This document shows, piece by piece, positions 1 through 64,000 of a stretch of 64,000 nucleotides of DNA (position 1 is the first letter of the stretch; each line of letters begins with the position of its first letter). The stretch is from the IMG/VR virus record IMGVR_UViG_2974511964_000001, positions 32,001-96,000 of that record; one strand, written 5' to 3'. The translations under genes and the position numbers were made by a program. The notes under the pieces were generated by a model. It was given only the letters and a program-made list of their open reading frames with translations. It made no database searches and was not told the DNA's origin. The DNA is from a virus (taxonomy: Duplodnaviria > Caudoviricetes).

Positions 1-696
1 ATGGCAACATTTTATAAACAATATGTAATTAAGAAAGATGATACGGTTCAAAGTATTGCATTCTCACAGTTGGGTAGCACAGACTATTGGACTGATTTAG
101 TTGAACAGAACAATCTAGTATATCCCTATATTGTTGCTACAAATGCTGATAGAATGAAAGACCCTGAACATTTACTAAGCTATGGTGACAGAATGTTCTT
201 ACCAGTATCGAATAGTTTAGCAGACCTTAATCTATCAAGTGTTAATACTTATAATCAAAACCAGATTTATGATGTGGCTATGGGTATGGACTTGGGTTTA
301 GATATTGATGCTACCAATGGTTATGATGAATCAATTGCCAAGCTAACAAGTGATGGTCAAGACTTAACAGTAGTTTCTGGGGTTAACAATTTAAAGCAAT
401 CAATTGCACTAAGGCTTCTAACTAGACGTGGAACATTGCTTAACCACCCAAACTATGGTACTGATTTAATGAATTATATTGGTGAAAACATTACAAATGA
501 AACATTACAGTTATTAAAAGTAGAAATAAAGAGAACTGTATCAACAGATGAACGTGTCAGTTCTGTAGATATCAACAAAGCTTATTTAGATGGTCCAAAA
601 GCACTTATTGTAGTTGAAATTACCCCAATAAGCGGTGGGGAAGCCTTTAAATTATTTGTTGAGCGGTCTGAAAATGGTACAGTTAAGATTAGATAG
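1..696 (+). CDS. Baseplate wedge protein (LysM-like N-terminus + gp25/GPW-like domain)
   Basis: N-terminal YVIKKDDTVQSIA; C-terminal NLKQSIALRLLTRRGTLLNHPNYG and DERV motifs of gp25-like proteins; precedes the baseplate J gene. Confidence 0.85.
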   Translation: MATFYKQYVIKKDDTVQSIAFSQLGSTDYWTDLVEQNNLVYPYIVATNADRMKDPEHLLSYGDRMFLPVSNSLADLNLSSVNTYNQNQIYDVAMGMDLGLDIDATNGYDESIAKLTSDGQDLTVVSGVNNLKQSIALRLLTRRGTLLNHPNYGTDLMNYIGENITNETLQLLKVEIKRTVSTDERVSSVDINKAYLDGPKALIVVEITPISGGEAFKLFVERSENGTVKIR

Positions 697-710
697 AAGG
701 AAGTGATTAT

Positions 711-2096
711 TTGGCTGATTCACTCAGATACAAAAAGGCATCAGAAGTGTTATCAACGATGACTGATTATGTATTAACACACACAAACAAGGTAAACGAC
801 TTTACAGAGGGTAGTGCTATTGAGACCCTACTTGAAGCTAGTTCACTTGAAACAGAAATGCTATATTATTTAACTTTACAAAACATTAAGGCTGGTATCC
901 AAGACGGTACTATGCAGGCGTTTGGATTCACTAGAAAACAAGCTACCTATGCATATGGCACAGTAAGGCTTACCTTTACTTCTGAGCTTACTACAAGTTT
1001 GTATATACCCAAAGGAACCCAATTCACCTGTAGTGATAACAATTACTCACAAGTATATCAAACACTAGATGAATATCAAATACCATCAGGTACTAATTAT
1101 GTAGATATTCCTGTATATTGCACTACTATGGGCGCATATGGCAATGTTCCGGCTAATACCATAGACACCACAACTGACATAACCTACTTAGACACAGTTA
1201 CAAATATAGAAGCATTCCAGACTGGAACAGACGAAGAAACCGTTCCCGATATGATTGTCAGATTTAGACAGATGATTCAGGCGCTACAAAGAGGAACTGT
1301 TCAAGCTCTTCAATATGGTGCAAAGAGTGTCGAAGGAATTGCTGGTGCCTATATATTTGAAAGTACCTATGGCTCTGTAGTTGTATACTGTCATGATGCT
1401 AATGGTGATTTGTCAAATGATTTGCAAACCGCAGTAACCAATGAATTGTATTACTGGAAAGCTGCCGGAATTAGAGTATCCGTGCAACCTGTTCATAAAA
1501 CAACTGTTGATTTAACTATCGGAATTAATGTTCCTGATACTACTCTACACACAGATGATTTTCTATCTGCTGTAAAGTTGAGAATGGAAAATTACTTAAA
1601 TTCATATACTGTTGGTCAACCAGTATATACCAGTGACCTAATTCAAAATGTAATGGATATTTCTGATTGGGGCATTGTTGATACTGAGATAGAAGCACAG
1701 GCAAACATTGATGATACCCTTAGTGGTAAAACAGCTGTTGATGAAGATTCGTACATTAACATAAATGGTATGGATGTTAAGTCACAAGACTTACAGCCTA
1801 TTGACATATCTAAGGACAACACCTATGGCATTATCACACTTAATAAAAACACTAAGACAAATAATAACAATTCAGTATCATATGCTGATGCTGTTACTGA
1901 TACTGATGCGGATACTGGTGAACAAACGGTAGAACCAATTCAGATTGAATCTAAATACAATACGGCTGGCAATGAATTAGTCAAAGCCGGAACTATAACT
2001 GTTTACTTTGTAGACAACGAAGATGCTTCAAATGTTGATTTTGGTAATGACGAAACATCTACCGGGGACACCTTCTTAGACATATTTAATAACTAG
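711..2096 (+). CDS. Baseplate J-like protein with acidic C-terminal extension
   Basis: IPKGT, GAYGNVPANTI, GTDEET..RF and KAAGI motifs; TTG start after AGGAAG. Confidence 0.85.
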   Translation: MADSLRYKKASEVLSTMTDYVLTHTNKVNDFTEGSAIETLLEASSLETEMLYYLTLQNIKAGIQDGTMQAFGFTRKQATYAYGTVRLTFTSELTTSLYIPKGTQFTCSDNNYSQVYQTLDEYQIPSGTNYVDIPVYCTTMGAYGNVPANTIDTTTDITYLDTVTNIEAFQTGTDEETVPDMIVRFRQMIQALQRGTVQALQYGAKSVEGIAGAYIFESTYGSVVVYCHDANGDLSNDLQTAVTNELYYWKAAGIRVSVQPVHKTTVDLTIGINVPDTTLHTDDFLSAVKLRMENYLNSYTVGQPVYTSDLIQNVMDISDWGIVDTEIEAQANIDDTLSGKTAVDEDSYININGMDVKSQDLQPIDISKDNTYGIITLNKNTKTNNNNSVSYADAVTDTDADTGEQTVEPIQIESKYNTAGNELVKAGTITVYFVDNEDASNVDFGNDETSTGDTFLDIFNN

Positions 2097-2112
2097 AAAG
2101 GGGAGAAGCTAA

Positions 2113-4821
2113 GTGTCACTGTTATCATTTTTACACCCGCTATGGAAACGTAGCCTAAATGAATACGATGATAGCGTTAATAGCGCTGTTATTGGTGCAT
2201 TAAACCAATCCCTTTCTAAGTCGGAAGAAGACATGGTGCAATCTAAAGTTGAGAGTTATCTCTCTACGGCTGATGCTAAGTGGTTGGACTACTGGGGGTA
2301 TTGGTTTGGTGAGCGCCGTAAATCTGGTTGGTCTGACGATTATTATCGTAGTCGTATTGTCAATCATGTTGAACATGCTAGAGGAACCGTTGATGCTCTA
2401 AGAGATGCCATTGCAGATTTTATAAATACTAATAAAGACAATATTTATATATACGAGCCTTATCGTGACATGTTCATATGGAACAGCTCAAAATACAATA
2501 CAAACAAATACTTTTCTAGCACTTATTACCGGTATGCTGTTATTGATATTCAGATAAGTGCAAGCTACCCTAAAGAGATTGTATCAATAATCAATTTATT
2601 TAGGCCAGCTGGGGTATTATGGGTTTTGACAGAAACTGTCAATAGTCGTAATTCTGATGCGCCTATAATTGATATTAAGAATCCTAAAGATGCATTTGTA
2701 CCGAAAATTGAAAATGACTTTATGTTTGGTTTAAGGAAACGCACAAGGCTAATTATTAATCCATCAAATGATAAATATGAGTCGGTTACTAATCCGTTTA
2801 CTTATAATAAGAAAGACTCCCTGTTTAACAACCGAAATTCATTATTCATGGGAGCGACTCAGACAAGCAAAAGATATTCTTTTGTCGGACAGCCTCTATT
2901 TGACTATACCCCAACTGCTAATGATACCTTAGAAAGTTCAAGCTATAAGGTTGAACAACTAAGTAACCCTGATATTACTAGTATATCTACTAAGAATGGC
3001 CGAGGGAAAACGTTTGATTTTAACCCAGTTAAAGACAACCTAATTAGTAATGCTAGTGACTATATCAATGGTGTTAAATTAAATAGTAATACAGGTAATC
3101 CTAACCTAGCACTAGGAACTGCTACGCCGTTCACAATGACTGGTAATGGTTCTGAAAATAATGCAGATTACATGTATCACCTATCGAGAAAAATAGCAAA
3201 GGGGACTACTGTTACTGTAGCCTTTGATATTACGACACAAAATCCAACAGGTAAATACACTTTTCAATTTGCAGGAGGTTTATGGCAGGGAGTCTATCCC
3301 GCGTTACCACTGGTGTCTGGAACACACCATCAATCATATACTATTGTGACAGACAATGACTATTCAGATGGTGTTCGACTGCGACTATATAACTCAACGG
3401 AAACAGTGACTGTTTCTAACTTCATTATCTCTGAGTCTCCAACAGAGGTAGCTTGGATTCCTGCTCCGTCAGAGCAAACTACTAGTCAAAGTGGTAGCTT
3501 AGTAATACCTATTGCGAATGTAAATCCAGATGGTGTATATAGTTTTTCTACTGTTTCAATGTCAGATAAGGACTCGTCAAATGCTAGCCTTAATTTAGTA
3601 TTAAAGGATAAATTAGGAAATGATATAACTAGTAATATAACTACTAGCATTTCAAGTGGGAAGAATATATTACGTATCAATCCAAAAACTAGCACTAATT
3701 TTTCTAGCAACGGATATGCTGTCATAAGTTTCAGTGGAATTAGCAATACAGATAACATATCAATAAGTCTACTGTGCTTAAAGTTTTCTAAATCACTGGA
3801 TGTTACTAATCGAAACTTGCTAACCGGTACTGGTTCTCGTACTGTTACAGGTACAGGATTATGGGTATCAGGTTACCTTTCAAATGAAACTACTAATGAT
3901 TTTATATCTCTATTTCATGGATTAGAAGGGGAAACGGTAACGATATCAGTTGACTATGCATATCAAGGGTTTGTTAAAGGAAGCAGTCAAAACAAGATAG
4001 GTTGGGAAGTAGGCATAGTTACAGATAGCACAACCACCTATCAGGGTTGTTGGTATTATGCTGATTCTTCTACTAATAGTTCAGGTTCCGGTAGAATGTC
4101 ACACACATTTGTAGTACCAGAAAATGTAACAAGCATTAGTGGAAGTGCTAAGGGCTGGGTTGAATTTTCTGGTTCTGGGACTGGAACTTTAAGTCATCTT
4201 AAATTGGAAAAAGGAAGTGTAGCTACCCCATGGAGTCCTGCACCAGAAGATAGCATAGAGGGTAATACGGATAACACTAACCCTATAAGTTGGGCACAAT
4301 CTGCTGATGAAGAAACAAATACACCAACAAAATTAGCTGATGTAATTGACTTAAAAGGTTTTATAAATGATAATTATAAAACTTTAGGAACAACCATAAC
4401 AAATAAAGAGCTTAATGACTTATTTGATACTAAGAAACTTCATCTGGTTATTAGGACTGTTAACGCTACATCTGATTCACTGACAATTAGATTCTTTAAT
4501 TTTAATACTAATCTATGGGTAACATATGGTAAATTTGACATTGCCGGTAGTTATACAGATATATTTGTTAAGTTAGACGATATTACACCGTTGATGAATG
4601 CAAAGTCTTTGATGTATGCATCAATAGAATTTTCTAACGATAGAAGCATATCCGTTAACCTAGACTATATTGGTTTATCGTTATCTAATAGTGAAGATGG
4701 ATACAGTGTTAAAATGTTTTCAGACCAGTCTCCATATGGTATTGAATCACAGAGTGTAATGGGGCCATTTACAATTTCTAAATCTTCTGTTTCGAGAGCA
4801 TATATTAGCCCATCAGAATAG
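2113..4821 (+). CDS. Baseplate/tail protein carrying inserted carbohydrate-binding-like modules
   Basis: WLDYWGYWFG..R..GWSDD.YR.RI and FRPAGV wedge motifs; two internal NL..GT...W.PAP(S/E)E/D modules. Confidence 0.75.
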   Translation: MSLLSFLHPLWKRSLNEYDDSVNSAVIGALNQSLSKSEEDMVQSKVESYLSTADAKWLDYWGYWFGERRKSGWSDDYYRSRIVNHVEHARGTVDALRDAIADFINTNKDNIYIYEPYRDMFIWNSSKYNTNKYFSSTYYRYAVIDIQISASYPKEIVSIINLFRPAGVLWVLTETVNSRNSDAPIIDIKNPKDAFVPKIENDFMFGLRKRTRLIINPSNDKYESVTNPFTYNKKDSLFNNRNSLFMGATQTSKRYSFVGQPLFDYTPTANDTLESSSYKVEQLSNPDITSISTKNGRGKTFDFNPVKDNLISNASDYINGVKLNSNTGNPNLALGTATPFTMTGNGSENNADYMYHLSRKIAKGTTVTVAFDITTQNPTGKYTFQFAGGLWQGVYPALPLVSGTHHQSYTIVTDNDYSDGVRLRLYNSTETVTVSNFIISESPTEVAWIPAPSEQTTSQSGSLVIPIANVNPDGVYSFSTVSMSDKDSSNASLNLVLKDKLGNDITSNITTSISSGKNILRINPKTSTNFSSNGYAVISFSGISNTDNISISLLCLKFSKSLDVTNRNLLTGTGSRTVTGTGLWVSGYLSNETTNDFISLFHGLEGETVTISVDYAYQGFVKGSSQNKIGWEVGIVTDSTTTYQGCWYYADSSTNSSGSGRMSHTFVVPENVTSISGSAKGWVEFSGSGTGTLSHLKLEKGSVATPWSPAPEDSIEGNTDNTNPISWAQSADEETNTPTKLADVIDLKGFINDNYKTLGTTITNKELNDLFDTKKLHLVIRTVNATSDSLTIRFFNFNTNLWVTYGKFDIAGSYTDIFVKLDDITPLMNAKSLMYASIEFSNDRSISVNLDYIGLSLSNSEDGYSVKMFSDQSPYGIESQSVMGPFTISKSSVSRAYISPSE
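4774..4814 (+). repeat. 41-bp perfect direct repeat, copy 1 (copy 2 at 42089-42129)
   Basis: ATTTCTAAATCTTCTGTTTCGAGAGCATATATTAGCCCATC at both sites. Confidence 0.95.
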
Positions 4822-4916
4822 ACCCTGAGCACGGTAAGATTGAGCACTACCCATTAGCTTAATTTGAAGCTAATTAGATTTATTATATGTTAAAATTATA
4901 TAAGAGGTGATAATTA

Positions 4917-5441
4917 ATGGCAATTGCCACTGAAACGGCTCATATTAGCCAAGCTATTGCATTTTCCAAAAGAACAGATTTATGGCTTGAACTAGCTAAG
5001 AGCTCTAAATGGACTGATGAAACAGAACCAGACGCTGAATCAACTTCAACGACAGCACTAACTGAACCTTTAGTTTATGCTAAAGTAAACCAGATTAATT
5101 TAATTCACAAGAAACCATCTGATGACACAAGCGCTGACCCTTCTGATATTATCATATATGGCGGTCAAAAATGGCTACCAGTAAGTGAATCAGATGCATA
5201 TAAGAATGATGCTAGATTTGTGTTGTTTACTGTAAGCATTGATGTAGGAGCAGTTCCTACCTTCTCATGGCGTCAATCCGGCATTGTGGATGGCGTTGTA
5301 CTAGCAAACGGTACTACTGGATTAATCGCTACTGCTGACAAGGTTACTAGTGTAGGAAACTTATACATGTATGATAACCACGTAGTAAACAATTATACTG
5401 ATGATATGAAGCTAGTAATTAGCTACGTAGCAGAATTTTAA
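4917..5441 (+). CDS. Conserved baseplate/tail structural protein
   Basis: MAIAT..AH, W.DE..P motif; position in the SPO1/Twort-like baseplate cluster. Confidence 0.7.
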   Translation: MAIATETAHISQAIAFSKRTDLWLELAKSSKWTDETEPDAESTSTTALTEPLVYAKVNQINLIHKKPSDDTSADPSDIIIYGGQKWLPVSESDAYKNDARFVLFTVSIDVGAVPTFSWRQSGIVDGVVLANGTTGLIATADKVTSVGNLYMYDNHVVNNYTDDMKLVISYVAEF

Positions 5442-5463
5442 AAATAGGATGGTGAAATAATTA

Positions 5464-8400
5464 ATGCCAAAGTATGATGACAGTCAAAGCCCTTATAATA
5501 ATGGGTTTGACGCAAACAAAAGATTTTCAAAAGTATTGTTTCATCCGGGTCGTCCTGCGTTTTCACAGGAAATTCTCGAAATGGAATCAATGCAAAACTA
5601 TAACACAACCATGCTAGGTGACACCCTTTTCCAAGAAGGCGCAATCATATCTGGTATGAACGTTATTCCAAAGACATTTACAAATAATGGTGGAACAACT
5701 GTTAAGTACCCAAACAACTTCTCTGTAAAAACGGCCACAGCTATTAACAGTGCTCTGACAACAACAACTTATACCAGTGATGGCGTTATTGGTGTTAACT
5801 CTGTAGGTGCTGTTAAGACGGATTACCCCGGTATGTCGTTTGAAACTATGATTACAAAGGGTTTATATTCCACTCTTCACTTTAAGATAACAAAAACAAG
5901 TGGTACTCTTAGCAAGATTAGCTTTGACTATGATACTACAAAGATGACGCCCATATCATATAACATTGATAATAAAGCAGTAGCTACTGCTCTTAATGAC
6001 ATGACAGGTACTCCATTAGTTGATGCTAGTGGTAACCCAATTGCGCTTGACACAAACACGGACCATGATGTTGTTATTGTATTTCAAACTCTGGATTCTG
6101 CAAATACAAGCTTAAGCTTGATGCTTAATTCTGGGTACAATGCATTAACCACAGGTGTAAATGTTAATATTACAAACCTTATGTCAGAAGATGGCAAGGT
6201 TGCTCATGATTGGTCAATTAACTCTAATGATGGTAATGCTACCAGTTCAATTAACCGTACTAAGGTATATGGTATTTCTAGTGGGCGTATCTGGTTAGAG
6301 GGTGCTGTTAGGAGTTTTGATGGCGATGAAATATCAATTAAAGGTATTGGAACTGAAACAATTGGTGCAGTTCTAAATGAAACTGTTGTTACTTCTACTG
6401 ATGACTCAGATTTGCTTGACCATACTTCTGGTTCAGACACCTATGGTCTTGCCGGAGCCGATAGGACTAAGTATCAAGTAACCTTGACCTACAACGACCC
6501 AACGGCTACACCGATATTTGTATTTGTTGACAACCACCTTAACTCGAATGAGTTAAAACCAGACTATGGTTCATTAGGTCAAATACTTGCAAAGCGTATG
6601 TATGACCAGTCAGGTAGTTTCCGTGTTTCTGGGTTTGATGTATCTGTCAAAGATTATAGCCTAGACTCAAGTAAATTACAATTGGTTGTTGATGCTGGAC
6701 AAGCATATGTTCGTGGTTACTCAATTAATACCACTGAAAACACTAACCTTTTGATTGACAAGGCTGAACAAACTGAGGAAACCCCTAATGAGCAGTACAT
6801 TTATAATGCCGAAAACGGTGTTTATACTTTTGTTCAACAGCCTGTACAAACTGTTGCTAGTGTAACTGCTTCTGTTCAAGGTTCAAATGCCAGTGTTCCT
6901 CGCAGTTCTACTAGCATTACTGACCAATTTTCAACAGAGGCTGTGTATAGGATTGAGTCTGTTACACAGGGTTCAACAGCATATATTGAAGGTACTGACT
7001 TTGTTCGTATCAGTACAAACTCTATACGCTGGGGTCAAGATGCTAACGGTAATGTTTTAACTGGGGCTAAGATACCTAAGGCTGGTTCAACTTACCGAGT
7101 TGTATATGATTATACAAAAGTATTAACAGAAGACAAAGATTACAAGGTTATTGTTAATGGTGGTACAACTAAGCTTGATATTGCTAACCAGAATGGCCTT
7201 AAGCCTATTGCGGGTTCAATTGTCAATGTAGACTACGTATACTTCTTAGCTCGTATTGACATGATTCTAATCACTTCTGATATTAATAACCCATTTAAGA
7301 TTATAAAAGGTACACCGATGACGTTCTCAACGGTAACTCCACCGATTGTTAATGACCCTTATACTCTTGAATTGGGTTATGTACTAGTATACCCAGGAAC
7401 TGGAGAAAACTTAGCAAATAAAGCGTTGTTCACAATGCAAACAGTTACTAATATTCCATTCTCAGGTCTTCAAAAGTGGAGCACAAGACTAGATAACTTG
7501 GAATACAACTTGGCTGTACAGCAACTATCTGCTAAAGCAAAAGAGGACGAAGACCCAACAACTGTAAAGGACGCTTTCTCAGACAGTTTCAACAGTGTAA
7601 ACACTGCTGATACTTTTCATGATGGTTTTGCCGTTGACTATGCACCTGAGGAAGGCGAACTAAGAATGCCTACTCAGTATACGTATACTGCCATTCCAAC
7701 GGTAGCTGAGGATTACAGCACAAGTGCTAGAATTTGGCATACTTCTGATATTTCGTCTCAGGCGCTCGCAACTTCTGGGCTATCTAGTTCCAGTGGTGTG
7801 ATTGACCAACAGCAACTTTTATCAACAGGTATTATAAATGTTAATGAGTATCAAGTTTTCAATGTTAATGGGGTACTTAAGTTAATACCCGATACAGATA
7901 ACTGGATTGATACAACTAGCACAACTGTGATAGATACTAGTTCTAGAGTTAAGAAATTACGGCTTAATCAGTTCTGGAAGAGTGACCCAAAGAATTACAG
8001 CCGTTATTACAAAGGGGATACTCTTAATTATTTCAACAAGATAACTTTAGATAATGGTCAAAAGTGGACTACGACAAGGACTAATTCAACCTATTCTGGA
8101 TATATTATTTCAAGCGGTGGTACCAAAACTGTTAGTTCTGCTATTGAATATATGAGACAGCGTAAGGTTCAGTTTGTTGCTAGGAACTTTGAACCATATA
8201 CTGATAATGTTCAAGCAACCATTACTTCAATACCAGTTGAACAAGTTGGTTGGGGCCCAGATATGAACGTTGATGGCGGTGGTGGCCCATACAGGGGTTC
8301 AGCCCATAACTCATGGAAGGCTGATAGTAACGGAATGATTTATGGTAGCTTTATGATTCCTGCTGGCTTAAAGTGTGGTACTAGAACAGTTAGTCTGTTT

Positions 8401-9729
8401 AACTCAACTAACCAAGCAACAGCAACCTATACTGCACATGGTACGTTAAAGAACGTTGAGAATATCATCAATAAACAAAGGTATGCCGTTACTCTGTATG
8501 ACCCATTGGCTCAAAGTTTCACCTTTACAGAAAACAGACATCTACAAGGTGTTGACTTATTCTTCCAGAGTAAAGCTACAACCAATATATCTGGTCATAC
8601 CTCAGATGTTGTTATCCAAGTTCGTGAATTGAGTGATGATGGTTATCCAAATAAGACAATCAGGGCTGAAATAGATTTGTCACCTAGTCAAGTTAACACT
8701 AGCAAAGATGGTTCGGTAGCAACTCATATTGATTTTGAACGTCCTATCCAGTTAACTGGTACAAATGGATACTGTATAATCATTATTACCGATAGCAACC
8801 AGTATAATGTTTTTAAGGCTACTCGTGGAGAACGACGTCTTGATAACAATAATGTCATGCAATCACGTCCTAGTGACAACGGTAACTTATTTACTAGTTC
8901 TAACGCCCAAACTTGGGTTGCAGACCCTAATTCATCATTGAAGTACAAGCTTTATACCACTAGGTATAATACCCGTTCTACAATTACGTGGAATCCTGTT
9001 TCACTTAATTCTGTATACTTTGATAATTCTAATAGGGTTCCTGTATCTACTATGGATAGGTTCACAGTATTGACATCTTATTTAACTCCAGACTCAACAG
9101 CTATTAACTTCTACTACAGGTTATTACCGGACTCATCAGCTTCTAATGCTAATATCTCTAATATTCCTTGGAACCCACTAGTAGTTGTTAATGATAATAC
9201 TTCTTCTTCGACCAACAGTACCGGCAAAAATGCTGATGATATCACTGGTGAATACGCAATGTCATCTAATACTCGTCAAATTCAGATAAAGGCTGATATT
9301 GTGTCAACTTCTACCAATTCTCCATTGCTAGAATTGGACGATTTAACAATTGCATTCATGAAAGCAAACACAGTGGGTAACTACTATAGTGTTAACGTTG
9401 ATGAATCTGGCAGTGCTGAGTTTAACACAGTTAAGATGCAGTATGATGCATATATTCCTACGGGTACCTCTGTAACACCAACGTATAGTGTTGATGGTGG
9501 TAACACTTGGTATACACTAACAAGTACAGGTACAGGAACTGCCACGCCTGAATCTTCTGAGCAGATTAGCCCATTGTTCAAGCGGTATATCTATAATGGC
9601 AAAGTTCCTACTGCTACAGATATAAACCACTTGGCAAATCAAATTATGTTTAATCTTAACATGAAGACTAATAGCAACTTTATTAAGCCTCGTGTACGTA
9701 AGTTGATGACGACAATGAGTAACAAATAA
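5464..9729 (+). CDS. Large adsorption-associated baseplate/tail protein (DUF4815-like)
   Basis: PY..F...K.F.KVLF.PGR...E..E.QS N-terminus; GADR and DPLAQSF motifs; 1421 aa. Confidence 0.8.
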   Translation: MPKYDDSQSPYNNGFDANKRFSKVLFHPGRPAFSQEILEMESMQNYNTTMLGDTLFQEGAIISGMNVIPKTFTNNGGTTVKYPNNFSVKTATAINSALTTTTYTSDGVIGVNSVGAVKTDYPGMSFETMITKGLYSTLHFKITKTSGTLSKISFDYDTTKMTPISYNIDNKAVATALNDMTGTPLVDASGNPIALDTNTDHDVVIVFQTLDSANTSLSLMLNSGYNALTTGVNVNITNLMSEDGKVAHDWSINSNDGNATSSINRTKVYGISSGRIWLEGAVRSFDGDEISIKGIGTETIGAVLNETVVTSTDDSDLLDHTSGSDTYGLAGADRTKYQVTLTYNDPTATPIFVFVDNHLNSNELKPDYGSLGQILAKRMYDQSGSFRVSGFDVSVKDYSLDSSKLQLVVDAGQAYVRGYSINTTENTNLLIDKAEQTEETPNEQYIYNAENGVYTFVQQPVQTVASVTASVQGSNASVPRSSTSITDQFSTEAVYRIESVTQGSTAYIEGTDFVRISTNSIRWGQDANGNVLTGAKIPKAGSTYRVVYDYTKVLTEDKDYKVIVNGGTTKLDIANQNGLKPIAGSIVNVDYVYFLARIDMILITSDINNPFKIIKGTPMTFSTVTPPIVNDPYTLELGYVLVYPGTGENLANKALFTMQTVTNIPFSGLQKWSTRLDNLEYNLAVQQLSAKAKEDEDPTTVKDAFSDSFNSVNTADTFHDGFAVDYAPEEGELRMPTQYTYTAIPTVAEDYSTSARIWHTSDISSQALATSGLSSSSGVIDQQQLLSTGIINVNEYQVFNVNGVLKLIPDTDNWIDTTSTTVIDTSSRVKKLRLNQFWKSDPKNYSRYYKGDTLNYFNKITLDNGQKWTTTRTNSTYSGYIISSGGTKTVSSAIEYMRQRKVQFVARNFEPYTDNVQATITSIPVEQVGWGPDMNVDGGGGPYRGSAHNSWKADSNGMIYGSFMIPAGLKCGTRTVSLFNSTNQATATYTAHGTLKNVENIINKQRYAVTLYDPLAQSFTFTENRHLQGVDLFFQSKATTNISGHTSDVVIQVRELSDDGYPNKTIRAEIDLSPSQVNTSKDGSVATHIDFERPIQLTGTNGYCIIIITDSNQYNVFKATRGERRLDNNNVMQSRPSDNGNLFTSSNAQTWVADPNSSLKYKLYTTRYNTRSTITWNPVSLNSVYFDNSNRVPVSTMDRFTVLTSYLTPDSTAINFYYRLLPDSSASNANISNIPWNPLVVVNDNTSSSTNSTGKNADDITGEYAMSSNTRQIQIKADIVSTSTNSPLLELDDLTIAFMKANTVGNYYSVNVDESGSAEFNTVKMQYDAYIPTGTSVTPTYSVDGGNTWYTLTSTGTGTATPESSEQISPLFKRYIYNGKVPTATDINHLANQIMFNLNMKTNSNFIKPRVRKLMTTMSNK

Positions 9730-9817
9730 CAAATATATTGGGGAGATTTCATTCTCCTCTTTATATTACATATATGAGAGGGAAACCTCTAAATAAAATA
9801 CAAAGGAGTATTAATAT

Positions 9818-10258
9818 ATGGAATTTCTAAAGAAAGAATTATCTTCAATTAAGGCAGGATTCAAGGAAAATATCCACAAGAAACAATATTGGGTATATGC
9901 TTTGTCTATCTTAATACCGATAATTGTTGCTGTTTATAGTGAATTAGGCCGTTCAGTTGACACTAACACTTTAGTTGTATTAGGTAATATATTACTTGGT
10001 ATTTTGGGTATTAGTGGATTATTCTCCGCAAGTAGTAGTGTCCCAGATGAAAAACTAAATCCAGAAGAAATTGCTTCTAAAGCCAAAGAATTAACTGATG
10101 CTTTAGAACCATTGACAAGCGCTTTAAAAGATGCCGGTACAACAGTATCAACAACCACTGCTAGTCTACAAAAGACAAAAGCAATCGTTGATTCAATTGA
10201 TACTACTGATTCTAAGGCAACCATGGATGTATCAGAAAATAAGGAGGCTGGCAAGTAA
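9818..10258 (+). CDS. Holin
   Basis: Two predicted TM segments; directly upstream of the endolysin, overlapping it at TAATG. Confidence 0.7.
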   Translation: MEFLKKELSSIKAGFKENIHKKQYWVYALSILIPIIVAVYSELGRSVDTNTLVVLGNILLGILGISGLFSASSSVPDEKLNPEEIASKAKELTDALEPLTSALKDAGTTVSTTTASLQKTKAIVDSIDTTDSKATMDVSENKEAGK

Positions 10259-11658
10259 TGAAATTTAGCCTTAAGAAGGCCATAGCGGGCGTTTCGGTGT
10301 TATTTGGTGTATTAACCCTAGGAGTGTCTGTAAAGCCAACACAGGCTTCTGCTGTTTCTACTAGTAAGGGTGCTGTCGTTAAACCAGTTATAGATATTTC
10401 AGAATGGCAAGGCTCAGTTTCCCTAGCACAAGCCAAATCTATGAAATATGAAAACTCTTTCGTGATAGTTAGAGTTCAATATGGCTCAAACTATCAGGAC
10501 GTTCAGTACAAGAATACAATATCTAACTTAGAAAAGGCTGGCACGCCATATGGTGTCTATTCATATTCTAGATATGTAAACGCTAGCGATGCAAAGCAAG
10601 AAGCTAAAGACTTACACAACCGAGCAAAGAATGCAAAATTCTATGCTAATGATGCCGAAGAGCTCACTACTACTAGTGGAACTTATTCTAGTGCTGTAAC
10701 AGCTTGGGGTAAGGAAATGCAGAGCCTAACAAATAAACCTGTTATCCTTTATTCAGGTAGCTGGTTCTATTCAAGATATATTGGAACTATGTCATATTAT
10801 GATGCTTTCTGGGAAGCTAACTACAACAACACGTACTATGGAGACACATCATTATGGCAGTATACCGATTCAGGATATTCATCTGCTCTTAAACGAGGAG
10901 TTGATACTAGTAAGGTAATCACCTCTAAGCATCCAGTTAGTTGGTGGATTGGCTCTAGCGCTGCTGGCAAACAACAAGTAAATAAGTATAACGTTGGTGG
11001 CTATAAAGTAGGAGATAAAGTTAAGATTAATTCTGGTGTTGCTAAATGGGATGATGGTGCTACTACCACTCCAATTAACAAATCAGTTTTGAGTAAGACT
11101 TACACTGTATCTCAAATTAAGACGGTTACTAAAGGTAAATCAAACCAATTGGTATTATTGAGTAGTAACGGAAAGACAGTTGGCTGGGTATTAGCTGAAC
11201 ATATTTCTAAGCAAGGCTCAACTGCTAAGCCAAATACCTCTACAAGCTCATATAAGGCTTCTAGCCAGACGTATAACCAGAATGGCACCTTCTACCCTAA
11301 TACAACTTTAAACGTTCGTACAGGAGCAGGAACGGGCTATTCTAAGGTAGCTACTTATTTCAGTGGTGAAAGTGTTCAGTATAACCAAGTAATTATTAAG
11401 TCTGATTATGTTTGGGCTAGATATTTACGTTCTAATGGATATTATGGATATATTGCTTTAGGTGTAAATGGCGGTGAAAGCTATGGTAAGCGAGTAGTTA
11501 ACACAGCACCTTCTAAAGTTTACTACACTGTAAAATCCGGTGATAGCTTCTGGAAGATTGCAAATGACCACGGAACAACTATTAGTAATTTAACTAGTTT
11601 AAATGGCCTGTCTATGTACAGCACGATTTATCCGGGACAATCATTAAGAATCAAATAG
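10258..11658 (+). CDS. Endolysin: signal peptide + GH25 muramidase + SH3b-like + LysM
   Basis: DISEWQG, NDAEE, LWQYT motifs; LNVRTGAGTGY SH3b; YTVKSGDSFWKIA LysM; N-terminal basic-hydrophobic stretch ending in A-S-A. Confidence 0.9.
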   Translation: MKFSLKKAIAGVSVLFGVLTLGVSVKPTQASAVSTSKGAVVKPVIDISEWQGSVSLAQAKSMKYENSFVIVRVQYGSNYQDVQYKNTISNLEKAGTPYGVYSYSRYVNASDAKQEAKDLHNRAKNAKFYANDAEELTTTSGTYSSAVTAWGKEMQSLTNKPVILYSGSWFYSRYIGTMSYYDAFWEANYNNTYYGDTSLWQYTDSGYSSALKRGVDTSKVITSKHPVSWWIGSSAAGKQQVNKYNVGGYKVGDKVKINSGVAKWDDGATTTPINKSVLSKTYTVSQIKTVTKGKSNQLVLLSSNGKTVGWVLAEHISKQGSTAKPNTSTSSYKASSQTYNQNGTFYPNTTLNVRTGAGTGYSKVATYFSGESVQYNQVIIKSDYVWARYLRSNGYYGYIALGVNGGESYGKRVVNTAPSKVYYTVKSGDSFWKIANDHGTTISNLTSLNGLSMYSTIYPGQSLRIK

Positions 11659-11664
11659 CATAAA

Positions 11665-11698
11665 AAAAGACCTTACAGAATTAACTGTAGGGTCTTTT
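11665..11698. terminator. Bidirectional intrinsic terminator
   Basis: AAAAGACCTTACAG-loop-CTGTAGGGTCTTTT between the convergent lysin and NUDIX genes. Confidence 0.85.
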
Positions 11699-11711
11699 AG
11701 TTTGTACTAGA

Positions 11712-12248
11712 TTACTTATTACTAATATTTCTAAACTCTTTAATTGCTAGGTTAGCAGCCGCCGAGTGTACTTGGTTCTCAGCAGAATTTAGTGACACCC
11801 ACTTCCAGTCTCCGATGTATTCATCATCATCAAAGTCTGTACTTACCATCTTGTAGTTATCACTAGTTAGTCTAACGATGAAAACATGAGAACGTTCATC
11901 TGTGAAACCCTCTGATAGAGTATAAATTCCAACTCGTTTAAACGCTTTAGGGTCAACTAGCAATCCTGTTTCCTCTTGCAATTCTCTACGAGCGGTAACA
12001 TAGGGGTCTTCATCTTTCTTAATCAACCCTGCTGGAAAGCCAGCAACCGTTTTGTAAAGTGGGCTACGGTATTCATATTCAATTAATACTTTGTTATCTT
12101 TATTAACGACTAGCATTGTGATTGAATCCGACTTTTTAATTATTTCTCGATTAGCTACAACGCCGTTGGCTAACTTAATAGACAAACGATATAAATCAAA
12201 TATAGCACCTTTAAACAGCTTCTCAGAGCTAATTACTTTTGGATTCAT
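11712..12248 (-). CDS. NUDIX hydrolase, ADP-ribose pyrophosphatase-like
   Basis: FPAGL....EDP..TARRELQEETGL Nudix box; EYRSP, S.GFTDE and DDDEYI features of ADPRases. Confidence 0.85.
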   Translation of the reverse strand: MNPKVISSEKLFKGAIFDLYRLSIKLANGVVANREIIKKSDSITMLVVNKDNKVLIEYEYRSPLYKTVAGFPAGLIKKDEDPYVTARRELQEETGLLVDPKAFKRVGIYTLSEGFTDERSHVFIVRLTSDNYKMVSTDFDDDEYIGDWKWVSLNSAENQVHSAAANLAIKEFRNISNK

Positions 12249-12250
12249 AA

Positions 12251-13357
12251 TTACTTACCTCCATTTTTAATTAGCTCTAAGGCTCTCTCATAGCGTGCTA
12301 GGAACCCTTGTGGGTCAGAGCTGTCACCCTTATCGTCTAAAATAACTACTTTGTCAGAAAACCCCTGATTTGAAATCTCTTCCATTAGGTTGTCGTGAAA
12401 GGCATCCCTAGTGCTTTCCCAATCCATATTTCTAAACCCATCATCAACATATTTAGTTACAGGTGGGATAACGATAATTAAATCCCACTCTTCTTTTTTA
12501 ACCGTATTGGCATAAATCTGAGTAAGGTTTTCATAATCCTCTTTAGGAAGATACATCTTAGCATAGACATTAGTAACCATAGCATCAGTGTCACAAATTA
12601 CAATTCCTTGATTAGCTGGGCTATGCATTTCAGCTTTGTTAGCATCATACTGTCCTTGAAAGAAGTGTGAGTAATCATCAACAGTTAGTTCATCATCAGT
12701 TAGATTATACTTTTCTTCATAGTAACGGGCATACTCGGTACTAAATGGAGCATTAACTGAACGAGCTACGTGTTTAATAAGTGTTGATTTACCAACAGAT
12801 GCTGAGCCAACAACCAATACCTTATAGGTAAAGTGACGCCGGAAAACACGATTGATATAGTTCCAATATTTATGTGGGTCATTGCGAATCATTGTTGCTG
12901 ATATTGGGATTACTTTTCTGTCTTCTAGTTTAGTATGCCATTCAGGTAACAGCTCATGGAATTTGTCATCATATTCTTGTTCGCCTGTGTATACTGTGAT
13001 TTCAGCATCCTTATTTGTAGTTGCTTTATCCACAATTTCTTCGAGTTTTAACAACCAAGGCTTCCAACCGTCAGGATAGCGTGGAATATTATCTTCGTTA
13101 AGCATAGCTACCACAATGTTAGGCTCATCAGCAAAGGCTTCTCTTAAATATCTAAACCGTTTATAAAGTGGTAGTCCGATTTTATCTCCTCGGTCACCTT
13201 TATAGCCGCTTACGACTAGTACAACACCATCGTTAACAGCTAGCGCTCTGTATAAATCTTGTTGATGACCCGAGTGGAATGGTGACCAAGTCCCAAAATA
13301 TACACCAATTTTATTACCTGAAAGTTTATTCTTTGTAATCAATTCTAAATTATTCAT
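12251..13357 (-). CDS. nadR: NadR-type bifunctional NMN adenylyltransferase / nicotinamide riboside kinase (no HTH)
   Basis: FGTWSPFHSGH (HxGH), ISATMIR, GSASVGKST Walker A, CDTD, YVDDG.R; likely start ATG at 13357, overlapping the pnuC stop. Confidence 0.92.
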   Translation of the reverse strand: MNNLELITKNKLSGNKIGVYFGTWSPFHSGHQQDLYRALAVNDGVVLVVSGYKGDRGDKIGLPLYKRFRYLREAFADEPNIVVAMLNEDNIPRYPDGWKPWLLKLEEIVDKATTNKDAEITVYTGEQEYDDKFHELLPEWHTKLEDRKVIPISATMIRNDPHKYWNYINRVFRRHFTYKVLVVGSASVGKSTLIKHVARSVNAPFSTEYARYYEEKYNLTDDELTVDDYSHFFQGQYDANKAEMHSPANQGIVICDTDAMVTNVYAKMYLPKEDYENLTQIYANTVKKEEWDLIIVIPPVTKYVDDGFRNMDWESTRDAFHDNLMEEISNQGFSDKVVILDDKGDSSDPQGFLARYERALELIKNGGK

Positions 13358-14120
13358 TATTAGATACCCCACTATTGTTTTCCTTTGTGTACCAAACGTA
13401 AGCTCCATAAATTGCATTAATCGTCATAATTATTTGTAGAATAAACATGCTTAATGCAGAAGCTCCACCACTAGTTAACTGAACATACCAAATGTAAATA
13501 TTTAACAAATCTAGTCCAATCCATACGACCCATTGTGAACGGTACCCATATGTCATTAGAATTTGACCAATAATACCAAGTGGCAATACAGCACTATCTC
13601 TTAGAACTTGATTACCATTAAATTTGAATCCAATATAAACATTTACGGCGTAAAGTGCTAGTAATCCTATTACAGTTAACGTAGCTAATAGTGGGGTAAT
13701 CTTTTTACTGATAACACTATCATCATTTGAGCTATTTAACGTTTTATACCAAACGTAGATACCAACGAACTGCATGATAGTATAAAATATTTGAGAAGAA
13801 ATATCCCCAATTAAACGGTTATGCAAAGAAGCAATTAGCCATGATAGGCTACCAATTGTTCCCCACATGAAATTGGTTAGCTTGCCCTTATCTACTAGTA
13901 TTAAACTCATAGCAGTAGCTACACTAGTAATTACTCCAGCATAACCTGAAAAAGAGAAGTCACCTTGAAACATGAAAGCAACAATTGAAGCACCAACCAT
14001 AAGGAACATTAGTAAATACTCCTTATAATTAAACTCTGTTAATTCCTTGATATTACGCTTAATTGAAAACGTATCTTTAATGCCAGTACCTAATAATTTA
14101 TAATCTATATTTTTAGTCAT
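13350..14120 (-). CDS. pnuC: Nicotinamide riboside transporter PnuC
   Basis: Multiple TM helices; KGKLTNF, GIYVW, GQILM...YRSQWVVWI..D and N..YG...W motifs; upstream of nadR. Confidence 0.9.
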   Translation of the reverse strand: MTKNIDYKLLGTGIKDTFSIKRNIKELTEFNYKEYLLMFLMVGASIVAFMFQGDFSFSGYAGVITSVATAMSLILVDKGKLTNFMWGTIGSLSWLIASLHNRLIGDISSQIFYTIMQFVGIYVWYKTLNSSNDDSVISKKITPLLATLTVIGLLALYAVNVYIGFKFNGNQVLRDSAVLPLGIIGQILMTYGYRSQWVVWIGLDLLNIYIWYVQLTSGGASALSMFILQIIMTINAIYGAYVWYTKENNSGVSNNE

Positions 14121-14127
14121 AATTTTA

Positions 14128-14171
14128 TCTCCTATTGTTTTTACTGTGCCGTGGGCGGAAAGAAACGCACA
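14128..14171 (-). promoter_or_regulatory. NAD+-II (pnuC-motif) riboswitch, compact mini form, overlapping the pnuC SD
   Basis: RNA UGUGCGUUUCUUUCCGCCCACGGCACAGUAAAAACAAUAGGAGA: P1 UGUGC/GCACA, GCGUU..UCCG..CACGGC core, A-rich AAAAACAA linker, UCC able to pair with GGA of the SD; resembles the streptococcal pnuC NAD+-II aptamer as I recall it. Confidence 0.8.
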
Positions 14172-14223
14172 TTTTTATTTAATTTTATTTTCCGTCTATA
14201 TGATATTTAATACTAATCATATC

Positions 14224-14253
14224 TTATGGCGGAGGTCTAAGAGTTATATCCAT
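14224..14253 (-). CDS. Leader peptide MDITLRPPP* (uORF)
   Basis: ATG GAT ATA ACT CTT AGA CCT CCG CCA TAA with SD AAGGGAG (14265-14271), just downstream of the operon promoter. Confidence 0.6.
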   Translation of the reverse strand: MDITLRPPP

Positions 14254-14281
14254 ATAGTCTAATTCTCCCTTCTATATAAAA

Positions 14282-14310
14282 AGTATAGCACTAAATATAT
14301 CATTTGTCAA
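14282..14310 (-). promoter_or_regulatory. Sigma-A promoter of the pnuC-nadR-NUDIX operon
   Basis: TTGACA-17 bp-TATACT with TG extension, minus strand. Confidence 0.85.
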
Positions 14311-14339
14311 TATAATTATTACTAATATTTATAAATGTA

Positions 14340-15345
14340 TGTTTATTCATATAACTATACTTTATTCATTCTATCAAGTATTGTCCGAATGGTCCCGGCT
14401 TAGAACCCGGCCTAGGCTGAGACTATATAATATTAATAGTGTGTCTTCGTTAGTATTTAGTTCTCAACGTCTTGTGGTCTACGTCCCGCTAGTAGTTTAT
14501 AAGCGTTATTAGTCCAGCCCACCTGATTACCATAAATATGTAATCAAAAATCTTTAAGTTCAAGTTCAAATTCCTTATTATGTATTAATAAATCAATCCT
14601 AAACACATGCTATCATACTTAATCTGTAAAACGGTTTTGACCTTGACTCTCCTGCTGTTCAGAGAGAGGGAGTAAGTGAATGAGATACAGTTAGTCCATA
14701 GATGGATAGTTTAGCGTAAATCTATTACTAGAAATACAATACTAAGCTAAGCTCTATGGACAATAACTGCATAATAACTAATTAACTAATCCAACTGTTC
14801 GTCGGTCGGTCGGTCGGTCATTTCAACAGGAGTTGGTTATTCAAGTCACTACGTATTGCTATCCTAACATTGGTTACTACATTGAGTGTTAAGCGATTGT
14901 TTTCTTCATCATGAGGACTTATCGTCTAGCTTTATTATAATCTATTAGGATAGCTCAGCATCTATACTTGTAATACTAACCTAGCTACCAGCATTCCAGC
15001 CACTGGTAGGTTATTCGCATAAGCAGGTTAATATCTCCACCCGTTTTCAGGGCACTGGAAACCTCTTACAGCATTTATTTAACGACCTGCTACTCGGTCA
15101 AACCCACCACTGCAACTCCTAAACGGTGGGTTCCTAGTCACTTTTATAGAATCGGAGGGACTATTCAAATATGCTCCTGTCTCTTTTTGTTTGGTATCAG
15201 TGAATATTACCTTTAGGTGGTCTCGCCTATTGGGTATCCCTATTAAGTTTTAAAGTTATCTTATAGCTCTGCGCATTTCGGTAACTTCTTTTGTAACTAG
15301 GCTATTTAGTTATCCTCGGTTAGCCGTGTAACCTTATTTTTAATT
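14340..15345. ncRNA. Large structured non-coding element (candidate ncRNA and/or replication origin)
   Basis: No ORF of 60 aa or more; many nested helices, e.g. 14688-14702/14753-14769, 14858-14867/14945-14954, 15023-15029/15084-15090, 15101-15108/15125-15132; G-U pairs favour folding of the + strand. Confidence 0.55.
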
Positions 15346-15347
15346 CT

Positions 15348-15376
15348 AGTATACCATACTCTTTTCAAAAGTAAAC
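15348..15376 (-). promoter_or_regulatory. Leftward extended -10 promoter firing into the non-coding element
   Basis: GTTTAC-17 bp-TATACT with TG at the extended -10 position. Confidence 0.5.
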
Positions 15377-15398
15377 CCAATTTATATAGAAAAATTTA

Positions 15399-15427
15399 TT
15401 GACTACTAAATTATATAATGTTACTAT
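15399..15427 (+). promoter_or_regulatory. Sigma-A promoter of the replication operon
   Basis: TTGACT-17 bp-TACTAT with TG extension. Confidence 0.7.
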
Positions 15428-15478
15428 AGTCTATAGAATAAATACATTTCACGGGCATCAATAAGGAGGTGCTATATA

Positions 15479-16540
15479 ATGAATTTAAAAGACCCAAAAT
15501 TTAAAACAGACGATACACCTGTTAAGTTTGCTGATTTTGATGCTTATGTTATCAGCTTAATTTATGACAAATATGTGCAACTTTTTAGACAGAAAGATGC
15601 TGACAATAAGGGAATTGATGCTAGTGTTGAATTAGAAAGAACCGTTGACTCAATTGTTGATAGCAAATTACACTATGCACTGGTTAAAGCCTCCAAGTAT
15701 TTTAGGATTAACCACATTAATCCGGTATATTATTTGTCTGTCGTTTTTAGTAGACACTTATATAATGACAGAAACAAGAAGAGGATTATGAACGTTCCTT
15801 ATGAGGTGGGCCTTGTGTCTGAAACTTATCAGTCGTACTATCAAAACGGCTTAAAGTACGATAGAACTTATCATAAAAACATAAATGGAGTTCCTCATGA
15901 AACAGTAATGTTTCTAGATAATCCCTATATTTCATTTGTGTACCAATACTATGGATTGTTACAGAAGTGTAGATATGATAATGTAGAGATGTCTAAGGAG
16001 TTAAGAACATATCAGTACAATCACTCAATTAAGATTATGACACTGGATGAGAACAAGCTTGATGGCATGTATAGAGAGTACGTAGAGTATAGTCGTAGAT
16101 TAGTAAAGGCATTAAATGTTAGGCATCCAGAGATGTCATTATATGTAATGCAACTATGTAACTATCGCTACCTAGGTGCTATGAACACTCCTATTTTATT
16201 ATTTGGAACATCAAGATATTCTATGAGTGCTATTTCTGATATTAGGTCTGATGAGACAGACAATGAGTTGTACCTTCATTCTCTATTATATGGTTTAAAG
16301 AAGACTTATGACTCTGTGTATGCAGCAACTATTTCAGATGGTGATGAGCTTAAAATAATTAGGGACAACTTACAAACTGACAAAGTGTCAGAGTATTATG
16401 CTATTATCAATATCGGGCGTAAGATTATAGCTTACTTTAGCTCGGACTTGGTAATTAGAACGAAGGCTCGAAAGGTATTTCCTAAGGATTTAAGAGAACA
16501 ATTGTTGGACAGATATGATATGCCAATTATTAATATTTAG
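15479..16540 (+). CDS. Putative Rep-like / replication-associated protein
   Basis: Strong RBS; occupies the position just before the replicative helicase, as in SPO1/Twort-like phages; no motif recognised. Confidence 0.4.
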   Translation: MNLKDPKFKTDDTPVKFADFDAYVISLIYDKYVQLFRQKDADNKGIDASVELERTVDSIVDSKLHYALVKASKYFRINHINPVYYLSVVFSRHLYNDRNKKRIMNVPYEVGLVSETYQSYYQNGLKYDRTYHKNINGVPHETVMFLDNPYISFVYQYYGLLQKCRYDNVEMSKELRTYQYNHSIKIMTLDENKLDGMYREYVEYSRRLVKALNVRHPEMSLYVMQLCNYRYLGAMNTPILLFGTSRYSMSAISDIRSDETDNELYLHSLLYGLKKTYDSVYAATISDGDELKIIRDNLQTDKVSEYYAIINIGRKIIAYFSSDLVIRTKARKVFPKDLREQLLDRYDMPIINI

Positions 16541-16551
16541 GAGGAACAACC

Positions 16552-18057
16552 GTGACAGAAAGTACAAAAACATTACAAGAACAATTATTAGTGAGAGCAT
16601 TAAGCAGTTCATACATTACTAATGCAGTATTAGCTAGAAACACACCATCACTATTGACTAACCCGACTTATCAGGTTCTAGGTAATATATTAGTTAGATA
16701 CTATGCAACGGACACAAAGCCGATTTCAGAAGCAAGTATTAAGCTTGGAATTGATAGATACTTTAAAGATGAAAACAGACGTAGAAGCCATAAGCATGAA
16801 GACCCATTAACACAGCAAGAAGAGCTAGATATTACCCAGACTATTAATGATGTTATGGAAACTAAGCCAGATAGTTCTGATGAAATCGAAGAGTCACTAG
16901 ATAAATATGTTAAGAAGACTTTAGCTTCTGCTGCTATTCTAGAAGAAGCGCAGCGAGACTCAGATGACTTATCTAAGAGAGTTGAAGAAAAACTTGATGA
17001 TATCAACTCATTAGACATCAATGGTAGTGCGGACACTGTTGTTGATGTTTATCGTGATGTTCGTAAGAAGGCAGAAACATATATTAATGATTTGGGCCAA
17101 GCAAAGATACCATCTGGATTAAAAACATTTGACTATGTGATGAGTGGTGGGCTACAAAAAGGCCAAATTGCAATGATTGGTGGTAAATCTGGATTTGGTA
17201 AAACAGTATTTCTATCTAATCTATCCTACTACTACAGTATGGTATCTGGTCATAACGTTCTACAGGTTAGTTTGGAAGAACTGATGGCAGATTCATATAT
17301 GCGTTTTGATAGAATGCACTATCGAGTGACACCGAGTGACATGTTAACTGGAGATGGTAAAATTGACCCCAATTTCATTAAGAATGTTTTAGCTAAGCCT
17401 CATAAGCCAGATAAAGGAACCCTGTTGTTCAAACGATATACGCCTAATACTTTAACTGTTGATGGTTTACGACAGTGTATTGACACATCAGAACGCCAAA
17501 AAGGATTAAAACTCGATGTGGTTGTACTTGACTATGCAGACTTAATGCGTACAGCTAAGAAATCAGATAACGAAGCTGTTCAGGGTGAAGAGCTATTCCA
17601 AAATCTGTCGAAACTAGCGCAGGAAGAAAATGTTATTCTAATTACGGGTACTCAATTGAACCGTTCTGCCGGTAGCCAAGAAGTTATGACGTTAGAGTCA
17701 ATCGAAGGTTCCTACCGTAAGATTAACACTACTGCATTCGCTGGAACTTTAAACGGGACTAAAGAAGAACGTGATGGCGGTTTCATGCGTATTTATTTAG
17801 ATAAGATTCGTAATCGGTTTGTATCTGATGATTATATGCTATTTAAATTTGATAAGGGAACAATGCTTTTAACCGATGAAACTGATGCCGAAAAGGTAGA
17901 ACACATGTCGCTTATCAACCAAGACGCATCAAATATGAAAGCTCAACGTAGAGCAGAGTATGCCAAAGGCAATGGCAATGACACTAGTAATAGCGAAATG
18001 CAAGATAAAGCAAATGAAATTATGTCTAGTTTAATAGGCGGAAATAAGAAGGCTTAA
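16552..18057 (+). CDS. DnaB-like replicative DNA helicase
   Basis: GGKSGFGKT Walker A, SLEE, VVLDYADLM, TGTQLNR, KIRNR. Confidence 0.92.
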   Translation: MTESTKTLQEQLLVRALSSSYITNAVLARNTPSLLTNPTYQVLGNILVRYYATDTKPISEASIKLGIDRYFKDENRRRSHKHEDPLTQQEELDITQTINDVMETKPDSSDEIEESLDKYVKKTLASAAILEEAQRDSDDLSKRVEEKLDDINSLDINGSADTVVDVYRDVRKKAETYINDLGQAKIPSGLKTFDYVMSGGLQKGQIAMIGGKSGFGKTVFLSNLSYYYSMVSGHNVLQVSLEELMADSYMRFDRMHYRVTPSDMLTGDGKIDPNFIKNVLAKPHKPDKGTLLFKRYTPNTLTVDGLRQCIDTSERQKGLKLDVVVLDYADLMRTAKKSDNEAVQGEELFQNLSKLAQEENVILITGTQLNRSAGSQEVMTLESIEGSYRKINTTAFAGTLNGTKEERDGGFMRIYLDKIRNRFVSDDYMLFKFDKGTMLLTDETDAEKVEHMSLINQDASNMKAQRRAEYAKGNGNDTSNSEMQDKANEIMSSLIGGNKKA

Positions 18058-18060
18058 TAT

Positions 18061-19131
18061 ATGAATAAAGATACCTATGTAGTATGCTCTGACGTCCACG
18101 CCAGTGACTATACAGCGTTTTCTAAACCAGTTGAGGGTAAACCATACGGGTCACGTTTAAAAACGATTCTCGAAGCCCTCAATGCCATGTATGAGGAAGC
18201 GTTGTCTAAGGATGCTTCAAGAATGATTATTATTGGTGACTTGTATAATGAGAGGACCTCTATATCGCCAATTGTAATTAAGGCGGTTACAGAGAATATC
18301 TTAAAGGGTATTCATCGACAACCAAAAGGGTTTAAGCTTGATATTGTAGTTGGTAATCATGACCAGCAAGATAATAGTCCAGTTCCACCAAACTCTGTAT
18401 CCATCTTAGAAACTTACTCGACTAGTGATTATCCAATTGTAGTTCATGACCATGTTGATGTGGATGATAATTTAATATTTGTACCATATACCGAGGATTC
18501 TTTATCTTTCAAGAAAGCAATTTCAGAAATTAAGCTTGACAAAGATAAACATTATGTAATGTTTGCTCATATTGGTATGTCAGGTGCTAAGTCTGGTAAG
18601 TGGACTCATAAACTTGGTGGTAACTATACTCTTGAAGATGTCCGATATAACGAGATGGATTTAGTCATGATGGGTCATTATCATTGGCGACAAAAGTTAG
18701 CAGATAACGTTATGTATACTGGTGATTTAGTACCTTTAAACTTTAATGATGAGGGGCAAGATAAAGGGTTCTATTTGATTACAAAAGGTAATAAGTATGA
18801 AGAAACCTTTATCCCTGTAAATTCACCAAAGTTTAAAACTATTGATTTGAGCCATTATGAAGATAAAGGTACTCTTGATGAAGAGCTAAAAAATAACTAT
18901 ATTAGAATTGTAACCCATAACTCAGAGGATACCGAAGCCATGCGTAAGCTAATCAAAGAGGCTGAGGTACCTGTAGCATTACAAACTAAGCAGGAGCTTA
19001 AGCATGATTCGAGACTAGATATATCTTCTGATAGTTCTGATGCTGATATTGTTAGGGCATACTGTAAGAAGTATTATCCAGATGTAGAAAAACAGGCAGA
19101 AAAGTATTTAATTCAGGCACAGGAAGGTTGA
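18061..19131 (+). CDS. SbcD/Mre11-like (gp47) nuclease
   Basis: SDVH, GDLY, GNHD, AH, GHYH metallophosphoesterase motifs. Confidence 0.9.
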   Translation: MNKDTYVVCSDVHASDYTAFSKPVEGKPYGSRLKTILEALNAMYEEALSKDASRMIIIGDLYNERTSISPIVIKAVTENILKGIHRQPKGFKLDIVVGNHDQQDNSPVPPNSVSILETYSTSDYPIVVHDHVDVDDNLIFVPYTEDSLSFKKAISEIKLDKDKHYVMFAHIGMSGAKSGKWTHKLGGNYTLEDVRYNEMDLVMMGHYHWRQKLADNVMYTGDLVPLNFNDEGQDKGFYLITKGNKYEETFIPVNSPKFKTIDLSHYEDKGTLDEELKNNYIRIVTHNSEDTEAMRKLIKEAEVPVALQTKQELKHDSRLDISSDSSDADIVRAYCKKYYPDVEKQAEKYLIQAQEG

Positions 19132-19137
19132 TAGATT

Positions 19138-19395
19138 TTGAACGTAAAGGTATATTCTAAAGTAAATTGTTTTCCATGTAAGTTAACTAAAAGGTGGTTA
19201 TCTGAACATAACATTAATTATGACTATGAAGAGTTCGACCCCAAAGAAGAAGCTGATTATGCTGTAGTGCGTGAACGACTGATGGAATATGGGTTCATGA
19301 GTTTCCCAGTAGTTACTATTACAGATGATGAAAACAATGTAATTAACAAGTGGTCTGGCTTTGCTCCTAATAAGTTAAAGTCCCTAATTAAATAA
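19138..19395 (+). CDS. nrdH: NrdH-like glutaredoxin
   Basis: VYSK.NCFPC..TKR.L, SFPVV, WSGF.P. Confidence 0.85.
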   Translation: MNVKVYSKVNCFPCKLTKRWLSEHNINYDYEEFDPKEEADYAVVRERLMEYGFMSFPVVTITDDENNVINKWSGFAPNKLKSLIK

Positions 19396-19397
19396 AC

Positions 19398-19446
19398 TTG
19401 ACAAAATAGTCTTACTGGGTTATACTTAATCTAGTAAGACTATTTG
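19398..19446 (+). promoter_or_regulatory. Sigma-A promoter embedded in a terminator-like hairpin
   Basis: TTGACA-17-TATACT; stem AAATAGTCTTACT/AGTAAGACTATTT with the -10 in the loop. Confidence 0.75.
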
Positions 19447-19461
19447 TTTGAGGTGAATTAA

Positions 19462-21363
19462 ATGAAATTAGAATCTGTAGATATTCAGAATTTTAGGTCA
19501 ATTGGAAAAGTTAAATTGTCACTAGACAACCAAGGTCTTATTCTAATCCAAGGTGTTAACATGGATAAGGATGATGGTTCTTCTAATGGGGCAGCAAAAT
19601 CCAGTTTGTATTACGCTATTATCTATGCGCTATATGGTAAAACTCCAAAAGGTACTGCTGGAGATGATATCGTTAACAACAAAATAGGTAAAAATACTCA
19701 CTGTATTGTAGAGTTTTCTCATCGGGGTATTAAATATACAGTTGCACGCTATCGAAAGGATAAGGATAATAAGAATAAAGTATTGCTATACCGTGATGGC
19801 GAAGAGATTACTAAAGCTTCTAATAAGCTAACTGATGAGTATATAGTTGATATTATTGGTATGAATATAACTACTATGCTTAATTCCTTAGTATTTGGTG
19901 AGTCAAGTGTTAACCGGTTCTCAGAAGCAACTGATAAAGAGCGTAAAGAAATTCTAGAAGATATTACTAATATTGCTATTTATAAGCGAGCGCTAGATAT
20001 TGTTAAAGAAGACGCAGCCACTAATAAGCTAAATATTGATAAGGCTAACAATGAGCTATCTAGTGCTGTTAACCACAAAGACAGTATGATGCAGTATATT
20101 GATAGATTTAAGCAAGAACAAAAAGATTATGCTAATCAGCTAGCTAAGGCGGAAGCAACAGTTACCAAGTGCAAGGAAGCTGTTGATAACATTGGGTATA
20201 CTGATGAAGATTTAGATAAGGAAGAAGAAAACTATCAGAATGATTTGACTGTTTTGCAACATAAATTTGATAAAGCGAATACAGTTAAGAGTAGTACAGA
20301 AGTAAACGCCAAGCTGTCTGCACTTGCATCTAAAGCGGGACAAATTGCTAATCAGCAAAGGATTAGCAAAGACAACCTTAATAAAGCTAAGCAGGCATAT
20401 ACGGAGCTAGCTAATGCGAGTGTACCTCGTTGTCCTCATTGTGGTCATAAGCTAGACGAGGAGCATCGTAAGCAGGAATTAGAACGAATTACTAATGATG
20501 GTAAGCAAGCTAGAGAGAGCTATGACGAATCAACTAGGATGTTATTAACTGCTAAGAAGGCTAGTGACCTTCTAAATACTAAGTTGAGTGAAATTGAAAA
20601 GTTTAATAGTAGTATTAAGCCAAAATTGGAATTAATTAATAAGGATATTAATTCTGTTAGAAACAGCATTACCAAAGTTATTAACAGGCGCAATAAGCTA
20701 GATAGTTCTAAGCACGATGTTGTTCAAGCTAAACAATGGTTAGAAGAACTAAAGCAGAGAGCACCAAAGAACAATGGCGATTTTGAAAGTGAAAAAGATT
20801 TAAATAAGCATATCAAGGAATCTACTGACAAGGTCTCTAAGTTAGAAGCTAAAGAAAAACAATTTAATGACTTAAAAGTAGTATTCTCCGATAAGGGGGT
20901 TAAATCACATGTGCTAGATTTGGTTACTCCATACTTAAATTCACAAGCTAATTACTACTTATCAATATTGACAAATGGTACTATTTCTGTTAATATTAGT
21001 ACACAGTCAGAGTCAAAGTCAGGAAATTTATCTGATAAGATGTCAGTTGAAGTTTCATCAGTTGATGGTGGTTCAGCTTATAATGAATTATCAACTGGTG
21101 AGCAGAAGCGGGTAAACTTAGCTATTTCCTTATCACTACAGGATTATGTATTATCTAAAAACCCAGAGATTAACCTGAATGTTTTTGATGAAATATTTGA
21201 TGGGTTGGATGAAGACGGAATTATGCAAGTTATGAAATTATTAAAAGAACGGAATAAGAATATTGGAACTATCCTAGTTATTTCTCACAATCAGGCTTTA
21301 CGGGATATGTTCACAAATTCAATAACAATTAAGAAAAAGGATGGAATTAGCTATGTTGACTAA
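19462..21363 (+). CDS. SbcC/Rad50-like (gp46) ATPase
   Basis: NGAAKSS Walker A, CPHC zinc hook, LSTGE signature, FDEIFDGLD, ISH. Confidence 0.92.
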   Translation: MKLESVDIQNFRSIGKVKLSLDNQGLILIQGVNMDKDDGSSNGAAKSSLYYAIIYALYGKTPKGTAGDDIVNNKIGKNTHCIVEFSHRGIKYTVARYRKDKDNKNKVLLYRDGEEITKASNKLTDEYIVDIIGMNITTMLNSLVFGESSVNRFSEATDKERKEILEDITNIAIYKRALDIVKEDAATNKLNIDKANNELSSAVNHKDSMMQYIDRFKQEQKDYANQLAKAEATVTKCKEAVDNIGYTDEDLDKEEENYQNDLTVLQHKFDKANTVKSSTEVNAKLSALASKAGQIANQQRISKDNLNKAKQAYTELANASVPRCPHCGHKLDEEHRKQELERITNDGKQARESYDESTRMLLTAKKASDLLNTKLSEIEKFNSSIKPKLELINKDINSVRNSITKVINRRNKLDSSKHDVVQAKQWLEELKQRAPKNNGDFESEKDLNKHIKESTDKVSKLEAKEKQFNDLKVVFSDKGVKSHVLDLVTPYLNSQANYYLSILTNGTISVNISTQSESKSGNLSDKMSVEVSSVDGGSAYNELSTGEQKRVNLAISLSLQDYVLSKNPEINLNVFDEIFDGLDEDGIMQVMKLLKERNKNIGTILVISHNQALRDMFTNSITIKKKDGISYVD

Positions 21364-22048
21364 TACAAGTCGCTTAGTTCTTGGTAAGAACGAGTGCATA
21401 GAAAATGGTTTAAAAACTAAGATGTTTGTTGAAGATGGGAGAGTGATGGTTAGACTAAGTTCTGAAACTATGAATCATCATAAGAAAGAATACTTTGCTC
21501 CAGCAGAGGATGCAAATGTGTTTTACCCACTATACTTTTATTATGATTTTCACTATGAAGACCCATATAAGGATATTATTCTTAAATTATATCATAACGC
21601 TCCAAAGAAGCTTGTTAAGTATATTCATGATAACTTTCCACATGATAATGTGTACTTAAAGCGTCTATACGACTTTAAAGAACAAAAGCCAATTAATACA
21701 GAAACAAATTTTATACTTAATAGTAATGAAGCTGCCGAATACAAGTTACAGAAATTAGGTTTAAAGACGTGGGGAGAGCATTATAACCGTAATGACGTTG
21801 AGCTAAACTTTAACAAGATAAATAAATTATTGAACGAATTAGAGTCCTATCTATTAGCTAAGGCACAAGATTTGGGAATTGTAGACAAAAATAATGTTGA
21901 CAAGAACAGTGAATTAATTGAGAAGAAAATCCTATCTCAGGCTACAGATGAAGACTTAAGACTATATATTGAACTTGGCGTGGCCTATAGGATGAATGTA
22001 TTTATGTCTAAAGTAGTTAGGGCACAAGAGAAGTTTTTAAGGGGATGA
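21353..22048 (+). CDS. Conserved hypothetical protein (position of the anti-sigma factor gene in Twort-like phages)
   Basis: Lies between sbcC and primase; function inferred from position only. Confidence 0.35.
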   Translation: MLTNTSRLVLGKNECIENGLKTKMFVEDGRVMVRLSSETMNHHKKEYFAPAEDANVFYPLYFYYDFHYEDPYKDIILKLYHNAPKKLVKYIHDNFPHDNVYLKRLYDFKEQKPINTETNFILNSNEAAEYKLQKLGLKTWGEHYNRNDVELNFNKINKLLNELESYLLAKAQDLGIVDKNNVDKNSELIEKKILSQATDEDLRLYIELGVAYRMNVFMSKVVRAQEKFLRG

Positions 22049-22052
22049 CAGG

Positions 22053-23102
22053 ATGTCAGCTACACAAAGTGTAATTGAATCATTAAGCGATGGCGAAATT
22101 TTGTACGATGGTGAAGACATCAGATTTAACTGTCCCTTGTGTGGTGAGACTAAGAATAAGTTATATGTTAGTGAAAAGGGAGTATGGCATTGTTTCCATT
22201 GCTCAGAGTCTGGGTTTGGTGCAGTCTCATTTATTATGCAACTTTACCATATATCATTCAAAGAAGCTAAAGAGATTGCAAAAGAGTATGGGTATGTTCA
22301 AGAATCAAAACCAAATGCAATTATTAGTCAATCTGATTCATTAGCAGAAAAATTGATGCTTATAATGTATGATAGTAAAGAAAACGAAAGCTTAGTAATG
22401 CCCTCTCTACCAACGAATACTAAGTTATTATCCAGCAATTGGAGCAATCCAGTTGCTTTTCCATATTTTAATTATCTTCACAGTCGTGGGGTAACAAAAT
22501 CTGATATTGAAAATTATAATATTGGGTTTTGTGTAAATGGAACTGCTAGAACCAGAAGGGGAACCTTAAGCATTAGGAACAGTATTGTGTTCATTACTAA
22601 GATGAATGATGAGCCTGTATACTGGAATACACGCTCAATTGACCCCAACCCGTTTATTAAGTCATTTAATGCCTATGCCGAGTTAGGTAAAGAGTATGCT
22701 CGTTCTCAATCTTTATTTAATTATGACAGCATAAAAAGAAACAATAATGTGGTAATTTGTGAGGGTGTTTTTAATGCAATTACTGTTAGCCACATAGATG
22801 GTTACTGTGGGTTGGCGACTTTTGGTAAGGAAGTAACTGATGCTCAATTGAATTTGATTGTTAAAGAACTGGGTCATAGAAATTTGTATTTGTTTTTAGA
22901 TAACGATGCCAACTATAAGATTGTACAATTAGGAAAACGATTTCTAGAGGCTGGGGTTAACAGAGAACAAATATGGCTAGTTAATAATCCATATGAAAGA
23001 CAAGATGCTAATGATTTAGGTGAGTCTATTAGCGAAGAGCTATTGGAGTCATCAACTAACCCTAGCCTAAGTTCCTTCTTAGGTTTAGGGGTTACTGAAT
23101 AA
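22053..23102 (+). CDS. DNA primase
   Basis: CPLC..CFHC zinc finger; ICEGVFNA, FLDND, DAND TOPRIM motifs. Confidence 0.92.
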   Translation: MSATQSVIESLSDGEILYDGEDIRFNCPLCGETKNKLYVSEKGVWHCFHCSESGFGAVSFIMQLYHISFKEAKEIAKEYGYVQESKPNAIISQSDSLAEKLMLIMYDSKENESLVMPSLPTNTKLLSSNWSNPVAFPYFNYLHSRGVTKSDIENYNIGFCVNGTARTRRGTLSIRNSIVFITKMNDEPVYWNTRSIDPNPFIKSFNAYAELGKEYARSQSLFNYDSIKRNNNVVICEGVFNAITVSHIDGYCGLATFGKEVTDAQLNLIVKELGHRNLYLFLDNDANYKIVQLGKRFLEAGVNREQIWLVNNPYERQDANDLGESISEELLESSTNPSLSSFLGLGVTE

Positions 23103-23151
23103 TGTATGTGCTATAATAATAGTAATTAAATAGTGAAAGACAGGTAATTAT

Positions 23152-23889
23152 ATGATTTATGTTAATGCTCCAATTGGTATGGGGAAATCAGCTCTAACAG
23201 AACTTCTATCAAAAGATTTAAATACTAAAGCCTTCTATGAAAAAGTAGATGATATGGCAATGCTCCATAAGTTCTATGCAGCTGGTGAAGATAGTCGATT
23301 ATCATTAGCGTTCCCGCTACAAGTTGCTTTCCTAAATTATCGTTATCAGCAATTAAGAGAAGGTCTGCATTTAGCAGAAACTGAGGGCATGAAGAATACT
23401 GTATACGATTCTAGTCTGTTATCTGATGGGTTAATGGCGTTTAACTTGTATAAACGTGGGGAATTTCCAAAGGAAGAATTTAGGCTGTATCAGGAACTAT
23501 CACAGAACATGCAAGCCAATGTTTCAGGACATCCCTTTAGAGGATTTCCTGATGTAATTATTTATCTAAAGGGTAGTTTTGAGCTCATGCTAGAACATAT
23601 TGAATCTCGTGGGCGTGACATGGAAACGATAGATGATGATAAAAAAGATTATTATCATAGTGTGTGGGAGACATATGATAACTGGTATCAGTCATATGCG
23701 CAGTCCCCAGTTATTACCATTGACATGGATAAGTATGACTATGTTAATAATTCTGAAGACCGCAGAAATGTGATTGAATATATTGAATCTAAGCTAAACG
23801 ACTTTGGGTTACTTAGCGATAACGAATTGGCTGGTCTGTATATGGCACATGACATTAAGGATACCCCAGCTGAAATAGATATTAAGTAG
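23152..23889 (+). CDS. Deoxynucleoside kinase
   Basis: APIGMGKS P-loop, LQ..FL..R, I..RGR..E. Confidence 0.9.
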   Translation: MIYVNAPIGMGKSALTELLSKDLNTKAFYEKVDDMAMLHKFYAAGEDSRLSLAFPLQVAFLNYRYQQLREGLHLAETEGMKNTVYDSSLLSDGLMAFNLYKRGEFPKEEFRLYQELSQNMQANVSGHPFRGFPDVIIYLKGSFELMLEHIESRGRDMETIDDDKKDYYHSVWETYDNWYQSYAQSPVITIDMDKYDYVNNSEDRRNVIEYIESKLNDFGLLSDNELAGLYMAHDIKDTPAEIDIK

Positions 23890-23899
23890 GTGATATAAT

Positions 23900-24241
23900 A
23901 TGTCATTAGAAGCAAAGGATTTATCTAAAGTTGGTTTTCAAGATTATTTCAGGTTACGTAGACAACTACAAGCAACTGGAGATATTCCAAATTCTCAGAT
24001 ACAGCAGCATGATAATGACCCAATTACGTTTGATGAAGCCTATGACACGCTTAACTTGATTATAGATGACTTGCTAGGGGTTTCAGACATGTATGCTCGC
24101 TTATCTGTTGATTCATTAGGGGTACTAATTAGTATGCTAGTGACAAAAGGAGTATTAACTCAGAAGGACTATGAAGTAATATTAAAGGAATCACAAAAAC
24201 TAATGAAATTAGACAAGGGTGAAGAAAATGGCACAAAATAA
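23900..24241 (+). CDS. Hypothetical protein (likely paralog of the next gene)
   Basis: ORF with RBS; ITFDEAYD vs VTLAEAFD similarity. Confidence 0.6.
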   Translation: MSLEAKDLSKVGFQDYFRLRRQLQATGDIPNSQIQQHDNDPITFDEAYDTLNLIIDDLLGVSDMYARLSVDSLGVLISMLVTKGVLTQKDYEVILKESQKLMKLDKGEENGTK

Positions 24242-24602
24242 ATCAATTACTAGAGAACAAGTATTAAACGCATTAGCTAAGCATAATGGATTAACTACCT
24301 ATAACAACCAAGCTGGTAGTCACCCTCGGACTCCAGAAGAGGACCGACAACTAGAAACTTTATTAACAAAGCGGGTAACTCTAGCAGAAGCCTTTGATGC
24401 AATTGATATCTTAACTTTTCCATATAATAAAAATACTAATGATTTAACTAAGCAAATCGAAGTTATTGGAGTATTGCTTAATAAGGTTGGTATTACAGAA
24501 AAGGATTGGACGGACGCCGAAAATAAGGTTGAATCCAAGCGTAAAGAACAGCAAGATAAGATTATGAAAGAAATAGAATCACAGCTAAAGGGGGTCGAAT
24601 AA
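24228..24602 (+). CDS. Hypothetical protein
   Basis: ORF with RBS, overlapping its neighbours. Confidence 0.6.
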   Translation: MAQNKSITREQVLNALAKHNGLTTYNNQAGSHPRTPEEDRQLETLLTKRVTLAEAFDAIDILTFPYNKNTNDLTKQIEVIGVLLNKVGITEKDWTDAENKVESKRKEQQDKIMKEIESQLKGVE

Positions 24603-25315
24603 TGGATTTGTCTAATAATCTGCCTAAGCTAGCTAAGGCTGTTAAGTCTGGTAGTAACCAAGTACAGTCAGTTGATACCGTATTAACTAAATATAGTTTG
24701 ACAGAATTAACGGGAACAAACAAAGAAGACTTTTTAGATGATGCTGAACTAGTTAAGGAAGCCATTGTAAGCAATATAATCCCTAATTATGATGATAAAC
24801 CAGCCGTTGTAACTTATGGGGGCGGGGCTAATAGCGAATTAATAGCTTCTAATCTGATTGAGCTAGCTAAGAAACATAGTAACTACAAACACGCTAACTC
24901 AATTCTTGATAGCATGGTAGACTTTGATGCTTATCTTGCTAAGCTATACGAATTAGGGGTATTGAAACAGTGGGTTATTAAAGGTAACGATGACACCCAA
25001 ACAATATTCTACTTATATGATGGCGAACTATTAACTAAGGATGACTTAGAAGTATTAGATATGTTTGTACATGCTAAGGAAGATACGGTTTTATCTAAAG
25101 AGCAGCTAGAACTATTGAACGACAAGTCCTTAGTTGCTCGCATTCACCATGATGCTTTGTCATATAAAAACAATCACACGTTGGATAATTTAAAGACCAT
25201 GCTTAGTTCACAATATAATAAGTATTTATCCAAACAATTAAACAAAGTTGTGCTAGTAGCATCAGCAGATTTAATGTATGCCTCATCAGGACTAAATAAC
25301 CAAATGTTTGCTTAG
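24602..25315 (+). CDS. Hypothetical protein (possible degenerate P-loop fold)
   Basis: Translationally coupled ORF; AVVTYGGGANSELIA. Confidence 0.55.
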   Translation: MDLSNNLPKLAKAVKSGSNQVQSVDTVLTKYSLTELTGTNKEDFLDDAELVKEAIVSNIIPNYDDKPAVVTYGGGANSELIASNLIELAKKHSNYKHANSILDSMVDFDAYLAKLYELGVLKQWVIKGNDDTQTIFYLYDGELLTKDDLEVLDMFVHAKEDTVLSKEQLELLNDKSLVARIHHDALSYKNNHTLDNLKTMLSSQYNKYLSKQLNKVVLVASADLMYASSGLNNQMFA

Positions 25316-25334
25316 CATTAAGAAATGTTACAAT

Positions 25335-25358
25335 AAAGAGGGATTATTTCCCTCTTTT
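25335..25358 (+). terminator. Intrinsic terminator
   Basis: AAAGAGGGA-loop-TCCCTCTTTT. Confidence 0.75.
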
Positions 25359-25410
25359 ACTTTACATAAATTAACTGATATGTTATTATTTATAATAGGA
25401 AGGTGATAGA

Positions 25411-26328
25411 ATGAGTAGGTTTTTAATTGTTCAAGCTGACAATTCCGTTAGCGCTGTTTGTGCAAAGATACTGTCTGAGAATGATACAGGCACAGATGTC
25501 ATTGTTTATAAGAACAAATTTTTTAACGATTTTGATACCGGTGTTATTGAGCAAGGCGACCAGATAATTGTCCTTGGCTATTCTTATACGGGCTCAGATG
25601 TTCAAAATAAAAAGATTGATGAAATTACTAATAGCAAGTGTGACGATTTTATGTTCTTAGCACTTCATGGTAAACCCACAGATAATCCCAAGATTACTGT
25701 TATTGACAACTATGCTACTATAATAGGGATTTGCTTGACCTCTGTAGATTCTGAATTTAAAGATAAGGATACTCTGGCTGGCTTGCACAAACTATCTTGT
25801 AACGAGAAAGTGGATATTAATAAGTCTTTATCTAGTATTCTTGGTTGTTTGGAATATACGAAGATTACCGGAAATAACTACCGCATGATTCCACTAAGTA
25901 GGAATGCAGATGGATTATTCGAGGTAGGTGGGATTGACGACTACTTATTGTCGGATTGGTACTATGATACTAAGATAAAACCTAACCTGAATAAGCAGTT
26001 ATACGAGTTTGGTAAGTCTATTCCTAACATTGATAGCAAAGTATTTGTTCTCAATAGCGACATAGACTTAAGTGTATTTAAGATTGTTAAAATGCAAGAC
26101 TTAAAAGGCATATATGATATTATAATTCAGCCAAAAGGGTTTAATGTTAGCCGAGATAATGTTCTTGTCTTAGTAATCCCCTTAAATAAACAAGTAAGTG
26201 GTACTATAAAAGATGATAACAAGTTTGCAACTGATATTTTGAATGGACTGGGGTTTGTTAACTCAAAGGTCGGTCAATACACTGGATACACAATTATGCC
26301 AGTTAGTTTTACTGGACTATTTAGCTAA
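25411..26328 (+). CDS. Hypothetical protein
   Basis: 305-aa ORF with RBS. Confidence 0.6.
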   Translation: MSRFLIVQADNSVSAVCAKILSENDTGTDVIVYKNKFFNDFDTGVIEQGDQIIVLGYSYTGSDVQNKKIDEITNSKCDDFMFLALHGKPTDNPKITVIDNYATIIGICLTSVDSEFKDKDTLAGLHKLSCNEKVDINKSLSSILGCLEYTKITGNNYRMIPLSRNADGLFEVGGIDDYLLSDWYYDTKIKPNLNKQLYEFGKSIPNIDSKVFVLNSDIDLSVFKIVKMQDLKGIYDIIIQPKGFNVSRDNVLVLVIPLNKQVSGTIKDDNKFATDILNGLGFVNSKVGQYTGYTIMPVSFTGLFS

Positions 26329-26347
26329 AGAAAGTAGGAATATAATT

Positions 26348-27607
26348 TTGGAAAAAGATATTAACAAAATTTATGGTGCGGTTCTTGGAGAAGCTTATCT
26401 TAACGGAGGGCAAAAGTTTACAATTTCCTCAATCAACCGGTATTTAAAGCAGTTAGGTCAAGAACGGCTAAAGCGAGAAGATATCGAAGGACTAGTAGAA
26501 GCATTAAAGGAACAACAACAACCTTTATATGATGCTTATGTAGCAGTTGGCTCTGGTAAAGAAACTCTAACAGACTATTTAGATGTTAGCAATCCAGATA
26601 GGGTATATGACCATGTAACACCAACAGTTGTTAATAAGGTAGCCCTACAAGAGAGTCAGAAAGAATTTAAGAACGACTTAAGAGTTGGGGCTTACTCTAA
26701 GATGTTAGCGGATAAAAATAGGGAAGCTATTATAGACATGCTAGCTAGCCTAGACTTATCAATGTTTACACAGCCAGCAGATGTAAAAGATAGTGACCAA
26801 GCCTTAGTATTAAATTTGAGTGACTTACACATTGGGGAACTAGATGATTTAAAGGTCGGTAGCTACCATAATGTTTATAATTTATCTGTTCTTAAAAAGC
26901 GTTTGCGAGCATATGTTGACACAGCTTTAAACTATGCTCGTGCCAATGGTATTACCAATATCGTAGTAATTAACATTGGGGATATTATTACTGGTGGCTA
27001 CATGCACCCTAACCAATTATTTAGTATTGAGTTTGATATTTCTCATCAAATTGCCGAAGCTATTCAAATTATGTTGTCCTTACTAAATGAACTAAACTCT
27101 GAGTTCAAAGTAACATTTGGCTCAATTGCAGGTAATCATGACCGAATTAATCAAAAGGATAAAGCCGGTAATATTCCCTCTGACTCTGCTGCTTACATTG
27201 TGATGGATACTATCAATACAATTAAGAAAACTACTGGTGCACTAGAAAATGTTACCTTGATTGACAACTTTGATGATATGCACGAAATTGATTTAACCAT
27301 TAATGATAAGCGGATTGTATGGACGCATGGTGAGAAGGTAAAGCGGGCTAAGAATGATAATGCCTATAAATTCCAAGCTGGTGGAAAGCATGTTGATTGT
27401 TTAATCTATGGTCATTTCCACACCTTCCAAATTAAGTCTGGAGATTTATGCCAAGAAGTTGGGCTACCAGCTTTAAAGGGCATGGATTCTTATGCTAAGT
27501 CATTACCAACTGAATTTAGTGCACCGGGACAATGTTTTACAATCGTTCCTAAAGATGGTAATATTTATACCATTCCAGTATTATTTAAGGGTGATGAATT
27601 TGAATAA
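26348..27607 (+). CDS. Calcineurin-like metallophosphoesterase/nuclease
   Basis: SDLHIG, GDII, GNHDR, HG, GHFH; likely TTG start at 26348. Confidence 0.85.
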   Translation: MEKDINKIYGAVLGEAYLNGGQKFTISSINRYLKQLGQERLKREDIEGLVEALKEQQQPLYDAYVAVGSGKETLTDYLDVSNPDRVYDHVTPTVVNKVALQESQKEFKNDLRVGAYSKMLADKNREAIIDMLASLDLSMFTQPADVKDSDQALVLNLSDLHIGELDDLKVGSYHNVYNLSVLKKRLRAYVDTALNYARANGITNIVVINIGDIITGGYMHPNQLFSIEFDISHQIAEAIQIMLSLLNELNSEFKVTFGSIAGNHDRINQKDKAGNIPSDSAAYIVMDTINTIKKTTGALENVTLIDNFDDMHEIDLTINDKRIVWTHGEKVKRAKNDNAYKFQAGGKHVDCLIYGHFHTFQIKSGDLCQEVGLPALKGMDSYAKSLPTEFSAPGQCFTIVPKDGNIYTIPVLFKGDEFE

Positions 27608-28118
27608 ACGAATTAAGAATAAGACAGCTAAGCATCAAACTGGACTAACCAAGCCACAGTTAAAGCGTATTAGGTCTTTAATGAGCCAAAATAAGTACCA
27701 CGAGTTTACTAATAATTGGAATTGGTGGGACTTCGCCTATATTATGGATTTACTATACTATGTAGATGAGACTAAAGATAAAGCCTTTTTATCTAGACTA
27801 GAAGAACTAGAAGATAACTTTGATGGTATATTAATCTTTAATTCTTCAGAAGATAGATATACCTTACTAAACAGGCTATGGGAGGCGCAGGAGCCATATT
27901 TTGAGCTTGTAAGACATTTAAATGCTAGTCAGGCATATTTACACGGGGTAATCCTAGAATGCGTTGCTAGGGCTTACAATGCCCATGGTCATGCTGTAGA
28001 TAGCCACAAGGTTGCTAATGAAATGTATAAGGCTTCTAAGATGCTTAAAGATAATGCAGTGGACGCTTACACCGAATATGTAAGAGAGAACCAGCGTTTT
28101 CAAGGCTGGTGGGACTAA
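27594..28118 (+). CDS. Hypothetical protein
   Basis: ORF overlapping the upstream stop. Confidence 0.55.
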   Translation: MNLNKRIKNKTAKHQTGLTKPQLKRIRSLMSQNKYHEFTNNWNWWDFAYIMDLLYYVDETKDKAFLSRLEELEDNFDGILIFNSSEDRYTLLNRLWEAQEPYFELVRHLNASQAYLHGVILECVARAYNAHGHAVDSHKVANEMYKASKMLKDNAVDAYTEYVRENQRFQGWWD

Positions 28119-28526
28119 ATGACTAAAAAAGAAGTCATCAAGTTGATTGTTAATATAGTGCTACTAATAGTTATCTACTGGTTAGTAGTTTTTGCTTTAT
28201 TAGTTCCAATTGCATTATTTACAACAGGACTAGTAACGATTGTATTGAGTAGCTTTACTGGTGGTATTGGTATCTATGTAACAACTCCCATATTGCTTAG
28301 GCTCAATAAGATTAAGTTTGTAAAGTTTGATGGAAAAGCACTATTCGCCAGTTTTCAGCTCTTTTTCATTGGTGGTGCTGTTAATGCCACTTGTGCAATA
28401 TTACCATGGATAGGAATAGCTACCAGTGGAATTTGGCTCACTGTGACGACCCTAATAGGTATGCTGGTATGTGCCCTATGTGCTTGGTTTATGACTGGAG
28501 ATATTTTAAGCATGTATGATATGTAA
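28119..28526 (+). CDS. Membrane protein (about 4 TM)
   Basis: Strongly hydrophobic segments. Confidence 0.7.
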   Translation: MTKKEVIKLIVNIVLLIVIYWLVVFALLVPIALFTTGLVTIVLSSFTGGIGIYVTTPILLRLNKIKFVKFDGKALFASFQLFFIGGAVNATCAILPWIGIATSGIWLTVTTLIGMLVCALCAWFMTGDILSMYDM

Positions 28527-28532
28527 GACATT

Positions 28533-28562
28533 GAGTCTATCTTAATTGATAGGCTCTTTTTT
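28533..28562 (+). terminator. Intrinsic terminator
   Basis: GAGTCTATC-loop-GATAGGCTC followed by a T run. Confidence 0.75.
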
Positions 28563-28639
28563 GATTCTATAAATTTCTTATATTAAAGGTGAAAAGTAGT
28601 ACAATTAAGTCATATAAATAAACGTTAGGATGTGATTAA

Positions 28640-29275
28640 ATGAACGGTTCTGGAGCGCATAAAAAGGGCTCAAATTTTGAAAGAGATGTGGCTAAAGCAT
28701 TTACTAAGTGGTCTGGAGTTAAGTTTAATAGAACGTTTGCTTCTGGTGCTCAGGGGGACAAGTTTTCTAGTGACGTGCGGGTTACAGGCGACTTATTTGC
28801 ACCAGTAGACTATAACTTTCCATTTAGTGTAGAATGCAAATTTCATGATGATTTCAATTTAAGGAATGTATTTATCAACGGCTCTGTTGTACAGCTATTT
28901 CTAAAACAGAATGTTAGTGATGCAAGACGTAGCAATCGAGCCCCTATGCTAGTAGCTAAGGTATCTAGGCAGGATACATATGTTGTTCTTCCTTATACTG
29001 AGAATTTAGAAAACCTACTAATAACCAAGCAGGCACCATACTTCTTTAGGCGCATGTACTATCAAGATGACATGACTAAAAGGGTTTATAAGTTTGACAT
29101 GATTATTACAAATTTAAACTCTTTATTACTAGCAACGCCTAGTGAACTATGGGAATGGTATAATGATTTAGACTGGAATTATCTTAATGAAGACACCAAT
29201 ATTAGAGAAACTAATACTGATGTTGACAAACTAATAGGTCAGGTCAAAGGAGACTTAATTGAACATGGAGAATAA
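28640..29275 (+). CDS. Holliday junction resolvase (Hjc-like PD-(D/E)XK)
   Basis: KKGSNFER.VAK, SG, GDL, VECK. Confidence 0.85.
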   Translation: MNGSGAHKKGSNFERDVAKAFTKWSGVKFNRTFASGAQGDKFSSDVRVTGDLFAPVDYNFPFSVECKFHDDFNLRNVFINGSVVQLFLKQNVSDARRSNRAPMLVAKVSRQDTYVVLPYTENLENLLITKQAPYFFRRMYYQDDMTKRVYKFDMIITNLNSLLLATPSELWEWYNDLDWNYLNEDTNIRETNTDVDKLIGQVKGDLIEHGE

Positions 29276-29483
29276 ATTAAATGATAATGTAATTGAAGTA
29301 ACTAAGAACGGTAATACTTATTATGCTGAATCGGAAAGAATAAGTATTACACTAGAAGCAGAAGATGAAGGAATCTTTCAAGTAACTCAGGTAAGTATAA
29401 AAGATTATTTGTACCCGAGTGACATAAGTAAATCAGTCAAGCACGCAGTTAGATTAGCAACAAAACTGCAAAATACAGATTAA
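29259..29483 (+). CDS. Hypothetical protein
   Basis: Short ORF with RBS. Confidence 0.5.
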   Translation: MNMENKLNDNVIEVTKNGNTYYAESERISITLEAEDEGIFQVTQVSIKDYLYPSDISKSVKHAVRLATKLQNTD

Positions 29484-29497
29484 GGGAATGTAAGAAT

Positions 29498-30124
29498 ATG
29501 AGACTAGTTGAAAATTTAAATATTAATAATACGTTTAGGGCCTTAAATTTAAATACCTATATAGACCCGCATGAAGAAAAAGTAGTTAGAGTAACACAAG
29601 AGAACGAAGATAAGATTAGGTCAATCCTAAATGAGAATAAAGGAGAAGGATATCTGTTTATCATAGACGCTTCCAGTTCTCAGCCGGAGGTTATAAATGA
29701 TGTATATCGTTCCAAAGCCTATATTAATATAATGGTAGAGCGTGTATTGCCGATTCCAATGTTATTTGCTCTAGGTAGTAATAGAAGAGCCCAAGTTATC
29801 TATAAGTACCATGAAGGGTACACTAGAGAAGAGTTAACTAATATGGATACGGTTTCGGAAGTAGTTAAAACTTGTGTGATGGTGACAGCTGATGGTGAAA
29901 GCATCCCAAATATTAGCAAAATGTTATTCAACATGAACGACCTTAGGTATATAATTGATAGAGTATACTTTAACCTTGAAGAAACCAGCGAGAAAAAGAA
30001 AATGAAACTGTTTAAAGGAACTCATGAAGTTTTAGCACGTTGGAAGATTCAGTTGTATATCAAATGTAAGTCAGAGGAGGAGCGCCAGTCAATTTTGGAA
30101 GAGGGTGTTCTAATTGGTAGCTAA
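29498..30124 (+). CDS. Conserved hypothetical protein
   Basis: ORF immediately before the HU-like gene. Confidence 0.55.
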   Translation: MRLVENLNINNTFRALNLNTYIDPHEEKVVRVTQENEDKIRSILNENKGEGYLFIIDASSSQPEVINDVYRSKAYINIMVERVLPIPMLFALGSNRRAQVIYKYHEGYTREELTNMDTVSEVVKTCVMVTADGESIPNISKMLFNMNDLRYIIDRVYFNLEETSEKKKMKLFKGTHEVLARWKIQLYIKCKSEEERQSILEEGVLIGS

Positions 30125-30437
30125 AAAGACTATTAATCGGGACGACCTAGCCAGAGAATTGCACAACCGGTACCCCGAGTTTTTAATGAGGGATATAAAA
30201 TTACTGATTGAAGAGTTAGAAGTAATAGTGGCTGATGAGGTAGACTCTGGTAACAAAGTTAAGCTTGGCAAGCTGCTGGAACTAGAATCACAAACAAAAT
30301 CAAGTAGACGACACTATGATGGTATTGACAAGATTCATGGTGGCAAAGGTAAATATGTTGAGATTCCGGCTAGGAAAAGGGTAAAGTATACGCCCATGAA
30401 ATTATTGAAAGATATACAAAATAAACCAGTTAAGTAG
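30114..30437 (+). CDS. HU/IHF-like (TF1-like) DNA-binding protein
   Basis: INRDDLA, G.KV.LG, IPARKRVKY.P.K.LK. Confidence 0.85.
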   Translation: MVAKKTINRDDLARELHNRYPEFLMRDIKLLIEELEVIVADEVDSGNKVKLGKLLELESQTKSSRRHYDGIDKIHGGKGKYVEIPARKRVKYTPMKLLKDIQNKPVK

Positions 30438-30447
30438 GTGATATAAT

Positions 30448-30957
30448 TTGGCAGATATAACGCATGGAACGTGGATTAAAGATGGTAAGGTGGTTGACGC
30501 TGTTTATCAAGGCGGTGTTAAGGTATATGGACGTAACCTGTTAACAGGTACTGGTAATCATACTGTTACAGGGACAAGTAACAATGGTTATGTTTCTAAT
30601 GAAGATGCTAATCCGACACAATTATTCCAAGGGTTAGAAGGACAAACTGTAACTGCATCATATGACTATGAATACTCAGGATTCATTGCCGGAAGTGGTA
30701 ATAACCGTATAGTGTGGGAGGCAAGAATAGCTGCGGACACCATAATATATTTTGATTTATGGTATTATCCTAATAATGATTCAGGTTCAGGAAGAGTATC
30801 AAGAACATTTGTGGTACCTAAAAATGTAAAAACTGCCGGAAGTATGGGATATATTCAATTTTCTGGTTCTGGAACTGGGACTTTAAGCCATTTTAAATTA
30901 GAAAAAGGTAGTGTTGCTACCCCTTGGACGCCAGCACCAGAAGACATATTAAATTAA
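30448..30957 (+). CDS. Stand-alone carbohydrate-binding-like module, paralogous to the 3811-4251 segment of the baseplate gene
   Basis: Shared RNLLTGTG...LF.GLEG.TVT...SGSGR.S.TFVVP.NV...FSGSGTGTLSH.KLEKGSVATPW.PAPED. Confidence 0.8.
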   Translation: MADITHGTWIKDGKVVDAVYQGGVKVYGRNLLTGTGNHTVTGTSNNGYVSNEDANPTQLFQGLEGQTVTASYDYEYSGFIAGSGNNRIVWEARIAADTIIYFDLWYYPNNDSGSGRVSRTFVVPKNVKTAGSMGYIQFSGSGTGTLSHFKLEKGSVATPWTPAPEDILN

Positions 30958-31026
30958 AATATGTCAAGTTGAATAAGGGTTCCTAGTAACCACAATAAAA
31001 TTTGAATTTTATTCTGTAAATAATTA

Positions 31027-31059
31027 TTGACAAAGCATATCAGAAATGGTATGCTTTTT
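31027..31059 (+). promoter_or_regulatory. Hairpin promoter/terminator cassette, copy 1
   Basis: TTGACA-AAGCATATCAGAAATGG-TATGCT-TTTT; palindrome spans spacer and -10. Confidence 0.85.
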
Positions 31060-31090
31060 ATGTTATAATGAATGGAAGGAGGAAATAATA

Positions 31091-31390
31091 ATGACTAAAT
31101 CATCTAATTTAGATAAAATATTTAAGAACATGAATGATGACTGGTTCTTTATGGACTCACATGCTGAGGACTTTGTTACACTAATTCTGTATGATACAGA
31201 GAACTATATGATTGTTGGGCGCACTAATGATATTGTTGCTATGAAATATGCTGACAATGATTATGTAGAGGATTACCAAAACAAATTTGATGACCTTTAT
31301 GAAGAACAGACAGGTCATGAAAATTCACAATATCGGTTTGAGCTGGTACCGGTTGGTGTCACTTCAGTTGCTCTAAAATATAATTTATAA
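31091..31390 (+). CDS. Small acidic hypothetical protein
   Basis: AGGAGG RBS, ATG at 31091. Confidence 0.6.
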   Translation: MTKSSNLDKIFKNMNDDWFFMDSHAEDFVTLILYDTENYMIVGRTNDIVAMKYADNDYVEDYQNKFDDLYEEQTGHENSQYRFELVPVGVTSVALKYNL

Positions 31391-31452
31391 TAAATAAAAA
31401 CTATGTATCAAGCCGTTTAAATGGGCGGAAGATACAGAAAGTAGGTAATTTA

Positions 31453-33710
31453 ATGGTTAAAGTAATGGCAGTACTAGAGTTCCCTAGAGTATCATATTTC
31501 AAGAAGTCTACTAATGGAGAGTATGATTTTAATTTTATGTCTACTAGGGCTGGAAAGCTACTAAATAAGACATTGACAGCTCCTAGAGCAGGATTAGGAC
31601 TTGATTTAAAAGATGTTGATATAGAATTTGCGTATGATTCTATTCCAAAAGTATATAAAGACAATAGCTATGCACCTATCTCAATTAAATCTGGTAAGCC
31701 TTCCTTTGATAGATTAAAAGCTAAGATAGCAGAAACTAATCCAGATTTACTATTAGCGTTTGGTGGCACATCTTGTTTAGCATTGTTGGGTAAGAAGGGG
31801 GTTAATGACCTAAGAGGACGCCCTTATGATTTATCCTTAGAGAATAGAACTTACACTGTTTTCCCAATGCTTAACCCAGAAGATATTTTAACTTCACCTA
31901 ATAAAGAACTACTGTTAAAAGTTGATATTGGTCTAGTTAAACGATTTTTAAAGGGTGGCAAGGAAGCTTTAAAGCCTAACGTAGGTAAGTATGAACTGGT
32001 GGAAGACTTTAGTAGAGTTAAACAAATATTTACTAACATTTTAGGGTTACCCCCATTGTCTAAGCCTAAATATAATATTGTAGCAGTCGATACCGAAACT
32101 AATACACTGGAAACTAACAACAAGGGTGCTAAGCCTATTATTCTATCATTGTCATGGGAAGAGCACCAAGGAGTATGTATCCCTCTAAAGCATGATTTAG
32201 TCCCAGATTTATGGACAGATGAACAGTTTAACCAAATAAAACAGTGGATACTAGATTTATTTGAAGCGGACCAGTGGAAGGTTCTACACAATGGGAAATA
32301 TGATATCAAGATGTTTATGGATACTTATGGGCTAAAACATGCTCGCAAGTGTGTGGATACCTTAATCATGTTCTGGATTAGCGTTATCGAAGAAAGCACA
32401 GTCAGCAAAGGGTTGAAGGATTTAGCTTGGTTATATACGGATATGGGTGGTTATGAAGAACCACTAGATGAATTTAAAGAATCCTATGTACAAAAGGATT
32501 ATGACCGTTGGTATAAGGAAGAGGAGCAGCGATTAATTGATGAGGCTAAAGCTAATCCATTAAAAACAGGTAAGCCTCGCAAGCCTAAATTACCAGCCAA
32601 GTCGAATTACCCCGGATTAGTTAACAAAGTGGATGGTAGCAAGTTTAACTATGAATGGATTCCATTAGAAATTATTTACCCGTATGCTGCCGGTGACACT
32701 GATGCTTGTTTACGGATTTATAATCAGTTGTTTAAGAAGGTTAAAACTAATCCTAATTGGGTAAACTTAGTGTTCAATGTGTATCCTAAGCTAGATGATG
32801 CCTTATGCCATATGGAACATAACGGTTTACAAATTGACAATAACAAGGCCAAAGAGCTGGCTAAGGCTTATGGTGACCGTAAAGAAAACACCTTGAATGC
32901 TATTCATAAGATAGTTCCAGAGATTAAGCAGGTAGAGCAAGAGAGAATTGATAACCTAGCTAAGCGAGCTAAACTAATGGCAAGTGTTAAGCCTAAGGAT
33001 AGAACTGAGGAAGATAAAGCTTTCATCAAAGAGGCTGGTAAGTACAACGGTAACAACCCTAAGACTGGTGAGCCAAAGTATAAAGTTAATTTAGACTCGA
33101 ATAATGACCTCGGATATATTCTGTATGAAGTATTGGGGTATACCTTACCACCAGAACCAAACTTTCTAACTGATACTACTGTTAAGCACCGTATTCCACA
33201 AGATAAGCTAACTTATAAAAACTATCGAGTTAATATCGAGGCTATTGAGTATATTCGTGATAACTATGATAAGAAGCTAGGTGAGTTGCTAGTAACGTAT
33301 AGTAAGACTGTTACTGCCTTGTCAGGTTTTGTGCTTAAGTTACCAGCATTACAAGACCCTAATGGGAGAATCCATACTAGGTTTAACCCAACTGGTACAG
33401 TTACAAGCCGCCTTAGCTCGTCAGGAAATTTTAATGCTCAGAACCTTACTAGGCCAGAAACAGACCCCCGCAAGTTTAATCATAAGTATTCAGTTAAGTC
33501 AATGATTCATTCCCGTTTTAAGGGTGGTGTTATTGCCAATATTGACTTTAAATCACTGGAAGTATATGTAATGGCACTTATCTCTAAAGACCGCTCCTTA
33601 ACGCAAACATTACTAGATAATAAAGATGTTCATAAGCATAATGCTAGTGTTGCCTATGGTATACCGGAAGAGGATGTAACTAAGGATTTACGAACGAAAG
33701 CAAAAGCCGT
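31453..33710 (+). CDS. Family A DNA polymerase, exon 1 (UDG-like N-domain, 3'-5' exonuclease, motif A)
   Basis: VDTET, HNGKYD, YAAGD, TGTVTSRLSS, DFKSLE, DVH, R.KAKAV. Confidence 0.92.
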
Positions 33711-34858
33711 AGACTAAGTTGCGGCGTACCCCAGCGATGGGATATGGAAAACCTGTTGAAGTCGGGCATGGCTAAAGTAAGATAAAAATACCCAACCTCT
33801 GAAAAGAGGACGAGAAAGCCGATAAGAGAGCCTACGTCCATGCTAGTGGATAGTGGTAATCCCGAGCCAAGAATCTATTTATCTCTGCTGATTGAAAGGG
33901 CGGAGTAAGATAATATGAACTATCATAACTTAAAAATACTAATTAAAGACAATAATAAGTATGCTAAGAGTTTAAACAATAAATTGCATAATCTGCAAAA
34001 AAGAGTAGTTGATAAATGTACTAATCCTAATAATAAGAAATATCATGTTTACGGTGGCCGAGGAGTCTCTTATGACCCAAACTGGAATGACCCAGAAAAT
34101 TTTGTTAGAGACGCCCTATCAATAGATGGTTTTAATACTATGGAGTTCTTAAAAGGGAACCTACAGCTCGATAAGGATTGTAAAGACCCAAATGGTAAAA
34201 TGTATAATAAGAACTTATGTACTTGGCTATCTAATAATGAAAACGAGAAAGTAAAGCCATCGAGATGGAAGGACTACCATGCTTATTGTTATGACAAAGA
34301 AACGCTTTACAATTTTAATGAAATAACAAAAGCAACTGACTCACTGGGAATAAATAGAACTGCAATTAATAGAGCATTAGCTAGAAACTCTAGTGAGAAC
34401 CGTAAACTTACCCCTACAACAACAATGGGGTGGATATTCTGGGAAGGTAATAATAAACCCTCTAGATTTAAGGAGTATAGCGCTAGTAATATTGATGGTA
34501 CTATCAGGGTAAAGTCTTTAACCCAGAGCAAGGTAGAAAAACTATTAGGAATCGGTGGGTCTAAGTTTCATAAGATGTTAAAATCTGGTAAGAGTAAATG
34601 CTTGTATAAAAACAAGTTTGTACTGGAAATTTCTAATGTTGACCTAGACAAGCCGAAATATATTGTTAATTTTTAGTGGATGATAGATAGATTAAGGTGT
34701 AGAGACTATCGAAACGGTAAGCTAATATTACAGGTATTAGCTGAGAACGGAGTAGAGTACACATGCAAATGTGGAAGTGGCAGGGTTCTTATAGTAACGT
34801 ATAAGAATAGGATATAGTCCATGGTAACTTAAATAGGTGAAAACTAATCGTTACCATA
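33711..34858 (+). mobile_element. Group I intron (IA-like) in DNA polymerase motif B; predicted terminal nucleotide is A
   Basis: P1 GCCGU|A..UGCGGC with U-G pair; P7 GAGACUA (34702-34708) / UAGUCC (34815-34820); P8; P9 AUGGUAAC/GUUACCAU; P10 AAGUU/AACUU; splicing restores KAKAVTFGLLYG. Confidence 0.9.
33915..34676 (+). CDS. Intron-encoded HNH-type homing endonuclease
   Basis: C.NPN...Y..YGGRG, LDKD...Y....C.W....N; C-terminal NUMOD/HTH-like repeats. Confidence 0.8.
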   Translation: MNYHNLKILIKDNNKYAKSLNNKLHNLQKRVVDKCTNPNNKKYHVYGGRGVSYDPNWNDPENFVRDALSIDGFNTMEFLKGNLQLDKDCKDPNGKMYNKNLCTWLSNNENEKVKPSRWKDYHAYCYDKETLYNFNEITKATDSLGINRTAINRALARNSSENRKLTPTTTMGWIFWEGNNKPSRFKEYSASNIDGTIRVKSLTQSKVEKLLGIGGSKFHKMLKSGKSKCLYKNKFVLEISNVDLDKPKYIVNF

Positions 34859-35618
34859 AACTTTTGGCTTATTATATGGTGAGTCTGCCAGCGGTATGGC
34901 TACTAAGCAAGGTATCAGCATAGATGAAGCACAAGAAACAATTGACAAGATTCTAGGAGCTATGCCGGGGGTTAGAGACTTTATTGAACGAACACACGAA
35001 GAAGCTAAACGTAACTATTATGTAGAGACTATGGTTGGCTTTAGACGGCGTTTAGGTGACTTAAAGAGTAATGACCGTGGGAAGTCATCACGAGCACTTA
35101 GGCAGTCAGTCAATGCTATCATTCAAGGTTCTGGTTCTAGTTTGCTAGTATTAGGGTTAATTAAGGCTAGAGAGCTATTTGAGAAATATCATATGAAGTC
35201 AGTCTTAGCCATCACTGTTCATGACTCCATTGTAATTGACTGTCATCCAGATGAAGTGGCTAAGGCAATTGAGATTGTTAAGTGGAGCATGGAGCATGTA
35301 GACTTACCTATCTTAGTTAATAATGATGCTACTGGTTATAATGTGCCAGAACAGTATCAGTTACCAGACAATAAGTTTAGATTCCCACTTAGAGCCGAAC
35401 CAGAAGTAGGATTAAATTACAATGACGATGTTGACTTTGACCTAGAGGACTATAAGAAGTTCGCTAGTGCCTATGGGTATTGCCAATATAACTATGCAAT
35501 GACTAAGCTAAACCAGTTAATTGAATACGAAGTTGAACCAGAAGAGGAAGTCAACAAGAAGAAGGCTAAACTTGAAGAAGCTAAGCCAGTATTTGAAAGG
35601 CTACAATATGAAGGATGA
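34859..35618 (+). CDS. Family A DNA polymerase, exon 2
   Basis: TFGLLYG, GFRRR, NAIIQG, TVHDS (motif C); spliced product about 1005 aa. Confidence 0.92.
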
Positions 35619-35772
35619 TAACCAGTTAGAAGAAGTCAACAAAGTTATGAAAAAGTTTTATCGAGAGCACAAGCATGAGCTTGACAAAAAGTATGAGGAA
35701 TTAAAGGCATACAATGATGCTCACTATGAAGAATTTATTAATAAGCTAAAGTCGGAAATTAATAAAAAATAA
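35608..35772 (+). CDS. Small hypothetical protein
   Basis: ATG overlapping the end of pol. Confidence 0.45.
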   Translation: MKDDNQLEEVNKVMKKFYREHKHELDKKYEELKAYNDAHYEEFINKLKSEINKK

Positions 35773-35776
35773 TGTG

Positions 35777-35808
35777 TTGACAAAGGATACCAGACATGGT
35801 ATCCTTTT
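35777..35808 (+). promoter_or_regulatory. Hairpin promoter/terminator cassette, copy 2
   Basis: TTGACAAAGGATACCAGACATGGTATCCTTTT. Confidence 0.85.
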
Positions 35809-35838
35809 ATTATAGAAAAAGAAAGAAGGATATTAATT

Positions 35839-36249
35839 ATGAGTTATTCAGAAGCAATGGCTAAACATTATCAAGATAAACGGAAAGATATTAATACTAA
35901 TTATCAATTAGAGGATGCAACTACTTATCTTTTCAAGAAGGGAGTAACTGTTTATTCTAAAATTAAGCTTGATAGCAATATCTTTGGTCGGGTAAAAGAA
36001 ATCATAAGAAAAAACGACAATGATTGTGATTACTTTATTGATTCCCCTATCTATTCAGATGAATTTATGAAGGAACGTAATAAGGAAATTGCTAGTGCTG
36101 AAACAGTTGATGAATTAGTAGCTTACCTAGATGACCTTGATGAAAGTATCAAAGTTATCAGGGCAGATGATTATGTGGAAAAAGGATTAGGACTTGAACA
36201 ACAGGTAGCAAGTGACGGGATTCATCTAAAGACATATCTTTACATTTAA
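35839..36249 (+). CDS. Hypothetical protein
   Basis: ORF with RBS after promoter. Confidence 0.6.
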   Translation: MSYSEAMAKHYQDKRKDINTNYQLEDATTYLFKKGVTVYSKIKLDSNIFGRVKEIIRKNDNDCDYFIDSPIYSDEFMKERNKEIASAETVDELVAYLDDLDESIKVIRADDYVEKGLGLEQQVASDGIHLKTYLYI

Positions 36250-36261
36250 GGAGGCTCTACC

Positions 36262-36750
36262 ATGACAGTGGCTAATAAGCTTAAGTATAATAATGAGCTA
36301 GAAGGTATCTATGAATACGCTGATAAAGTGCTAGATGGTTGGTTACAGTTTAACTATAGTCTCATGGAAGAAAGGCTAGCCAGTAAGCTAAACAAGTTCT
36401 TTGATGGAGTAGGAAAAGGCCATTTTGAAGATGTTATGGGACATGACTCTGATGAGGATGTATTGCCAATTGACATCACTGTGGACCAGGTAGCTTACCT
36501 AGCTCAGCGAGTAATTATTATAATGAATGACAGTAGCAATGTATTTGCCGCCCTAAATAATATTGTACCAGCTAGAAATATCAAGATATATGACAACTTA
36601 TTTGGTACCTATGTATCAATTGATGCTGTCAATAAGCCAATGAATTATTATCGAGGCATCTATGGAAGCATTCAAGAATTTTTAGATGATTACCATGGTA
36701 TGACAGAAACAAATTTACTTGGAGGTGACAAAGTTGGACAAAACTTATAG
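36262..36750 (+). CDS. Hypothetical protein
   Basis: AAGGAGG RBS. Confidence 0.6.
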   Translation: MTVANKLKYNNELEGIYEYADKVLDGWLQFNYSLMEERLASKLNKFFDGVGKGHFEDVMGHDSDEDVLPIDITVDQVAYLAQRVIIIMNDSSNVFAALNNIVPARNIKIYDNLFGTYVSIDAVNKPMNYYRGIYGSIQEFLDDYHGMTETNLLGGDKVGQNL

Positions 36751-37339
36751 CAAACAGTTAGATGAATTTAAGCGTCTTCACCATGAATTGTCTGAGACCA
36801 TTAATAAATTCAATGAATCATTTAATAAGATTGAGGAATTAATTGATGAAATTTCTAAACGGGAGTTTGGCCTAGAGCTACCTGAGGTTAATTATGAGGA
36901 AGATAAGTACGACCCAGTACCTTGTGATGATACCGATGTTAGCGGAATTAGTATTCGGTTGACTAATGTTAATACTGGGAAGTCAGCAACCTATAGTTCG
37001 CTAGCAAAAGCTGCCAATATGAATCATATTTCTGTTAGTGCAATTAGCATTGCTAGTCGTAAGGGGAGTTTAATCTATGGTGTACTAAAGGTTGAGCGTT
37101 TAAAGGAAAAACCGTTGACGACTAATAATATGCGAAGAGTTTCGGTGTATGATGGAGATACTAATAAGGTATATAGTTCTGTTTTAGAGGCTAGTCAAGA
37201 GGTAGGAGTTAACTACTCAGATTTTTCTACCGCATTAAGCTATGGTGAGATTACAAACAAGTATGGTCATCACTACCAGATTAAACGATTAGATGAACGC
37301 AAAGACGAAAATCATAGCATTGAGTTACCTAAGATTTGA
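36734..37339 (+). CDS. Coiled coil + two NUMOD1/HTH-like DNA-binding repeats
   Basis: TYSSLAKAA..H.S.S.I and VYSSVLEAS..VGV..S.F repeats; TTG after GGAGGTG. Confidence 0.6.
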   Translation: MDKTYSKQLDEFKRLHHELSETINKFNESFNKIEELIDEISKREFGLELPEVNYEEDKYDPVPCDDTDVSGISIRLTNVNTGKSATYSSLAKAANMNHISVSAISIASRKGSLIYGVLKVERLKEKPLTTNNMRRVSVYDGDTNKVYSSVLEASQEVGVNYSDFSTALSYGEITNKYGHHYQIKRLDERKDENHSIELPKI

Positions 37340-37354
37340 AGGTGGTGATAACTA

Positions 37355-37846
37355 ATGGCAATTGACATTACTAATATTGGGGAGATTGAAGAAATTTCTT
37401 ATCGTAACCAGAGAGGCGAAATTGTAACTATTGACCCCAAAAAGTTGTTAGGATTCAATCGTAATAACTTACCATTTGAAAGCCAAGCTAACACCTATTT
37501 TCTAGTAGCTAGATTAGCTGAACTAGCAAAATTAAAGGTTGAAAACTTAAAAGTTGACCAACGAAAACTAGAGGGTGAACTATATGCTAAGTATGCTAAT
37601 GATGATGGTTTAAAAGCGACAAATAATGGGCGTAAACCCACAGAGGGAACTATTAGCCATATGATAGATAGTGATGAGAGCATGGTAGAACTTAGCAAGA
37701 AGCTTAACAATAACAACTATAAGGCTCAGCTACTTAATCGTCTAGTAAAGGCGTTTGAACAACGTAAAGACCTAATGCAATCACTTTCTGCACAAATGAG
37801 ACAAGAAAATTCATTTGGTGTACCAAGTAATCCTGATAAACAGTAA
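37355..37846 (+). CDS. UvsY-like recombination mediator
   Basis: Helical; K.TE.I...I..D and KAFEQRKD.MQS motifs; adjacent to SSB and RecA. Confidence 0.65.
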   Translation: MAIDITNIGEIEEISYRNQRGEIVTIDPKKLLGFNRNNLPFESQANTYFLVARLAELAKLKVENLKVDQRKLEGELYAKYANDDGLKATNNGRKPTEGTISHMIDSDESMVELSKKLNNNNYKAQLLNRLVKAFEQRKDLMQSLSAQMRQENSFGVPSNPDKQ

Positions 37847-37916
37847 TTCTACGAAAAAGTGGGATTTTTGGCATCTCGTGTTATAATGTATATATTAAGA
37901 AATGAGGTAATTAATA

Positions 37917-39149
37917 ATGGACTTTAGTAAGAAACTCCAAGCTGAATTGAATAAAGCTAACAATGAAGGTGGCAGTAACAATCGTGATAATGGCCCACAA
38001 CGTAAGAGTAAGCAGGTATTTGTAAATGGTAAGAATGGGTTATTTGCTCGTATTTTACCATTGGGTGATAAGTGGTTCGCAGTTACTACTAAACGAGTAC
38101 AAATGACCTTGCCTAAGACTAACGGCGAATATACAATGAGCCCTATCTTAGATATGGATAACAAAGACGATAAGTTAGCACAACTTATTAAGAAGGTACA
38201 ACATTTTAACTATGAATATCGTGACTCGCATGATGTTGATAGCACATATGATGCTATTGGCTTAAACAAGCAACCTTATGGTGGTGGTGAACCAAATACT
38301 AGAGTACAAACACGTGTCGAATTTGTCGGTATCCAGATGGTAACTGATGCCAATGGTAACGTAACTATGGAAGCCGGCCCTAACGGACCAATCATTCGTA
38401 ACTTTTCAGCATCAGGGGCTGTGTATAATAGTTTACTTGACATCATGGCTGATAAGACTTATAAGGTTAATGGGCAACCATTTGCAGACTCCTTAGGGTT
38501 TGTATCTGCCCGTGATACGTTCCCGGTACAAGCAAAGTTGCATGGTAATCAATGGAGCGTCAATCCACGTCCAGACATTATTGTACCAACTATGAATTAT
38601 AACTACTTGGAAAAAGATGTTAGTGGTGAAGACTATAAATACTTCGATGACCCATACCGGTTTAATCAACCATTGATGGTAGCCAACCCAGACTTCTACG
38701 AACGTGTTCTCGGCCAAGTTCAGGATATTGTAGCTAAGCGTATGCTTGAATTGAAGAACCAAGATGCAGGTTATGCTGGCAATCCTTATTTACAATCAGG
38801 TTCAGAAGATAGCCAAGCATCAAATTCACCAGAACCAGACACCACTAAAACTGCTAGTGCCTATCCAGAACCATGGGCGGTATCGGGTGGAGTTCCAGAA
38901 AACCCGGGTAAGGTAGATTTAAATGAAGACAGTACCCCAGAATCACAGGTAGTTAACCAAGGATATGCTCCACAAGGCTCTCAGACAGCACCACAAGCTC
39001 AAGAATCAGCTAATACCCAGCCACAGGTACAAACACCTCAGGCAAGCCAAGAATCAAATGACAAGGCAACTAGTGCTTCTACTGATATGGGTAATGGCAT
39101 GGAAGCTGACAATAACGTTGACGACTTATTATCTAGTTTAGGATTATAA
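37917..39149 (+). CDS. Single-stranded DNA-binding protein (gp32-like)
   Basis: ARILP motif; disordered acidic tail ending DDLLSSLGL; upstream of the recombinase. Confidence 0.75.
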   Translation: MDFSKKLQAELNKANNEGGSNNRDNGPQRKSKQVFVNGKNGLFARILPLGDKWFAVTTKRVQMTLPKTNGEYTMSPILDMDNKDDKLAQLIKKVQHFNYEYRDSHDVDSTYDAIGLNKQPYGGGEPNTRVQTRVEFVGIQMVTDANGNVTMEAGPNGPIIRNFSASGAVYNSLLDIMADKTYKVNGQPFADSLGFVSARDTFPVQAKLHGNQWSVNPRPDIIVPTMNYNYLEKDVSGEDYKYFDDPYRFNQPLMVANPDFYERVLGQVQDIVAKRMLELKNQDAGYAGNPYLQSGSEDSQASNSPEPDTTKTASAYPEPWAVSGGVPENPGKVDLNEDSTPESQVVNQGYAPQGSQTAPQAQESANTQPQVQTPQASQESNDKATSASTDMGNGMEADNNVDDLLSSLGL

Positions 39150-39168
39150 TAGGGGGTAATTGATTAAT

Positions 39169-40410
39169 ATGACGAAGGCTACTAAAGAAAGTTATACTGA
39201 TGAATTAGGGTCTTTGTTTGGAGATTTAGCTAAGGATGATGACTCCTTAGCTACTTTTTCAGATAACGACCTAGGAGAAACTAAGGATTGGGTACCCACT
39301 TTAATTCCGGCGCTAGATAAAAACTTAGTAGCCGGTATCCCAGCCAGTGGTGAAATTTCTGAAATATTTGGGGGACCTAGCGCCGGAAAATCAACCTTTG
39401 CTGGTTTAATTATGCACAATGCTCAAAAGATGGGTATTGTACCAATTTATTTTGACGTTGAAACTACTCAGCGTGCTTCTAGGCTAATGGAATTGGGTGT
39501 AGACCCTAGGTTTGTTTTGACTGTTAAGCCTAAGCGGTTAAAGAATAAAAAGATGATGCCTTTGTATATTGAAGATATTGGTGAAAAGATGATTGATATG
39601 GCCGCTAAAATTCATGACCGTGACAAGAATCTAATTACTATGTTCATTTGGGATTCCGTAGCTATGACTCAGCCAAAGATGGCAGCAGAAGCAGATGCAG
39701 ACCAACAATTGGTGGGACAACAAGCTAAGGCTTTAACAGTCATTGGCCGTAAAATTCAGGTTAATTTAGCTGCAAACAACGGCTTTTTGCTTGCGTTTAA
39801 CCAAGCTAGGGACGATTTTAATGCCCCTAATGCAAAGTATGCACAAGTTAAAACGGTTGGTGGAAAGGGCTGGTACCACTTATTATCAACCCAAATCCTA
39901 TTTAAAAAGAGCACTAAGATTAAAGCCAAATCTTCTGACAAGGAAGCAATTGGTCAGGAAACTCGTGTGTCAGTGCCAAAATCAAAGATTGGGGATAATG
40001 CTACTGATGAGGTAACTGTTGACCTAATTGGGGCGACTGGATTTGATGCTGAACGTAATTTGATTACCTCAGCAAATGACTTGGGATTAGTAGAAGGTTC
40101 AAATTGGATGACCTATGTTACTGATAATGGCGAAAAGATTAAGCTACAAGGAAAGATTGCATGGACTGAATACTTAAAGACAGATGAAGCCAGTGAGGTT
40201 AGAACAGAATTGTGGCAGAAAGTATTACTAACCTACTTTCCAAAGTGCTACCCACCATTGTTTAACTTACACGCTCGGTTGACTGTTGACAAATTCCCAG
40301 AGATTAAAGGGTTACGCAAATATTATTCTGACATTCAGGAACAGCTCCCTGATAATGAGCAGGATTATAATTATCGTACCTATATGAAAGCAGGGTTGCC
40401 ACTTGACTAG
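39169..40410 (+). CDS. RecA/UvsX-like recombinase
   Basis: EIFGGPSAGKST, FDVE, IWDSVA, NQAR, GGKG. Confidence 0.92.
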   Translation: MTKATKESYTDELGSLFGDLAKDDDSLATFSDNDLGETKDWVPTLIPALDKNLVAGIPASGEISEIFGGPSAGKSTFAGLIMHNAQKMGIVPIYFDVETTQRASRLMELGVDPRFVLTVKPKRLKNKKMMPLYIEDIGEKMIDMAAKIHDRDKNLITMFIWDSVAMTQPKMAAEADADQQLVGQQAKALTVIGRKIQVNLAANNGFLLAFNQARDDFNAPNAKYAQVKTVGGKGWYHLLSTQILFKKSTKIKAKSSDKEAIGQETRVSVPKSKIGDNATDEVTVDLIGATGFDAERNLITSANDLGLVEGSNWMTYVTDNGEKIKLQGKIAWTEYLKTDEASEVRTELWQKVLLTYFPKCYPPLFNLHARLTVDKFPEIKGLRKYYSDIQEQLPDNEQDYNYRTYMKAGLPLD

Positions 40411-40726
40411 AAGAAATGAAGCAGACGTCATTTTAGACGTTATGCAAACGGGTCAGGGGGCTGGTTATTCCCCTAATTATAACCAGAAAGCAATTGTTAA
40501 GGAACGTTTGGGGATTCAGTTAAAAAAACACAAGCGAGTGTTATTGGTATATCAGGATATTTATCGTCCTCAACCAGCAGCAGTGGTTACTATCACTAAG
40601 TTATACGATAACTTTGCTTTAGGATATGTTTATAATAAGCTGAGTGATACAAAGATACCATATACAATCAACTATACTTCTATTATTGCAAAGGATTACA
40701 GAGTAGAATCCGCTTACGAAGAATAA
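40403..40726 (+). CDS. Conserved hypothetical protein
   Basis: Between recombinase and sigma factor. Confidence 0.6.
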   Translation: MTRRNEADVILDVMQTGQGAGYSPNYNQKAIVKERLGIQLKKHKRVLLVYQDIYRPQPAAVVTITKLYDNFALGYVYNKLSDTKIPYTINYTSIIAKDYRVESAYEE

Positions 40727-40738
40727 GGAGGGATAACT

Positions 40739-41476
40739 ATCGCTAAGAATATCACCGGTTATAACTCTGACAGTAAAAATGTATTCAATTCTGTGGGTAA
40801 TTATTATGCCCCCAAAGGTGCTTCTAACATAAAGTTTCTTAGAAGTCCTGAAAAATTACTAAAGCAGTATGACAACTTAATAAGGAGCTTAGGTAGAAAG
40901 TATGGACGGTTCCTATCATCGGAGGCCGACCGTCAAGAGCTATATTCATTCATTCAAGATGCCTTTATCTCGTTAGTAAAAGAATACGATATCAGTAGCG
41001 AAGTAGACTTTCCGGGTTATATTGTTAAGATGCTGGAGTTCAGAGTTAGTCAATCTTATGCAAAACCTGAGCAAGAGCGTAGAGACCATATCAGCCCCCT
41101 AAAGAAAGAAACCACCACTATTGAGGGTATTATTAATAGCAAGCAAATATCTGGAGACACAACTTCTATAGGGTTCAAAGGCAATGATGTTAAGAACAAA
41201 GATGGTGATATCACCCCAAAAGCTATCAGGTCTGTTGTCCATGTTCCTAGAGACAACGAGATTGATAGTACTCTGATGGAATTAATTGATGATTTAAGCA
41301 CCAGAGCACGCCTAAGCCCGATTAAGGTTGCTTTAGTAAAAGAATTTTATGAAAATGACCCCGGTGTAATAAGGGCTAAGGAGAATGTAGCCAAGCAATT
41401 AAACGTTCCTATCAGTGATGTTAAGAAAGAGTATGCAGAGCTAAAGGAATATTTAGAAATAACATACTATGATTAA
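40739..41476 (+). CDS. Phage RNA polymerase sigma factor (probable ATC start)
   Basis: L..QY.NLI.S, F..LVKEYD....VDFPGYI..ML..R region-2-like motif, C-terminal HTH; AAGGAGG 7 nt before an in-frame ATC. Confidence 0.8.
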   Translation: MAKNITGYNSDSKNVFNSVGNYYAPKGASNIKFLRSPEKLLKQYDNLIRSLGRKYGRFLSSEADRQELYSFIQDAFISLVKEYDISSEVDFPGYIVKMLEFRVSQSYAKPEQERRDHISPLKKETTTIEGIINSKQISGDTTSIGFKGNDVKNKDGDITPKAIRSVVHVPRDNEIDSTLMELIDDLSTRARLSPIKVALVKEFYENDPGVIRAKENVAKQLNVPISDVKKEYAELKEYLEITYYD

Positions 41477-41556
41477 CATATTTGGTAACCCTTATATTAC
41501 TAGGTGTAAGGATAAGTAATATAATAAATTTAGGCACGAAGAGGAGATAATCTACT

Positions 41557-42063
41557 ATGGATTTAAAAGATACGACTATGGCAAACCTAGACGGTAAATT
41601 TATCGTCAATAACTACCCATCAGCGAGTGCTGATGTATACTTTGATGAGGGTGCAGGCCCAATTGTTTTGGCAGTTAAGTCAAACAAGGTTTATCAGGTA
41701 GGGTTAACTAAGAAAGACTTGCAAGATGTTACCAAGGGTAAGTTGATTGCTACTGTTGACGACAGTAAGAAGGAAATTTCATGGGTTCAATATCATCATA
41801 AGGACAACCTGTATGATACCTATAATGGTGTTAGGGTAAGCGGATATGATGGTGCTGATGCGGGTGTTCCTTTAATTCAGGCTATTGGCCTATTCTTTAA
41901 AGGAATCAATGTAACTGCTTATGACCCTTATATTCTAAGCTTAGACGAAATTCTAAATGCTGTTTATAATGCTGATGGTTCTAAGGCAGCTGCAACTACG
42001 ACAACCACAACTACTAAAAAGGTAGCCCCAACTACAACCACTACAACTACAGCGAGCAAATGA
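41557..42063 (+). CDS. Putative virion (tail/capsid) accessory protein with Thr-rich C-terminus
   Basis: Position after the sigma factor, like the Ig-like/tail proteins of Twort-like phages; TTATATTA motif upstream; poly-Thr tail. Confidence 0.55.
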   Translation: MDLKDTTMANLDGKFIVNNYPSASADVYFDEGAGPIVLAVKSNKVYQVGLTKKDLQDVTKGKLIATVDDSKKEISWVQYHHKDNLYDTYNGVRVSGYDGADAGVPLIQAIGLFFKGINVTAYDPYILSLDEILNAVYNADGSKAAATTTTTTTKKVAPTTTTTTTASK

Positions 42064-42088
42064 TAACCCTGATGGGGGCCCATTTAAG

Positions 42089-42129
42089 ATTTCTAAATCT
42101 TCTGTTTCGAGAGCATATATTAGCCCATC
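42089..42129 (+). repeat. 41-bp perfect direct repeat, copy 2
   Basis: Identical to 4774-4814. Confidence 0.95.
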
Positions 42130-42211
42130 TTTAGTGGGCAGTGTAAAAACAACAGAAGGCTCAGCAACAATTAATGTCACACTAGAATAATTATTAAGGA
42201 GAGAATTGTTT

Positions 42212-42598
42212 ATGGCAACTAAATTTGATGTGTACAATGATAATGATACTTTAGTAGTATCTGCCCAAGAATCTCCGGTTACAGTAACTGGATTATCTCC
42301 AGATACCACATATACCGGTTGGTATGTAACGGTATCAGGACAAACTGCTAAGACTATTATTCCTGATTTCACAACTAAGTCATCTACTACGACAACTACA
42401 AGCACTACTTTAGATGTAACGACAACTACTAGTACAACTACTGTAAAACCAACTACTACAACTACCAGTACGACAACGGTAAAACCAACTACTACAACTA
42501 CTAGTACGACAACGGTAAAACCGACTACGACTACTACAACTAGTACGACAACGGTAAAACCAACTACGACTACTACTAGTACGACAACAGTAGCGTAA
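42212..42598 (+). CDS. FN3/Ig-like domain + mucin-like (TTTTTSTTTVKP)n repeats
   Basis: SPVTVTGLSPDTTY FN3-like motif; tandem Thr-rich repeats at about 42380-42590. Confidence 0.7.
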   Translation: MATKFDVYNDNDTLVVSAQESPVTVTGLSPDTTYTGWYVTVSGQTAKTIIPDFTTKSSTTTTTSTTLDVTTTTSTTTVKPTTTTTSTTTVKPTTTTTSTTTVKPTTTTTTSTTTVKPTTTTTSTTTVA

Positions 42599-42602
42599 TT
42601 AA

Positions 42603-43490
42603 ATGAAGTATCTAACAAGCCAGAACGCAACTGTTAAGTTTAAATGGCAATTGTCCGTTTATATCACTAGTTTGTTAGAAATTGGGGTTAATCCCAATGA
42701 CATTGTAGTGCTGTTCTCGGACAGTGATAGCCATATTCCTAAATATATTAGGGACCATTACCATGTAGATGTACATGTGTATGAGGATAATCGAGAAGAC
42801 AAAAGCTATATTCCTAGTATAAAGCCTTACTTGGTTTATCGTTATTTAGATGAGAATCCTTCTGCTAGACTAGAGGATTATGTCTATACAGATTCTGATA
42901 TAATTATCAGGGAGCCACTTGATTTTAGTCTGCTACCAGCTGACTGTAAAAATTGGTATGGTTCAGATTGTGGTGGATACCTTGATATGGGATACCTAAG
43001 TTATGTTGATAATTCTGAAAAGATTATTAATGCTATGCTAGAAATAGTTGGAATTACAATTGATGATGTTAAGAGTATTGATGCTAATTGTATTGGTGCT
43101 CAATATATCCTATCAAACCCTAGTCCTGAATACTTTAAGAAAGTATATCAAGACTCTTACAAACTATACCACGCAACCACAAGGATTGAGTCTAATTTTC
43201 AAAATTGGGTAGCAGAGATGTATGCTACTTTATGGAATATGCCTCTATTTGGTATTAACCCCCATATTAGTGATGAGTTGGCCTTCACGTGGGGAACTGA
43301 TAGTGCAGAGACATTCAAAGAGAACAAGATTTATCATGATGCTGGAGTAGTTGATGGTAACCAAGGATTGTTCTACAAAGGTAATTATAATATGAGAGAG
43401 CCTTTTGATGATGATTTCAGTTTCATCAGCAAAGATAAAGCATCTTATTATTATACTCAGTATATTAAAGCAACTAAGCAATACTCATAA
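42603..43490 (+). CDS. GT-A glycosyltransferase resembling peptidyl O-glycosyltransferases (GT95/GT96-like)
   Basis: Y.PSIKP, YTDSD (DxD), GAQY, WVAEMY and IYHDAG motifs. Confidence 0.65.
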   Translation: MKYLTSQNATVKFKWQLSVYITSLLEIGVNPNDIVVLFSDSDSHIPKYIRDHYHVDVHVYEDNREDKSYIPSIKPYLVYRYLDENPSARLEDYVYTDSDIIIREPLDFSLLPADCKNWYGSDCGGYLDMGYLSYVDNSEKIINAMLEIVGITIDDVKSIDANCIGAQYILSNPSPEYFKKVYQDSYKLYHATTRIESNFQNWVAEMYATLWNMPLFGINPHISDELAFTWGTDSAETFKENKIYHDAGVVDGNQGLFYKGNYNMREPFDDDFSFISKDKASYYYTQYIKATKQYS

Positions 43491-43491
43491 T

Positions 43492-43518
43492 AGGCCACCT
43501 TCAATAGGTGGCCTTTTT
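43492..43518 (+). terminator. Intrinsic terminator
   Basis: AGGCCACCT-loop-AGGTGGCCTTTTT. Confidence 0.85.
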
Positions 43519-43564
43519 ACTACAAATATGATACAATTAAAATAATTAAGAAAGAGGTAATAAT

Positions 43565-45271
43565 ATGGCATATTATGATAAGGAAACAAGCGATGAATTG
43601 AAAGATAAATTTAAAGATTTAGCTAAGCCAAATGGAGCAGATTTTTCAGGGCTCATAGACTACTTTGACAAAGGATTACAGGGTATGGATGACAAAGGCG
43701 ACAAAGGCGATACAGCGGTTATTGGTGAAAATTCAGTAAATACCATTAATTTAGTTGATAAAGCATCCACATATGCAAAAAGAACCGTGCTTGGCAATAT
43801 CACATCAGTTAATTGCACAAAAAAACCAGCTAATTACGATACGGCAGCAGGGACTTTAACCATTTATAAAGGTACGATTGTTACTCACGGCAAGGGAAAT
43901 TTCGAAACTTCAGCAGATGTTGTTTTAGATGTGATTGGTACTGGAAGCCGACAAAAAAAAATAATGTTTGACACAATAACTAATACTTTTTTTGCTTTAC
44001 CTTATAATGATTATACAAGCGTGAATGATGAAAATTGTTTGTTTTTAGGAACTGTTAATAGCTATCCAGATAACCAAACAATAAACTTGGTTTTCGATTG
44101 CACAATTGACGGCATTTATCCTACAGTTTCAAAAGAGAAATCAATACCGACAAAGAGTTTAAATATAAATTCAAGAGTTTCACGTATTATTTTAAACTCA
44201 AACGGTCAATTCCCTAATATGGATACGTCTAATAGAACATTAACTTTTTACAATGATACTATTTTGGTTTTGTCAACTGGTGAATATTATATTTTGCCTG
44301 AGACAGTTGTGGACTTAACTATTGACCCGTCCAGTGCTTTAAAAATATATTATGACACTTTCAACAAGGTTTTTACGGTAAGAGCCTATGGAAAACTAGT
44401 AAACGAAGATAATTGGATATTCGTTTGTGCGGTTAGAACATCTATTGGAGCATTATCTATCCCTTGTGCATACAACGTAAACGGAAAGCCTTTTGGACTT
44501 ACGATTCCTGATAGTGTAGTTAAGAATCCTCTAAATGCTCATGTTAAAGCAGTTTTACACAGAGGATATAACACGGTAGCACCAGAAAACACTATTCCTG
44601 CATACGAGTTAGCCAAAAAAATGGGTTTTAGTTATGTTGAAACAGATGTTAAATGGACGAGTGATGGCGTACCCATCTTACTACATGACGGCACGGTAGA
44701 CCGCACGTCTGACGGAACAGGAGCAATCGCTGATTTAACTTTTAGTTATGCGCGTTCGTTGGATTTCGGAAGCTGGAAAGGTAGTGAGTATGTAGGAACA
44801 TTAATTCCCACTTTTGAAGAATTTATTTTGAGTTGTAAAAAATTAAACTTGCATCCTTATATTCACATCAATGAACTTGTGACAGTTGAAAAAGCACAGG
44901 AATTAGTCGGTATAGTTAGAAAACAAGGAATGATAAGAAATGTATCGTGGATAAGTTTTACCACTGCCGCATTAACAAATATTTGTACAGCGTACCCAAA
45001 ATCGAGAATAGGCATGTTGTCGGGTACTTTTGATGGGACTATCTTAGATGATGCGAGAGCGTTAAAAACAACTGAAAACGATGTTTTCCTAGATGTAGAC
45101 ACTCCAGCATTAACAAAAGAAATGATTGAAGCTGCTTTATCGGAAGACATCTACGTAGAAACATATACGGTGGATTATAGTAATCTTGTGGAAGGTTATG
45201 TAAATATGGGGGTTAGTGGTATCACTACGAATAGCCTAAATATTGCCGAGATACTAGGCAACACATATTAA
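43565..45271 (+). CDS. Tail-associated glycerophosphodiester phosphodiesterase (GDPD)
   Basis: HRG...APENT.PAY, VETDV..T.DG.P.L.HD..VDRT, GVSGITTN in the C-terminal domain. Confidence 0.88.
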   Translation: MAYYDKETSDELKDKFKDLAKPNGADFSGLIDYFDKGLQGMDDKGDKGDTAVIGENSVNTINLVDKASTYAKRTVLGNITSVNCTKKPANYDTAAGTLTIYKGTIVTHGKGNFETSADVVLDVIGTGSRQKKIMFDTITNTFFALPYNDYTSVNDENCLFLGTVNSYPDNQTINLVFDCTIDGIYPTVSKEKSIPTKSLNINSRVSRIILNSNGQFPNMDTSNRTLTFYNDTILVLSTGEYYILPETVVDLTIDPSSALKIYYDTFNKVFTVRAYGKLVNEDNWIFVCAVRTSIGALSIPCAYNVNGKPFGLTIPDSVVKNPLNAHVKAVLHRGYNTVAPENTIPAYELAKKMGFSYVETDVKWTSDGVPILLHDGTVDRTSDGTGAIADLTFSYARSLDFGSWKGSEYVGTLIPTFEEFILSCKKLNLHPYIHINELVTVEKAQELVGIVRKQGMIRNVSWISFTTAALTNICTAYPKSRIGMLSGTFDGTILDDARALKTTENDVFLDVDTPALTKEMIEAALSEDIYVETYTVDYSNLVEGYVNMGVSGITTNSLNIAEILGNTY

Positions 45272-45274
45272 ATA

Positions 45275-45420
45275 ATGGTTAACCAAGGTGGTTTAGATTA
45301 TCACGTTCATTGCAAAGAAACCACAGACATGCCGTATTCCATGGCGCCAGAAGACATGTTAAATTAGGAGGTAGACAATTGAATAAGCACAAATTAAAGG
45401 TACTGTTATATAGCCAATAA
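45275..45420 (+). pseudogene. Relics: C-terminus of an APED(M)LN* module and the first codons of a following gene (MNKHKLKV..*)
   Basis: 45275-45367 encodes ...PYSMAPEDMLN*; AGGAGG then TTG AAT AAG CAC AAA TTA AAG, stopping after 13 codons. Confidence 0.55.
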
Positions 45421-45470
45421 CATTTACAGATGTTATTGAACAGTATGTATCTTCCTAAAGGAGAATAACA

Positions 45471-45968
45471 ATGGATATTTTAATTAATAAATGGTTCTTA
45501 ATTGTAGAAATAACCTATATCTTAACAGTATTCTTTGAATACTTGTCTACAATTACTGCTATCAGAAATGCTGATAGTTATGCTAGGCAAGTGGGTAATG
45601 AACTTACTAGTGATGTCATTAAGAAAGGTATCAAGTTTGGGTTTATAATGGAGGGACTAGTAGGAGCAATCCTATCAGGTGGGTTAACTGCTTTTATTAT
45701 TGCCGAGAAGGGTACCTTTACGTCTTTTGAATACGTGGTGTTTTACTTTGTTGGCTTATTTATATCATTATTTATTCGTAACTATATCTATTCTTGGGTA
45801 ACGAATGCTTATTCAGACAGACAAGTTAAGCGAATGAAGAATGCACAGGCTAAGATTATCAAGGAAGCCCAGAAAGACGTTGCTAATGGGTCTTTATCAC
45901 CTGAACAGTTAGAACATCTTATGGACTTAACTTCTGGGAAGGCACGTGATAGCCAATGGCGGAAATAA
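45471..45968 (+). CDS. Membrane protein (3 TM)
   Basis: Hydrophobic segments; RBS. Confidence 0.65.
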   Translation: MDILINKWFLIVEITYILTVFFEYLSTITAIRNADSYARQVGNELTSDVIKKGIKFGFIMEGLVGAILSGGLTAFIIAEKGTFTSFEYVVFYFVGLFISLFIRNYIYSWVTNAYSDRQVKRMKNAQAKIIKEAQKDVANGSLSPEQLEHLMDLTSGKARDSQWRK

Positions 45969-46534
45969 GTACAGTTAAAGCAGGAGTAGTAATGATAAAT
46001 TCTAATCCTTACTATTATGTGGAGGAAATTAGTGTACAAGGTGCCAGTGTTCCCTATTTAGCAGTTTATGAAATTAGTAAGGAGTCTTTGTCTCAATATG
46101 CCATAAGTAAAGACCTATCAGTGATATATAAGAAAGTTGTTCATCGTCAGGTTGACAAAACTAGAGTTATTGGCCTAACAAAATTATCAAAGTTAGTTAC
46201 TAAGGGTAAAGATAAGATTACTGAAAAGCATACACAAACTCTGGTAGCAAAACCTCTTTTCCTAGCAGAGGAAGAACCCGGAATTGATTCATTTACTAAT
46301 GAATATGGAATGGGATTTATGGAATACGTGAAGAACCCCGATGAAATTCTAAGAGCAAACATAAGTAATCAAAAAGATATGCCACCAGCAACAGTTCCTA
46401 CTGGAGTATTTATCAGTGTAAAGCATATTGCATGGCAGAAGCAGTATATTCCAATTGCAGGACTAGTTGGCTATCTGTCCGATTTAATTGATAATACTTT
46501 TGGGATGCCTTCAATTGATGTATTTGGGGGCTAG
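45956..46534 (+). CDS. Hypothetical protein
   Basis: ORF. Confidence 0.55.
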   Translation: MAEISTVKAGVVMINSNPYYYVEEISVQGASVPYLAVYEISKESLSQYAISKDLSVIYKKVVHRQVDKTRVIGLTKLSKLVTKGKDKITEKHTQTLVAKPLFLAEEEPGIDSFTNEYGMGFMEYVKNPDEILRANISNQKDMPPATVPTGVFISVKHIAWQKQYIPIAGLVGYLSDLIDNTFGMPSIDVFGG

Positions 46535-46537
46535 CTT

Positions 46538-47308
46538 ATGGCTCGTATTATGGAAGATGACGTCAAACAAGCTATTCTTAGCAACCGTCATTTGTTATCT
46601 GGATTAGGTGATTTAGGAGATACCAAAGTTATATTTGAAAAGGGCATGAATTATGGTAACTTAATAGCTGATGCTATTGCTTTTACTCAAAAACAAGGAA
46701 TCATTGGTTACGAGATTAAGACAGAGTATGACACGTTAAAAAGACTGCCAAAACAGTTGGATAGCTATGTTAGAGTATGCAACTATGTTATTGTTTTCTG
46801 TCATGATTCTAAGTTAGAGGAAGTAGAAAAGCTATTGGCTAGTAAGAACTATCCATTTGTCGGAATCATTAGTTATTCAGAATTTAATGATGATATCATT
46901 ACTGGTATGTATCGGGCTCCTCAAATTAACCCTTTATTTAAGATGAAAGCCTGCCTGTCGATGCTTTGGAAAAACGAAATATATGCCATTTTGTCGGCCT
47001 ATGTTAATCATCCGAGCAACGTGGTTAAGAATACCTATAATGAGAAGGCTACTAATGTTCATACAGCTATGCTAAGTAGAAATTCTCAGTATGGCGTGTT
47101 AAGGCGTGATATGACTAAGAGAGCAATGATTTCACTGTACGATAACCTGATTCCAGAGAATGAAGGTATCCGAATTATTTGTGAGATGTTTATCACTGAA
47201 AAGTTTGACCCTAATAAAAATTTACAGTTATACAATTATGGTGACCAGTTCACCCATGATGTAACCTTTAAAGATGGCTACAATAAGCATAACAGGAGAA
47301 GACACTAA
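46538..47308 (+). CDS. Sce7726-family PD-(D/E)XK-like protein
   Basis: IAD, GYEIKTEYDTLKRL.KQL.SY, LWK.E. Confidence 0.75.
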   Translation: MARIMEDDVKQAILSNRHLLSGLGDLGDTKVIFEKGMNYGNLIADAIAFTQKQGIIGYEIKTEYDTLKRLPKQLDSYVRVCNYVIVFCHDSKLEEVEKLLASKNYPFVGIISYSEFNDDIITGMYRAPQINPLFKMKACLSMLWKNEIYAILSAYVNHPSNVVKNTYNEKATNVHTAMLSRNSQYGVLRRDMTKRAMISLYDNLIPENEGIRIICEMFITEKFDPNKNLQLYNYGDQFTHDVTFKDGYNKHNRRRH

Positions 47309-47325
47309 ATTGTCTTCTCTTTTTT
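47296..47325 (+). terminator. Intrinsic terminator
   Basis: GAGAAGACA-loop-TGTCTTCTC followed by a T run. Confidence 0.75.
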
Positions 47326-47339
47326 ATTTTAAATAAGTG

Positions 47340-47368
47340 TTGACATTGGTGTTATTGAACTGTATACT
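47340..47368 (+). promoter_or_regulatory. Sigma-A early promoter
   Basis: TTGACA-17-TATACT. Confidence 0.8.
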
Positions 47369-47401
47369 AAGCTTATTAAATAAAGGAAGAGGTAACATAA
47401 T

Positions 47402-49024
47402 ATGAAAAAATTTGATACCCAAAATAATAAGCGAGCATACATTGATTCATTGATTGAGCAACAAGACTACATTGACCCTAGGTACAATATTCATCTGTTT
47501 TCTAAGGAACGTGGTGTATACTCTGGGGTTGTTCGTTCGTTAGAGTCGCGTTCAGGCCAAGTAGACCGATTTAAGTATTACGGGTTTATTATTAACTTCC
47601 CAGAGACTTACTTTAGTTTAGAAGGTATCTCAGGTAAGAAATTAGCTAATAATGCTAAGAACTTAGGTGATGTATTTAGTAACTCCGAAGCTTTATCAGA
47701 ACAGGGGTTAAATATGCTAGTAGTTGTTGGTAATTGTCTGGCTAATATGGGTGATGAATACAGTGATAACTTAGGACGAGGCATCTATCGAGCAATTAAA
47801 AAATATCCAGCTTCTGAGCAAGTTTATATCAATTTTAAGGAACATACTAATTCTTACTTTATTCGTAGTGTACAATCATTAGATAATGCTAAGCACCGTG
47901 AATATATTAGTGCCAATGGAAATGATGAGGGCTATACTTTTAATCTACGTAAGGCGTGGGGAGTTAGTAAAGGTAACTTCAAGTTGCTAAAGGACATGGG
48001 ATACCGTGACGGTGTAGAGGTGTATGGTGACAGCAACAAGAACTTTAATCAACGGTTATCTTTACTACGATTAGCACGTACCTATGCTCATGAAGTAGAT
48101 GATGAACGAGGTTATCATGACGCCGATAAGTGGTTCAAAAGTTTATACGAGGAGTTCATGGATAATCCTTATAGGACGGTAGACCAGCACGACGATGATT
48201 TCTTCTGGTATAGTGTGCCTAATATTTATCAAGCTTCGATGTTAGCTACTAATGATAAACAAGCGTGGATGCATACGGTTAAATACTTTTATGGTAGCTT
48301 ATACCACCAACAAGCAATTGATAGCGTTAGAGGGGCTGGGCGCTTGTATCTAGACTATGCTGACTTAGTTAAAGATTTCGATAGTTGGGTGCGTTACCCT
48401 CGTTACTTAAAAGTAGCTCATGATATTGCTATTCGTAATACACATGCTTTACACAACTTTGAAGATAATCATGGTATTATCAATAAGTACCACAAGTATA
48501 ACCATCTTGAAGGCACTAATGGCGACTACAGCTTTATGCTAGCCTACGATGCGAAAGAAATTGTTGATGAAGGCCAACAACAAAGTAACTGTGTGGCAGG
48601 GTATGTTGATAGTGTTGCTACTGGTCAATCCTTGATTATGTTCTTACGTAAGGAGCAAGCTAAGTCATGGGTCACTATTGAACTACGTCAGAATAATGAT
48701 AATACGCTGACAATGTGTCAAGTGTTTGAACCATTTAATGCACCTTTGCATGATGAATCAAAACAGGCTTTACACGCATGGGCTAAGTTAAATAATATTA
48801 ATATTGCTAAGAGCATTGGTGGTTGCAGTGATACTACTGGATGGGATAAGCAGTATAAGAAGCAATTCCGTGTAATGCAACCTCTAGCTGATAGCCCTCG
48901 TATGGATAAGGTTAAAAAAGAGATGGCTGAATACCAGAAGCAAGTAGAAGCTAATAAGGACGAAAAGGCTAAGTTAACCAGTAAGTTTGAAGAAGTCAAT
49001 GCAAAAATTAAAAAAGCAGTTTAA
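47402..49024 (+). CDS. PcfJ-domain protein
   Basis: Y.DY, YPRYLK.AHD, EGQQQSNCVAGY, IMFLR, VTIEL. Confidence 0.8.
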   Translation: MKKFDTQNNKRAYIDSLIEQQDYIDPRYNIHLFSKERGVYSGVVRSLESRSGQVDRFKYYGFIINFPETYFSLEGISGKKLANNAKNLGDVFSNSEALSEQGLNMLVVVGNCLANMGDEYSDNLGRGIYRAIKKYPASEQVYINFKEHTNSYFIRSVQSLDNAKHREYISANGNDEGYTFNLRKAWGVSKGNFKLLKDMGYRDGVEVYGDSNKNFNQRLSLLRLARTYAHEVDDERGYHDADKWFKSLYEEFMDNPYRTVDQHDDDFFWYSVPNIYQASMLATNDKQAWMHTVKYFYGSLYHQQAIDSVRGAGRLYLDYADLVKDFDSWVRYPRYLKVAHDIAIRNTHALHNFEDNHGIINKYHKYNHLEGTNGDYSFMLAYDAKEIVDEGQQQSNCVAGYVDSVATGQSLIMFLRKEQAKSWVTIELRQNNDNTLTMCQVFEPFNAPLHDESKQALHAWAKLNNINIAKSIGGCSDTTGWDKQYKKQFRVMQPLADSPRMDKVKKEMAEYQKQVEANKDEKAKLTSKFEEVNAKIKKAV

Positions 49025-49087
49025 GCTTGCATTATCCAAACTAGTATGTTATGATTAGTTCATCAAATGAAGAGGAGATTTTAAATT

Positions 49088-50410
49088 ATGAAATTTGTTA
49101 ATCAAAGTGCACCAGTAACCACTAAGAAGTTGGCTGTAGGGTCATTAGTTATTGAAAATATTGGAAAACGTTTGTCACCGGATTCAGTAGCCGGGCTAAA
49201 GGTAGATGACTACCATGTACTAGCATTGGGCGATAATGAAGCTAAGTTAGTGAAAATTGAAGATGGCGTTGACAATCACTTTAAGGTAACCGTAGACCCT
49301 AACCGAGTAGGTATCGGTTTAGAACCATCAGTTATGGATATTATCAATAATCGCATGGCAACGTCTACTTATACAGACCATTCCTTAGATTTTCCAGACA
49401 CTGATGATGACTTGTACACACAAGTAAAGGATTCAGTACCAATGCCGATTGATAAGGAACCCTCAACCTTAGACCAGTTAGTAGCCATTGTTAGTGATTT
49501 TTCAGTTACAAAGTATGGTCGTTTATCTAAGTTGGCAAAATTACGAGATGTAGCTGATACCTCAGATGTAGCTGAATTGATTGATGGAGCTATCAAGGAT
49601 TTAAAGGGTAAGCATATGAGTGCCAGTGATATTGCGGATAAGTACAAGGCACTAGCTAATGATTTACAAGCTAATTGCAACGATGATGATAGTGATGACG
49701 AACCCGTAACTAAACCTAATTACAAGAGAGCTATTCACTCAGCAGGGGAAGCAATTGCTAAGGCGGTATCTAGTTTTAATACATCTAAGGTAAGCGAAAC
49801 CTTATCTAAGCTAGCCGAAGAAGCCAAGACTACCAAATTAGACACTAAAGACCTAGAAAATGATGACTACTTAAAGTTCTTAGATAAGTATTTTTCAGAA
49901 TTAAAGAATAGTAAGTTGTCTAATAGCGAAATTGTAGCCTACCTTGATAAGTTGCAATTAGATGATGAATACTTGCAAAAAGGTATTAGTAATCTAAAGG
50001 ATAAAATTAAAGAAGGCACCGAAGACGCTGGTAAGATGCTAGAATTGGCTAAAGATGAATTGGACTCTCAATTCCAATTACGATTAGGGTTAGATAAGCT
50101 AATGTCATTATTAGGGTTTGAAAAAGAGGATGATTCCAAAGATGACGATGACGACCTCACTGATGATGATGATGATACCTTATTAGAATTGTTTGATGAA
50201 GTTTTTGACTCATATTATAAAGAAGGTGCTCCTAGCGATGAAGAAGCTAAGTTGCTTGTTCGGGTACTAACGACCGCTGGGTATATTGAAGATGACGACT
50301 TATACAAGTTCACTAAGAAAGTTATCTATAAGCTTACCGAAGATGATTATAAAGATAATGCTGAAAAAGTAATGGCTGATTTAGCAGAAGAATACGAACA
50401 AAAGTTTTAA
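49088..50410 (+). CDS. Very acidic hypothetical protein
   Basis: Poly-Asp tracts; own promoter TTGCAT-17-TATGAT. Confidence 0.65.
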   Translation: MKFVNQSAPVTTKKLAVGSLVIENIGKRLSPDSVAGLKVDDYHVLALGDNEAKLVKIEDGVDNHFKVTVDPNRVGIGLEPSVMDIINNRMATSTYTDHSLDFPDTDDDLYTQVKDSVPMPIDKEPSTLDQLVAIVSDFSVTKYGRLSKLAKLRDVADTSDVAELIDGAIKDLKGKHMSASDIADKYKALANDLQANCNDDDSDDEPVTKPNYKRAIHSAGEAIAKAVSSFNTSKVSETLSKLAEEAKTTKLDTKDLENDDYLKFLDKYFSELKNSKLSNSEIVAYLDKLQLDDEYLQKGISNLKDKIKEGTEDAGKMLELAKDELDSQFQLRLGLDKLMSLLGFEKEDDSKDDDDDLTDDDDDTLLELFDEVFDSYYKEGAPSDEEAKLLVRVLTTAGYIEDDDLYKFTKKVIYKLTEDDYKDNAEKVMADLAEEYEQKF

Positions 50411-50417
50411 TTAAATT

Positions 50418-50440
50418 GAGCCTGATGAGGGCTCTTTTTA
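50418..50440 (+). terminator. Intrinsic terminator
   Basis: GAGCC-loop-GGCTC followed by a T run. Confidence 0.6.
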
Positions 50441-50509
50441 TTACATATAATATTGACACTAACATCTTAGTATGATATGATATACCTATAAACAATAGGA
50501 GGGATTAAT

Positions 50510-51106
50510 ATGAACTTGAATTTGGAAACTGAGGAGCTAAAAACATTATTACCACATTGCAAAGTAACTGATGATTATGTTGCTTTCTTCTCAGATAAAA
50601 GTGTGTTTAGCAATGGGTATGATTGTGAGTTTAACTATGATGACAAGGGCGTACATAGCGCTCAACAAGCCTTAGTATATGGAAAAGCTTTATTGTTGGG
50701 AGATTACTCCATAGCAGAAAAGGTATTAGATACTAAGAATACCCCTATGGCTTATCACAACCTAAACAAGCAGATTAATGGTGATGTTAACTTATGGGAA
50801 AATTATCGTAGTCGAGTAATGATTTCTATTTTAGACGATAAGTTTAATGATAGCGAACGTCTATACTTGCTTAAAGCTACTGGTAACCGTAAGCTGTTAC
50901 TAGCATCCCCTTATGATAGCATTTGGGGTATTGGTGCCGGTCTTAGCAAGGTAGATACGGTATGGGATAGTTATACTGGTAAAAACTTGTTGGGTGAGTC
51001 TTTGATGAAAGTACGCAACAATAACTACAAATCATGGCCGGTATTCACTGCTCAAACACAGGAAGCTGATATTTATAGTACCTCTGCTAGCTTGCTGTCA
51101 TACTAA
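50510..51106 (+). CDS. NADAR/YbiA-family protein
   Basis: FSN.Y, KA..GD, W, KF, L.ATG, ASPYD.IWGIG, G.NLLG..LMKVR; promoter TTGACA at 50453. Confidence 0.88.
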   Translation: MNLNLETEELKTLLPHCKVTDDYVAFFSDKSVFSNGYDCEFNYDDKGVHSAQQALVYGKALLLGDYSIAEKVLDTKNTPMAYHNLNKQINGDVNLWENYRSRVMISILDDKFNDSERLYLLKATGNRKLLLASPYDSIWGIGAGLSKVDTVWDSYTGKNLLGESLMKVRNNNYKSWPVFTAQTQEADIYSTSASLLSY

Positions 51107-51116
51107 GGAGGGTACT

Positions 51117-51614
51117 ATGAAACCACTCATAATTGCGGTATTGATAACCTTTTACTGTATTGCCTTAGCACTTAGCTGGTGTACAGCCCTCGAACGTTTT
51201 GCTAATCCTAATAACGAGGTAGGACAGTCACTGTTAGACAGTTCAATAGCAATGCTCATAGCTACAGTAGCAACACTGTATCTTCTAATTGGTGGCAGTG
51301 TGGTATCGTCAAGAACTGTGCATACTAGTTATCCAATTGATAGGGTTGCTAGAACGGGTGACTATGTAACTGTTGCTGCTAAGGGGCATAAGGATATTAG
51401 AATTGACCTAAGTAAAACTAAGTCGGAGCCCTATAGTGATAAGGATGTTGTTAGAATTACTGATGAACAATATATCACTAGTGTTAAACTGTTCCAAGCT
51501 ATGTTTGGCAGCGAGGTACTCGGGCACGATAAACATTATTCAGTATACCTAGATGGTCCAGACACTATTAGAGATTTATACAGCACAGGCAAGGGGTTCA
51601 CACATACTAATTAA
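51117..51614 (+). CDS. Membrane protein (paralog of the next gene)
   Basis: Two N-terminal TMs; YCI.L..SW, VA..G..VT, DK.Y.VYL shared with the next ORF. Confidence 0.65.
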   Translation: MKPLIIAVLITFYCIALALSWCTALERFANPNNEVGQSLLDSSIAMLIATVATLYLLIGGSVVSSRTVHTSYPIDRVARTGDYVTVAAKGHKDIRIDLSKTKSEPYSDKDVVRITDEQYITSVKLFQAMFGSEVLGHDKHYSVYLDGPDTIRDLYSTGKGFTHTN

Positions 51615-51626
51615 GGAGGTTAAATT

Positions 51627-52103
51627 TTGGCATTTATAATTGTAGTAGCTATGATTGCATATTGTATAGTTTTATCGTTTAGTTGGTATAATGCTATTGG
51701 ATATCTTAAGGACCCTCATAGTGGCGACTTTGAAGATATTCTGATTGGCTTAACAGTAGTTACATCAATAGTTTTAATGTTTGTTGTAAGTCTTTCAGTG
51801 CTTTATGACAGAGATGTTAGTACAAGCATCAGAATTACTGAGGTAGCTAAAGTTGGTAATCGAGTGACTGCTATCCATAACGGCGCTGAAATAACTAAAG
51901 TTAATATTGACAAGGTTAAGATAAGTGAGAATAATCATGACTATGTAAAGGTTGAAAATAGCCAGAAAATCATGCGGAGTAAAACGATGCAAGCTATAAA
52001 AGGTTCTAAAATACTAACACAGGATAAGGAATATACTGTTTATCTAGGTAATAGAAGTACCCTAAATGAATTAGGAATAAGGGTTCATAAAAGTAATAAA
52101 TAA
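51627..52103 (+). CDS. Membrane protein (paralog of the previous gene)
   Basis: Same shared motifs as the previous ORF. Confidence 0.65.
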   Translation: MAFIIVVAMIAYCIVLSFSWYNAIGYLKDPHSGDFEDILIGLTVVTSIVLMFVVSLSVLYDRDVSTSIRITEVAKVGNRVTAIHNGAEITKVNIDKVKISENNHDYVKVENSQKIMRSKTMQAIKGSKILTQDKEYTVYLGNRSTLNELGIRVHKSNK

Positions 52104-52106
52104 GTA

Positions 52107-52136
52107 TTGACAAAGGGTGCTTTAACTGGTACCCTT
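52107..52136 (+). promoter_or_regulatory. Hairpin promoter cassette, copy 3 (divergent, covarying stem)
   Basis: TTGACAAAGGGTGC-TTTAACTG-GTACCCTT. Confidence 0.75.
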
Positions 52137-52175
52137 ATATACATAAACAAATACAATGAGAGTAGATGACAACTG

Positions 52176-52805
52176 ATGGGATTATCAAATCGAGACAAGC
52201 GGATTTTAGCAAGTAAACAAATTTACATGAGCAGATATAGCTTTCCATATCATGAGATGGCTGAGTTTCTGAACTCCGATAAGTTTATTAATATGTCTAT
52301 TGGAGACATTATTGAAACACCTCAGCTAGGAGAGGGGTTGTACGTAGACTACATTAAACGTCCCAAGTTAAAGAGTCACCTTGATAAAGAATTTGTAGAA
52401 CTGTCTTTAACTAGTAAAAGACTAGACACTTTAAAATATTCTAACAAATGCATTTGTTGTGGGCTAGAAGGAGTAGCGTTTAATCCTAGTATGTCATCAT
52501 GTACTAAAGGGTACAGAGGGCATATTAACCTTTACAGCAATAAAGGAGTATTATTTACAGTTGACCATTTAAAACCCCACTCTCTGGGCGGACGAACAGA
52601 AGCAGATAATTTAGTAACTTGCTGTATTGAGTGTAATAACTTGAAGGGTTCAACCTACAAGCCGTGGAGCTGGATTCGAGAACAGATTTTAAGAAGTAAA
52701 GGCGATATTAATAAACTATCCAACCAGCTAACTGGTGGGGGCCATTCAACTAACTACTTAACAAGCGTTTACGAAAGAATTTTATGGGAGGAGGATAACA
52801 AATGA
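52176..52805 (+). CDS. HNH endonuclease
   Basis: CICC, TVDHLKPHSLGG....NL..CC.ECN..KG. Confidence 0.85.
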   Translation: MGLSNRDKRILASKQIYMSRYSFPYHEMAEFLNSDKFINMSIGDIIETPQLGEGLYVDYIKRPKLKSHLDKEFVELSLTSKRLDTLKYSNKCICCGLEGVAFNPSMSSCTKGYRGHINLYSNKGVLFTVDHLKPHSLGGRTEADNLVTCCIECNNLKGSTYKPWSWIREQILRSKGDINKLSNQLTGGGHSTNYLTSVYERILWEEDNK

Positions 52806-53218
52806 GAGTTAAGGACACAAAAGTAGGTCAAAAATTATACCTTAATTACTATGATTCAGACAAGGACAAAGTGATTCAGAAAGAAGTGTATGCTACTAAG
52901 GTAAACACTCAGAGGCTCTATTTCAGTACTAATCCCCATACTGATAACCTTTCTTATCAGTGGGTGAAATCTTCTGGTAAGTACCCTAAGATATACCGAG
53001 CAAACTTTTTAGAAATGTATTATTTATCGGATATTCCAGAGTTCACCGGATACTGGGAAAAACATATCGAGCAACGAGCATACTACCATAAAACGTTGAC
53101 AGAAAAGCTTAATGCTATGCTAATGGAAGGTAACACTAAGAAGCTAAGATTAGTAGCGGATAAACTAGATTATATTGACAGATATACAACAAAAGATTAT
53201 TGGGAAGAAGGAAAATAA
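52802..53218 (+). CDS. Hypothetical protein
   Basis: ORF with RBS. Confidence 0.55.
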   Translation: MRVKDTKVGQKLYLNYYDSDKDKVIQKEVYATKVNTQRLYFSTNPHTDNLSYQWVKSSGKYPKIYRANFLEMYYLSDIPEFTGYWEKHIEQRAYYHKTLTEKLNAMLMEGNTKKLRLVADKLDYIDRYTTKDYWEEGK

Positions 53219-53220
53219 TA

Positions 53221-53703
53221 ATGACAAATCAAAAGACAGCTTACTATGCCGGAGGTTGGTTTAATGATGTACAGTGTAAACTATTATCCGATGGAAAGAA
53301 AGCTTTAATTGCTAATTCTACAGTTGACTTTGACAACTCGTATGTACCATTAGAACATCAATATAAAGGGCTAGACGTTGATAGCCACCCTGAATTAATG
53401 CAAGACCAAGAATGGCAAGCTGGCACCTATCTAGGAGATGTATCAGGTATCTCTGGCACAGACTTAGTGGTAGCTTTTATTGACCCTGATGAAGTAGACC
53501 CCGGGACTACGTTTGAAATGGGATATGGTATGGCTATTCACAAGCCAGTGGTGGTTGTTATTCCAGATAAGCCAGAAGGAGAAGTTACCGAACTTAATCT
53601 AATGGTAGCCAAAGGATGTACCCAAGTAATCACAATGAGTGAATTAGTGACTTTTAACTTTAACCTTATTCCAGCTAAGCCATATTTAGGTAAAGTATTT
53701 TAA
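53221..53703 (+). CDS. Nucleoside 2-deoxyribosyltransferase
   Basis: Y.AGGWF, PLEHQYKG, D..G...D, DPGT.FEMG, NLM, as in Lactobacillus NDT. Confidence 0.88.
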   Translation: MTNQKTAYYAGGWFNDVQCKLLSDGKKALIANSTVDFDNSYVPLEHQYKGLDVDSHPELMQDQEWQAGTYLGDVSGISGTDLVVAFIDPDEVDPGTTFEMGYGMAIHKPVVVVIPDKPEGEVTELNLMVAKGCTQVITMSELVTFNFNLIPAKPYLGKVF

Positions 53704-53710
53704 ATAAATA

Positions 53711-53742
53711 TTGACAAAGCATATCAGAAATTGTATGCTTTT
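53711..53742 (+). promoter_or_regulatory. Hairpin promoter/terminator cassette, copy 4
   Basis: TTGACAAAGCATATCAGAAATTGTATGCTTTT. Confidence 0.85.
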
Positions 53743-53765
53743 ATTATAGAAAGAAGGAATAAAAT

Positions 53766-56156
53766 ATGAGAGTCATTTATTGTACAGTAGGAATGCCAGC
53801 ATCTGGCAAGAGTACATTTTTGAAGCATTCACCATTAAAAGATTATGTGGTTGCTACTGATGAGTTACGTAAACTGGTATCAACACCACAAATTAATTAT
53901 ACACCTGACACTGATGCAATTACTGTTGGGTTAAATAATGACATTAATAAAAAGATTTGGGATATGACTTATACACTGGTTGAGGATAGAATGAAGAACG
54001 GTGAAACTATTGCAGTTGATGCAACTTTTCTGTTTAAGTCTCCCTTCTCAACTATTAAAAAGTTATGTAAGCTATACAATTATCGTTTGATTACAATTGA
54101 TTTTATTAATACCGGATTATCTTTTGAACAATTATTAGACCGAAATAATAATATTGACCGAGTGCAAGAGCACAAGGATGTATCTTATGATACTATGAAG
54201 AAGTTCTGGAATCGCCAGCAGAATATCACTGTCCCTAACAACTGGAACATGATTAAACCCGAAGAGCTAGAACAATCATTAGCTTGGCACTGCTCCAATG
54301 TTGACAACTATAAACAAGTTATCGTTATTGGGGATATTCACAGTAGCTACACAGTATTAACTGCTGCTCTTAAAGACAATGACCCAATTGATAACCCTGA
54401 TAAGTTATATGTTTTCTTAGGGGACTACTTAGACCGAGGAACTAAACCAGCAGAAACATTCAAGTGGCTATATGAACGCAAGGATTTACCTAATATGGTT
54501 CTACTACGAGGTAACCATGAGTATCATTTAGAACACCACTACCAAGGACTACCTATCACTAATAGTGGTGCTCGTAAGGAAACAATTCCAGCATTATATA
54601 AAGCAGGTATTACTAAGGAAGATATTCGTAAGTTTGTCCGTAAGCTACAAGATGTTTACTATATTGAATATCATGGTCAAAAGTATTTATTCAGCCATGC
54701 TGGGGTTCCTACAACCCCTGAGTTTTTAAAGACAACCACAGGCATTCCACTATTTGTGGATACTAAAATTGGCTTAGAAGAAATTAACCTATTAGATGAA
54801 TCTGTGTTTACTAAGGGTATTGGTGGTTTTAAAATTAATCTAGAACAATACAATCATGATTATAGTAATAGCACGGTTTACCCAATTCAAATTCACGGCC
54901 ACCGCAATGTTCAGCTTAACAAGGCTAAGTGGGATAATACCATCAACCTAGAACAACAAGTAGATACTGGGGGTAACTTAGCCATGGTAGTGCTAACGGG
55001 TGATAAGCATGAGATTAAGCTGGTTAAAAATAACGACTTTGACTATGCCTACGCTACTGACAAGGCCGATATTGATTTAAATATCCTTAGTAATGAACAG
55101 GTTAAAGACATTATGGAAAGAACCAAAGGGATTAGACAGAAACGTGATGCTAGTGGATTAACTGCTAACAACTTTACCCCAGAAGTTTTTTATGGTGATA
55201 ATTTTAATAAGTTTAGTGTAACTGCCAGAGGTCTATTTACTGACAGCAATGGTGATGTGCAACTACGTGGGTTTAACAAGTTCTTTGTTCTCGACCAGCG
55301 TCCTGAAACCAAGCTAACCGCAGTGCTAAAGAATGCTAAATACCCTGTGGTTGCTGCTAAAAAGTACGATGGTCACTTATCCTTACTAGGGTGGTACGAC
55401 GGGAAGCCCCGTATGTTTACCAAGAGTGGCTCGACTAATCTAGCCAAGGTTGACTGGCATAACTTTAGTCGGTACCTGCACGATATTGATAGGTATACAT
55501 TCATGGAAGACTGGCTAAAATTGCATCAGAATAAGACGATTTTAATGGAGTCTCTTAACGAAGCCGAAGATGCTCACTTAGTGGATACTCATGGTAAGGT
55601 TGGCTTTAGATTGTTAGAAGTAATTGAAAATAAGTATGAGCCTACTGGTGGACGTAATTTCACAGATACTAACTTGCTAACCGCATTACTAGGGGAAACT
55701 GACAAATGCTACTTTAAGATGGCTGAACGGTATGAAATTGCTAATGACAGGGAATTAATGGAACTAATTAATAGTTCTAAACAAACTAACTACAAGTTGC
55801 CATTGGGTAGTTACTATCAAGGGATTGACCCAACTACTTATGAAGGTTGGGTATTGACATTTGCTGATGGTTTTAAGATTAAGGTTAAAAATGCCTATTT
55901 CTTAGCAATCAAAGAATTTCGTAATAAGCTAGAAGTGGCCTTAGATAACCCAATGTATTATAAGGGTAACGCTTGGAATAACCTAGTTGACCGCAGTTAT
56001 AATGAACAAGCTAAGCGATTATTAAGAGCTGTTGCTGGTAAAGAGTTTGCACCTTTCTTTGAAAATCGAGATAAAATGAGTAATATTGACCTACCACAAG
56101 CTTTGAAAGCTACTGGGCTAGACCATAATAAGATTGTTGAAATTGTGAGTGACTAA
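53766..56156 (+). CDS. RNA repair enzyme: polynucleotide kinase + metallophosphoesterase + RNA ligase
   Basis: GMPASGKST; GDIH, GDYLDRG, GNHE, HAG, HGH; RGLF, F.KFF, KYDG, EGWV, KVK. Confidence 0.88.
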   Translation: MRVIYCTVGMPASGKSTFLKHSPLKDYVVATDELRKLVSTPQINYTPDTDAITVGLNNDINKKIWDMTYTLVEDRMKNGETIAVDATFLFKSPFSTIKKLCKLYNYRLITIDFINTGLSFEQLLDRNNNIDRVQEHKDVSYDTMKKFWNRQQNITVPNNWNMIKPEELEQSLAWHCSNVDNYKQVIVIGDIHSSYTVLTAALKDNDPIDNPDKLYVFLGDYLDRGTKPAETFKWLYERKDLPNMVLLRGNHEYHLEHHYQGLPITNSGARKETIPALYKAGITKEDIRKFVRKLQDVYYIEYHGQKYLFSHAGVPTTPEFLKTTTGIPLFVDTKIGLEEINLLDESVFTKGIGGFKINLEQYNHDYSNSTVYPIQIHGHRNVQLNKAKWDNTINLEQQVDTGGNLAMVVLTGDKHEIKLVKNNDFDYAYATDKADIDLNILSNEQVKDIMERTKGIRQKRDASGLTANNFTPEVFYGDNFNKFSVTARGLFTDSNGDVQLRGFNKFFVLDQRPETKLTAVLKNAKYPVVAAKKYDGHLSLLGWYDGKPRMFTKSGSTNLAKVDWHNFSRYLHDIDRYTFMEDWLKLHQNKTILMESLNEAEDAHLVDTHGKVGFRLLEVIENKYEPTGGRNFTDTNLLTALLGETDKCYFKMAERYEIANDRELMELINSSKQTNYKLPLGSYYQGIDPTTYEGWVLTFADGFKIKVKNAYFLAIKEFRNKLEVALDNPMYYKGNAWNNLVDRSYNEQAKRLLRAVAGKEFAPFFENRDKMSNIDLPQALKATGLDHNKIVEIVSD

Positions 56157-56170
56157 ATTAAAATAATGTA

Positions 56171-56202
56171 TTGACAAAGGATACCATAGATGGTATCCTT
56201 TT
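56171..56202 (+). promoter_or_regulatory. Hairpin promoter/terminator cassette, copy 5
   Basis: TTGACAAAGGATACCATAGATGGTATCCTTTT; near-identical to copy 2 through the RBS. Confidence 0.85.
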
Positions 56203-56231
56203 ATTATAGAAAAAGAAAGAAGGATACTAGT

Positions 56232-56663
56232 ATGAGTAAATATGTAATTGCGTTAAATGAAGACGTTGAAATTTTAGATGGTGAACAGTATGACACGCTA
56301 GATGATGCAAAGGGTGTTGCTACTTCAATTTTAAAACAGCTAAGTTCTGATACCTCCAAGACTCTTGATGACTATGAAGACTTAGTATGCGAATATCTAG
56401 CTGATGAAGACGAAACTGTTGACAGTTTAACAATTTTAGAGATTACCCCAGCTTGTTTCCCTGATTTTGGGGATATGATTTTAGATGGGCTAGCGGATTA
56501 TAGTATCAGTGAAGGCAATATTGATGAGGAATACCCGGAAGCCACAAGTAAAGAACAAGATGAATTAAATGAACTCGTAACCAAGTGGATGACTGAAAAA
56601 GGATATACCCCTAACTGGTATAACACAGAATCTGTATGTTTAGTAGAATTGGAGGAAAAATAA
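56232..56663 (+). CDS. Highly acidic early protein
   Basis: D/E-rich; ATG at 56232 after RBS. Confidence 0.65.
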   Translation: MSKYVIALNEDVEILDGEQYDTLDDAKGVATSILKQLSSDTSKTLDDYEDLVCEYLADEDETVDSLTILEITPACFPDFGDMILDGLADYSISEGNIDEEYPEATSKEQDELNELVTKWMTEKGYTPNWYNTESVCLVELEEK

Positions 56664-56664
56664 A

Positions 56665-56946
56665 ATGAAAATTAATGACAACCGTAATGATGACTGGAAG
56701 CTCGGGGATGTTTTATATGATAATATTTCTGAAAATTACTATTTAATTGCAAGCTACAAGCACGAAATAGGATTAGTTAATTTAGAAAGCGGGATTTCTG
56801 TGCTATCCCATAATCATGATGAATATCGTACTATCATTAACTCAGATAATTCAAATAAAAATGTGGTAAAACAAATTTTGAAACATTACAATGGAAAAGA
56901 AGATTTAGTTAAGATTGACAATGCTTACTTGAATGTGGAGGATTAA
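56665..56946 (+). CDS. Hypothetical protein (paralog of the next gene)
   Basis: MKI...DWK.GD...L.NLE.G shared. Confidence 0.6.
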   Translation: MKINDNRNDDWKLGDVLYDNISENYYLIASYKHEIGLVNLESGISVLSHNHDEYRTIINSDNSNKNVVKQILKHYNGKEDLVKIDNAYLNVED

Positions 56947-56950
56947 TAAA

Positions 56951-57238
56951 ATGAAAATTGATTATGATAATGCTAAACACGATAATGATAAATATAATAC
57001 TGCTAAACAGGATTGGAAAGTAGGGGACATAATCCAAGATGACCTCATTGGCGGCGGTTTGTTTATGGTAGCTGAGGTTCCTATTGATGACTATGTTCTC
57101 TATACGTTGATTAATTTAGAAGAAGGGCGTAGCTTGGTATGTACTAATACTGTTAGTGAACTACAACAAACCTATCAGGAAAAGGGTGATAGGGTTCTTA
57201 ACGGGACTTTTAAGTATATTGGTGGGGATGACAAGTAA
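56951..57238 (+). CDS. Hypothetical protein (paralog of the previous gene)
   Basis: Same shared motifs as the previous ORF. Confidence 0.6.
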   Translation: MKIDYDNAKHDNDKYNTAKQDWKVGDIIQDDLIGGGLFMVAEVPIDDYVLYTLINLEEGRSLVCTNTVSELQQTYQEKGDRVLNGTFKYIGGDDK

Positions 57239-57305
57239 GGAGTAATTTTATGTATAAAATTAGGATGACTGATAAAGCTCATAAAGTGTTTGGTGAGGTT
57301 AAATA

Positions 57306-57494
57306 ATGAGCTGGTTTAATAGAAATAAAAATTGTCCGTATTGTACTCAAACAATGCCTTTTATGAGTAGGGAAGGGATTGAGTTGAGGATTGTATATGG
57401 TAACCAACTATTTACAAGTTATGAAAGTAAACAGATTAATATCACTATTAACTATTGCCCAATGTGTGGTAGAAAGCTGATGGGAGTTAAATAA
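57306..57494 (+). CDS. Small zinc-ribbon protein
   Basis: CPYC...INYCPMCGRKL. Confidence 0.7.
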   Translation: MSWFNRNKNCPYCTQTMPFMSREGIELRIVYGNQLFTSYESKQINITINYCPMCGRKLMGVK

Positions 57495-57880
57495 TGGAAC
57501 AGCTAGATTTATTTGATACAACAACTAGTACAACTACTAAGAAGGTTACCCGTAAGCGTAAACGTAAGGTTAAGGTAACCACTACCACCACCACTACCAC
57601 TACACAGCCTATCAACCAGCTACTTGTTGATGAAGAGTCAAAGCTAAAAGAACTGTTATCTCAGCCCAAACAATTCGATGCTCTGAGAGGGGCTATAAGC
57701 TGGTTTAAGTCCAAACAGTATACTTGGTACTGTAACACGGTAGAACGTCCTGAGCGAGCTCTGAGGGGTCTTCAAAGCCATTTGAACGTGTCTGACGATA
57801 AATTTTATAAGATGTTGCTTAATGACAAGGTAATGGTAGGGTTAGCAAAAGGAACCTATTTAGTTTATTATAAAAAATGA
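57494..57880 (+). CDS. Hypothetical protein with Thr-rich and basic N-terminus
   Basis: QLDLF, poly-Thr, RKRKRK. Confidence 0.6.
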   Translation: MEQLDLFDTTTSTTTKKVTRKRKRKVKVTTTTTTTTTQPINQLLVDEESKLKELLSQPKQFDALRGAISWFKSKQYTWYCNTVERPERALRGLQSHLNVSDDKFYKMLLNDKVMVGLAKGTYLVYYKK

Positions 57881-57881
57881 G

Positions 57882-57911
57882 TTGACAAAGCATATCAGAA
57901 ATGGTATGCTT
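57882..57911 (+). promoter_or_regulatory. Hairpin promoter cassette, copy 6 (drives tnpB-1)
   Basis: TTGACAAAGCATATCAGAAATGGTATGCTT. Confidence 0.85.
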
Positions 57912-57944
57912 AATACATAGATTAAATTGAAAAGAGGTGATAAA

Positions 57945-59081
57945 ATGTATAAAGCATATAAAATTAGAATTTACCCTAATAGACAACAAGAAACACAAAT
58001 ATTATTAACATTTGGTCATACTAGATTTGTTTGGAACCAAATGTTAGCCATGCAACTAGAACGCTATAAGAATGGTGGTAAGTTTGTTAATGCTTTTGGT
58101 ATGAACTACCTATTGACGCAGTTAAAAAAGGAGTACTCGTGGCTAACTGAATCTCCTAATCAAAGCTTACAGCAGGTATGCAAAGACTTATCAGATGCTT
58201 TTAAAAATCTGTTTGGACATAGAGCGAATAAACCAAAGTATAAGAGTAGAAAATACCCAAAGCAGAGTTATAGGTGTAACCAGAGGATATCGTTAGTAGA
58301 CGGTCACCATATCAAGCTACCAAAACTTAAGACTGTGTACTACCGTTCTGGTAAAGAAATTAAAGGAAAAATTAAAAGTGTAACTATTCGTAAATCACCA
58401 ACAGGTAAATATTATGCTAGCGTTCTGACTGAAATAGAGATTAAACCTTTAGCGAAAACCAAACAAGAGGTTGGAATTGATATGGGAGTTAAGGATTTAG
58501 CAATTACTAGTGATGGTACTAAATACAGAACTATCCGCTTTGATAAGTTATTAGCTGATAAGAAGCATTATTGGGAAGTACGGTTAGCAAGACGCCAAGC
58601 GTTAGCTAAGAAAGAAATAGCATGGGATAAACACAATAGAGTATTAGAACCCAGAGAGTTATCAGATTTTAGCAACTATATGAAAGCCAAACTAATGGTA
58701 GCTAAGTACAGTGAGAAGATAGCTAATCAAAGGAAAGACTATCTTCATAAGATTAGTACTGAGTTAGTAAACCAGTATGATGTTATCAAGGTTGAAGATT
58801 TGAAAGCTAGCAATATGATGAAAAATCACAAGCTATCACGAGCGATTGCTAATCAATCATGGAGAGAGCTACGTTTGATGTTAGAATACAAGTGTGAGTG
58901 GTATGGTAAAAAATTAGTGGTTGTTAGCCCATACAAAACCAGTCAAATTTGTTCATCATGTGGATATGATGATGGCAAACATACCCTAGATGTTAGAGAA
59001 TGGGTTTGTCCTAATTGTGGAGCTAAGCATGATAGAGATATCAATGCAGCTAAGAACATTCTAAAAGCAGAAGCAAAGTAG
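57945..59081 (+). CDS. tnpB: TnpB RNA-guided endonuclease (IS200/IS605 family), catalytic triad intact
   Basis: KAYKIRIYPN, GIDMG (D), VEDL (E), TSQICSSCG..CPNCG..HDRDINAAKNI (D). Confidence 0.95.
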   Translation: MYKAYKIRIYPNRQQETQILLTFGHTRFVWNQMLAMQLERYKNGGKFVNAFGMNYLLTQLKKEYSWLTESPNQSLQQVCKDLSDAFKNLFGHRANKPKYKSRKYPKQSYRCNQRISLVDGHHIKLPKLKTVYYRSGKEIKGKIKSVTIRKSPTGKYYASVLTEIEIKPLAKTKQEVGIDMGVKDLAITSDGTKYRTIRFDKLLADKKHYWEVRLARRQALAKKEIAWDKHNRVLEPRELSDFSNYMKAKLMVAKYSEKIANQRKDYLHKISTELVNQYDVIKVEDLKASNMMKNHKLSRAIANQSWRELRLMLEYKCEWYGKKLVVVSPYKTSQICSSCGYDDGKHTLDVREWVCPNCGAKHDRDINAAKNILKAEAK

Positions 59082-59084
59082 AAA

Positions 59085-59222
59085 CACAATGTAAGGCTAG
59101 GGACTAGCCGTGGTAAAATAGTTATAGCCTCTGTATACTGCTAGTTTAGGGTATATAAGTTGTAATGTTCCCAGAAGCTCGTTACTTTAGCAACGAGTAG
59201 TTCATCAATCGTGCTATGCAGG
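59085..59222 (+). ncRNA. TnpB omegaRNA 3' part / IS605-type right end with putative guide
   Basis: GGCTAG-GGA-CTAGCC hairpin whose loop region can pair with TTCCC; terminal hairpin CTCGTT..AACGAG then TAGTTCA(T); guide approx. CAATCGTGCTATGCAGG. Confidence 0.7.
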
Positions 59223-59257
59223 AAGCTAATCACATCCGAAGAGAGGGTAGGGTAATT

Positions 59258-59593
59258 ATGCATAATTATGGTAGGACTAATAAATTTAAAACTGTTAAAA
59301 CAAAGAGCCTTAAAAATTACACCGGTATTAATGATGCCACAGGTGAACCAATCTATGTTGGGGATGTCGTTGAAAGAGTGCTTGATATGAGGAATGCATA
59401 CTCAGCAGGAGAAAATAGAGATAAAGAGAAATTCCCGGACTTTGATAAGATGGGTGAACCATTTAAGGTTAAGCGTGATTGCTACTTGTACGGCCATTGG
59501 ATTGCTAAAAGTGTAGCTGATGGCGACAAATTTGGTGTAGATGGGTTCCACTTTGGTAAAGAATTACTAAAAGTAAATGGAGGAAACAAATAA
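59258..59593 (+). CDS. Hypothetical protein (YopX-like TG..D.TG.PIY.GD motif)
   Basis: YTGINDATGEPIYVGDVV. Confidence 0.55.
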   Translation: MHNYGRTNKFKTVKTKSLKNYTGINDATGEPIYVGDVVERVLDMRNAYSAGENRDKEKFPDFDKMGEPFKVKRDCYLYGHWIAKSVADGDKFGVDGFHFGKELLKVNGGNK

Positions 59594-60711
59594 TGAAAGT
59601 AATTAGTACAGATAAAGCGACCTTCCGATTAATGGCCGGGGATGACTTAGTAGTAACAGATAACTTACCAGTAGGAACATACGAAGTGCAATTTTCTATG
59701 CGGCAAGGATATTGGTTAACTAAGCGAGATAATTTTGCTATTGGTAACAAGAAAGTATATGGCAACCAGCCAGAACGGATTAAGAAGATTTTTCATAACT
59801 TTAATAAACGTGATTCTAACTTAGGCGTTATGCTATCAGGAACTAAAGGTATGGGTAAAACTTTGTTCTCTAAGATGGTAGCTCAGGAAGCTATTAAAGA
59901 AGGTATCCCAGTAATTAATGTGGGTAACAATTATCCCGGTATTACTGATTTCTTAGATTCGATTAAGCAGGAAGCATTGGTTTTAATTGATGAATTTGAA
60001 AAACGATTCCCAGCTGATAGTGATGATAGTGATGGTCCTACTCAAAATGACTTCTTAACATTGTTAGATGGGACAGCATCTGCTAAGCATCTCTATGTAG
60101 CAACTGTGAACAATTTGCAACGGATTAATGAGTATCTAATTAACCGTCCGGGTCGTTTCTACTATCATTTTCGATTCAACTATCCTAGCTATGAAGAAGT
60201 TACTGCTTTGTTAAATGATGCAATTTCTGATGAAAACAAGGATAAAATCCCTGAGGTTCAGCGGTTAACCTCTAGTGTTAGCCTAAACTATGATGCTTTG
60301 TTAGCAATTGCTAATGAAATTAACGAAGGCTACGGTGTTAAAGATACTATTAGTGACTTAAACATTCAAGCTGATGGTAATTATGAAAGCTACAAAGCTA
60401 TGGTTACTTTTAAGAATGGTGAAACCTTTACAGTAAAGGCTTCTAATTCTAATGATGAAAGCACCATGTCAGTGTACGGGAAAGGCAATCAAACACCTAG
60501 GGAATGGTCAGCTAAACTCGAATTAGGTAAAGGAACTGTTAAACCTGATGGGACTATTGTATTCCTAAACAATGGTAAGGGTATTAGAAGTGCTAAGTAT
60601 GACGATGTGGGTAATAGCGATGAATGGAACGATACCTCTGAAAACCCGATTACTAAGGTTTTATTAAAGCGAGATGTTAAGGACAGTTATGCATTCAATC
60701 AGTTTTACTAG
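59593..60711 (+). CDS. AAA+ ATPase
   Basis: GTKGMGKT, LIDEFEK, LLDG, TVN, NRPGRF. Confidence 0.9.
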   Translation: MKVISTDKATFRLMAGDDLVVTDNLPVGTYEVQFSMRQGYWLTKRDNFAIGNKKVYGNQPERIKKIFHNFNKRDSNLGVMLSGTKGMGKTLFSKMVAQEAIKEGIPVINVGNNYPGITDFLDSIKQEALVLIDEFEKRFPADSDDSDGPTQNDFLTLLDGTASAKHLYVATVNNLQRINEYLINRPGRFYYHFRFNYPSYEEVTALLNDAISDENKDKIPEVQRLTSSVSLNYDALLAIANEINEGYGVKDTISDLNIQADGNYESYKAMVTFKNGETFTVKASNSNDESTMSVYGKGNQTPREWSAKLELGKGTVKPDGTIVFLNNGKGIRSAKYDDVGNSDEWNDTSENPITKVLLKRDVKDSYAFNQFY

Positions 60712-60726
60712 AATTTAAAATAAGTG

Positions 60727-60758
60727 TTGACAAGGGATACCAGAGATGGTATCCTTTT
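60727..60758 (+). promoter_or_regulatory. Hairpin promoter/terminator cassette, copy 7
   Basis: TTGACAAGGGATACCAGAGATGGTATCCTTTT. Confidence 0.85.
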
Positions 60759-60782
60759 AATATAGAAGGAGGGTATTACTTA

Positions 60783-61529
60783 ATGTTTAAATGGGTTAAG
60801 AAAGTAATGAATATCGGTGACAATAATAGCAATAATGACTTAAATGACAAAGGCTTACAGAGTGATTTAAATGACCTATATATTGTCTATGATAAAGTGA
60901 TTAATGATAAGCGCTTTGGCACTTGGGAAGACTCTTATGACTACCTAGAATCGTATGAGATTAAGAACATTATTTCTGATAGTATGAAGCTTACTAGCAA
61001 TCACCCAGAACTATTATTGCATTTGGGTAAGCTTAATGAGTCTGTATTTCAACTAAAGATGGCTACTACTGCTTTACTAGACATTTATGATAATAAGGAT
61101 AGCCTAGCTAAAGATGTGTATAAGCAACAGAAAAATGATGCAAAAGATGTTATTAACAAATTAGTACAGCGGATTGTAGACATTAATAAGACACTTTCTG
61201 GTATGTATAGAGATGATAACTCGTCTACCATTAGCTTTTTAAAGAAACAGATGGGTATAACTGTTGACAATCCCCAAGAAGAATATGAGAAATTTTATGA
61301 CTGGCTAGTTGTTGAGAAGTATCCCCGTCTGAACCCGGTCATTAAGTATTTATTGTTAGGAGCTAAGAAGGGTTACTATAGTGCAGATACACTAGAATCT
61401 GTCTTGTCAAATAACCCTACAATAGATGACCTAAAGAAAATAGTGGAATATCTTATTAATACTGATAATGACAATGAATTACGTATTAAGCTAAGAGACA
61501 AGGATTATGACGAGATTGTAAATTTTTAA
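60783..61529 (+). CDS. Helical protein, possibly XpaC-like partner of TelA; N-terminal part of a frameshift fusion
   Basis: Same transcription unit as telA; ends at A_AAT_TTT_TAA. Confidence 0.55.
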   Translation: MFKWVKKVMNIGDNNSNNDLNDKGLQSDLNDLYIVYDKVINDKRFGTWEDSYDYLESYEIKNIISDSMKLTSNHPELLLHLGKLNESVFQLKMATTALLDIYDNKDSLAKDVYKQQKNDAKDVINKLVQRIVDINKTLSGMYRDDNSSTISFLKKQMGITVDNPQEEYEKFYDWLVVEKYPRLNPVIKYLLLGAKKGYYSADTLESVLSNNPTIDDLKKIVEYLINTDNDNELRIKLRDKDYDEIVNF

Positions 61530-61562
61530 CTAAGGGAAGACGAGCTATCTTCACTAAGCTTA
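61520..61562 (+). promoter_or_regulatory. Programmed -1 ribosomal frameshift signal (A_AAU_UUU + pseudoknot)
   Basis: Heptamer 61520-61526; 6-nt spacer; stem GAAGA/UCUUC with loop GAGCU pairing to downstream AGCUU; -1 frame open to 62386. Confidence 0.65.
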
Positions 61563-62386
61563 ATGGTACTGGTGTATTCCCTACAGTAACGCCTACCTTA
61601 GTGCCGGATAGTTTCTTAGCCTTTGACGAGGCTAACAGTTACTTAGATAAACAGCAACGCTCATTAGACTATTTGGACCGTATTCAAAAATTGGCAGTGA
61701 TTACTAAAACTAGTATTGACATTAATAATACAAATGGGTATAATAGAGCAGTATATATTAATAAATTAAATCATCTTAGTAAGCTACCAACAACTAGTAT
61801 TGTGTTTACTAAATCAGCTCTTAAAGAACATGTGGGTAAGCCTATAAGTGTAGCTGAGTTTAAAGACTTAGCTGATGAGCTGAATAGTGATGATGACAGT
61901 ATGCAAGTGTCAGTTGAAAGTCAAGTTGGGCTACTAATAGTAGAACCACAATCCCAAGCAGAAGCTATGCGTAAACTTATTCGTAAATTTTGGGAACAAG
62001 GACATACCATGAATGGCGATTGGAAGGTTCCAATTGTTTCAGGTCAAGATGCTAAGTTTGTTAATATGAACATAAGCATGGGTGAGTCGAAAGGTGTAAC
62101 GAGTGACCAAGCCGAAGACCTTTATGAGCAAGTAAAGAAATTAACTAATGACCCAGAGTATGAAAGACAAATTGACAATAGGATTGAAAAAGCATACGCC
62201 AATAAACTGCGCTCTGATAAGTTTTTAAGAGAAGAAGACTTTACGGTATACCCTGAGTTCATGGATGGCACAAATAAGCAGATAGAGCATGCAGCGCAAC
62301 ACAATATTGATGCTATTAATAGTGTATTTCATACTAATACTGCTAAATTTGTAAATACTAAAGAAGAAAAGGATGAAGAATATTGA
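61526..62386 (+). CDS. C-terminal extension read in the -1 frame (annotated GTG at 61601 lacks an RBS)
   Basis: Open from 61526, in frame with 61601-62386. Confidence 0.6.
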   Translation, partial: LTKGRRAIFTKLNGTGVFPTVTPTLVPDSFLAFDEANSYLDKQQRSLDYLDRIQKLAVITKTSIDINNTNGYNRAVYINKLNHLSKLPTTSIVFTKSALKEHVGKPISVAEFKDLADELNSDDDSMQVSVESQVGLLIVEPQSQAEAMRKLIRKFWEQGHTMNGDWKVPIVSGQDAKFVNMNISMGESKGVTSDQAEDLYEQVKKLTNDPEYERQIDNRIEKAYANKLRSDKFLREEDFTVYPEFMDGTNKQIEHAAQHNIDAINSVFHTNTAKFVNTKEEKDEEY

Positions 62387-63471
62387 ATAATTTAATTATT
62401 AATGCTGATAACATGGAAAACTCAACAGTTGAGAATAATGAAGTTAGCACCCAAGTAGACAGCTTAGAATTAACTGATGACAGTATTGCTAAGTTTGGCT
62501 TAGATGTCCAACGTGGCGTTGGTGAATTAACTAGTGAAATCACCCAAAGTACCAAGAATAAGAATGCGGGGGAAACTGGTGAAGCAATTACCGCCTTAAT
62601 GAAAATTATTCGTGAAAACGGCAAAGAGGAAGACCAGGGTGGTAACATTATTACCCGTTTGTTCCGCAAAGGTAAGAACTCTGTATATAATATCCAAGCT
62701 AAGAATCAAGCGGTAGACAAATCTATTGATACTATTTCTACCAAACTATCAGATTCCCAGACTGAGCTGAGCCATGACAATGAAACACTAGACAAGATGT
62801 ATGAGCAGAACAAGCAACAGTTTCAAGCCTTAAATGAACTAGTTGATATTGCTCAGGCCAAATTAAATGAGCTAGAATCGTCTATTATTCCAGAGTTAGA
62901 TAACTACATTAAAACGACTAAGGATAGCGAGGATAAAATTAATGAGGCCACAATTAAGCTTAATGAATACCAGAATATGCAGTCAGCTTTGAGCCGTAAA
63001 CTTAATAATCTAATTGCTTCTCGCCAACTAGCGTTATTACGAGCGCCTAAGCTAAAGACTTTAAAGCAAACTAACTTAACAGTCATTGATAACTTACAGA
63101 GCTCAATTAACTTTGCAATTCCACTGTGGAAACAGCAAGCAGCAGATGCTATCCTATCTAGTCGTCAACAGCAGGCTATTGAGGTTCAGAAGTTCATGAC
63201 TGAGCAGACTAATAAGATGATTGTATCTGGGGCCAATAATGTTCGTAAGGCTACTTTAGAGGCTCAAAAGCAGAGCAATGAATCCTTTGTATCGGCATCT
63301 AAATTAACACAAGCTACTGATATCTTGCGAGATACTCTCGTACAAGTGCAAAGCTTACAAAAGCAAGGAGACTCTTTACGCAAACAGGAAGCTAAGGACT
63401 TGCTACAGTCTGGGGAACACATGAAAAGTGTGGCTTTAGACTTGATGAATAATAATAAACTAATTGAATAA
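62383..63471 (+). CDS. telA: TelA/YaaN toxic anion resistance protein
   Basis: I..FG...Q, L..DN..LD.MY.QN, L..K..NL, AIPLWK.Q, TN.MI...A. Confidence 0.85.
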   Translation: MNNLIINADNMENSTVENNEVSTQVDSLELTDDSIAKFGLDVQRGVGELTSEITQSTKNKNAGETGEAITALMKIIRENGKEEDQGGNIITRLFRKGKNSVYNIQAKNQAVDKSIDTISTKLSDSQTELSHDNETLDKMYEQNKQQFQALNELVDIAQAKLNELESSIIPELDNYIKTTKDSEDKINEATIKLNEYQNMQSALSRKLNNLIASRQLALLRAPKLKTLKQTNLTVIDNLQSSINFAIPLWKQQAADAILSSRQQQAIEVQKFMTEQTNKMIVSGANNVRKATLEAQKQSNESFVSASKLTQATDILRDTLVQVQSLQKQGDSLRKQEAKDLLQSGEHMKSVALDLMNNNKLIE

Positions 63472-63476
63472 AATAA

Positions 63477-63507
63477 TTGACAAAGCATACCAAAAATGGT
63501 ATGTTTA
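63477..63507 (+). promoter_or_regulatory. Hairpin promoter cassette, copy 8 (drives tnpB-2)
   Basis: TTGACAAAGCATACCAAAAATGGTATGTTT. Confidence 0.85.
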
Positions 63508-63539
63508 ATACATATATTAAATTGAAAGGAGGTGAAAGT

Positions 63540-64000
63540 ATGTATAAAGCGTATAAAATTAGAATTTACCCTAATAAACAACAAGAAGCACAAATATTAT
63601 TAACTTTTGGACAGACTAGATTTGTTTGGAATAAAATGTTAGATATGCAATTAGAACGATACAGGAATGGTGGTAAGTTTGTTAACGCTTTTAGTATGGA
63701 CTACCTATTGAAGCCACTGAAAAAAGAATATCCGTGGTTAACGGAGGCGCCTGCGCAAAGTCTACAACAGATATGTAAAGACTTATCAGATGCTTTTAAA
63801 AATCTGTTTGAACATAGGGCAGGCAAACCCAAGTATAAGAGCAAAAAGTACCCAAAGCAGAGTTATAGATGCAACCAAAGGATAATGTTAGTAGATGACC
63901 ACCATATCAAGTTACCTAAACTAGGTTCTGTGTACTATCGCTCTGGTAGAGAAATTAAAGGTAAGATTAAAAGCGTAACTATCCGTAAATCTGCTACCAA
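63540..64000 (+). CDS. tnpB: Second TnpB (5' part, runs off the window)
   Basis: MYKAYKIRIYPNKQQEAQILLTFGQTRFVWN..., closely similar to 57945-59081. Confidence 0.92.
   Translation, partial: MYKAYKIRIYPNKQQEAQILLTFGQTRFVWNKMLDMQLERYRNGGKFVNAFSMDYLLKPLKKEYPWLTEAPAQSLQQICKDLSDAFKNLFEHRAGKPKYKSKKYPKQSYRCNQRIMLVDDHHIKLPKLGSVYYRSGREIKGKIKSVTIRKSAT

Follow-up and report, generated by a model that had tools for sequence, protein, structure and literature searches.

A predicted P1a-less NAD+-II riboswitch ahead of a pnuC-nadR-nudix operon in a Harbinvirus-like L. plantarum myophage

Operon organization and encoded proteins

The window, a 64,000-nt stretch of DNA covering positions 32,001 to 96,000 of the IMG/VR record IMGVR_UViG_2974511964_000001, originates from a Harbinvirus-like L. 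plantarum myophage. A promoter, a 9-codon upstream open reading frame (uORF), a riboswitch element, pnuC, nadR, a Nudix gene, and a terminator follow one another on the minus strand (Table 1). Every part of the operon listed in the first-pass annotation was located in the sequence, at the place assigned to it or a few bases off, and the enzyme calls made there (PnuC, a bifunctional NadR, and an ADP-ribose-pyrophosphatase-like Nudix protein) were upheld by family and structure matches. Annotations of pnuC, nadR, and nudix in LP65-like phages date back to 2004. Upstream of the operon lies a 1.1-kb region free of ORFs. Neither a NAD-dependent ligase nor a macro domain was detected among the other NAD-related genes of the phage genome.

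Table 1. Coordinates of the operon features in the window
Feature	Position	Strand	Description or basis
Intrinsic terminator, two-way	11665..11698	.	14-bp stem, T run on each side
nudix, ADP-ribose-pyrophosphatase-like, 178 aa	11712..12248	-	PF00293
nadR, NMN adenylyltransferase and ribosylnicotinamide kinase without HTH domain, 368 aa	12251..13357	-	TIGR01526
pnuC, nicotinamide riboside transporter, 256 aa	13350..14120	-	ORF and PF04973/TIGR01528
Predicted P1a-less NAD+-II (pnuC-motif) riboswitch	14127..14173	-	Covariance model from bacterial pnuC leaders
Riboswitch sub-parts	P1 14171-14167 with 14149-14145; A5 strand 14142-14138; pnuC RBS GGAG 14132-14129	-	Mapping onto the published core
Variable hairpin followed by invariant GACGG	14192..14223	-	Stem sequence varies between lineages, pairing kept
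uORF MDITLRPPP-stop	14224..14253	-	ATG 14253, TAA 14224, upstream AAGGGAG site
Promoter, sigma-A-type	14282..14310	-	TTGACA-17-TATACT, extended -10 TG

The promoter scored 11 of 12 and was the top site in 4.1 kb, a region in which promoter-like sites are rarer than in shuffled sequences. It is kept in phages Lpa804 and Bacchae, and LpeD has its own consensus promoter in the equivalent place; in Semele, a deletion takes out the promoter together with the uORF start. The terminator is common to the operon and the convergent endolysin gene.

The PnuC protein scored 97.6 bits against PF04973/TIGR01528 (cut-off 42). Its bacterial relatives are 38-51% identical, and all of them are encoded behind the same type of riboswitch. 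The nadR start at 13357, which overlaps the pnuC end by 8 nt, was taken from the annotation of relatives, the mechanical ORF beginning at 13417. NadR reached 344.9 bits against TIGR01526 (cut-off 341) and matched over its full length the structurally solved bifunctional NadR of L. lactis (6gye; E 1.6e-137). A second structure, PDB 9x6f, was matched with an E value of 2.8e-44 and is presumably Bas30_86, judging from its date and name.

The nudix gene has a strong GGAGG ribosome-binding site (RBS) of its own. Its product retains an intact Nudix box (G-x5-E-x7-REUxEExGU, residues 74-96) and the invariant Glu downstream of it, and the solved structures most similar to it all belong to ADP-ribose pyrophosphatases (8wv3, E 5e-23, residues 3-145). 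These features, together with the precedent of KVP40 NatV, in which an ADPRase Nudix domain accompanies an NMN adenylyltransferase, are consistent with an enzyme that would clear ADP-ribose (ADPR). A different role is rather unlikely by our estimate; the enzyme would then have a different dinucleotide or signal as its substrate (NADH, NAD-capped RNA, or an immune signal derived from ADPR) or convert ADPR to AMP and ribose-5-phosphate purely for nucleotide salvage. Such a role would agree with a score below the cut-off of every NCBIfam equivalog, with the small number of close relatives, and with a comparable Nudix gene that adjoins NADAR in the phage-like contig L076. ADPRases usually carry a proline about 16 residues past the Nudix box, within an S-P-G motif; the phage protein has S-E-G and its phage relatives S-A-G or S-S-G, and this clade bears two small insertions, which also speaks for another substrate.

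The leader riboswitch and uORF

A covariance model was built from bacterial pnuC leaders alone, with the phage sequence excluded. It matched 14173..14127(-) with 39.7 bits (E 7.6e-7), the runner-up in the window reaching 15 bits, and the element is single-copy in the 138-kb phage genome. With positions assigned manually according to the PMC10085692 numbering, all site-1 and core nucleotides (C5, G6, U7, U8, G15, A31, C32, G33, G34, A45, C46, A47, and A50) were present at 14167-14133 of the window, and the five-adenine strand was found after P1 and a 2-nt linker. The S. parasanguinis riboswitch crystal construct and the phage leader have the whole core in common. In P1, 100% of alignment cells were paired and both sides changed in three of the five pairs, a score reached by none of 500 shuffles; the phage P1 represents a fifth pair combination. 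A CUUUCC loop strand is complementary to the RBS sequence GGAG(A), with which it is predicted to form a pseudoknot. The match to the bacterial-only model and the kept core bear out the earlier description of the leader as NAD+-II-like, and on its sequence and structure the phage element is assigned to the NAD+-II class.

Three changes set the phage form apart. The P1a stem is absent and replaced by a G-CCC-ACG linker; all six phages have U at position 9, where G is invariant among the bacterial examples; and an extra U lengthens the pairing strand beyond the 5 nt found in all bacterial examples. In vitro, NMN binding does not require P1a, and the CCC linker gave the best NMN affinity (Kd 18.3 uM); aptamers lacking P1a have good affinity for NMN and far poorer affinity for NAD+ (PMC9841397). 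The absence of P1a therefore marks a variant and does not exclude membership of the class. In the crystal structure, G9 touches the ligand through its phosphate alone (PMC10085692), and position 11, beside the insertion, is solvent-exposed and variable. The phage variant is predicted to bind its ligand; because of G9U and the extra U, site 2 and the pseudoknot may be weakened. Rfam scans of the window and the leader, at the gathering threshold and at E<=10, returned nothing relevant, and the same was true of bacterial pnuC leaders and canonical Streptococcus riboswitch loci. Since Rfam misses the canonical examples, its negative result on the phage leader carries no weight.

Upstream of the riboswitch, five leader versions contained an ATG, three variable codons, and the codons for L-R-P-P-P, with the RBS at a fixed distance. 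Changes within LRPPP were restricted to the third positions of the Pro codons and were synonymous, and the uORF may encode a regulatory leader peptide. Proline uORFs were absent from the bacterial leaders searched, save for one case in Leuconostoc citreum (MMRINKPP). In several lineages, GACGG was predicted to pair with CCG of the Pro codons. In single-sequence folding, the stability of the leader was not above that of shuffles (z 0.48). RNAalifold paired the Pro codons and the pnuC RBS, a prediction that was rejected because LpeD breaks one of its four pairs. Masking the uORF in thermodynamic folding shifted GACGG to the riboswitch strand and freed the RBS in the window and in Lpa804; no such shift was obtained for L080, LP65, or LpeD. 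Pairing of GACGG with either UCCGCC copy may act as a switch, to which folding points only in the window's own lineage.

Distribution and conservation of the element

A 22-base pattern drawn from the S. parasanguinis construct and the phage leader had 36 matches, spread over 34 of the 401 Lactobacillaceae genomes searched (reversed control, 0). A PnuC homologue was encoded directly downstream in all 29 loci inspected of these 36, and P1a was absent at 35 of the 36 places.

The element is under strong purifying selection: the 56 nt that precede the start of pnuC show two differences from their LpeD counterpart, whereas the third codon positions of pnuC are just 63% identical (P 4.5e-9). The phage variant is invariant across three phage genera. 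Contig L076 also carries a P1a-less riboswitch before pnuC, plus nudix and NADAR; its PnuC is only 22% identical, and neither tblastn of this PnuC nor megablast of the contig against the phage collection gave a match. Phages of L. brevis have pnuC and nadR without any riboswitch, and gating is therefore not needed for the pathway. The riboswitch 16-mer was found at 18 loci in viral contigs, three of them known L. plantarum phages; the others are estimated to be about as many as chance would produce for an exact 16-mer, given the size of the collection.

Proposed function and comparison with known systems

An adjoining PnuC-type nicotinamide riboside (NR) transporter and HTH-less NadR with NMN adenylyltransferase (NMNAT) and ribosylnicotinamide kinase (RNK) domains, the gene arrangement by which NARP3 is recognized, is present in the window. 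The operon is probably a Gram-positive-phage version of NARP3 NR salvage in which pnuC translation is set by a mini NAD+-II riboswitch. Host RNA polymerase would transcribe it from the near-consensus promoter; PnuC would import NR, and the HTH-less NadR would phosphorylate it to NMN and adenylylate NMN to NAD+. With ligand plentiful (most likely NMN, possibly NAD+ or NR), the riboswitch core would be occupied and the C/U-rich loop strand would pair with the GGAG of the RBS, blocking initiation; as the pool falls, the RBS would be freed and the importer made. The predicted pairing masks the pnuC RBS only, and translation of the overlapping nadR is probably coupled to that of pnuC, so that the riboswitch would probably set both. 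As P1a-less aptamers favour NMN over NAD+, what the element reports may be NMN, an intermediate of the pathway, and not NAD+. The phage probably tunes the pathway to the NMN/NAD+ level of the cell. We infer an OFF-switch logic and a counter-defence role, in which immune NAD+ depletion would throw the switch. A more elaborate version, which we regard as improbable, has two inputs: an EF-P- or proline-dependent pause at LRPPP and the NMN-selective mini-riboswitch would jointly time NAD+ reconstitution, the phage reading the immune collapse of NAD+ via RNA and responding only then.

As an alternative, the locus may be an ordinary auxiliary metabolic module, in which the phage boosts NAD+ for its own replication in a niacin-dependent host; the riboswitch would then be a host-type homeostatic feedback (NMN high, importer off) inherited with pnuC and would sense no immune event. 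To us this is less likely than NARP3-type salvage, and it draws on several observations: a mini-riboswitch of the same form controls chromosomal pnuC in the 34 Lactobacillaceae genomes, P1a-less aptamers prefer NMN to NAD+ (PMC9841397), PnuC turns up in 444 records of phages with many different hosts, and the related L. brevis phages manage without a riboswitch. Against it, a PnuC and NadR pair neutralised Sir2-HerA (PMC13464706), the phage element forms a variant of its own that is invariant in three phage genera, and pnuC-nadR-nudix is a gene order of phages, with nadR behind pnuC in only two of the bacterial loci. The metabolic-module and counter-defence readings are compatible with each other. 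It is very unlikely that G9U, the extra U, and the CCC linker, the first two altering features invariant in all bacterial examples, abolished sensing and left a relic serving as a constitutive translation-initiation region or protein-binding site, given that all site-1 nucleotides are kept, that G9 contacts the ligand through its phosphate only, that position 11 is exposed and variable, that CCC proved the best minimal design by experiment (PMC9841397), and that the element is conserved far more strongly than synonymous sites.

If the riboswitch-controlled, NARP3-like salvage proposed here is correct, this is apparently the first phage NAD+ reconstitution pathway under a metabolite-sensing RNA within the literature searched, in which no paper joined riboswitch, bacteriophage, nicotinamide riboside, and pnuC. 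Phage NAD+ reconstitution is a current topic, its regulation by phages has hitherto been undescribed, and the metabolite sensed would be one that host immunity destroys. The NAD+-II class is extended by a natural P1a-less form common in Lactobacillaceae, its phage version carrying the linker that laboratory minimisation ranked best, and the riboswitch field gains a natural 47-nt candidate NMN sensor. Switch-locked mutants would offer a simple genetic handle on whether counter-defence is constitutive or induced.

The import route had been called distinct in the first-pass annotation; that claim falls, as a PnuC plus NadR route was already proposed by Osterman et al. 2024 and was shown as NARP3 in 2026 (PMC13464706). 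NARP3 of enterobacterial phages (Bas30_86 NadR-like and Bas30_87 PnuC-like) rebuilds NAD+ against Sir2-HerA (Yan et al., Sci Adv 2026, PMC13464706), NR-dependent restoration of NAD+ and phage growth being shown only for Bas30 in E. coli. Both systems place a PnuC-type NR importer next to an HTH-less bifunctional NadR in one phage operon, with the same predicted chemistry from NR via NMN to NAD+. In contrast to NARP3, the host of the present phage is Gram-positive, its PnuC shares about 30% identity with that of T5-like phages infecting Salmonella and Escherichia, the phage group in which NARP3 is reported, its NadR is far nearer to that of L. lactis, and its operon has a third gene (Nudix). 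The operon also bears a riboswitch and a uORF in its leader; PMC13464706 mentions neither.

The published NAD+-II family comprises about 43 sequences, almost only from Streptococcus. With the Streptococcus NAD+-II riboswitch or pnuC motif (Panchapakesan 2021; Peng 2023; Xu 2023), the phage element shares P1, the GUU core, G15, ACG, the A5 strand, CAA-N-A, a C/U-rich strand complementary to the RBS GGAG, and a location directly before pnuC; it differs in the CCC linker in place of the P1a stem-loop, G9 to U, the additional U in the pairing strand, and in being virus-encoded. Among the delta-P1a minimal NMN aptamers engineered by Xu et al. (NAR 2023, PMC9841397), the tightest NMN binder likewise joins G15 to the next A by three cytidines; it is a laboratory derivative of a Streptococcus sequence, whereas the phage form occurs naturally and has additional changes. 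KVP40 NadV/NatV (NARP2) and bacterial NadM-Nudix fusions also couple NAD+ synthesis with an ADPRase-type Nudix; there, Nudix is fused to the adenylyltransferase and nicotinamide enters via Nampt, whereas here the gene is separate and NR is imported. The Salmonella mgtA and mgtCBR leaders (mgtL, mgtP) similarly combine a metabolite-sensing RNA and a short ORF with consecutive Pro codons, whose translation depends on EF-P or proline supply (PMC3641672, PMC6460261); they differ from the phage leader, with its putative stalling and switching, in ligand, genes, and wiring.

Organization of the pnuC-nadR-nudix operon

All the parts of the NAD+ operon described in the first-pass annotation were found on the minus strand of the window, confirming that observation. 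Between the lysis genes (holin and GH25-LysM endolysin) and the replication genes, no minus-strand unit other than this cassette is present.

Features of the operon in the window and of the pnuC locus in L076, an uncultured phage-like contig
Feature	Position	Strand	Remarks
Promoter	14310..14282	minus	near-consensus, with extended -10
uORF	14253..14224	minus	9 codons
Variable hairpin, then invariant GACGG	between uORF and 47-nt element	minus	
Conserved element	14173..14127	minus	47 nt; 3' end is the pnuC ribosome-binding site
pnuC	14120..13350	minus	
nadR	13357..12251	minus	start overlaps pnuC end by 8 nt
Nudix gene	12248..11712	minus	own GGAGG site
Two-way terminator	11698..11665		14 bp; common to the operon and the convergent endolysin gene
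L076 (Logan SRR32130140)	5084-5131 and 5139-7655		riboswitch, pnuC, nudix, NADAR; NADAR genes adjoin the pnuC-nudix pair

The operon region was 97-98% identical to that of the L. plantarum myophages Semele and Lpa804, 90% to Bacchae, 87% to LP65, and 82% to LpeD, all belonging to Herelleviridae (genera Harbinvirus, Salchichonvirus, and Elpedvirus). The three genes are annotated in all these relatives as a transporter, an adenylyltransferase, and an ADP-ribose pyrophosphatase, in the LP65 record already in 2004; therefore, the gene content is no discovery. The LP65 record divides nadR (L004:3040-4147) into two ORFs, orf84 and orf85; a frameshift, an error in sequencing, or a split gene might account for this. 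The region 14320-15478 of the window (~1.1 kb) contains no ORF of at least 60 aa, the rest of the genome being densely coding, and an Rfam search of it gave no match. A promoter-like site on the minus strand (15375..15348) is directed at the operon, with no minus-strand terminator detected in between. In the matching stretch, Lpa804 carries an inserted HNH endonuclease gene, and a deletion of ~120 nt in Semele has taken away the start of the uORF along with the promoter of the operon.

PnuC scored 97.6 bits against TIGR01528 (cut-off 42) and NadR 344.9 bits against TIGR01526 (cut-off 341). NadR, which is without the N-terminal HTH domain, could be aligned over its whole length with the bifunctional L. 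lactis enzyme of known structure (6gye, E 1.6e-137). In the Nudix protein, the Nudix box is intact. Close relatives of this protein are few; those of known structure that match it best are without exception ADP-ribose pyrophosphatases (8wv3 at E 5e-23), and it fell under every NCBIfam equivalog cut-off. ADPRases usually carry proline in the S-P-G motif; this position is occupied by Glu in the window's protein and by Ala or Ser in its phage relatives. PnuC homologues were detected in 444 phage records. In addition, the window encodes a NADAR-domain protein (50594-51019, plus strand; PF08719, 93.5 bits), a further NAD/ADP-ribose-linked function of the phage genome.

Class and distribution of the riboswitch

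The phage leader has the architecture of the sequences given by Peng et al. (2023; PMC10085692), sharing, in order, a 5-bp P1, GUU, a C/U-rich strand, G, a linker, ACG, the P1 return strand, a 2-nt turn, five adenines, CAA-N-A, and GGAG. An Rfam scan for the riboswitch returned nothing; this carries no weight, since Rfam 15 also missed canonical pnuC-motif loci of Streptococcus that had been retrieved with a pattern. The same element was found just 5' of the start codons of Lactobacillaceae PnuC relatives (38-51% identity). A pattern of 22 fixed bases, with the three outer P1 pairs left free, matched 36 places in 34 of 401 Lactobacillaceae genomes, and its reversed control gave no match in this set. 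A PnuC homologue lay directly downstream at all 29 places examined as loci, and stem P1a was missing in 35 of the 36. The three free pairs covaried: P1 was 100% paired, with both-side changes in three of five pairs; none of 500 shuffles was as good, and slid controls collapsed. The 47-nt element was matched over its full length by a covariance model derived from 23 sequences, all bacterial and none from a phage (39.7 bits, E 7.6e-7; next best 15 bits). The phage genome contains no second copy. Together with the shared architecture, the covariance-model match bears out the NAD+-II-like riboswitch proposed in the first-pass annotation. The published family has been described almost only from Streptococcus, and the P1a-less form before pnuC in Lactobacillaceae reaches beyond it. 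Some Lactobacillaceae pnuC promoters (loci L065-L069) overlap a GTGTCAAGACA-type palindrome, which we take to resemble a repressor operator, possibly that of NiaR; these genes may therefore have both protein and RNA control.

In IMG/VR, the pattern occurred in L. plantarum phages only, and a single metagenome scan added three further relatives. The 19-kb contig L076, unrelated to the window phage, has phage-only protein families and a G9-type mini-riboswitch (50.4 bits). Its PnuC is only 22% and its Nudix protein 47% identical to those of the window, and no nadR was found within the 12 kb examined. A histidine phosphatase gene lies upstream and a CCA-adding enzyme gene downstream. The L. brevis phages ENFP1 and 3-521 possess pnuC and nadR, 3-521 also nudix, and neither has the riboswitch. 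In 3-521 (L078:499-2839), two tandem nadR-like genes are followed by nudix and pnuC; in ENFP1, 1.5 kb separate pnuC and nadR.

Ligand specificity and the upstream ORF

According to the crystal-structure numbering, the phage element retains every nucleotide that makes up the main ligand site and the two base quadruples. Unlike all bacterial examples, it has U at G9, a GGAG-pairing strand one U longer beside position 11 (variable and solvent-exposed), and a CCC linker. A form without P1a was shown to assemble NMN-dependently (Peng et al., PMC10085692). Xu et al. (PMC9841397) joined G15 to the next A via zero to four cytidines, three giving the best NMN affinity (18.3 uM), and the minimal forms tried on NAD+ (one C, direct join) bound it much worse. 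The phage linker is therefore a natural version of the three-cytidine design, and NMN is more likely than NAD+ to be what the element senses. The 56 nt 5' of the pnuC start differ at two positions between the window and LpeD, with 63% identity at pnuC third codon positions (P 4.5e-9), and at one between the window and LP65 (P 1.3e-4), indicating strong purifying selection on the element.

Among the sequences compared, the leader has five versions: that of the window and Bacchae, that of Lpa804, that of the phage leader L080, that of LP65 and the phage leader L082, and that of LpeD. In all five, ATG follows a Shine-Dalgarno-like site and precedes three variable codons and Leu-Arg-Pro-Pro-Pro (LRPPP); the frame then ends at a stop codon or runs on for 6 to 13 more unconserved codons. 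Within LRPPP, two Pro codons vary at their third positions, and no other nucleotide changes occur. This comparison points to a translated peptide with LRPPP as its constant part. Translation is known to pause at consecutive prolines in an EF-P-dependent manner. The mgtL and mgtP leaders (PMC3641672, PMC6460261) provide a comparison case for a possible pause in the window's uORF, and such a pause might rearrange the riboswitch. With the uORF masked, folding of the window's lineage shifted GACGG from the Pro codons to the riboswitch strand and freed the ribosome-binding site; neither was seen in the other lineages. An LRPPP-type uORF was absent from the bacterial pnuC leaders examined. The only one of these with a short proline-ending uORF (MMRINKPP-stop) was that of Leuconostoc citreum (L031:~1320-1350); it has the string CCGCCATAA in common with the phage uORF, which may be a coincidence.

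Proposed function and comparison with NARP3

The operon would be transcribed early by the host polymerase. At high NMN (or NAD+ or NR), the riboswitch would block pnuC initiation, and a low pool would release it; nadR translation would be coupled to that of pnuC, and nudix could start independently. Through this release and coupling, low nicotinamide nucleotides, caused by nutrient limitation or NADase defence, would raise NR import and NAD+ synthesis. A counter-defence role is suggested by analogy with NARP3, and a homeostatic one is equally compatible with the data.

The import-based route had been regarded as distinct in the first-pass annotation. However, Osterman et al. (2024) reported that phage NadR genes usually adjoin PnuC and could represent a further NAD+ reconstitution route, and Yan et al. 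(Sci Adv, August 2026; PMC13464706) demonstrated it for the E. coli phage Bas30 and named it NARP3. There, PnuC imports NR, which HTH-less NadR converts to NMN and further to NAD+, and together the two proteins defeat Sir2-HerA. The window's gene set is a new member of this published pathway; of the original interpretation, the operon and its NAD+-II leader stand, and the novelty of the pathway does not. The phages listed by Yan et al. are mainly those of Salmonella and Escherichia, and their paper mentions neither a riboswitch nor Lactobacillus. The novelty lies in the regulated leader, which combines a virus-encoded P1a-less NAD+-II variant with an LRPPP uORF. Moreover, in the NARP3 paper, Nudix is named only as the KVP40 NatV domain and among general NAD turnover enzymes, whereas in the window it is encoded by a third gene beside the pair.

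Follow-up and report, generated by a model that had tools for sequence, protein, structure and literature searches.

A long stretch without genes beside the replication operon of a phage raises the question of what it encodes and on which strand. Such a stretch is found in a Harbinvirus (Herelleviridae), a phage of Lactiplantibacillus plantarum and the source of the window, i.e. the whole 64,000-nt stretch of DNA analysed here. The original prediction placed a large ORF-free tract at 14340-15345; the tract is real and larger (14121-15478, 1358 bp; Table 1), with the minus-strand pnuC-nadR-Nudix operon on one side and the plus-strand replication operon on the other. The sole ORF of at least 40 aa inside it (14339-14512, 57 aa) is not conserved, since relatives carry 1-nt indels. 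The tract is 95% identical in phages Bacchae, Lpa804 and Semele; no annotated gene lies under the match in Bacchae and Semele, and Lpa804 has an HNH gene there. Coding potential was considered and rejected, as the indels of the relatives are not multiples of three and their substitutions are compensatory. The tract is non-coding, and no tRNA or tmRNA is present in the window. It had been treated as one unit; it is in fact composed of at least three parts, namely a promoter with its leader, the structured core at 14675-15262 and, at 14369-14549, a mosaic module of little structure that is exchanged among phages and plasmids. Most likely, the minus strand of this 1.36-kb gap encodes an early non-coding RNA that is large and folded; behind it lies a short DNA segment also present in host plasmids devoid of a replication gene.

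Table 1. Features of the intergenic tract and its borders (positions in the window; promoters are predicted).
Feature	Position	Strand	Basis or remarks
pnuC	13350-14120	minus	Left border of the tract
ORF-free intergenic tract	14121-15478 (1358 bp)		ORF list
P2 promoter (predicted), TTGACA-17-TGnTATACT, pnuC operon	14310-14282	minus	Near-consensus, 11/12 matches
3' module (~180 nt)	14369-14549	minus	Mosaic, little conserved pairing; 66-89% identity to 9 phage loci
Sole covarying module hairpin (GATTAC/GTAATC)	14524-14546	minus	A-U to G-C on both sides in Satyr, SA-C12 and Nyseid
Type A structured core of untranslated RNA	14675-15262 (~590 nt)	minus	Alignment A6 and RNAalifold
Long terminal hairpin domain	14684-14773	minus	6 double changes over its three segments
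(TCGG)n tetranucleotide microsatellite inside the core	14800-14819		Visible in the sequence
Long branched domain	14842-14970	minus	Double changes: 6 in the first helix, 6 in the third
Two adjacent hairpins (15019-15022/15011-15014 and 15001-15009/14985-14993)	14985-15022	minus	3 double changes each
13-bp hairpin	15100-15133	minus	3 double and 4 one-sided pair-preserving changes; 12/13 pairs in LpeD
Short 5' motif, AAAACTTAATAGGG	15238-15251	minus	Common to types A and B, downstream of P1
P1 promoter (predicted), sigma-70, TTTACT-16-TGgTATACT, extended -10	15375-15348	minus	Consensus scan
Divergent promoter-like site, replication operon	15399-15427	plus	Consensus scan
353-aa protein gene	15479-16540	plus	phrog_1098 'HTH DNA binding protein', PHROGs E 1e-15
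DnaB-like replicative helicase	16552-18057	plus	Pfam DnaB_C, E 3e-19

The core, hereafter type A, is predicted by RNAalifold to form a series of hairpin and three-way domains. Across the related phages of alignment A6, 32 of the 166 predicted pairs are changed on both sides, compared to a mean of 12 and a maximum of 18-20 in column shuffles. The consensus minimum free energy (MFE) is -129 versus -89 +/- 6 in column shuffles, with a z-score of -6.3 on the minus and -7.7 on the plus strand. In the diverged phage LpeD the core is 75% identical and keeps the predicted structure, 126 of 158 positions being paired, as compared to 50-69 when the partners are slid. A single-sequence fold of 14833-15199 gives z-scores of -2.6 (plus) and -1.1 (minus); the alignment-level test is decisive for structure beyond chance. 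The branched domain is built from a first helix (14943-14953/14859-14869), a second (14933-14940/14874-14881) and a third (14913-14928/14890-14904), and hairpin 15001-15009/14985-14993 keeps all 9 of its pairs in LpeD, with one C-G changed to U-G, a pair on the minus strand only. In the terminal hairpin both arms are conserved in LpeD and the loop has diverged. The (TCGG)n microsatellite, the only repeat in the tract, is absent from LpeD and hence probably dispensable.

Half of the eight helices listed in the original prediction are retained in this comparison. Helix 14858-14867/14945-14954 carries six double compensatory pairs, helix 15101-15108/15125-15132 three double changes with 12 of 13 pairs kept in LpeD, 14688-14702/14753-14769 is a long hairpin whose 17-pair segment keeps 15 pairs in LpeD, and 14524-14530/14540-14546, in the module, shows A-U to G-C covariation in Satyr, SA-C12 and Nyseid. 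The other four did not hold up: the 5' arm of 15023-15029/15084-15090 cannot pair in LpeD and its 3' arm is used by an invariant local hairpin (15084-15099), the long-range TTGACC/GGTCAA pair is not conserved in LpeD, just 3 bp of 14791-14796/14831-14836 are kept there, and 14415-14425/14510-14519, complementary in the window, is not recovered by RNAalifold across 10 phages.

The proposal of a large, multi-domain conserved structure outside the known families agrees with the database searches, as none of the 4227 Rfam models matches the tract. A search of the whole window at the Rfam 15 gathering thresholds returned 0 matches, and at E<=10 the region 14000-15600 gave two weak snoRNA matches, both due to chance and well short of the gathering score, and none to GOLLD or ROOL; six related phage loci searched at E<=1 yielded only a tRNA. 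Elsewhere in IMG/VR, exact-pattern scans and an nhmmer screen found type A only in Bacchae, Lpa804, LpeD and one 4-kb contig. A scan of JGI metagenomes returned two chance matches, and locus searches anchored on proteins recovered close relatives only.

The slot occupied by type A can hold another RNA. A core of ~500 nt, type B, lies at the same place in phage LP65, where it adjoins the same pnuC operon, and in seven siphophages of the Tybeckvirinae. Its structural support is stronger than that of type A, with 39 pairs changed on both sides and a consensus MFE z-score of -13.6 on the minus versus -4.7 on the plus strand. The two cores show no similarity to each other by blastn or nhmmer, nor does either of them by these programs to the phage K lncRNA loci, the c2 origin or the plasmid cores. 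Both types have the same 5' motif, in the common form AAAACTTAATAAG, and the same 3' module; in this one slot, cores without homology can replace each other.

The functional strand is most likely the minus strand. The untranslated transcript is predicted to start near 15341, downstream of promoter P1, and P2 is co-directional with P1. A sigma-70 promoter with an extended -10 lies just upstream on the minus strand in 6 of 10 inspected phage loci, 4 of them by consensus scan; the scan finds an equivalent promoter-like site upstream of the element in LpeD, B2, SA-C12 and Lenus, and the same minus-strand site is seen by eye in phage P1, Satyr, LP65 and Nyseid. The two-promoter layout recurs in consensus scans of Lenus (P1 2059-2031, P2 1461-1433), SA-C12 (2067-2039 and 1170-1143) and B2 (3232-3204 and 2491-2463). 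Several stems had been said to contain G-U pairs only on the plus strand; in the strand-neutral type A helices there are 65 G-U cells on the minus versus 49 on the plus strand, and in type B 32 versus 5. Taken alone, the type A base pairs make the strand call weak, whereas type B is decisively minus. The plus-strand RNA or folded ssDNA that had been proposed is a very unlikely functional molecule. Its better single-sequence z-score (-2.6 vs -1.1), the similar type A consensus z-scores on the two strands (-7.7 plus, -6.3 minus), one Bacchae substitution that fits the plus strand better (U-G there, C-A on minus) and a promoter-like TAGAAA-18-TATAAT on the plus strand of some module variants speak for it; the consensus scan found no plus-strand promoter-like site in 14311-15398, hence none upstream of the core, and the promoters conserved on the minus strand, the G-U asymmetry and the decisive sister family all point the other way.

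RNA-library contigs from four runs and studies in Logan cover 14696-15217; they are strandless, and the flanking genes occur at similar depth, although Logan contig depths cannot rank genes. The gaps of these runs at 14337-14670 carry no weight, since no other part is as variable as the module. The tract is also present in roughly 14 DNA runs. Neither an intrinsic terminator nor a processing signal for the 3' end of the RNA was found in the window. Modules of the SA-C12 type have a terminator-like hairpin before P2, which is not conserved in the variant of the window.

The 3' module links these phages to plasmids. It is common to L. plantarum phages of two families and to more than 100 L. plantarum plasmids without a rep ORF: the part 14369-14494 is 84-85% identical to 105 plasmids, and the copy of phage B2 matches 173, with up to 89% identity. 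The matching plasmid site is unannotated. Conserved pairing in the module is limited to 12 pairs predicted by RNAalifold across 10 phages. LpeD and Lenus are devoid of the module, which is consequently not essential to the role of the core. In a 5.3-kb plasmid it lies inside ~1.8 kb without any ORF of at least 60 aa; the genes listed there are an HTH/DUF536 protein, a toxin-antitoxin pair and an integrase, in a gene table that is incomplete, with ~970 bp outside the inspected stretch. At least 80% of the backbone of this plasmid is present in 57 plasmids, and on plasmids, too, the ~600 nt that separate the module from the DUF536-type gene occur in non-homologous types. In pLP9000 the module site belongs to an ORF-free backbone accompanied by a DUF536 gene and a PemK/PemI-type toxin-antitoxin pair, and two further plasmids (L213 and L216) carry YafQ/Phd-type pairs; no rep ORF was found in the backbone.

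Low-copy theta plasmids of the p256/pLP9000 type have been called a 'new type of replicon'. The module is 84-89% identical to the pLP9000 backbone site; only this ~130-180-nt module is shared, however, and not the neighbouring ~600-nt plasmid sequence. Published accounts of p256 describe theta replication, a pemK/pemI pair and a minimal origin that together with a cat gene totals 1690 bp. The published p256 miniori primer is absent from all loci in which it was sought, among them four of the six plasmid loci. Besides, words resembling those of the ssoA consensus (TAGCGT-like, as in CS-6, and GCCGAGA-like) occur on the minus strand. An ssoA, a type of single-strand origin of rolling-circle plasmids, has an RSB site where its long, imperfect hairpin begins, carries CS-6 (TAGCGT) in the loop and lies beside an RCR rep gene. 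RNAalifold found no conserved long hairpin of this type in the module, and no RCR rep gene was listed or found by ORF scan in the inspected stretches of module-bearing plasmids.

On its other side the tract adjoins replication genes, as had been noted: a phrog_1098 HTH protein and a DnaB-like helicase lie directly to the right. The 353-aa phrog_1098 protein, which has no Pfam match, is a candidate origin-binding protein or helicase loader; it is 33% identical to a 474-aa HTH protein of LpeD that weakly matches a DnaD-like loader. The RNA type follows this first rightward gene, in that the proteins of the window and LpeD are homologous and orf81 of LP65 is not.

This arrangement resembles the origin of the lactococcal phage c2 (Ceduovirus). 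In the c2 record the annotated origin region measures 611 bp; EP1 and EP2 lie on the same strand, and a late promoter is divergent. In c2-type phages the PE1-T transcript is untranslated and implicated in transcription-mediated initiation, and three ori types without intergroup similarity lie between conserved flanks, all of which replicate plasmids without phage proteins (PMC7150918). Like the c2 origin, the tract is non-coding, lies between divergent blocks without ORFs or iterons, has two co-directional sigma-70 promoters (here predicted by consensus scan only) around the template of an untranslated transcript (here putative), and accepts several non-homologous types in one slot with conserved flanks. 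Neither core family has significant similarity to the c2 locus (nhmmer, best E 4.3), so that the tract may be said to work like the c2 type and not to be a member of it. The promoter-to-promoter distance is ~1030 nt in the window and ~570 nt in Lenus versus ~335 nt in c2, the tract, unlike the c2 origin, resides in L. plantarum phages, namely large virulent myoviruses and siphoviruses of 80 kb, and the plasmid-shared module is an addition not seen in c2. Origin activity has been shown for c2, and the likeness of the tract to it is one of layout.

Since this layout mirrors that of c2 (promoter, untranslated structured transcript, second promoter, interchangeable cores), a transcription-activated origin is the best reading, and we hold, tentatively and at slightly less than an even chance, that the tract is a control region of the replication-origin type, with a large untranslated early transcript at its centre. 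Host RNA polymerase would start at P1 (15375-15348, minus), transcribe leftwards across the ~590-nt highly structured type A core (15262-14675) and the ~180-nt module (14549-14369) common to plasmids without a rep gene, and then run toward co-directional P2 (14310-14282), the promoter of the pnuC operon. The folded transcript would act in cis, by analogy with the c2 series of PE1, untranslated PE1-T and PE2 and with ColE1 RNA II; alternatively, the actor may be the displaced DNA strand of the same sequence. An R-loop might be formed or stabilised, or a primer supplied, whereupon host enzymes, the adjacent phage DNA-binding protein and the DnaB-like helicase could start DNA synthesis. We infer the existence of a transcript with these ends, its action in cis and its part in replication initiation.

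Host RNA polymerase makes the RNA II of ColE1/pMB1, a structured untranslated transcript of ~0.5 kb; priming depends on the fold of this RNA, and no plasmid-encoded initiator is required. The RNA proposed here would likewise be large, structured and untranslated; unlike in ColE1, no conserved antisense equivalent of RNA I was found, and there is no homology. The plus-strand TAGAAA-18-TATAAT occurs in the modules of B2 and the plasmids and has disappeared from those of Lpa804, SA-C12 and Nyseid. No direct repeats of at least 11 nt within 400 nt, our criterion for iterons, occur in 14121-15478, and the plasmid backbone is likewise without direct repeats of at least 11 nt, which fits an origin dependent on a transcript or on host factors. 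The whole-genome cumulative GC skew tracks gene orientation and gives no independent origin signal at the tract. Against the origin reading, 500-700 nt of covarying structure exceeds, to our knowledge, the documented need of known phage origin transcripts. A structured RNA-primed origin had been among the original suggestions; the c2-like architecture and the sharing with the backbone of rep-less plasmids favour that option, although not on the plus strand where it had been placed.

The main rival, which we regard as somewhat unlikely, is a stable, large structured ncRNA acting in trans in a role other than replication, e.g. a ROOL/GOLLD-like RNA-only or RNP assembly or a phage K-like early lncRNA serving host takeover or anti-defence. 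A large, complex conserved structure (~100-170 pairs, 32-39 of them changed on both sides), a predicted early-type promoter of its own, maintenance by two unrelated phage families and the persistence of the core without the module in LpeD and Lenus would all suit such an RNA. GOLLD and ROOL are described as multi-domain covarying RNAs of 500-800 nt from Lactobacillales phages and prophages, of unknown function (PMC12286853). The tract RNA is like them in size class, multi-domain covarying structure and phage hosts, but neither ROOL, GOLLD nor any other Rfam family matches at gathering or at E<=10, no tRNA genes are adjacent in the window, and the RNA here sits in a fixed promoter-flanked slot beside replication genes. 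Staphylococcus phage K, of the same family Herelleviridae, expresses intergenic lncRNAs of similar size (lnc001 and lnc002; 0.6 and 1.15 kb); one of the two has an early promoter to itself and the highest read count (PMC9241854). These adjoin tRNA genes near the lysis module, unlike the tract, share no sequence similarity with it and, unlike types A and B, have no reported conserved structure. Contig depth over the tract in four RNA libraries does not exceed that of neighbouring genes, such depths being unable to rank genes, and no terminator delimits a discrete RNA in the window. A trans-acting RNA also leaves unexplained the co-directional P1 and P2, the non-homologous cores between conserved flanks and the sharing with plasmid backbones.

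If polymerase from P1 read through past P2, the RNA could serve the leftward early operon as a long, structured 5' leader, controlling elongation, stability or translation downstream, and the absence of any terminator on the way from P1 to the downstream genes, in the window as in Lenus, as well as a Lenus core ending ~55 nt before the first leftward gene, would agree with this. We find it distinctly unlikely: what lies downstream differs completely between phages, Herelleviridae having pnuC-nadR-Nudix, Tybeckvirinae a Holliday junction resolvase along with small unknown proteins, and some phages HNH endonucleases; all of the downstream operons inspected (window, SA-C12, B2 and Lenus) have a near-consensus P2 of their own, and SA-C12-type modules place a terminator-like hairpin before P2. 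The most improbable reading dispenses with RNA function altogether and sees a recombination or homing hotspot, or double-stranded palindromes bound by protein, conserved through recent horizontal exchange. The module is indeed a mosaic exchanged between phages and plasmids, and HNH genes abut it in Lpa804, SA-C12 and Nyseid, with one near a partial copy in phage P1. Yet recent transfer can yield neither dozens of compensatory double substitutions at 70-80% identity nor one-sided changes that keep G-U on a single strand.

Few structured RNAs of more than 500 nt occur in bacteria and phages, and for the majority no function is known. Types A and B add two new putative RNAs of this size class with clear covariation, neither of them in Rfam. 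It is possible, if doubtful, that both cores, and perhaps those of the plasmids, are new large (>500 nt) structured RNA classes that would be the only element-encoded determinant of initiation. Such an RNA-defined replicon would rely on host factors and, flanked by a conserved promoter/5' motif and the conserved 3' module, would move as a cassette between small plasmids of a single host species and virulent phages belonging to two families. Should the RNA act in trans, it would be a further phage-borne ornate RNA beside ROOL and GOLLD and would merit structural study. If the origin reading is true, a replication origin would be located in Lactobacillus Herelleviridae and Tybeckvirinae, for which a limited literature search found no prior description. 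The 'untranslated-transcript origin' of c2 would then extend from small lactococcal phages to phages of 80-140 kb, and phage origins would be linked to the widely used, poorly understood Rep-less plasmid replicons of L. plantarum, which might suggest new vector parts and 'Per'-type decoy tools for phage resistance in food fermentations.

The virus record containing the window is 138 kb long, and its ORF-free tract between divergent operons is 95–96% identical to that of Bacchae, Lpa804 and Semele, phages of Lactobacillus plantarum (Herelleviridae, Harbinvirus). The longest ORF in the tract, and the sole one of at least 40 aa, encodes 57 aa and is not conserved in relatives. Semele lacks ~120 bp of the tract, and in Lpa804 positions 14337–14450 are replaced by an ~810-bp insert with an HNH gene. 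At least 12 studies yielded metagenomes with DNA near-identical to 12500–17500, from silage, food fermentations, compost, landfills and digesters.

Features of the tract, its neighbours and related loci (positions without a handle are those of the window; L numbers denote fetched loci of related phages, L001 being Lpa804 and L006 LP65)
Feature	Position	Strand	Basis or remark
ORF-free tract	14121-15478		between divergent operons
pnuC - nadR-like - Nudix operon	left of tract	minus	Pfam
First right-hand gene, 353 aa, phrog_1098 ('HTH DNA binding protein')	15479-16540	plus	PHROGs
DnaB-like helicase, followed by SbcD-like and SbcC/Rad50-like proteins	after phrog_1098 gene	plus	Pfam/PHROGs
Promoter-like site P1, TTTACT-16-TGgTATACT	15375-15348	minus	consensus scan
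Near-consensus promoter P2, before next gene, co-directional with P1	14310-14282	minus	11/12 matches
Best-supported helix	15121-15133/15100-15112
Best-supported helix	15001-15009/14985-14993
Best-supported helix	15019-15022/15011-15014
Best-supported helix	14943-14953/14859-14869
Best-supported helix	14913-14928/14890-14904
Best-supported hairpin domain	14684-14773
Type B copies	L003:2660-3210, L006:3370-3920, L018:1475-2025, L019:1475-2030, L004:2635-3190, L020:1470-2025, L021:1470-2030	minus
HNH genes	L001:3216-3836; L021:468-1106; L020:473-1111; L019:510-1121

The structured part of the tract (the type A core, 14675–15262) was found beyond the Harbinviruses only in the Elpedvirus LpeD, at 75% identity over 14833–15199 plus the hairpin near 14685–14770. 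Invariant blocks in the type A alignment alternate with blocks altered on both sides of predicted helices, and RNAalifold predicted 166 pairs from six sequences, 32 with a change on both sides (shuffle mean 12, maximum 18–20), at a consensus MFE of −129 (shuffles −89 ± 6; z −6.3). When the 3' partners were slid by 1–3 columns, paired cells fell from 96% to 32–43%, double-changed pairs from 32 to 1–8, and paired LpeD positions from 126/158 to 50–69. Four of the eight helices in the original prediction coincide with the best-supported ones, while the other four fail the comparison with relatives. A (TCGG)n tetranucleotide microsatellite (14800–14819) lies within the core in all Harbinviruses examined and is missing from LpeD.

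The original prediction had also suggested a plus-strand RNA or folded ssDNA; our data favour the minus strand. Among type A helices predicted on both strands, G-U cells number 65 on the minus versus 49 on the plus strand, which is only a mild leaning, and the promoters are the stronger argument. Directly upstream of the element, a minus-strand sigma-70 promoter-like site, mostly with a TG-extended −10, was detected by scan in the window, LpeD, B2, SA-C12 and Lenus, and by eye in phage P1, Satyr, LP65 and Nyseid, with the motif AAAACTTAATA(A/G)G downstream of it in 9 of the 10 loci inspected. The window has no plus-strand promoter-like site upstream of its core. We therefore predict an RNA that runs leftward from a start near 15341. 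Promoter P2 has equivalents in Lenus, SA-C12 and B2; no intrinsic terminator for the 3' end of the RNA was found in the window. Contigs from four RNA libraries (four studies) cover 14696–15217, but since they are strandless and represent the neighbouring genes equally, they are consistent with transcription and no more.

A different element of ~500 nt, type B, occupies the corresponding ORF-free gaps of LP65 (Herelleviridae) and of seven L. plantarum siphophages of the Tybeckvirinae (ATCC 8014-B2, Lenus, P1, Satyr/Maenad, Nyseid and SA-C12); its copies are 70–86% identical to one another and show no similarity to type A by blastn or nhmmer. Its consensus MFE is −84.5 on the minus strand (shuffles −28.7 ± 4.1; z −13.6), with 39 double-changed pairs (shuffle mean 8.8), versus −54.8 on the plus strand (shuffles −26.6 ± 6.0; z −4.7), with 27 (shuffle mean 7.4); helices predicted on both strands contain 32 G-U cells on the minus versus 5 on the plus strand. 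The type B structure is thus strongly supported and strand-specific. The 353-aa protein encoded right of the tract is homologous to the 474-aa HTH protein of LpeD (L005:3476–4900; 33% identity, E 3e-47), which also weakly matches a DnaD-like loader, whereas LP65 has an unrelated 367-aa protein, orf81 (L006:4031–5134), at this position. Judging from these sequences, the RNA type goes with the identity of the first gene.

The tract is no tRNA, tmRNA or known family: Rfam 15 gave no match in the whole window at the gathering threshold, nothing meaningful in the tract at E ≤ 10, and a tRNA alone in six related phage loci at E ≤ 1. The E ≤ 10 search covered 14000–15600 and likewise gave no NAD+-II (pnuC-motif) riboswitch before pnuC (14128–14171, minus), though a compact variant would be conceivable. 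Type B had no Rfam match either, neither tRNA nor tmRNA was found in the window, and the tract is unmentioned in the phage genome paper that was searched.

On the minus strand, the core is followed by a module (14549–14369) common to nine phage loci of both families at 66–89% identity and not detected in LpeD or Lenus. The module is mosaic, and conserved pairing is nearly absent from it, at 12 pairs, one covarying hairpin (14524–14546) among them. Among Harbinviruses it is far more variable than the core (70–89% versus 97–98% identity). Lpa804, SA-C12 and Nyseid have in common a distinct variant with a terminator-like hairpin, directly followed on the same strand by free-standing HNH endonuclease genes; in phage P1, too, the gap contains an HNH gene, near a partial module copy. 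The shared variant and adjoining genes suggest homing-driven mosaicism at the module site.

The module also occurs on plasmids, with 105 matched by window 14369–14494 and 173 by the B2 copy, nearly all from L. plantarum, at 84–89% identity and always in unannotated DNA; all six plasmids fetched have it. In a 5.3-kb plasmid (L213, NZ_CP097180.1), it lies within ~1.8 kb lacking ORFs of at least 60 aa (231–2038), beside an HTH/DUF536 gene; apart from this gene, the plasmid is listed with a toxin-antitoxin pair and an integrase, and inspection of 4.3 kb revealed no rep ORF. A similar ORF-free backbone near an HTH/DUF536-type gene occurs in pLP9000 (L215) and others, including L216, L217 and L218, and the inspected stretches of small module-bearing L. 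plantarum plasmids contained no rep ORF. At least 80% of the backbone is present in 57 plasmids. RF01691, a Bacillus-plasmid RNA motif, lies in the backbone of L213 and L214, and L213 has a promoter-to-terminator non-coding unit (2028–1557, minus; fold z −3.3). On these plasmids, too, the ~600 nt separating the module from the DUF536-type gene exist in non-homologous versions with homologous flanks. These plasmids resemble the p256 type, p256 being theta-replicating with a pemK/pemI pair and a very small minimal origin.

The best explanation, which we advance tentatively, would be an origin activated by transcription whose untranslated transcript is structured, because the anatomy is c2-like, the module is shared with plasmid backbones that yielded no rep ORF, the tract has no iterons, an HTH protein and helicase lie alongside, and the RNA type tracks the first gene. 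The tract has the layout of the lactococcal c2 origin (PMC7150918; c2 record annotation): non-coding DNA separates divergent blocks, and two co-directional early promoters, here predicted, lie on either side of the template of an untranslated transcript, in this case putative. In c2 this transcript, PE1-T, is implicated in transcription-mediated initiation, and the c2 origins form three types with conserved flanks and no intergroup similarity, all of which can drive plasmid replication in the absence of phage proteins (PMC7150918). Since the DNA strand displaced in an R-loop would have the RNA's sequence, it could adopt this fold and act in single-stranded form. No homology of the tract to c2 was found, and GC skew was uninformative on an origin there.

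The conserved structure, however, exceeds the amount documented for origin transcripts, and the module is missing from two carriers of a core, LpeD and Lenus. The main rival, which we consider somewhat less likely, is a large ncRNA acting in trans, with precedents in ROOL, GOLLD and the early lncRNAs that phage K (Herelleviridae) makes in abundance (PMC9241854). The cores showed no sequence relation to those phage K loci. Types A and B are absent from Rfam, and the kind of element, whether an origin with an untranslated transcript or a large ncRNA of phages, is known. Altogether, its larger size, strong covariation, interchangeable cores and link to host plasmids make it a new form of a known kind.

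Follow-up and report, generated by a model that had tools for sequence, protein, structure and literature searches.

The family-A DNA polymerase gene (polA) of a phage of Lactobacillus plantarum, which has Herelleviridae of the genus Harbinvirus from the same host species as its closest relatives, is interrupted by a group I intron of 1148 nt (33711-34858), the last nucleotide of which is A and not the terminal guanosine (omega G) found in nearly all group I introns. The intron is of the IA type, with the additional hairpins P7.1 and P7.2, and its P6 loop contains a gene resembling those of homing endonucleases; its assignment rests on the intron-less alleles of the phages Bacchae and Semele, on its helices and on their covariation. 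Positions refer to the window, that is, to the whole stretch of 64,000 nucleotides that was analysed, which is part of a 137,973-bp IMG/VR virus record, and all features of the polymerase locus lie on its plus strand. The anatomy of the intron, its junction, its conservation and the covariation of its helices are established, and from these sequence data we put the probability that it is an active, self-splicing intron ending in A at about 0.8. The terminal A is a rare exception, albeit one already documented, and it recurs in introns of related phages.

The insertion site and the 3' junction

Exon 1 of the polymerase (31453-33710), recognised from the list of open reading frames, from the Pfam DNA_pol_A_exo1 (3'-5' exonuclease) profile and from the intron-less alleles, ends in ...AAA GCC GU. 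Unspliced RNA then meets an in-frame UAA at 33715-33717, such that the open reading frame runs from 31453 to 33717. Exon 2 (34859-35618; Pfam DNA_pol_A, intron-less alleles) starts with A ACU UUU GGC, which finishes a Val codon and continues with the Thr-Phe-Gly of motif B. In other words, the intron separates bases 2 and 3 of the codon for the Val of polymerase motif B (K-A-V^T-F-G, where the caret marks the interruption, as it does below). Exon 1 matches the Pfam DNA_pol_A profile at positions 29-212, and exon 2, in the frame from 34860, matches it at 215-368; the two polymerase pieces thus abut in the profile.

The boundary was fixed by comparison with the intron-less polA alleles of Bacchae, in which the gene is uninterrupted, and of Semele, in which it is uninterrupted at this site and has another insertion some 290 nt upstream. 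The junction in these alleles reads GCCGTGACTTTC in Bacchae (codons GCC GTG ACT TTC GGC) and GCCGTAACTTTTGGC in Semele (GCC GTA ACT TTT GGC), while the window has GCCGT, then 1148 nt and then AACTTTTGGC. At the level of RNA the window reads GCCGU^A...CCAUA^AACUUUU, and the expected spliced junction is GCCGU-AACUUUUGG. The sole alternative placement is a slide by one nucleotide, to 33712-34859, and A is the last base in both versions. A first-pass annotation, made from the letters of the window, had proposed a group I intron in polA ending in A with its boundary at 34858/34859, had held that this boundary restores the reading frame, and had reported that the nearby Gs fail as 3' sites. All of this stands. 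The intron-less alleles place the boundary exactly there, and the spliced open reading frame has 1005 codons, equal to the length of the uninterrupted Bacchae gene. Moreover, when every in-frame 3' site after a G was enumerated, none kept the Thr-Phe of motif B; this motif has the spacing R-x3-K-x3-F-x3-Y, and the closest such sites, G34866 and G34867, lose its invariant Phe.

The A at 34858 is confirmed as genuine and conserved, and is no sequencing error. The related phage Lpa804, a cultured isolate from sauerkraut (host strain PA106), has 95% identity across the region and the same insertion in polA, with 5' and 3' splice-site sequences identical to those of the window. The window's intron is also found at the identical polA site in a contig from a metagenome scan, JXWR01000006.1 (hereafter L013), where it spans positions 677-1013 and is only 337 nt long, the open reading frame in the P6 loop being replaced by a 15-nt hairpin; the same replacement occurs in an X18 contig. 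The terminal A is thereby present in three independent assemblies, and since it is kept in the isolate Lpa804, and in L013 despite an altered P9, neither an error nor a recent lethal mutation can account for it. A single DNA contig covers base 34858, only 4 nt from the contig end, and is therefore uninformative.

Contigs assembled from RNA runs contain exon-exon joints, but these are either of the Bacchae-type allele, which occurs in a DNA run as well, or, in the case of a joint from 33710 to 34859, carry 11 mismatches in exon 2. As these joints belong to other alleles, and as joined forms exist as DNA in intron-less phages, the RNA contigs could equally derive from intron-less phages, whether from their transcripts or their DNA, and count neither for nor against splicing.

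Scans of the sequence collections with both splice junctions and with the S element returned only Lpa804, L013 and one further contig with a partial 5' end (L012). A match in a genome contig (L014) was set aside as a chance match, lying as it does inside a bacterial coding region.

Architecture of the intron and its reading frame

The 5' splice site lies in a P1 hairpin (33706-33725) which is formed by the exon sequence GCCGU (33706-33710) and an internal guide, GCGGC (33721-33725), with all five pairs made and the wobble U33710.G33721 at the splice site itself. The loop of P1 contains AAGUU (33716-33720), which can pair at each of its five positions with AACUU at the start of exon 2 (34859-34863) to give a P10 helix contiguous with P1. 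Next comes P2 (33730-33741; identified by a pairing check), a 4-bp stem closed by a GCGA tetraloop, which is GUGA in Lpa804 and L013. P3 is formed by CCUGU (33752-33756) and GCAGG (34780-34784), with 5/5 pairs. P4 pairs UCGGG (33762-33766) with CCCGA (33861-33865) over its full length and encloses P5 (33767-33771 with 33838-33842), the whole unit spanning 33762-33865; within it lies P5b (33796-33809), which has a GAAA loop, and the region from P4 to P5b is similar to that of many Herelleviridae introns. P6 (33872-33883 with 34682-34693) is paired at 12 of 12 positions and closes the 798-nt loop that holds the open reading frame.

The 5' strand of P7, the R element (34702-34709), consists of G34702, a bulged A34703 and GACUAU, and the 3' strand, the S element, of AUAGUCC (34814-34820). 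G34702 pairs with C34820, and G34704 to U34709 pair with A34814 to C34819, such that G34704, the guanosine-binding base, is paired with C34819 and the guanosine-binding pair is G34704-C34819. Between the 5' strand of P7 and the 3' strand of P3 are two extra hairpins (34720-34773, from pairing), P7.1 of 8 bp (34720-34727 with 34735-34742), which has compensatory changes at seven of its eight pairs, and P7.2 (34760-34764 with 34769-34773), which has a GCAA loop. P8 (34786-34807) is a hairpin of 8 bp supported by pairing and by covariation.

P9 (34821-34857) begins right after P7 and stops right before the last intron base. It comprises an 8-bp stem of AUGGUAAC (34821-34828) and GUUACCAU (34850-34857), paired at 8/8 positions, and, inside it, a second stem with a GAAA loop; the outermost two pairs of P9, A34821-U34857 and U34822-A34856, are P9.0-like. 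In L013 the two strands are AGCAUGUC and GACAUGCU, as against AUGGUAAC and GUUACCAU in the window, with five of the eight pairs altered on both sides and all eight still paired. There too no base separates P7 from P9, behind which come an A and then exon AAC (A^AAC).

The pairing scheme was examined further on an alignment of the 3' halves of seven introns, in which 93.6% of cells are paired and 19 of the 36 pairs show compensatory changes. Values this high were obtained in none of 500 shuffles, and in a control in which the partners were slid by 1-3 columns only 26-41% of cells were paired, which points to a ribozyme under selection. Each of the seven aligned introns has G-C as its guanosine-binding pair. 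The first-pass annotation had described a P10 between AAGUU and AACUU, a P9 ending at 34857 ahead of an A, and a P7 with a normal G-binding G-C pair, and the structure bears out each of these.

The features of a group I intron are thus present, namely a U.G wobble in P1 with an internal guide, a P3-P8 core in which all helices are fully paired and a P7 with a bulged nucleotide formed from R and S elements. The feature of subgroup IA is present as well, in the hairpins P7.1 and P7.2 that precede the 3' strand of P3. An exact copy of the S-element consensus, GATATAGTC, also occurs on the minus strand of the window at 3058-3066, and such matches are at chance level.

The open reading frame in the P6 loop (33915-34676) encodes 253 amino acids; the product is a putative homing endonuclease, and the family to which it belongs is uncertain. 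It matches PHROG 2081, annotated as 'HNH endonuclease', with an E value of 4e-27, and the matching PHROG families are labelled either HNH or restriction endonuclease; in relatives the frame is likewise annotated as an HNH endonuclease. Searches against Pfam, NCBIfam and the PDB gave nothing above threshold, and no HNH (beta-beta-alpha-metal) domain was detected. The N-terminal 100 amino acids have 34% identity to the intron ORF of Semele, and the intron ORFs of the window and Semele have in common a conserved S-I-D-G ... Q-L-D-K-D-x-K stretch, a sequence pattern which might be that of a nuclease of the PD-(D/E)xK type.

Neighbouring introns and the choice of 3' splice site

Besides the polA intron of the window, two intron lineages are without a terminal G. 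The first is the upstream polA intron of Semele and L013 (L003 1608-2896; L013 about 360-386), which is inserted at GTGACCT^CACGATT in the motif T-S-R-L-S-S and ends ...AAUAAGA^CACGA. The intron-less alleles permit no slide here, and from its sequence the intron appears to end in A. A reading with a terminal G would need C at position -1 and would change to Thr a Ser that is conserved under four codons. The second is the large-terminase intron of LP65 (L015 about 1246-2569), which is inserted at a YTFP^T site, ends ...UAAAAUAAAA^ACACAAG, and has ...AAUAAAA^ as its last bases with no G within 11 nt.

A terminal G is present in four neighbouring introns. Three are the terminase introns of the window's own genome (1621-4997, outside the window), each of which follows a U; their ends were checked, the second junction against LP65. 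The intron at the YTFP^T terminase site in this genome ends AAAAUG^. The fourth is the third polA intron of L013 (1024-1373), which has a P1 of CGGU/GCCG and a P10 of UAACAA/UUGUUA and ends AUG^; its ends were placed from these two pairings together with the reading frame, and Rfam gave no match to it.

In these introns the antepenultimate and penultimate bases pair with the two bases just after P7 to make P9.0, which covaries, being CU/AG in Semele, UU/AA in LP65 and AU/AU in the second terminase intron of the window's genome. By this covariation the splice site in the Semele and LP65 introns falls after the A. The layer of P7 that lies above the G-site, in some introns G-C plus a bulged A and in others A-U plus a bulged C, was considered as a correlate of the last base and was dropped, as the two do not track one another: A-U with a bulged C is found in the A-ending Semele intron, and G-C with a bulged A in the G-ending third terminase intron.

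At the site of the Semele intron, the polA gene of the window (33390-33420) is recoded synonymously over six consecutive codons (T-S-R-L-S-S; ACAAGCCGCCTTAGCTCG vs ACCTCACGATTATCAAGT), which could be a signature of escape from a homing-endonuclease target or of co-conversion.

That the RNA of the window intron splices, and how it does so, we infer as follows. The first step would be canonical, with an exogenous guanosine, held in the unchanged G34704-C34819 site, attacking after U33710. In the second step A34858 would be the leaving nucleotide, at a 3' splice site set not by guanosine recognition but by two helices that bracket the A. One would be the P9 stem, stacked directly on P7, with the pairs A34821-U34857 and U34822-A34856 serving as P9.0; the other would be the 5-bp P10, contiguous with P1. 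Exon ligation would probably be slower than with a terminal G, yet sufficient in vivo. The role of P9.0 and P10 in the choice of 3' site is established in the T4 sunY and td introns. Were the site of the window intron set in this way, a terminal G would be dispensable in this type of intron, as it is in Cbu.L1917 and in ND5-717.

In the Tetrahymena intron a change of the terminal G to A strongly impairs exon ligation, from which it follows that a canonical G-site combined with a terminal A is a mismatch, and there is no compensating change in P7 here. The engineered Tetrahymena G264A:C311U ribozyme, in which the binding pair is switched to A-U, reportedly does ligate exons with a terminal A, but since the pair stays G-C in the window intron this switch of specificity does not apply. 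The mismatch is one ground for considering that ligation needs a protein helper, be it a maturase encoded by the intron ORF or an RNA chaperone or helicase from host or phage, and this would sit well with the intact state of the ORF (of its codons, 13 differ synonymously and 7 non-synonymously from those of Lpa804) and with the need of many group I introns for protein factors in vivo, as given in reviews (PMC3984707). However, L013, with its 15-nt hairpin in place of the ORF, retains the terminal A and all the helices, which means that a maturase encoded in cis is not obligatory and weakens the maturase idea; the ORF, moreover, resembles endonucleases and not known maturases. We regard dependence on a helper as unlikely overall, trans-acting host factors being the possible form of it.

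A further view is that the terminal A has been selected, either to slow ligation and so gate the production of polymerase, or to suppress hydrolysis at the 3' site, circularisation or reverse splicing. It could draw on the conservation of the A across a complete replacement of P9, on its recurrence in L. plantarum phages, where at least two further intron lineages end in A, and on the question of regulatory intron retention raised by the authors of the ND5-717 work (PMC6545197). Nevertheless, the same gene accommodates an intron ending in G (the third of L013), and the YTFP^T terminase site holds an A-ending intron in LP65 and a G-ending one in the window's genome; such a mixture of A and G at the same gene or site resembles neutral tolerance more than directed function, and we consider selection of the A quite improbable. 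It is scarcely credible that the intron is dead and the polymerase made as two polypeptides (the exon 1 product and that of an open reading frame at 34896-35618), or that the A is an assembly error, for although the Lpa804 annotators called two DNA polymerase CDSs and the window intron falls under the Rfam cut-off, the second frame starts after motif B and loses its Thr-Phe-Gly-Leu-Leu-Tyr-Gly, the codons for which are in frame with synonymous differences only in five alleles, the ribozyme helices covary, and the three assemblies agree on the A.

Splicing by a ribozyme that tolerates a terminal A is accordingly the reading we prefer, and it may extend beyond this intron. Tentatively, in the IA introns of this class in phages of Gram-positive bacteria the last nucleotide may be no part of 3' site recognition, with P9.0 and P10 sufficing for it, and A and G may replace one another without constraint or else by selection, the latter perhaps to limit circularisation or hydrolysis or to time polymerase synthesis. 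If this were true, the 'obligatory omega G' would fail for a whole natural lineage with an unaltered G-binding site.

Known systems, detection and short exons

The first-pass annotation had listed the coral mitochondrial ND5 introns as the exceptions to omega G. These are indeed exceptions, but not the only ones, since the 23S rRNA intron of Coxiella, Cbu.L1917, offers a bacterial precedent. Cbu.L1917 is reportedly self-splicing in vitro. As far as the title of a paper cited in PMC3428280 (Raghavan et al. 2007, J Bacteriol 189:6572) goes, the Coxiella burnetii 23S rRNA intron is without the canonical omega G, and to that extent the window intron is like it, both being group I introns of the bacterial world without a terminal G. 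Cbu.L1917 stands immediately upstream of a 34-nt exon which is followed by a second intron, and L013 has the same layout around an exon of 10 nt. Unlike the window intron, Cbu.L1917 lies in rRNA and is reported as IB2 or IA3, and it is not of the P7.1/P7.2 Herelleviridae type. The hexacoral mitochondrial intron ND5-717 also shares the terminal A, and its exons are ligated in vivo (PMC6545197, PMC8146996). It differs in being organellar, vertically inherited and giant, with genes in P8, in being partly back-spliced and in having no homing endonuclease.

In its IA type, its endonuclease ORF and its place in conserved family-A motifs, the window intron resembles the IA2 introns in the DNA polymerase genes of the phages SPO1, SP82, Bastille, PhiI/W31, phiL7 and Pf-WMP3, which are self-splicing (PMC3428280). 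The introns of this SPO1 group occupy other insertion sites, the term 'motif B' being unused in that paper (PMC3428280), which gives U at the 5' splice site and guanosine at the 3' end as typical of most group I introns; it is from this pattern that the window intron departs in its last base. Closer in sequence are the tandem introns of Twort orf142, the CF5 endolysin intron and the phiEF17H recA intron, which have the same R and S elements and the P7.1/P7.2 insert, with 71-79% identity. The similarity stops at window position 34819, however, P9 and the 3' end being non-homologous. Several readings fit the 3' site of the phiEF17H recA intron; a canonical site, with U at -1 and a terminal G, is a plausible choice among them, and this intron was left out of the G-ending controls.

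The literature searched contains no description of this intron or of any phage intron ending in A. In the Harbinvirus genome paper an intron or intein in the split polymerase is only speculated upon, and even recent papers describe the terminal G as universally conserved. The terminal guanosine is treated as universal and as mechanistically required, and in this regard the window intron is a tractable counter-example. The polymerase gene of Lpa804, a viable isolate, has an A-ending intron, such that there are at hand a culturable and harmless pair of Lpa804 and L. plantarum, an essential gene, a canonical G-binding site and, in L013, an ORF-less variant of 337 nt. The G-ending introns in the same gene and genome are internal controls for what a terminal G contributes once P9.0 and P10 fix the site.

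Such introns may readily be missed by annotation. Pipelines fragment the polymerase, and intron finders which require either a terminal G or a score above the Rfam cut-off pass over them. The gathering cut-off of the Rfam group I family, RF00028, is 50 bits, and the family gave no match either in the whole window at the gathering threshold or in the intron region at permissive E values. Taken in isolation, the 3' half of the window intron scores 8.4 bits against RF00028, below the cut-off, and the 5' half gave only noise against Rfam. The ORF-less L013 copy reaches 34.8 bits (E 4.4e-7), still below 50 bits, whereas scores of 73-87 bits are obtained for the homologous-core introns of Staphylococcus phage CF5 and Enterococcus phage phiEF17H. 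The window intron falls under the cut-off because of its 798-nt insert in the P6 loop and its IA-specific inserts.

The polA gene of the phage that bears L013 contains three introns, two of which, in the region 677-1373, flank an exon of only 10 nt, AACAUUCGGU (1014-1023). This exon has three differences from the window, all of them synonymous, a pattern which would make sense only if the exon is spliced and translated. The intron upstream of it ends in A and the one downstream in G. Tandem introns around short exons are known, with an exon of 23 nt in Twort (PMC10136302), and the 10-nt exon of L013 is shorter than the short exons of both Twort (23 nt) and Coxiella (34 nt; PMC10136302).

Follow-up and report, generated by a model that had tools for sequence, protein, structure and literature searches.

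The window analysed here is a 64,000-nt stretch (positions 32,001 to 96,000) of the genome of a lytic 138-kb Harbinvirus (Herelleviridae) of L. plantarum, whose complete sequence has 137,973 bp. Several nucleases are encoded in this one phage genome. Two tnpB genes lie on the forward strand of the window: copy 1 (57945-59081) encodes 378 aa, and copy 2 starts at 63540 and runs past the window end at 64000, the whole gene occupying genome coordinates 95540-96673. Directly upstream of copy 1 is a hairpin promoter (57882-57910, forward strand), in which the -35 box TTGACA (57882-57887) is followed by a 17-nt spacer, a TG extension (57902-57903) and the -10 box TATGCT (57905-57910), and from the spacer onwards an inverted repeat (AGCATATCA/TGGTATGCT) occupies 57889-57910. 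The leader that comes next (57911-57944, forward strand), with its ribosome binding site (RBS) AGAGGTGA at 57933-57940, stands where an IS left end would be expected and is also found in copy 2 and in the relatives L143 and L152. The hairpin promoter and leader of copy 2 lie at 63477-63539 on the forward strand, and both copies share the promoter consensus TTGACA-17-TATGYT within a hairpin. A preliminary description of this DNA had put both genes about 30 bp after a phage hairpin promoter and behind a common leader; the measured distance from the hairpin and -10 box to the ATG is 34 nt in both copies, and 33 nt of the leader (57912-57944) are common to them. The 27-nt promoter core occurs five times in the window (31027, 35777, 53711, 57882 and 63477) against 0 expected, the identical cores at 31027, 35777 and 53711 precede genes other than tnpB, and variants are present at 56171 and 60727. 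A looser pattern returned 8 sites genome-wide, to which the 53711 copy missed by that pattern is to be added, and most of these precede non-tnpB genes. This is a genuine repeated phage promoter of the host sigma-A type that also drives ordinary phage genes. With such a promoter, a phage-style leader and an RBS, the tnpB lineage would be expressed like an ordinary phage gene, and the promoter type suggests that the expression is early.

Copy 1 gave Pfam matches above the cut-offs to HTH_OrfB_IS605 (PF12323), OrfB_IS605 (PF01385) and Cas12f1-like_TNB (PF07282), and could be aligned over its full length with ISDra2 TnpB (8bf8/8exa; E=1.5e-68). The RuvC motifs GIDMG, KVEDL and HDRDINAA align with the catalytic motifs of ISDra2 and both CxxC pairs of the zinc finger (CSSC and CPNC) are kept; the D-E-D triad and zinc finger had been described as intact, and they are. 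The dN/dS comparison suggested earlier gave 0.07 at dS 0.96 for copy 1 vs copy 2, which indicates long-term purifying selection on both genes, and judging from these features the nuclease and its omegaRNA look functional. On a wider survey, 614 of 50,697 phage records match the copy-1 TnpB protein. A protein-pattern scan of IMG/VR gave relatives of at most 48% identity only, and the close relatives discussed below come from a large protein collection.

No match to the Y1 transposase TnpA (PF01797) was obtained at E<=1 in the whole 137,973-bp genome, and the control genomes did match. Left-end hairpins of the CL1 type or LP65 type are likewise lacking within 4 mismatches in the whole genome, as well as in the loci of the clade with at least 81% TnpB identity. 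Only 34 nt are available between the -10 box and the tnpB ATG. Thus the earlier reading that there is neither tnpA nor an IS left end is borne out at the genome scale. Related tnpA-bearing elements are those of the phages CL1 and Lbab1, IS605-type elements with divergent tnpA and tnpB genes whose TnpB proteins are 63-67% identical to ours. They share with our cassettes a near-identical right-end hairpin, the terminus and the RBS region, but each encodes a Y1 TnpA of 140 aa and has a left-end hairpin with T[CT]TAT in its flank, and the window copies have neither. The copy-1 leader overlaps with the IS of phage CL1 only in its RBS-proximal part (ATTGAAAAGAGGTGA). The idea that the promoter hairpin is a disguised left end was also considered and rejected: the same promoter stands before non-tnpB genes, and the real left-end hairpins in CL1 and Lbab1 mirror the right-end hairpin, unlike the promoter hairpin here. 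Across the promoter-leader-tnpB junction the two copies have diverged about as much as within the gene itself. Therefore the form without a left end is old, yet still selected. Recent gene conversion of the 5′ end between the copies was another candidate, rejected because divergence in the promoter and leader is about the same as elsewhere in the cassette.

tnpB-only elements are common, and the cassettes could be non-autonomous members of the IS200/IS605 group, mobilised in trans by TnpA from the host or from a different phage. The intact right-end hairpin, with its resemblance to the tnpA-bearing CL1 and Lbab1 elements, would suit such elements. Peel-and-paste transposition leaves no direct repeat; here neither type of left-end hairpin known from the relatives is present, the promoter hairpin and the right-end hairpin are unalike, at copy 1, copy 2 and L143 DNA has been replaced, in contrast to a simple insertion next to a TAM (target-adjacent motif), and L146 is flanked by an 8-bp direct repeat that is foreign to this mechanism. 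In addition, the published description of the Harbinvirus genomes states that no homologue could be found in L. plantarum (PMC6669764). We consider mobilisation in trans quite improbable.

The omegaRNA scaffold, which forms the IS right end (59000-59205, forward strand, with an approximate 5′ limit), shares sequence with the 3′ end of tnpB and was delimited from a nine-sequence alignment, RNAalifold and more than 25 elements. RNAalifold found 50 pairs in the nine-sequence alignment, 20 of them with compensatory changes, including the pairing of about 59000-59006 with the final right-end bases. Compensatory changes are also seen between copies 1 and 2, both of which carry the covariation-supported omegaRNA; an Rfam search with it matched no family. 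The terminal hairpin of the copy-1 right end is at 59178-59197 and the scaffold finishes in TAGTTCAT. More than 25 related elements all terminate in GTAGTTCA[CT], beyond which their flanks are unrelated. This common terminus sets the copy-1 right end at 59205 and the start of the guide at 59206 (CAATCGTGCTATGCAG), so the presence of an intact right end with omegaRNA and the guide as it had first been read were both correct. In sister phages, where the YopX-like gene is intact, the counterpart of the guide-encoding flank (59206-59225, forward strand; CAATCGTGCTATGCAGGAAG) lies at about codons 102-108 of that gene. For copy 2 the right end stops at genome coordinate 96803 and is followed by the guide CAATGTGGTATCCTTT, which falls in the promoter of the downstream gene, covering the hairpin 3′ arm and the -10 box. 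This last position is what might be expected of an RNA-guided regulator that represses a neighbouring or rival promoter with no cutting, as is known for TldR, an exapted nuclease-dead TnpB acting as an RNA-guided repressor (PMC10705468). Like the present genes, TldR is a phage-borne TnpB relative without tnpA, but its RuvC catalytic residues are lost and it is guided to a promoter of the host. Here nothing is missing from the D-E-D triad or from the C-terminal RuvC/TNB region, and the search for host targets gave none above chance; also, what precedes the guide DNA in the phage's own genome is the right end and not a TAM-like flank. A regulator of this kind is therefore extremely improbable.

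To place the guides, four public Harbinvirus genomes were compared, with cassette-free alleles available in Bacchae, Semele and Lpa804. Copy 1 was found only in the present phage, while copy 2 is also in Semele at the same site and the site is empty in Bacchae and Lpa804. The copy-1 guide matches Bacchae in 22/22 nt, preceded by GAAAT, within an intact 246-aa YopX-like gene. It has 3 mismatches in the first 16 nt in Semele, and Lpa804 is strongly diverged across the site. For copy 2 the match to Bacchae is 15/16, with the mismatch at guide position 5, given which this allele may not be cleavable. Downstream of copy 1 the window retains a remnant of the YopX-like gene, a 125-aa ORF (59216-59593, forward strand; BLASTP, Pfam YopX and DNA alignments) with an in-frame ATG at 59258 that has a better RBS. 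The remnant aligns with Bacchae residues 106-246 (BLASTP E=4e-74) and the first 105 codons of the 246-aa gene are absent. Hence copy 1 is no clean insertion; about 315 coding nt and the 5′ UTR of the target gene are gone, and copy 2 similarly replaces the 5′ half of a promoter. The copy-1 site is also a mosaic boundary, identity to Bacchae being 80% in the left flank and, from 59311 on, 98% in the right flank, with about 85 nt adjoining the guide unlike all three sister phages. In the preliminary description the finding that the guide is only the flank of a recent insertion, with an identifiable left end and empty-site alleles, was to count against its interpretation. Empty alleles do exist, but the left end is absent and copy 1 is a replacement. 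With only four public genomes to compare, the polymorphism could also reflect ordinary mosaic recombination at promoter repeats in which the nuclease is uninvolved.

Further targets of the guides were searched at three levels. In the whole phage genome no second site was present within 3 mismatches to either guide. In 401 Lactobacillaceae genomes the copy-1 guide (20-mer, at most 2 mismatches) gave 2 matches against about 3 by chance, the chance figure being our own estimate, and in neither match is the 5′ flank similar. In IMG/VR, scans for exact guide matches yielded Bacchae and scattered unrelated contigs that are apparently chance 17-mer matches, so that apart from these the exact copy-1 target is carried by Bacchae only. 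Each guide is merely the flank of its own cassette, as for any TnpB element. These results bear on the proposal that the nucleases are truly domesticated, that is, kept for the benefit of the phage as a weapon against competing phages, prophages or host DNA, with the copying of the cassette incidental. The strong promoter and RBS, the long-term purifying selection, the several nucleases per genome and the perfect match of the copy-1 guide to coding sequence of a sister phage would all be consistent with it, and DNA would be cut by the same chemistry as in homing. It is opposed by the purely local origin of the guides, by the lack of an extra target in the phage genome or of any above chance in the Lactobacillaceae genomes, and by the single exact target carrier in IMG/VR; also presence and position differ from one close relative to the next, a pattern typical of selfish elements and not of a fixed function. 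We therefore regard the weapon proposal as unlikely. As for the roles listed in the preliminary description, those of homing drives and of action on competing phages gain from the guide matches in the empty alleles of sister phages and from the polymorphic loci, whereas targeting of host or prophage is not favoured by the chance-level result. Its term domesticated, if a fixed phage function is meant, is not supported, with cassettes present or absent at many loci and guides that are only flanks.

Related TnpB proteins of at least 81% identity are encoded at some ten separate loci of phage contigs, and tnpA is absent within 1.5 kb of them. Hairpin promoters precede six of these loci, and their stems differ between loci in a complementary way. 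The sole clean insertion/empty pair is that of L146 (TnpB 84% identical), for which the window has the empty site on the reverse strand (9754-9775; ATATAT then GTAATATAAAGAGGAG). The L146 flanks align to window positions 11132-9762 and 9771-8404, the empty counterpart of the insertion being window 9762-9771, and the L146 guide matches there over its first 14 nt. The inserted block is of 1391 bp and takes in the promoter together with a 61-nt segment before it that has no match in the sequences searched. For L143, whose cassette replaces 24 nt, Bacchae is empty at the site and matches the first 14 nt of the guide. The L143 module, consisting of tnpB and a gene for 332 aa, is flanked by a 52-nt direct repeat of the RNA-ligase promoter region (53683-53740, forward strand, in the window), from which promoter repeats appear clearly to mediate module exchange. 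Such exchange, together with the 52-nt repeat, would also be expected if the cassettes were inactive relics, neutral passengers shuffled by recombination between promoter repeats. Against relics stand the dN/dS of 0.07 over a dS of about 1, the intact catalytic residues and the compensatory omegaRNA changes, including those between copies 1 and 2, and we find this explanation very improbable.

Because the guides match these same sites in sister phages where the cassette is absent, the most likely mode of spread would be that of homing endonucleases and not that of tamed anti-host weapons. On the sequence evidence copies 1 and 2 are probably TnpA-independent, promoter-carrying homing cassettes of a phage-adapted TnpB-omegaRNA lineage, predicted to be active. 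The omegaRNA would be cut from the 3′ end of the tnpB transcript, with a guide of about 16 nt given by whatever DNA adjoins the right end. On co-infection with a related cassette-free phage, the complex would cut that phage at the matching site, and repair by recombination from the cassette-bearing genome would copy the cassette, its promoter and some flank into the rival, or else the rival allele would simply be lost. The net effect would be homing or marker exclusion without transposition. New loci would be colonised probably rarely, by recombination in which near-identical promoter copies serve as left homology, and the new junction would automatically set a new guide. More tentatively, and with somewhat less than even confidence, we suggest that the lineage dropped TnpA and the left end and switched to purely RNA-guided homing in lytic Lactobacillaceae phages, with the early promoter as the new left end, promoters as landing pads and junctions that re-programme the guide against the cassette-free allele of rival phages. 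Between viruses this would be a gene drive of natural origin, or a marker-exclusion system, that is RNA-guided and retargets itself.

The homing reading has parallels in known systems. In free-standing phage homing endonucleases (T4 Seg/Mob; SPO1/SP82 intron endonucleases) the nuclease gene is also present or absent between or within conserved genes, the target lies in the cassette-free allele beside the insertion point and the flanks are mosaic. They recognise DNA by protein contacts, whereas here recognition would be through an RNA guide that is reset by each junction. The concept of intronless homing and marker exclusion by phage homing endonucleases is summarised in PMC13565253. Another parallel, as far as it is described in that summary, is the TnpB-dependent and TnpA-independent spread of an IS605 element between plasmid copies, termed non-restorative homing (PMC11870625, via PMC13565253). 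The mechanism proposed here is the same, that is, a vacant homologous site is cut and recombination copies the element, but that element, as summarised, keeps TnpA and both ends, while the present case would concern co-infecting lytic phages in which transposition has been given up. TnpA-free homing into homologous DNA is shown for plasmids and for phages only proposed (PMC13565253), and the literature consulted gives speculation only on the role of phage-borne tnpB genes. The cassettes offer a concrete and testable case, as Bacchae and Semele are in culture collections, the predicted target is defined down to the single base and transposition is visibly abandoned. TnpB is thought to persist by restoring transposons after TnpA excision. 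If the homing reading is confirmed, RNA-guided nucleases would serve as homing or exclusion genes when viruses compete with each other, and the lineage would represent an intermediate step from transposon nuclease to host-independent guided nuclease. The homing reading would also account for the duplicated "transposases" of these phages that were puzzling to the describing authors (PMC6669764).

Lastly we compared the bases next to the targets. The right ends of the cassettes themselves read TTCAT and TCCAC, and the four empty sites, the T[CT]TAT left-end flanks of the tnpA-bearing relatives and the ISDra2 contacts taken together gave nothing consistent for the TAM except a Y at -1 and, mostly, an A at -2. 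ISDra2 TnpB (PDB 8bf8/8exa/8h1j) is like copy 1 in domain order, D-E-D triad, zinc finger, an omegaRNA over the gene 3′ end and right end, and a right-flank guide; it differs in that the present cassettes have a phage promoter and leader in place of tnpA and left end, and in the TAM contacts. At the positions of ISDra2 K76 and F77 the present proteins carry N/A and Q, therefore the TAM would not be TTGAT. The bases 5′ of the targets in the empty alleles are GAAAT, GATAC/GGTAC, ATATAT and AGAGT, with only Y at -1 common to all. The A at -2 in 3 of the 4 fits the invariant Gln equivalent to ISDra2 Q80, the reader of the -2 A.

The window, bases 32001-96000 of the record, was assigned by DNA matches to the genus Harbinvirus (Herelleviridae), lytic myophages of Lactiplantibacillus plantarum, with Semele, Bacchae and Lpa804 as the nearest public genomes, and three tnpB-like genes were found in the 137,973-bp genome. 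Copy 1 is a full gene (window 57945-59081), and copy 2, with 88% amino acid identity to it, starts at 63540 and continues past the window end. The third gene (L006; 133170-134264 of the whole record, minus strand) lies outside the window and is 40% identical to copy 1; its Bacchae homologue is annotated as a mobile element protein and adjoins a tRNA cluster. An AAA ATPase gene (59593-60711) lies directly 3′ of copy 1, and a TelA-like gene (toxic anion resistance, PF05816, E=3e-53; 62383-63471) directly 5′ of copy 2. The copy 1 protein has all three TnpB Pfam domains and aligns with ISDra2 TnpB over its full length (E=1.5e-68), and this alignment bears out the D-E-D triad and zinc finger of the preliminary description, with all three catalytic motifs and each CxxC pair intact. 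Comparison of copies 1 and 2 gave a dN/dS of 0.07 at a dS of 0.96, i.e. strong purifying selection, and this divergence contrasts with the mere 2-7% by which Harbinvirus backbones differ.

The phage hairpin promoter claimed before tnpB is present, with the -35 box TTGACA at 57882-57887, a 17-nt spacer filled by an inverted repeat of ~9 bp, then TG and the -10 box TATGCT (57905-57910). Its 27-nt core has 5 occurrences in the window, where none is expected, and a looser pattern gave 8 copies in the whole genome besides the one at 53711, which the pattern missed. These consensus sigma-A promoters, all with a ~9-bp inverted repeat as the 17-nt spacer, stand at window positions 31027, 35777, 53711, 56171, 57882, 60727 and 63477 and at 122263 and 125266 of the whole record (both minus strand). 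Since the majority precede ordinary genes, e.g. the RNA ligase at 53766, they constitute a genuine phage promoter family of the host sigma-A type. It is reasonable from the promoter, and no more than that, to call them early; Harbinvirus reportedly encodes a sigma factor of its own (PMC6669764). The arms vary in complementary fashion among the copies of the genome (GCATAT/GTATGC, GGATAC/GTATCC), and the same 40 nt are also present in the unrelated L. plantarum phages LP65, P1, P2, Satyr and Maenad. Possible roles of the palindrome are an operator, a cruciform or a recombination hot spot.

The leader of 34 nt between the -10 box and the ATG is common to copies 1 and 2, as had been described. 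Promoter and leader differ between the copies by ~10% and the gene by 15%, and no 5′ tract of raised identity was found on comparing promoter, leader and gene; the promoter-fused form without a left end therefore predates the split of the copies. The cassette has been maintained in that form under strong purifying selection ever since. The reported lack of tnpA and of a left end also holds for the whole genome: a Pfam Y1_Tnp search, which matched the control genomes, found no Y1 tnpA. A divergent tnpA of 140 aa is present in the related elements of CL1 and Lbab1 (63-67% identical), whose left-end hairpin (CTCGGTACTTCAGTGCCGAG; flank T[CT]TAT) mirrors the right-end hairpin, and LP65 and 521B carry another left-end-like segment of ~75 nt. 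Neither type of left end was found anywhere in the genome or beside the close metagenomic relatives. Similarity of the window copies to the CL1 element's interior is confined to the 15 nt proximal to the RBS, 5′ of which they consist entirely of phage promoter and phage-style leader.

Relatives were gathered from GenBank phages (CL1, 521B, ATCCB, Lbab1, Lb338-1, LP65), bacterial genomes and metagenomic phage contigs. More than 25 elements share a terminus 3′ of tnpB, GTAGTTCA[CT], beyond which the flanks are unrelated. This common terminus places the right end of copy 1 at 59205 and its guide from 59206 (CAATCGTGCTATGCAG...), exactly as first guessed. The consensus fold of the omegaRNA from a nine-sequence alignment has 50 pairs, 20 of them with compensatory double changes, so the omegaRNA reads as intact, again in agreement with the preliminary description; one helix joins bases near 59000, within the ORF, to the final bases of the right end. 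Differences between the copies in the terminal hairpin are likewise compensatory, and Rfam models gave no match to the omegaRNA. In view of selection, covariation and the intact active site, the genes are not decaying relics.

No copy 1 target had been seen in the window, and indeed no further site with ≤3 mismatches to either guide exists in the whole genome. Matches were found instead in cassette-free alleles of sister phages. Copy 2 forms a 1.3-kb block that this phage shares with Semele and that is missing from Bacchae and Lpa804; the corresponding site in Bacchae is a hairpin promoter, that of the gene following TelA, where GATAC is followed by CAATATGGTATCCTTT, with 1 mismatch to the copy 2 guide CAATGTGGTATCCTTT. 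At the copy 1 interval, the YopX-like gene of all three sister phages is intact (224-246 aa) and has a hairpin promoter of its own. In this phage, tnpB directly follows the promoter and the right end abuts approximately codon 102 of the YopX-like gene, leaving a 125-aa ORF that aligns to Bacchae residues 106-246. Bacchae has 22 consecutive bases identical to the copy 1 guide region with GAAAT immediately 5′; the Semele sequence departs from the guide at 3 of the first 16 positions, and that of Lpa804 has diverged strongly over the site. It may be noted that copy 1 marks a mosaic boundary. On its left, two small genes (57277-57887) are only 80% identical to Bacchae and 92% to Lpa804; on its right, the guide is followed by 85 nt (59226-59310) unlike all three sister phages, and identity to Bacchae is 98% from 59311 onward; also, ~2.2 kb of extra genes upstream of the region in Bacchae are absent here.

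Copy 1 has relatives at 81-100% identity in about 35 protein clusters. All nine clusters that were looked up lie on phage-like contigs, and none of these has tnpA within 1.5 kb of tnpB. Counting the two window copies, cassettes occupy ~10 different loci, among them sites 5′ of a 332-aa gene adjoining the RNA ligase and after a cII-like gene, and the intervals from lysin/holin to a tail gene, from portal to protease and from tail-tube to baseplate genes. At six loci (copy 1, copy 2 and contigs L143, L144, L146 and L152) tnpB is 3′ of the hairpin promoter at equal distance, with stems that vary in complementary fashion (GCATAT/GTATGC, GAATAC/GTATTC, GGTAC/GTATCC). Comparison of the L146 flanks places the empty site of its cassette at ~9754-9775 of the window (minus strand), where the L146 guide matches over its first 14 nt. 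The inserted block of 1391 bp extends from 61 nt 5′ of the -35 box to the right end and is bounded on both sides by an 8-bp direct repeat, GTAATATA (L146:1370-1377 and 2769-2776), that is single-copy in the empty site (9762-9769, minus strand); IS200/IS605 transposition makes no target duplication. In L143, a module of tnpB and the 332-aa gene lies between 52-nt direct repeats of the RNA-ligase promoter, and Bacchae, which has the 332-aa gene without tnpB, matches the L143 guide there over its first 14 nt. With tnpA and left end gone and junctions unlike peel-and-paste insertions, the cassettes are not transposons. The preliminary description had named as contrary evidence a guide that is only the flank of a recent insertion with empty-site alleles and an identifiable left end; the former are found in sister phages, the latter is not.

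The targets in the empty alleles are preceded by GAAAT, GATAC/GGTAC, ATATAT and AGAGT, and the right ends of copies 1 and 2 themselves read TTCAT and TCCAC. In ISDra2, Q80 is the Gln reading A at -2 of the TAM (PMC10097598); its equivalent is invariant in the family, and the residues at the K76 and F77 positions match neither ISDra2 nor the CL1 group, and even copy 1 and copy 2 differ there.

As each guide is directed at the cassette-free allele of its own locus in sister phages, the arrangement is as expected of a homing or marker-exclusion element, and we consider this role of the cassettes fairly probable. Parallels are the free-standing homing endonucleases known from T4-like and SPO1-like phages, as well as IS605 spreading from one plasmid copy to another without TnpA (PMC13565253). 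Domesticated weapons would use the same chemistry and differ mainly in who benefits, and we hold this to be unlikely. "Domesticated" in the sense of a fixed phage function is not supported, as presence and position of the cassette differ among close relatives, and the host targets that had been suggested did not emerge for the copy 1 guide, with matches at chance level only in 401 Lactobacillaceae genomes. For homing cassettes, the replacement-type junctions of copy 1, copy 2 and L143, together with the promoter travelling with the L146 block, hint more weakly at a route to new loci, in which the left crossover would fall within the promoter repeat and an illegitimate right junction would reset the guide.

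The authors of the Harbinvirus genomes annotated the tnpB genes as "transposases", drew attention to two paralogues in Dionysus, Semele and Iacchus, without ISfinder match or homologue in L. plantarum, and proposed the neighbouring AAA ATPase as a controller of transposition (PMC6669764). This control is unsupported because phages that lack the cassette have the ATPase too. We found no paper in the searchable literature on Harbinvirus tnpB as RNA-guided nucleases or on TnpB homing between phages; "non-restorative homing" into co-infecting phages is a theoretical possibility in a 2026 review (PMC13565253), and a cyanophage preprint offers speculation only. The element type is known, and the promoter-fused, tnpA-less variant appears to be undescribed in that literature.

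In the related elements of 521B and Lbab1 (L035:2747-2775 and L037:2771-2790) the guides begin in extended -10 boxes (TGGTATAAT), and the left flank in 521B has TTGTAA at the right distance, so that the element splits a promoter between -35 and -10 much like copy 2. In one metagenomic phage lineage (L153:1100-1388; also L154 and L156), a solo CL1-like omegaRNA/right-end remnant lies directly 5′ of tnpB, which is 87% identical. It ends in GAGTAGTTAAC directly before tnpB, so that its "guide" is the leader of the next tnpB; the arrangement could be tandem or nested, or a junction of right-end/left-end type.
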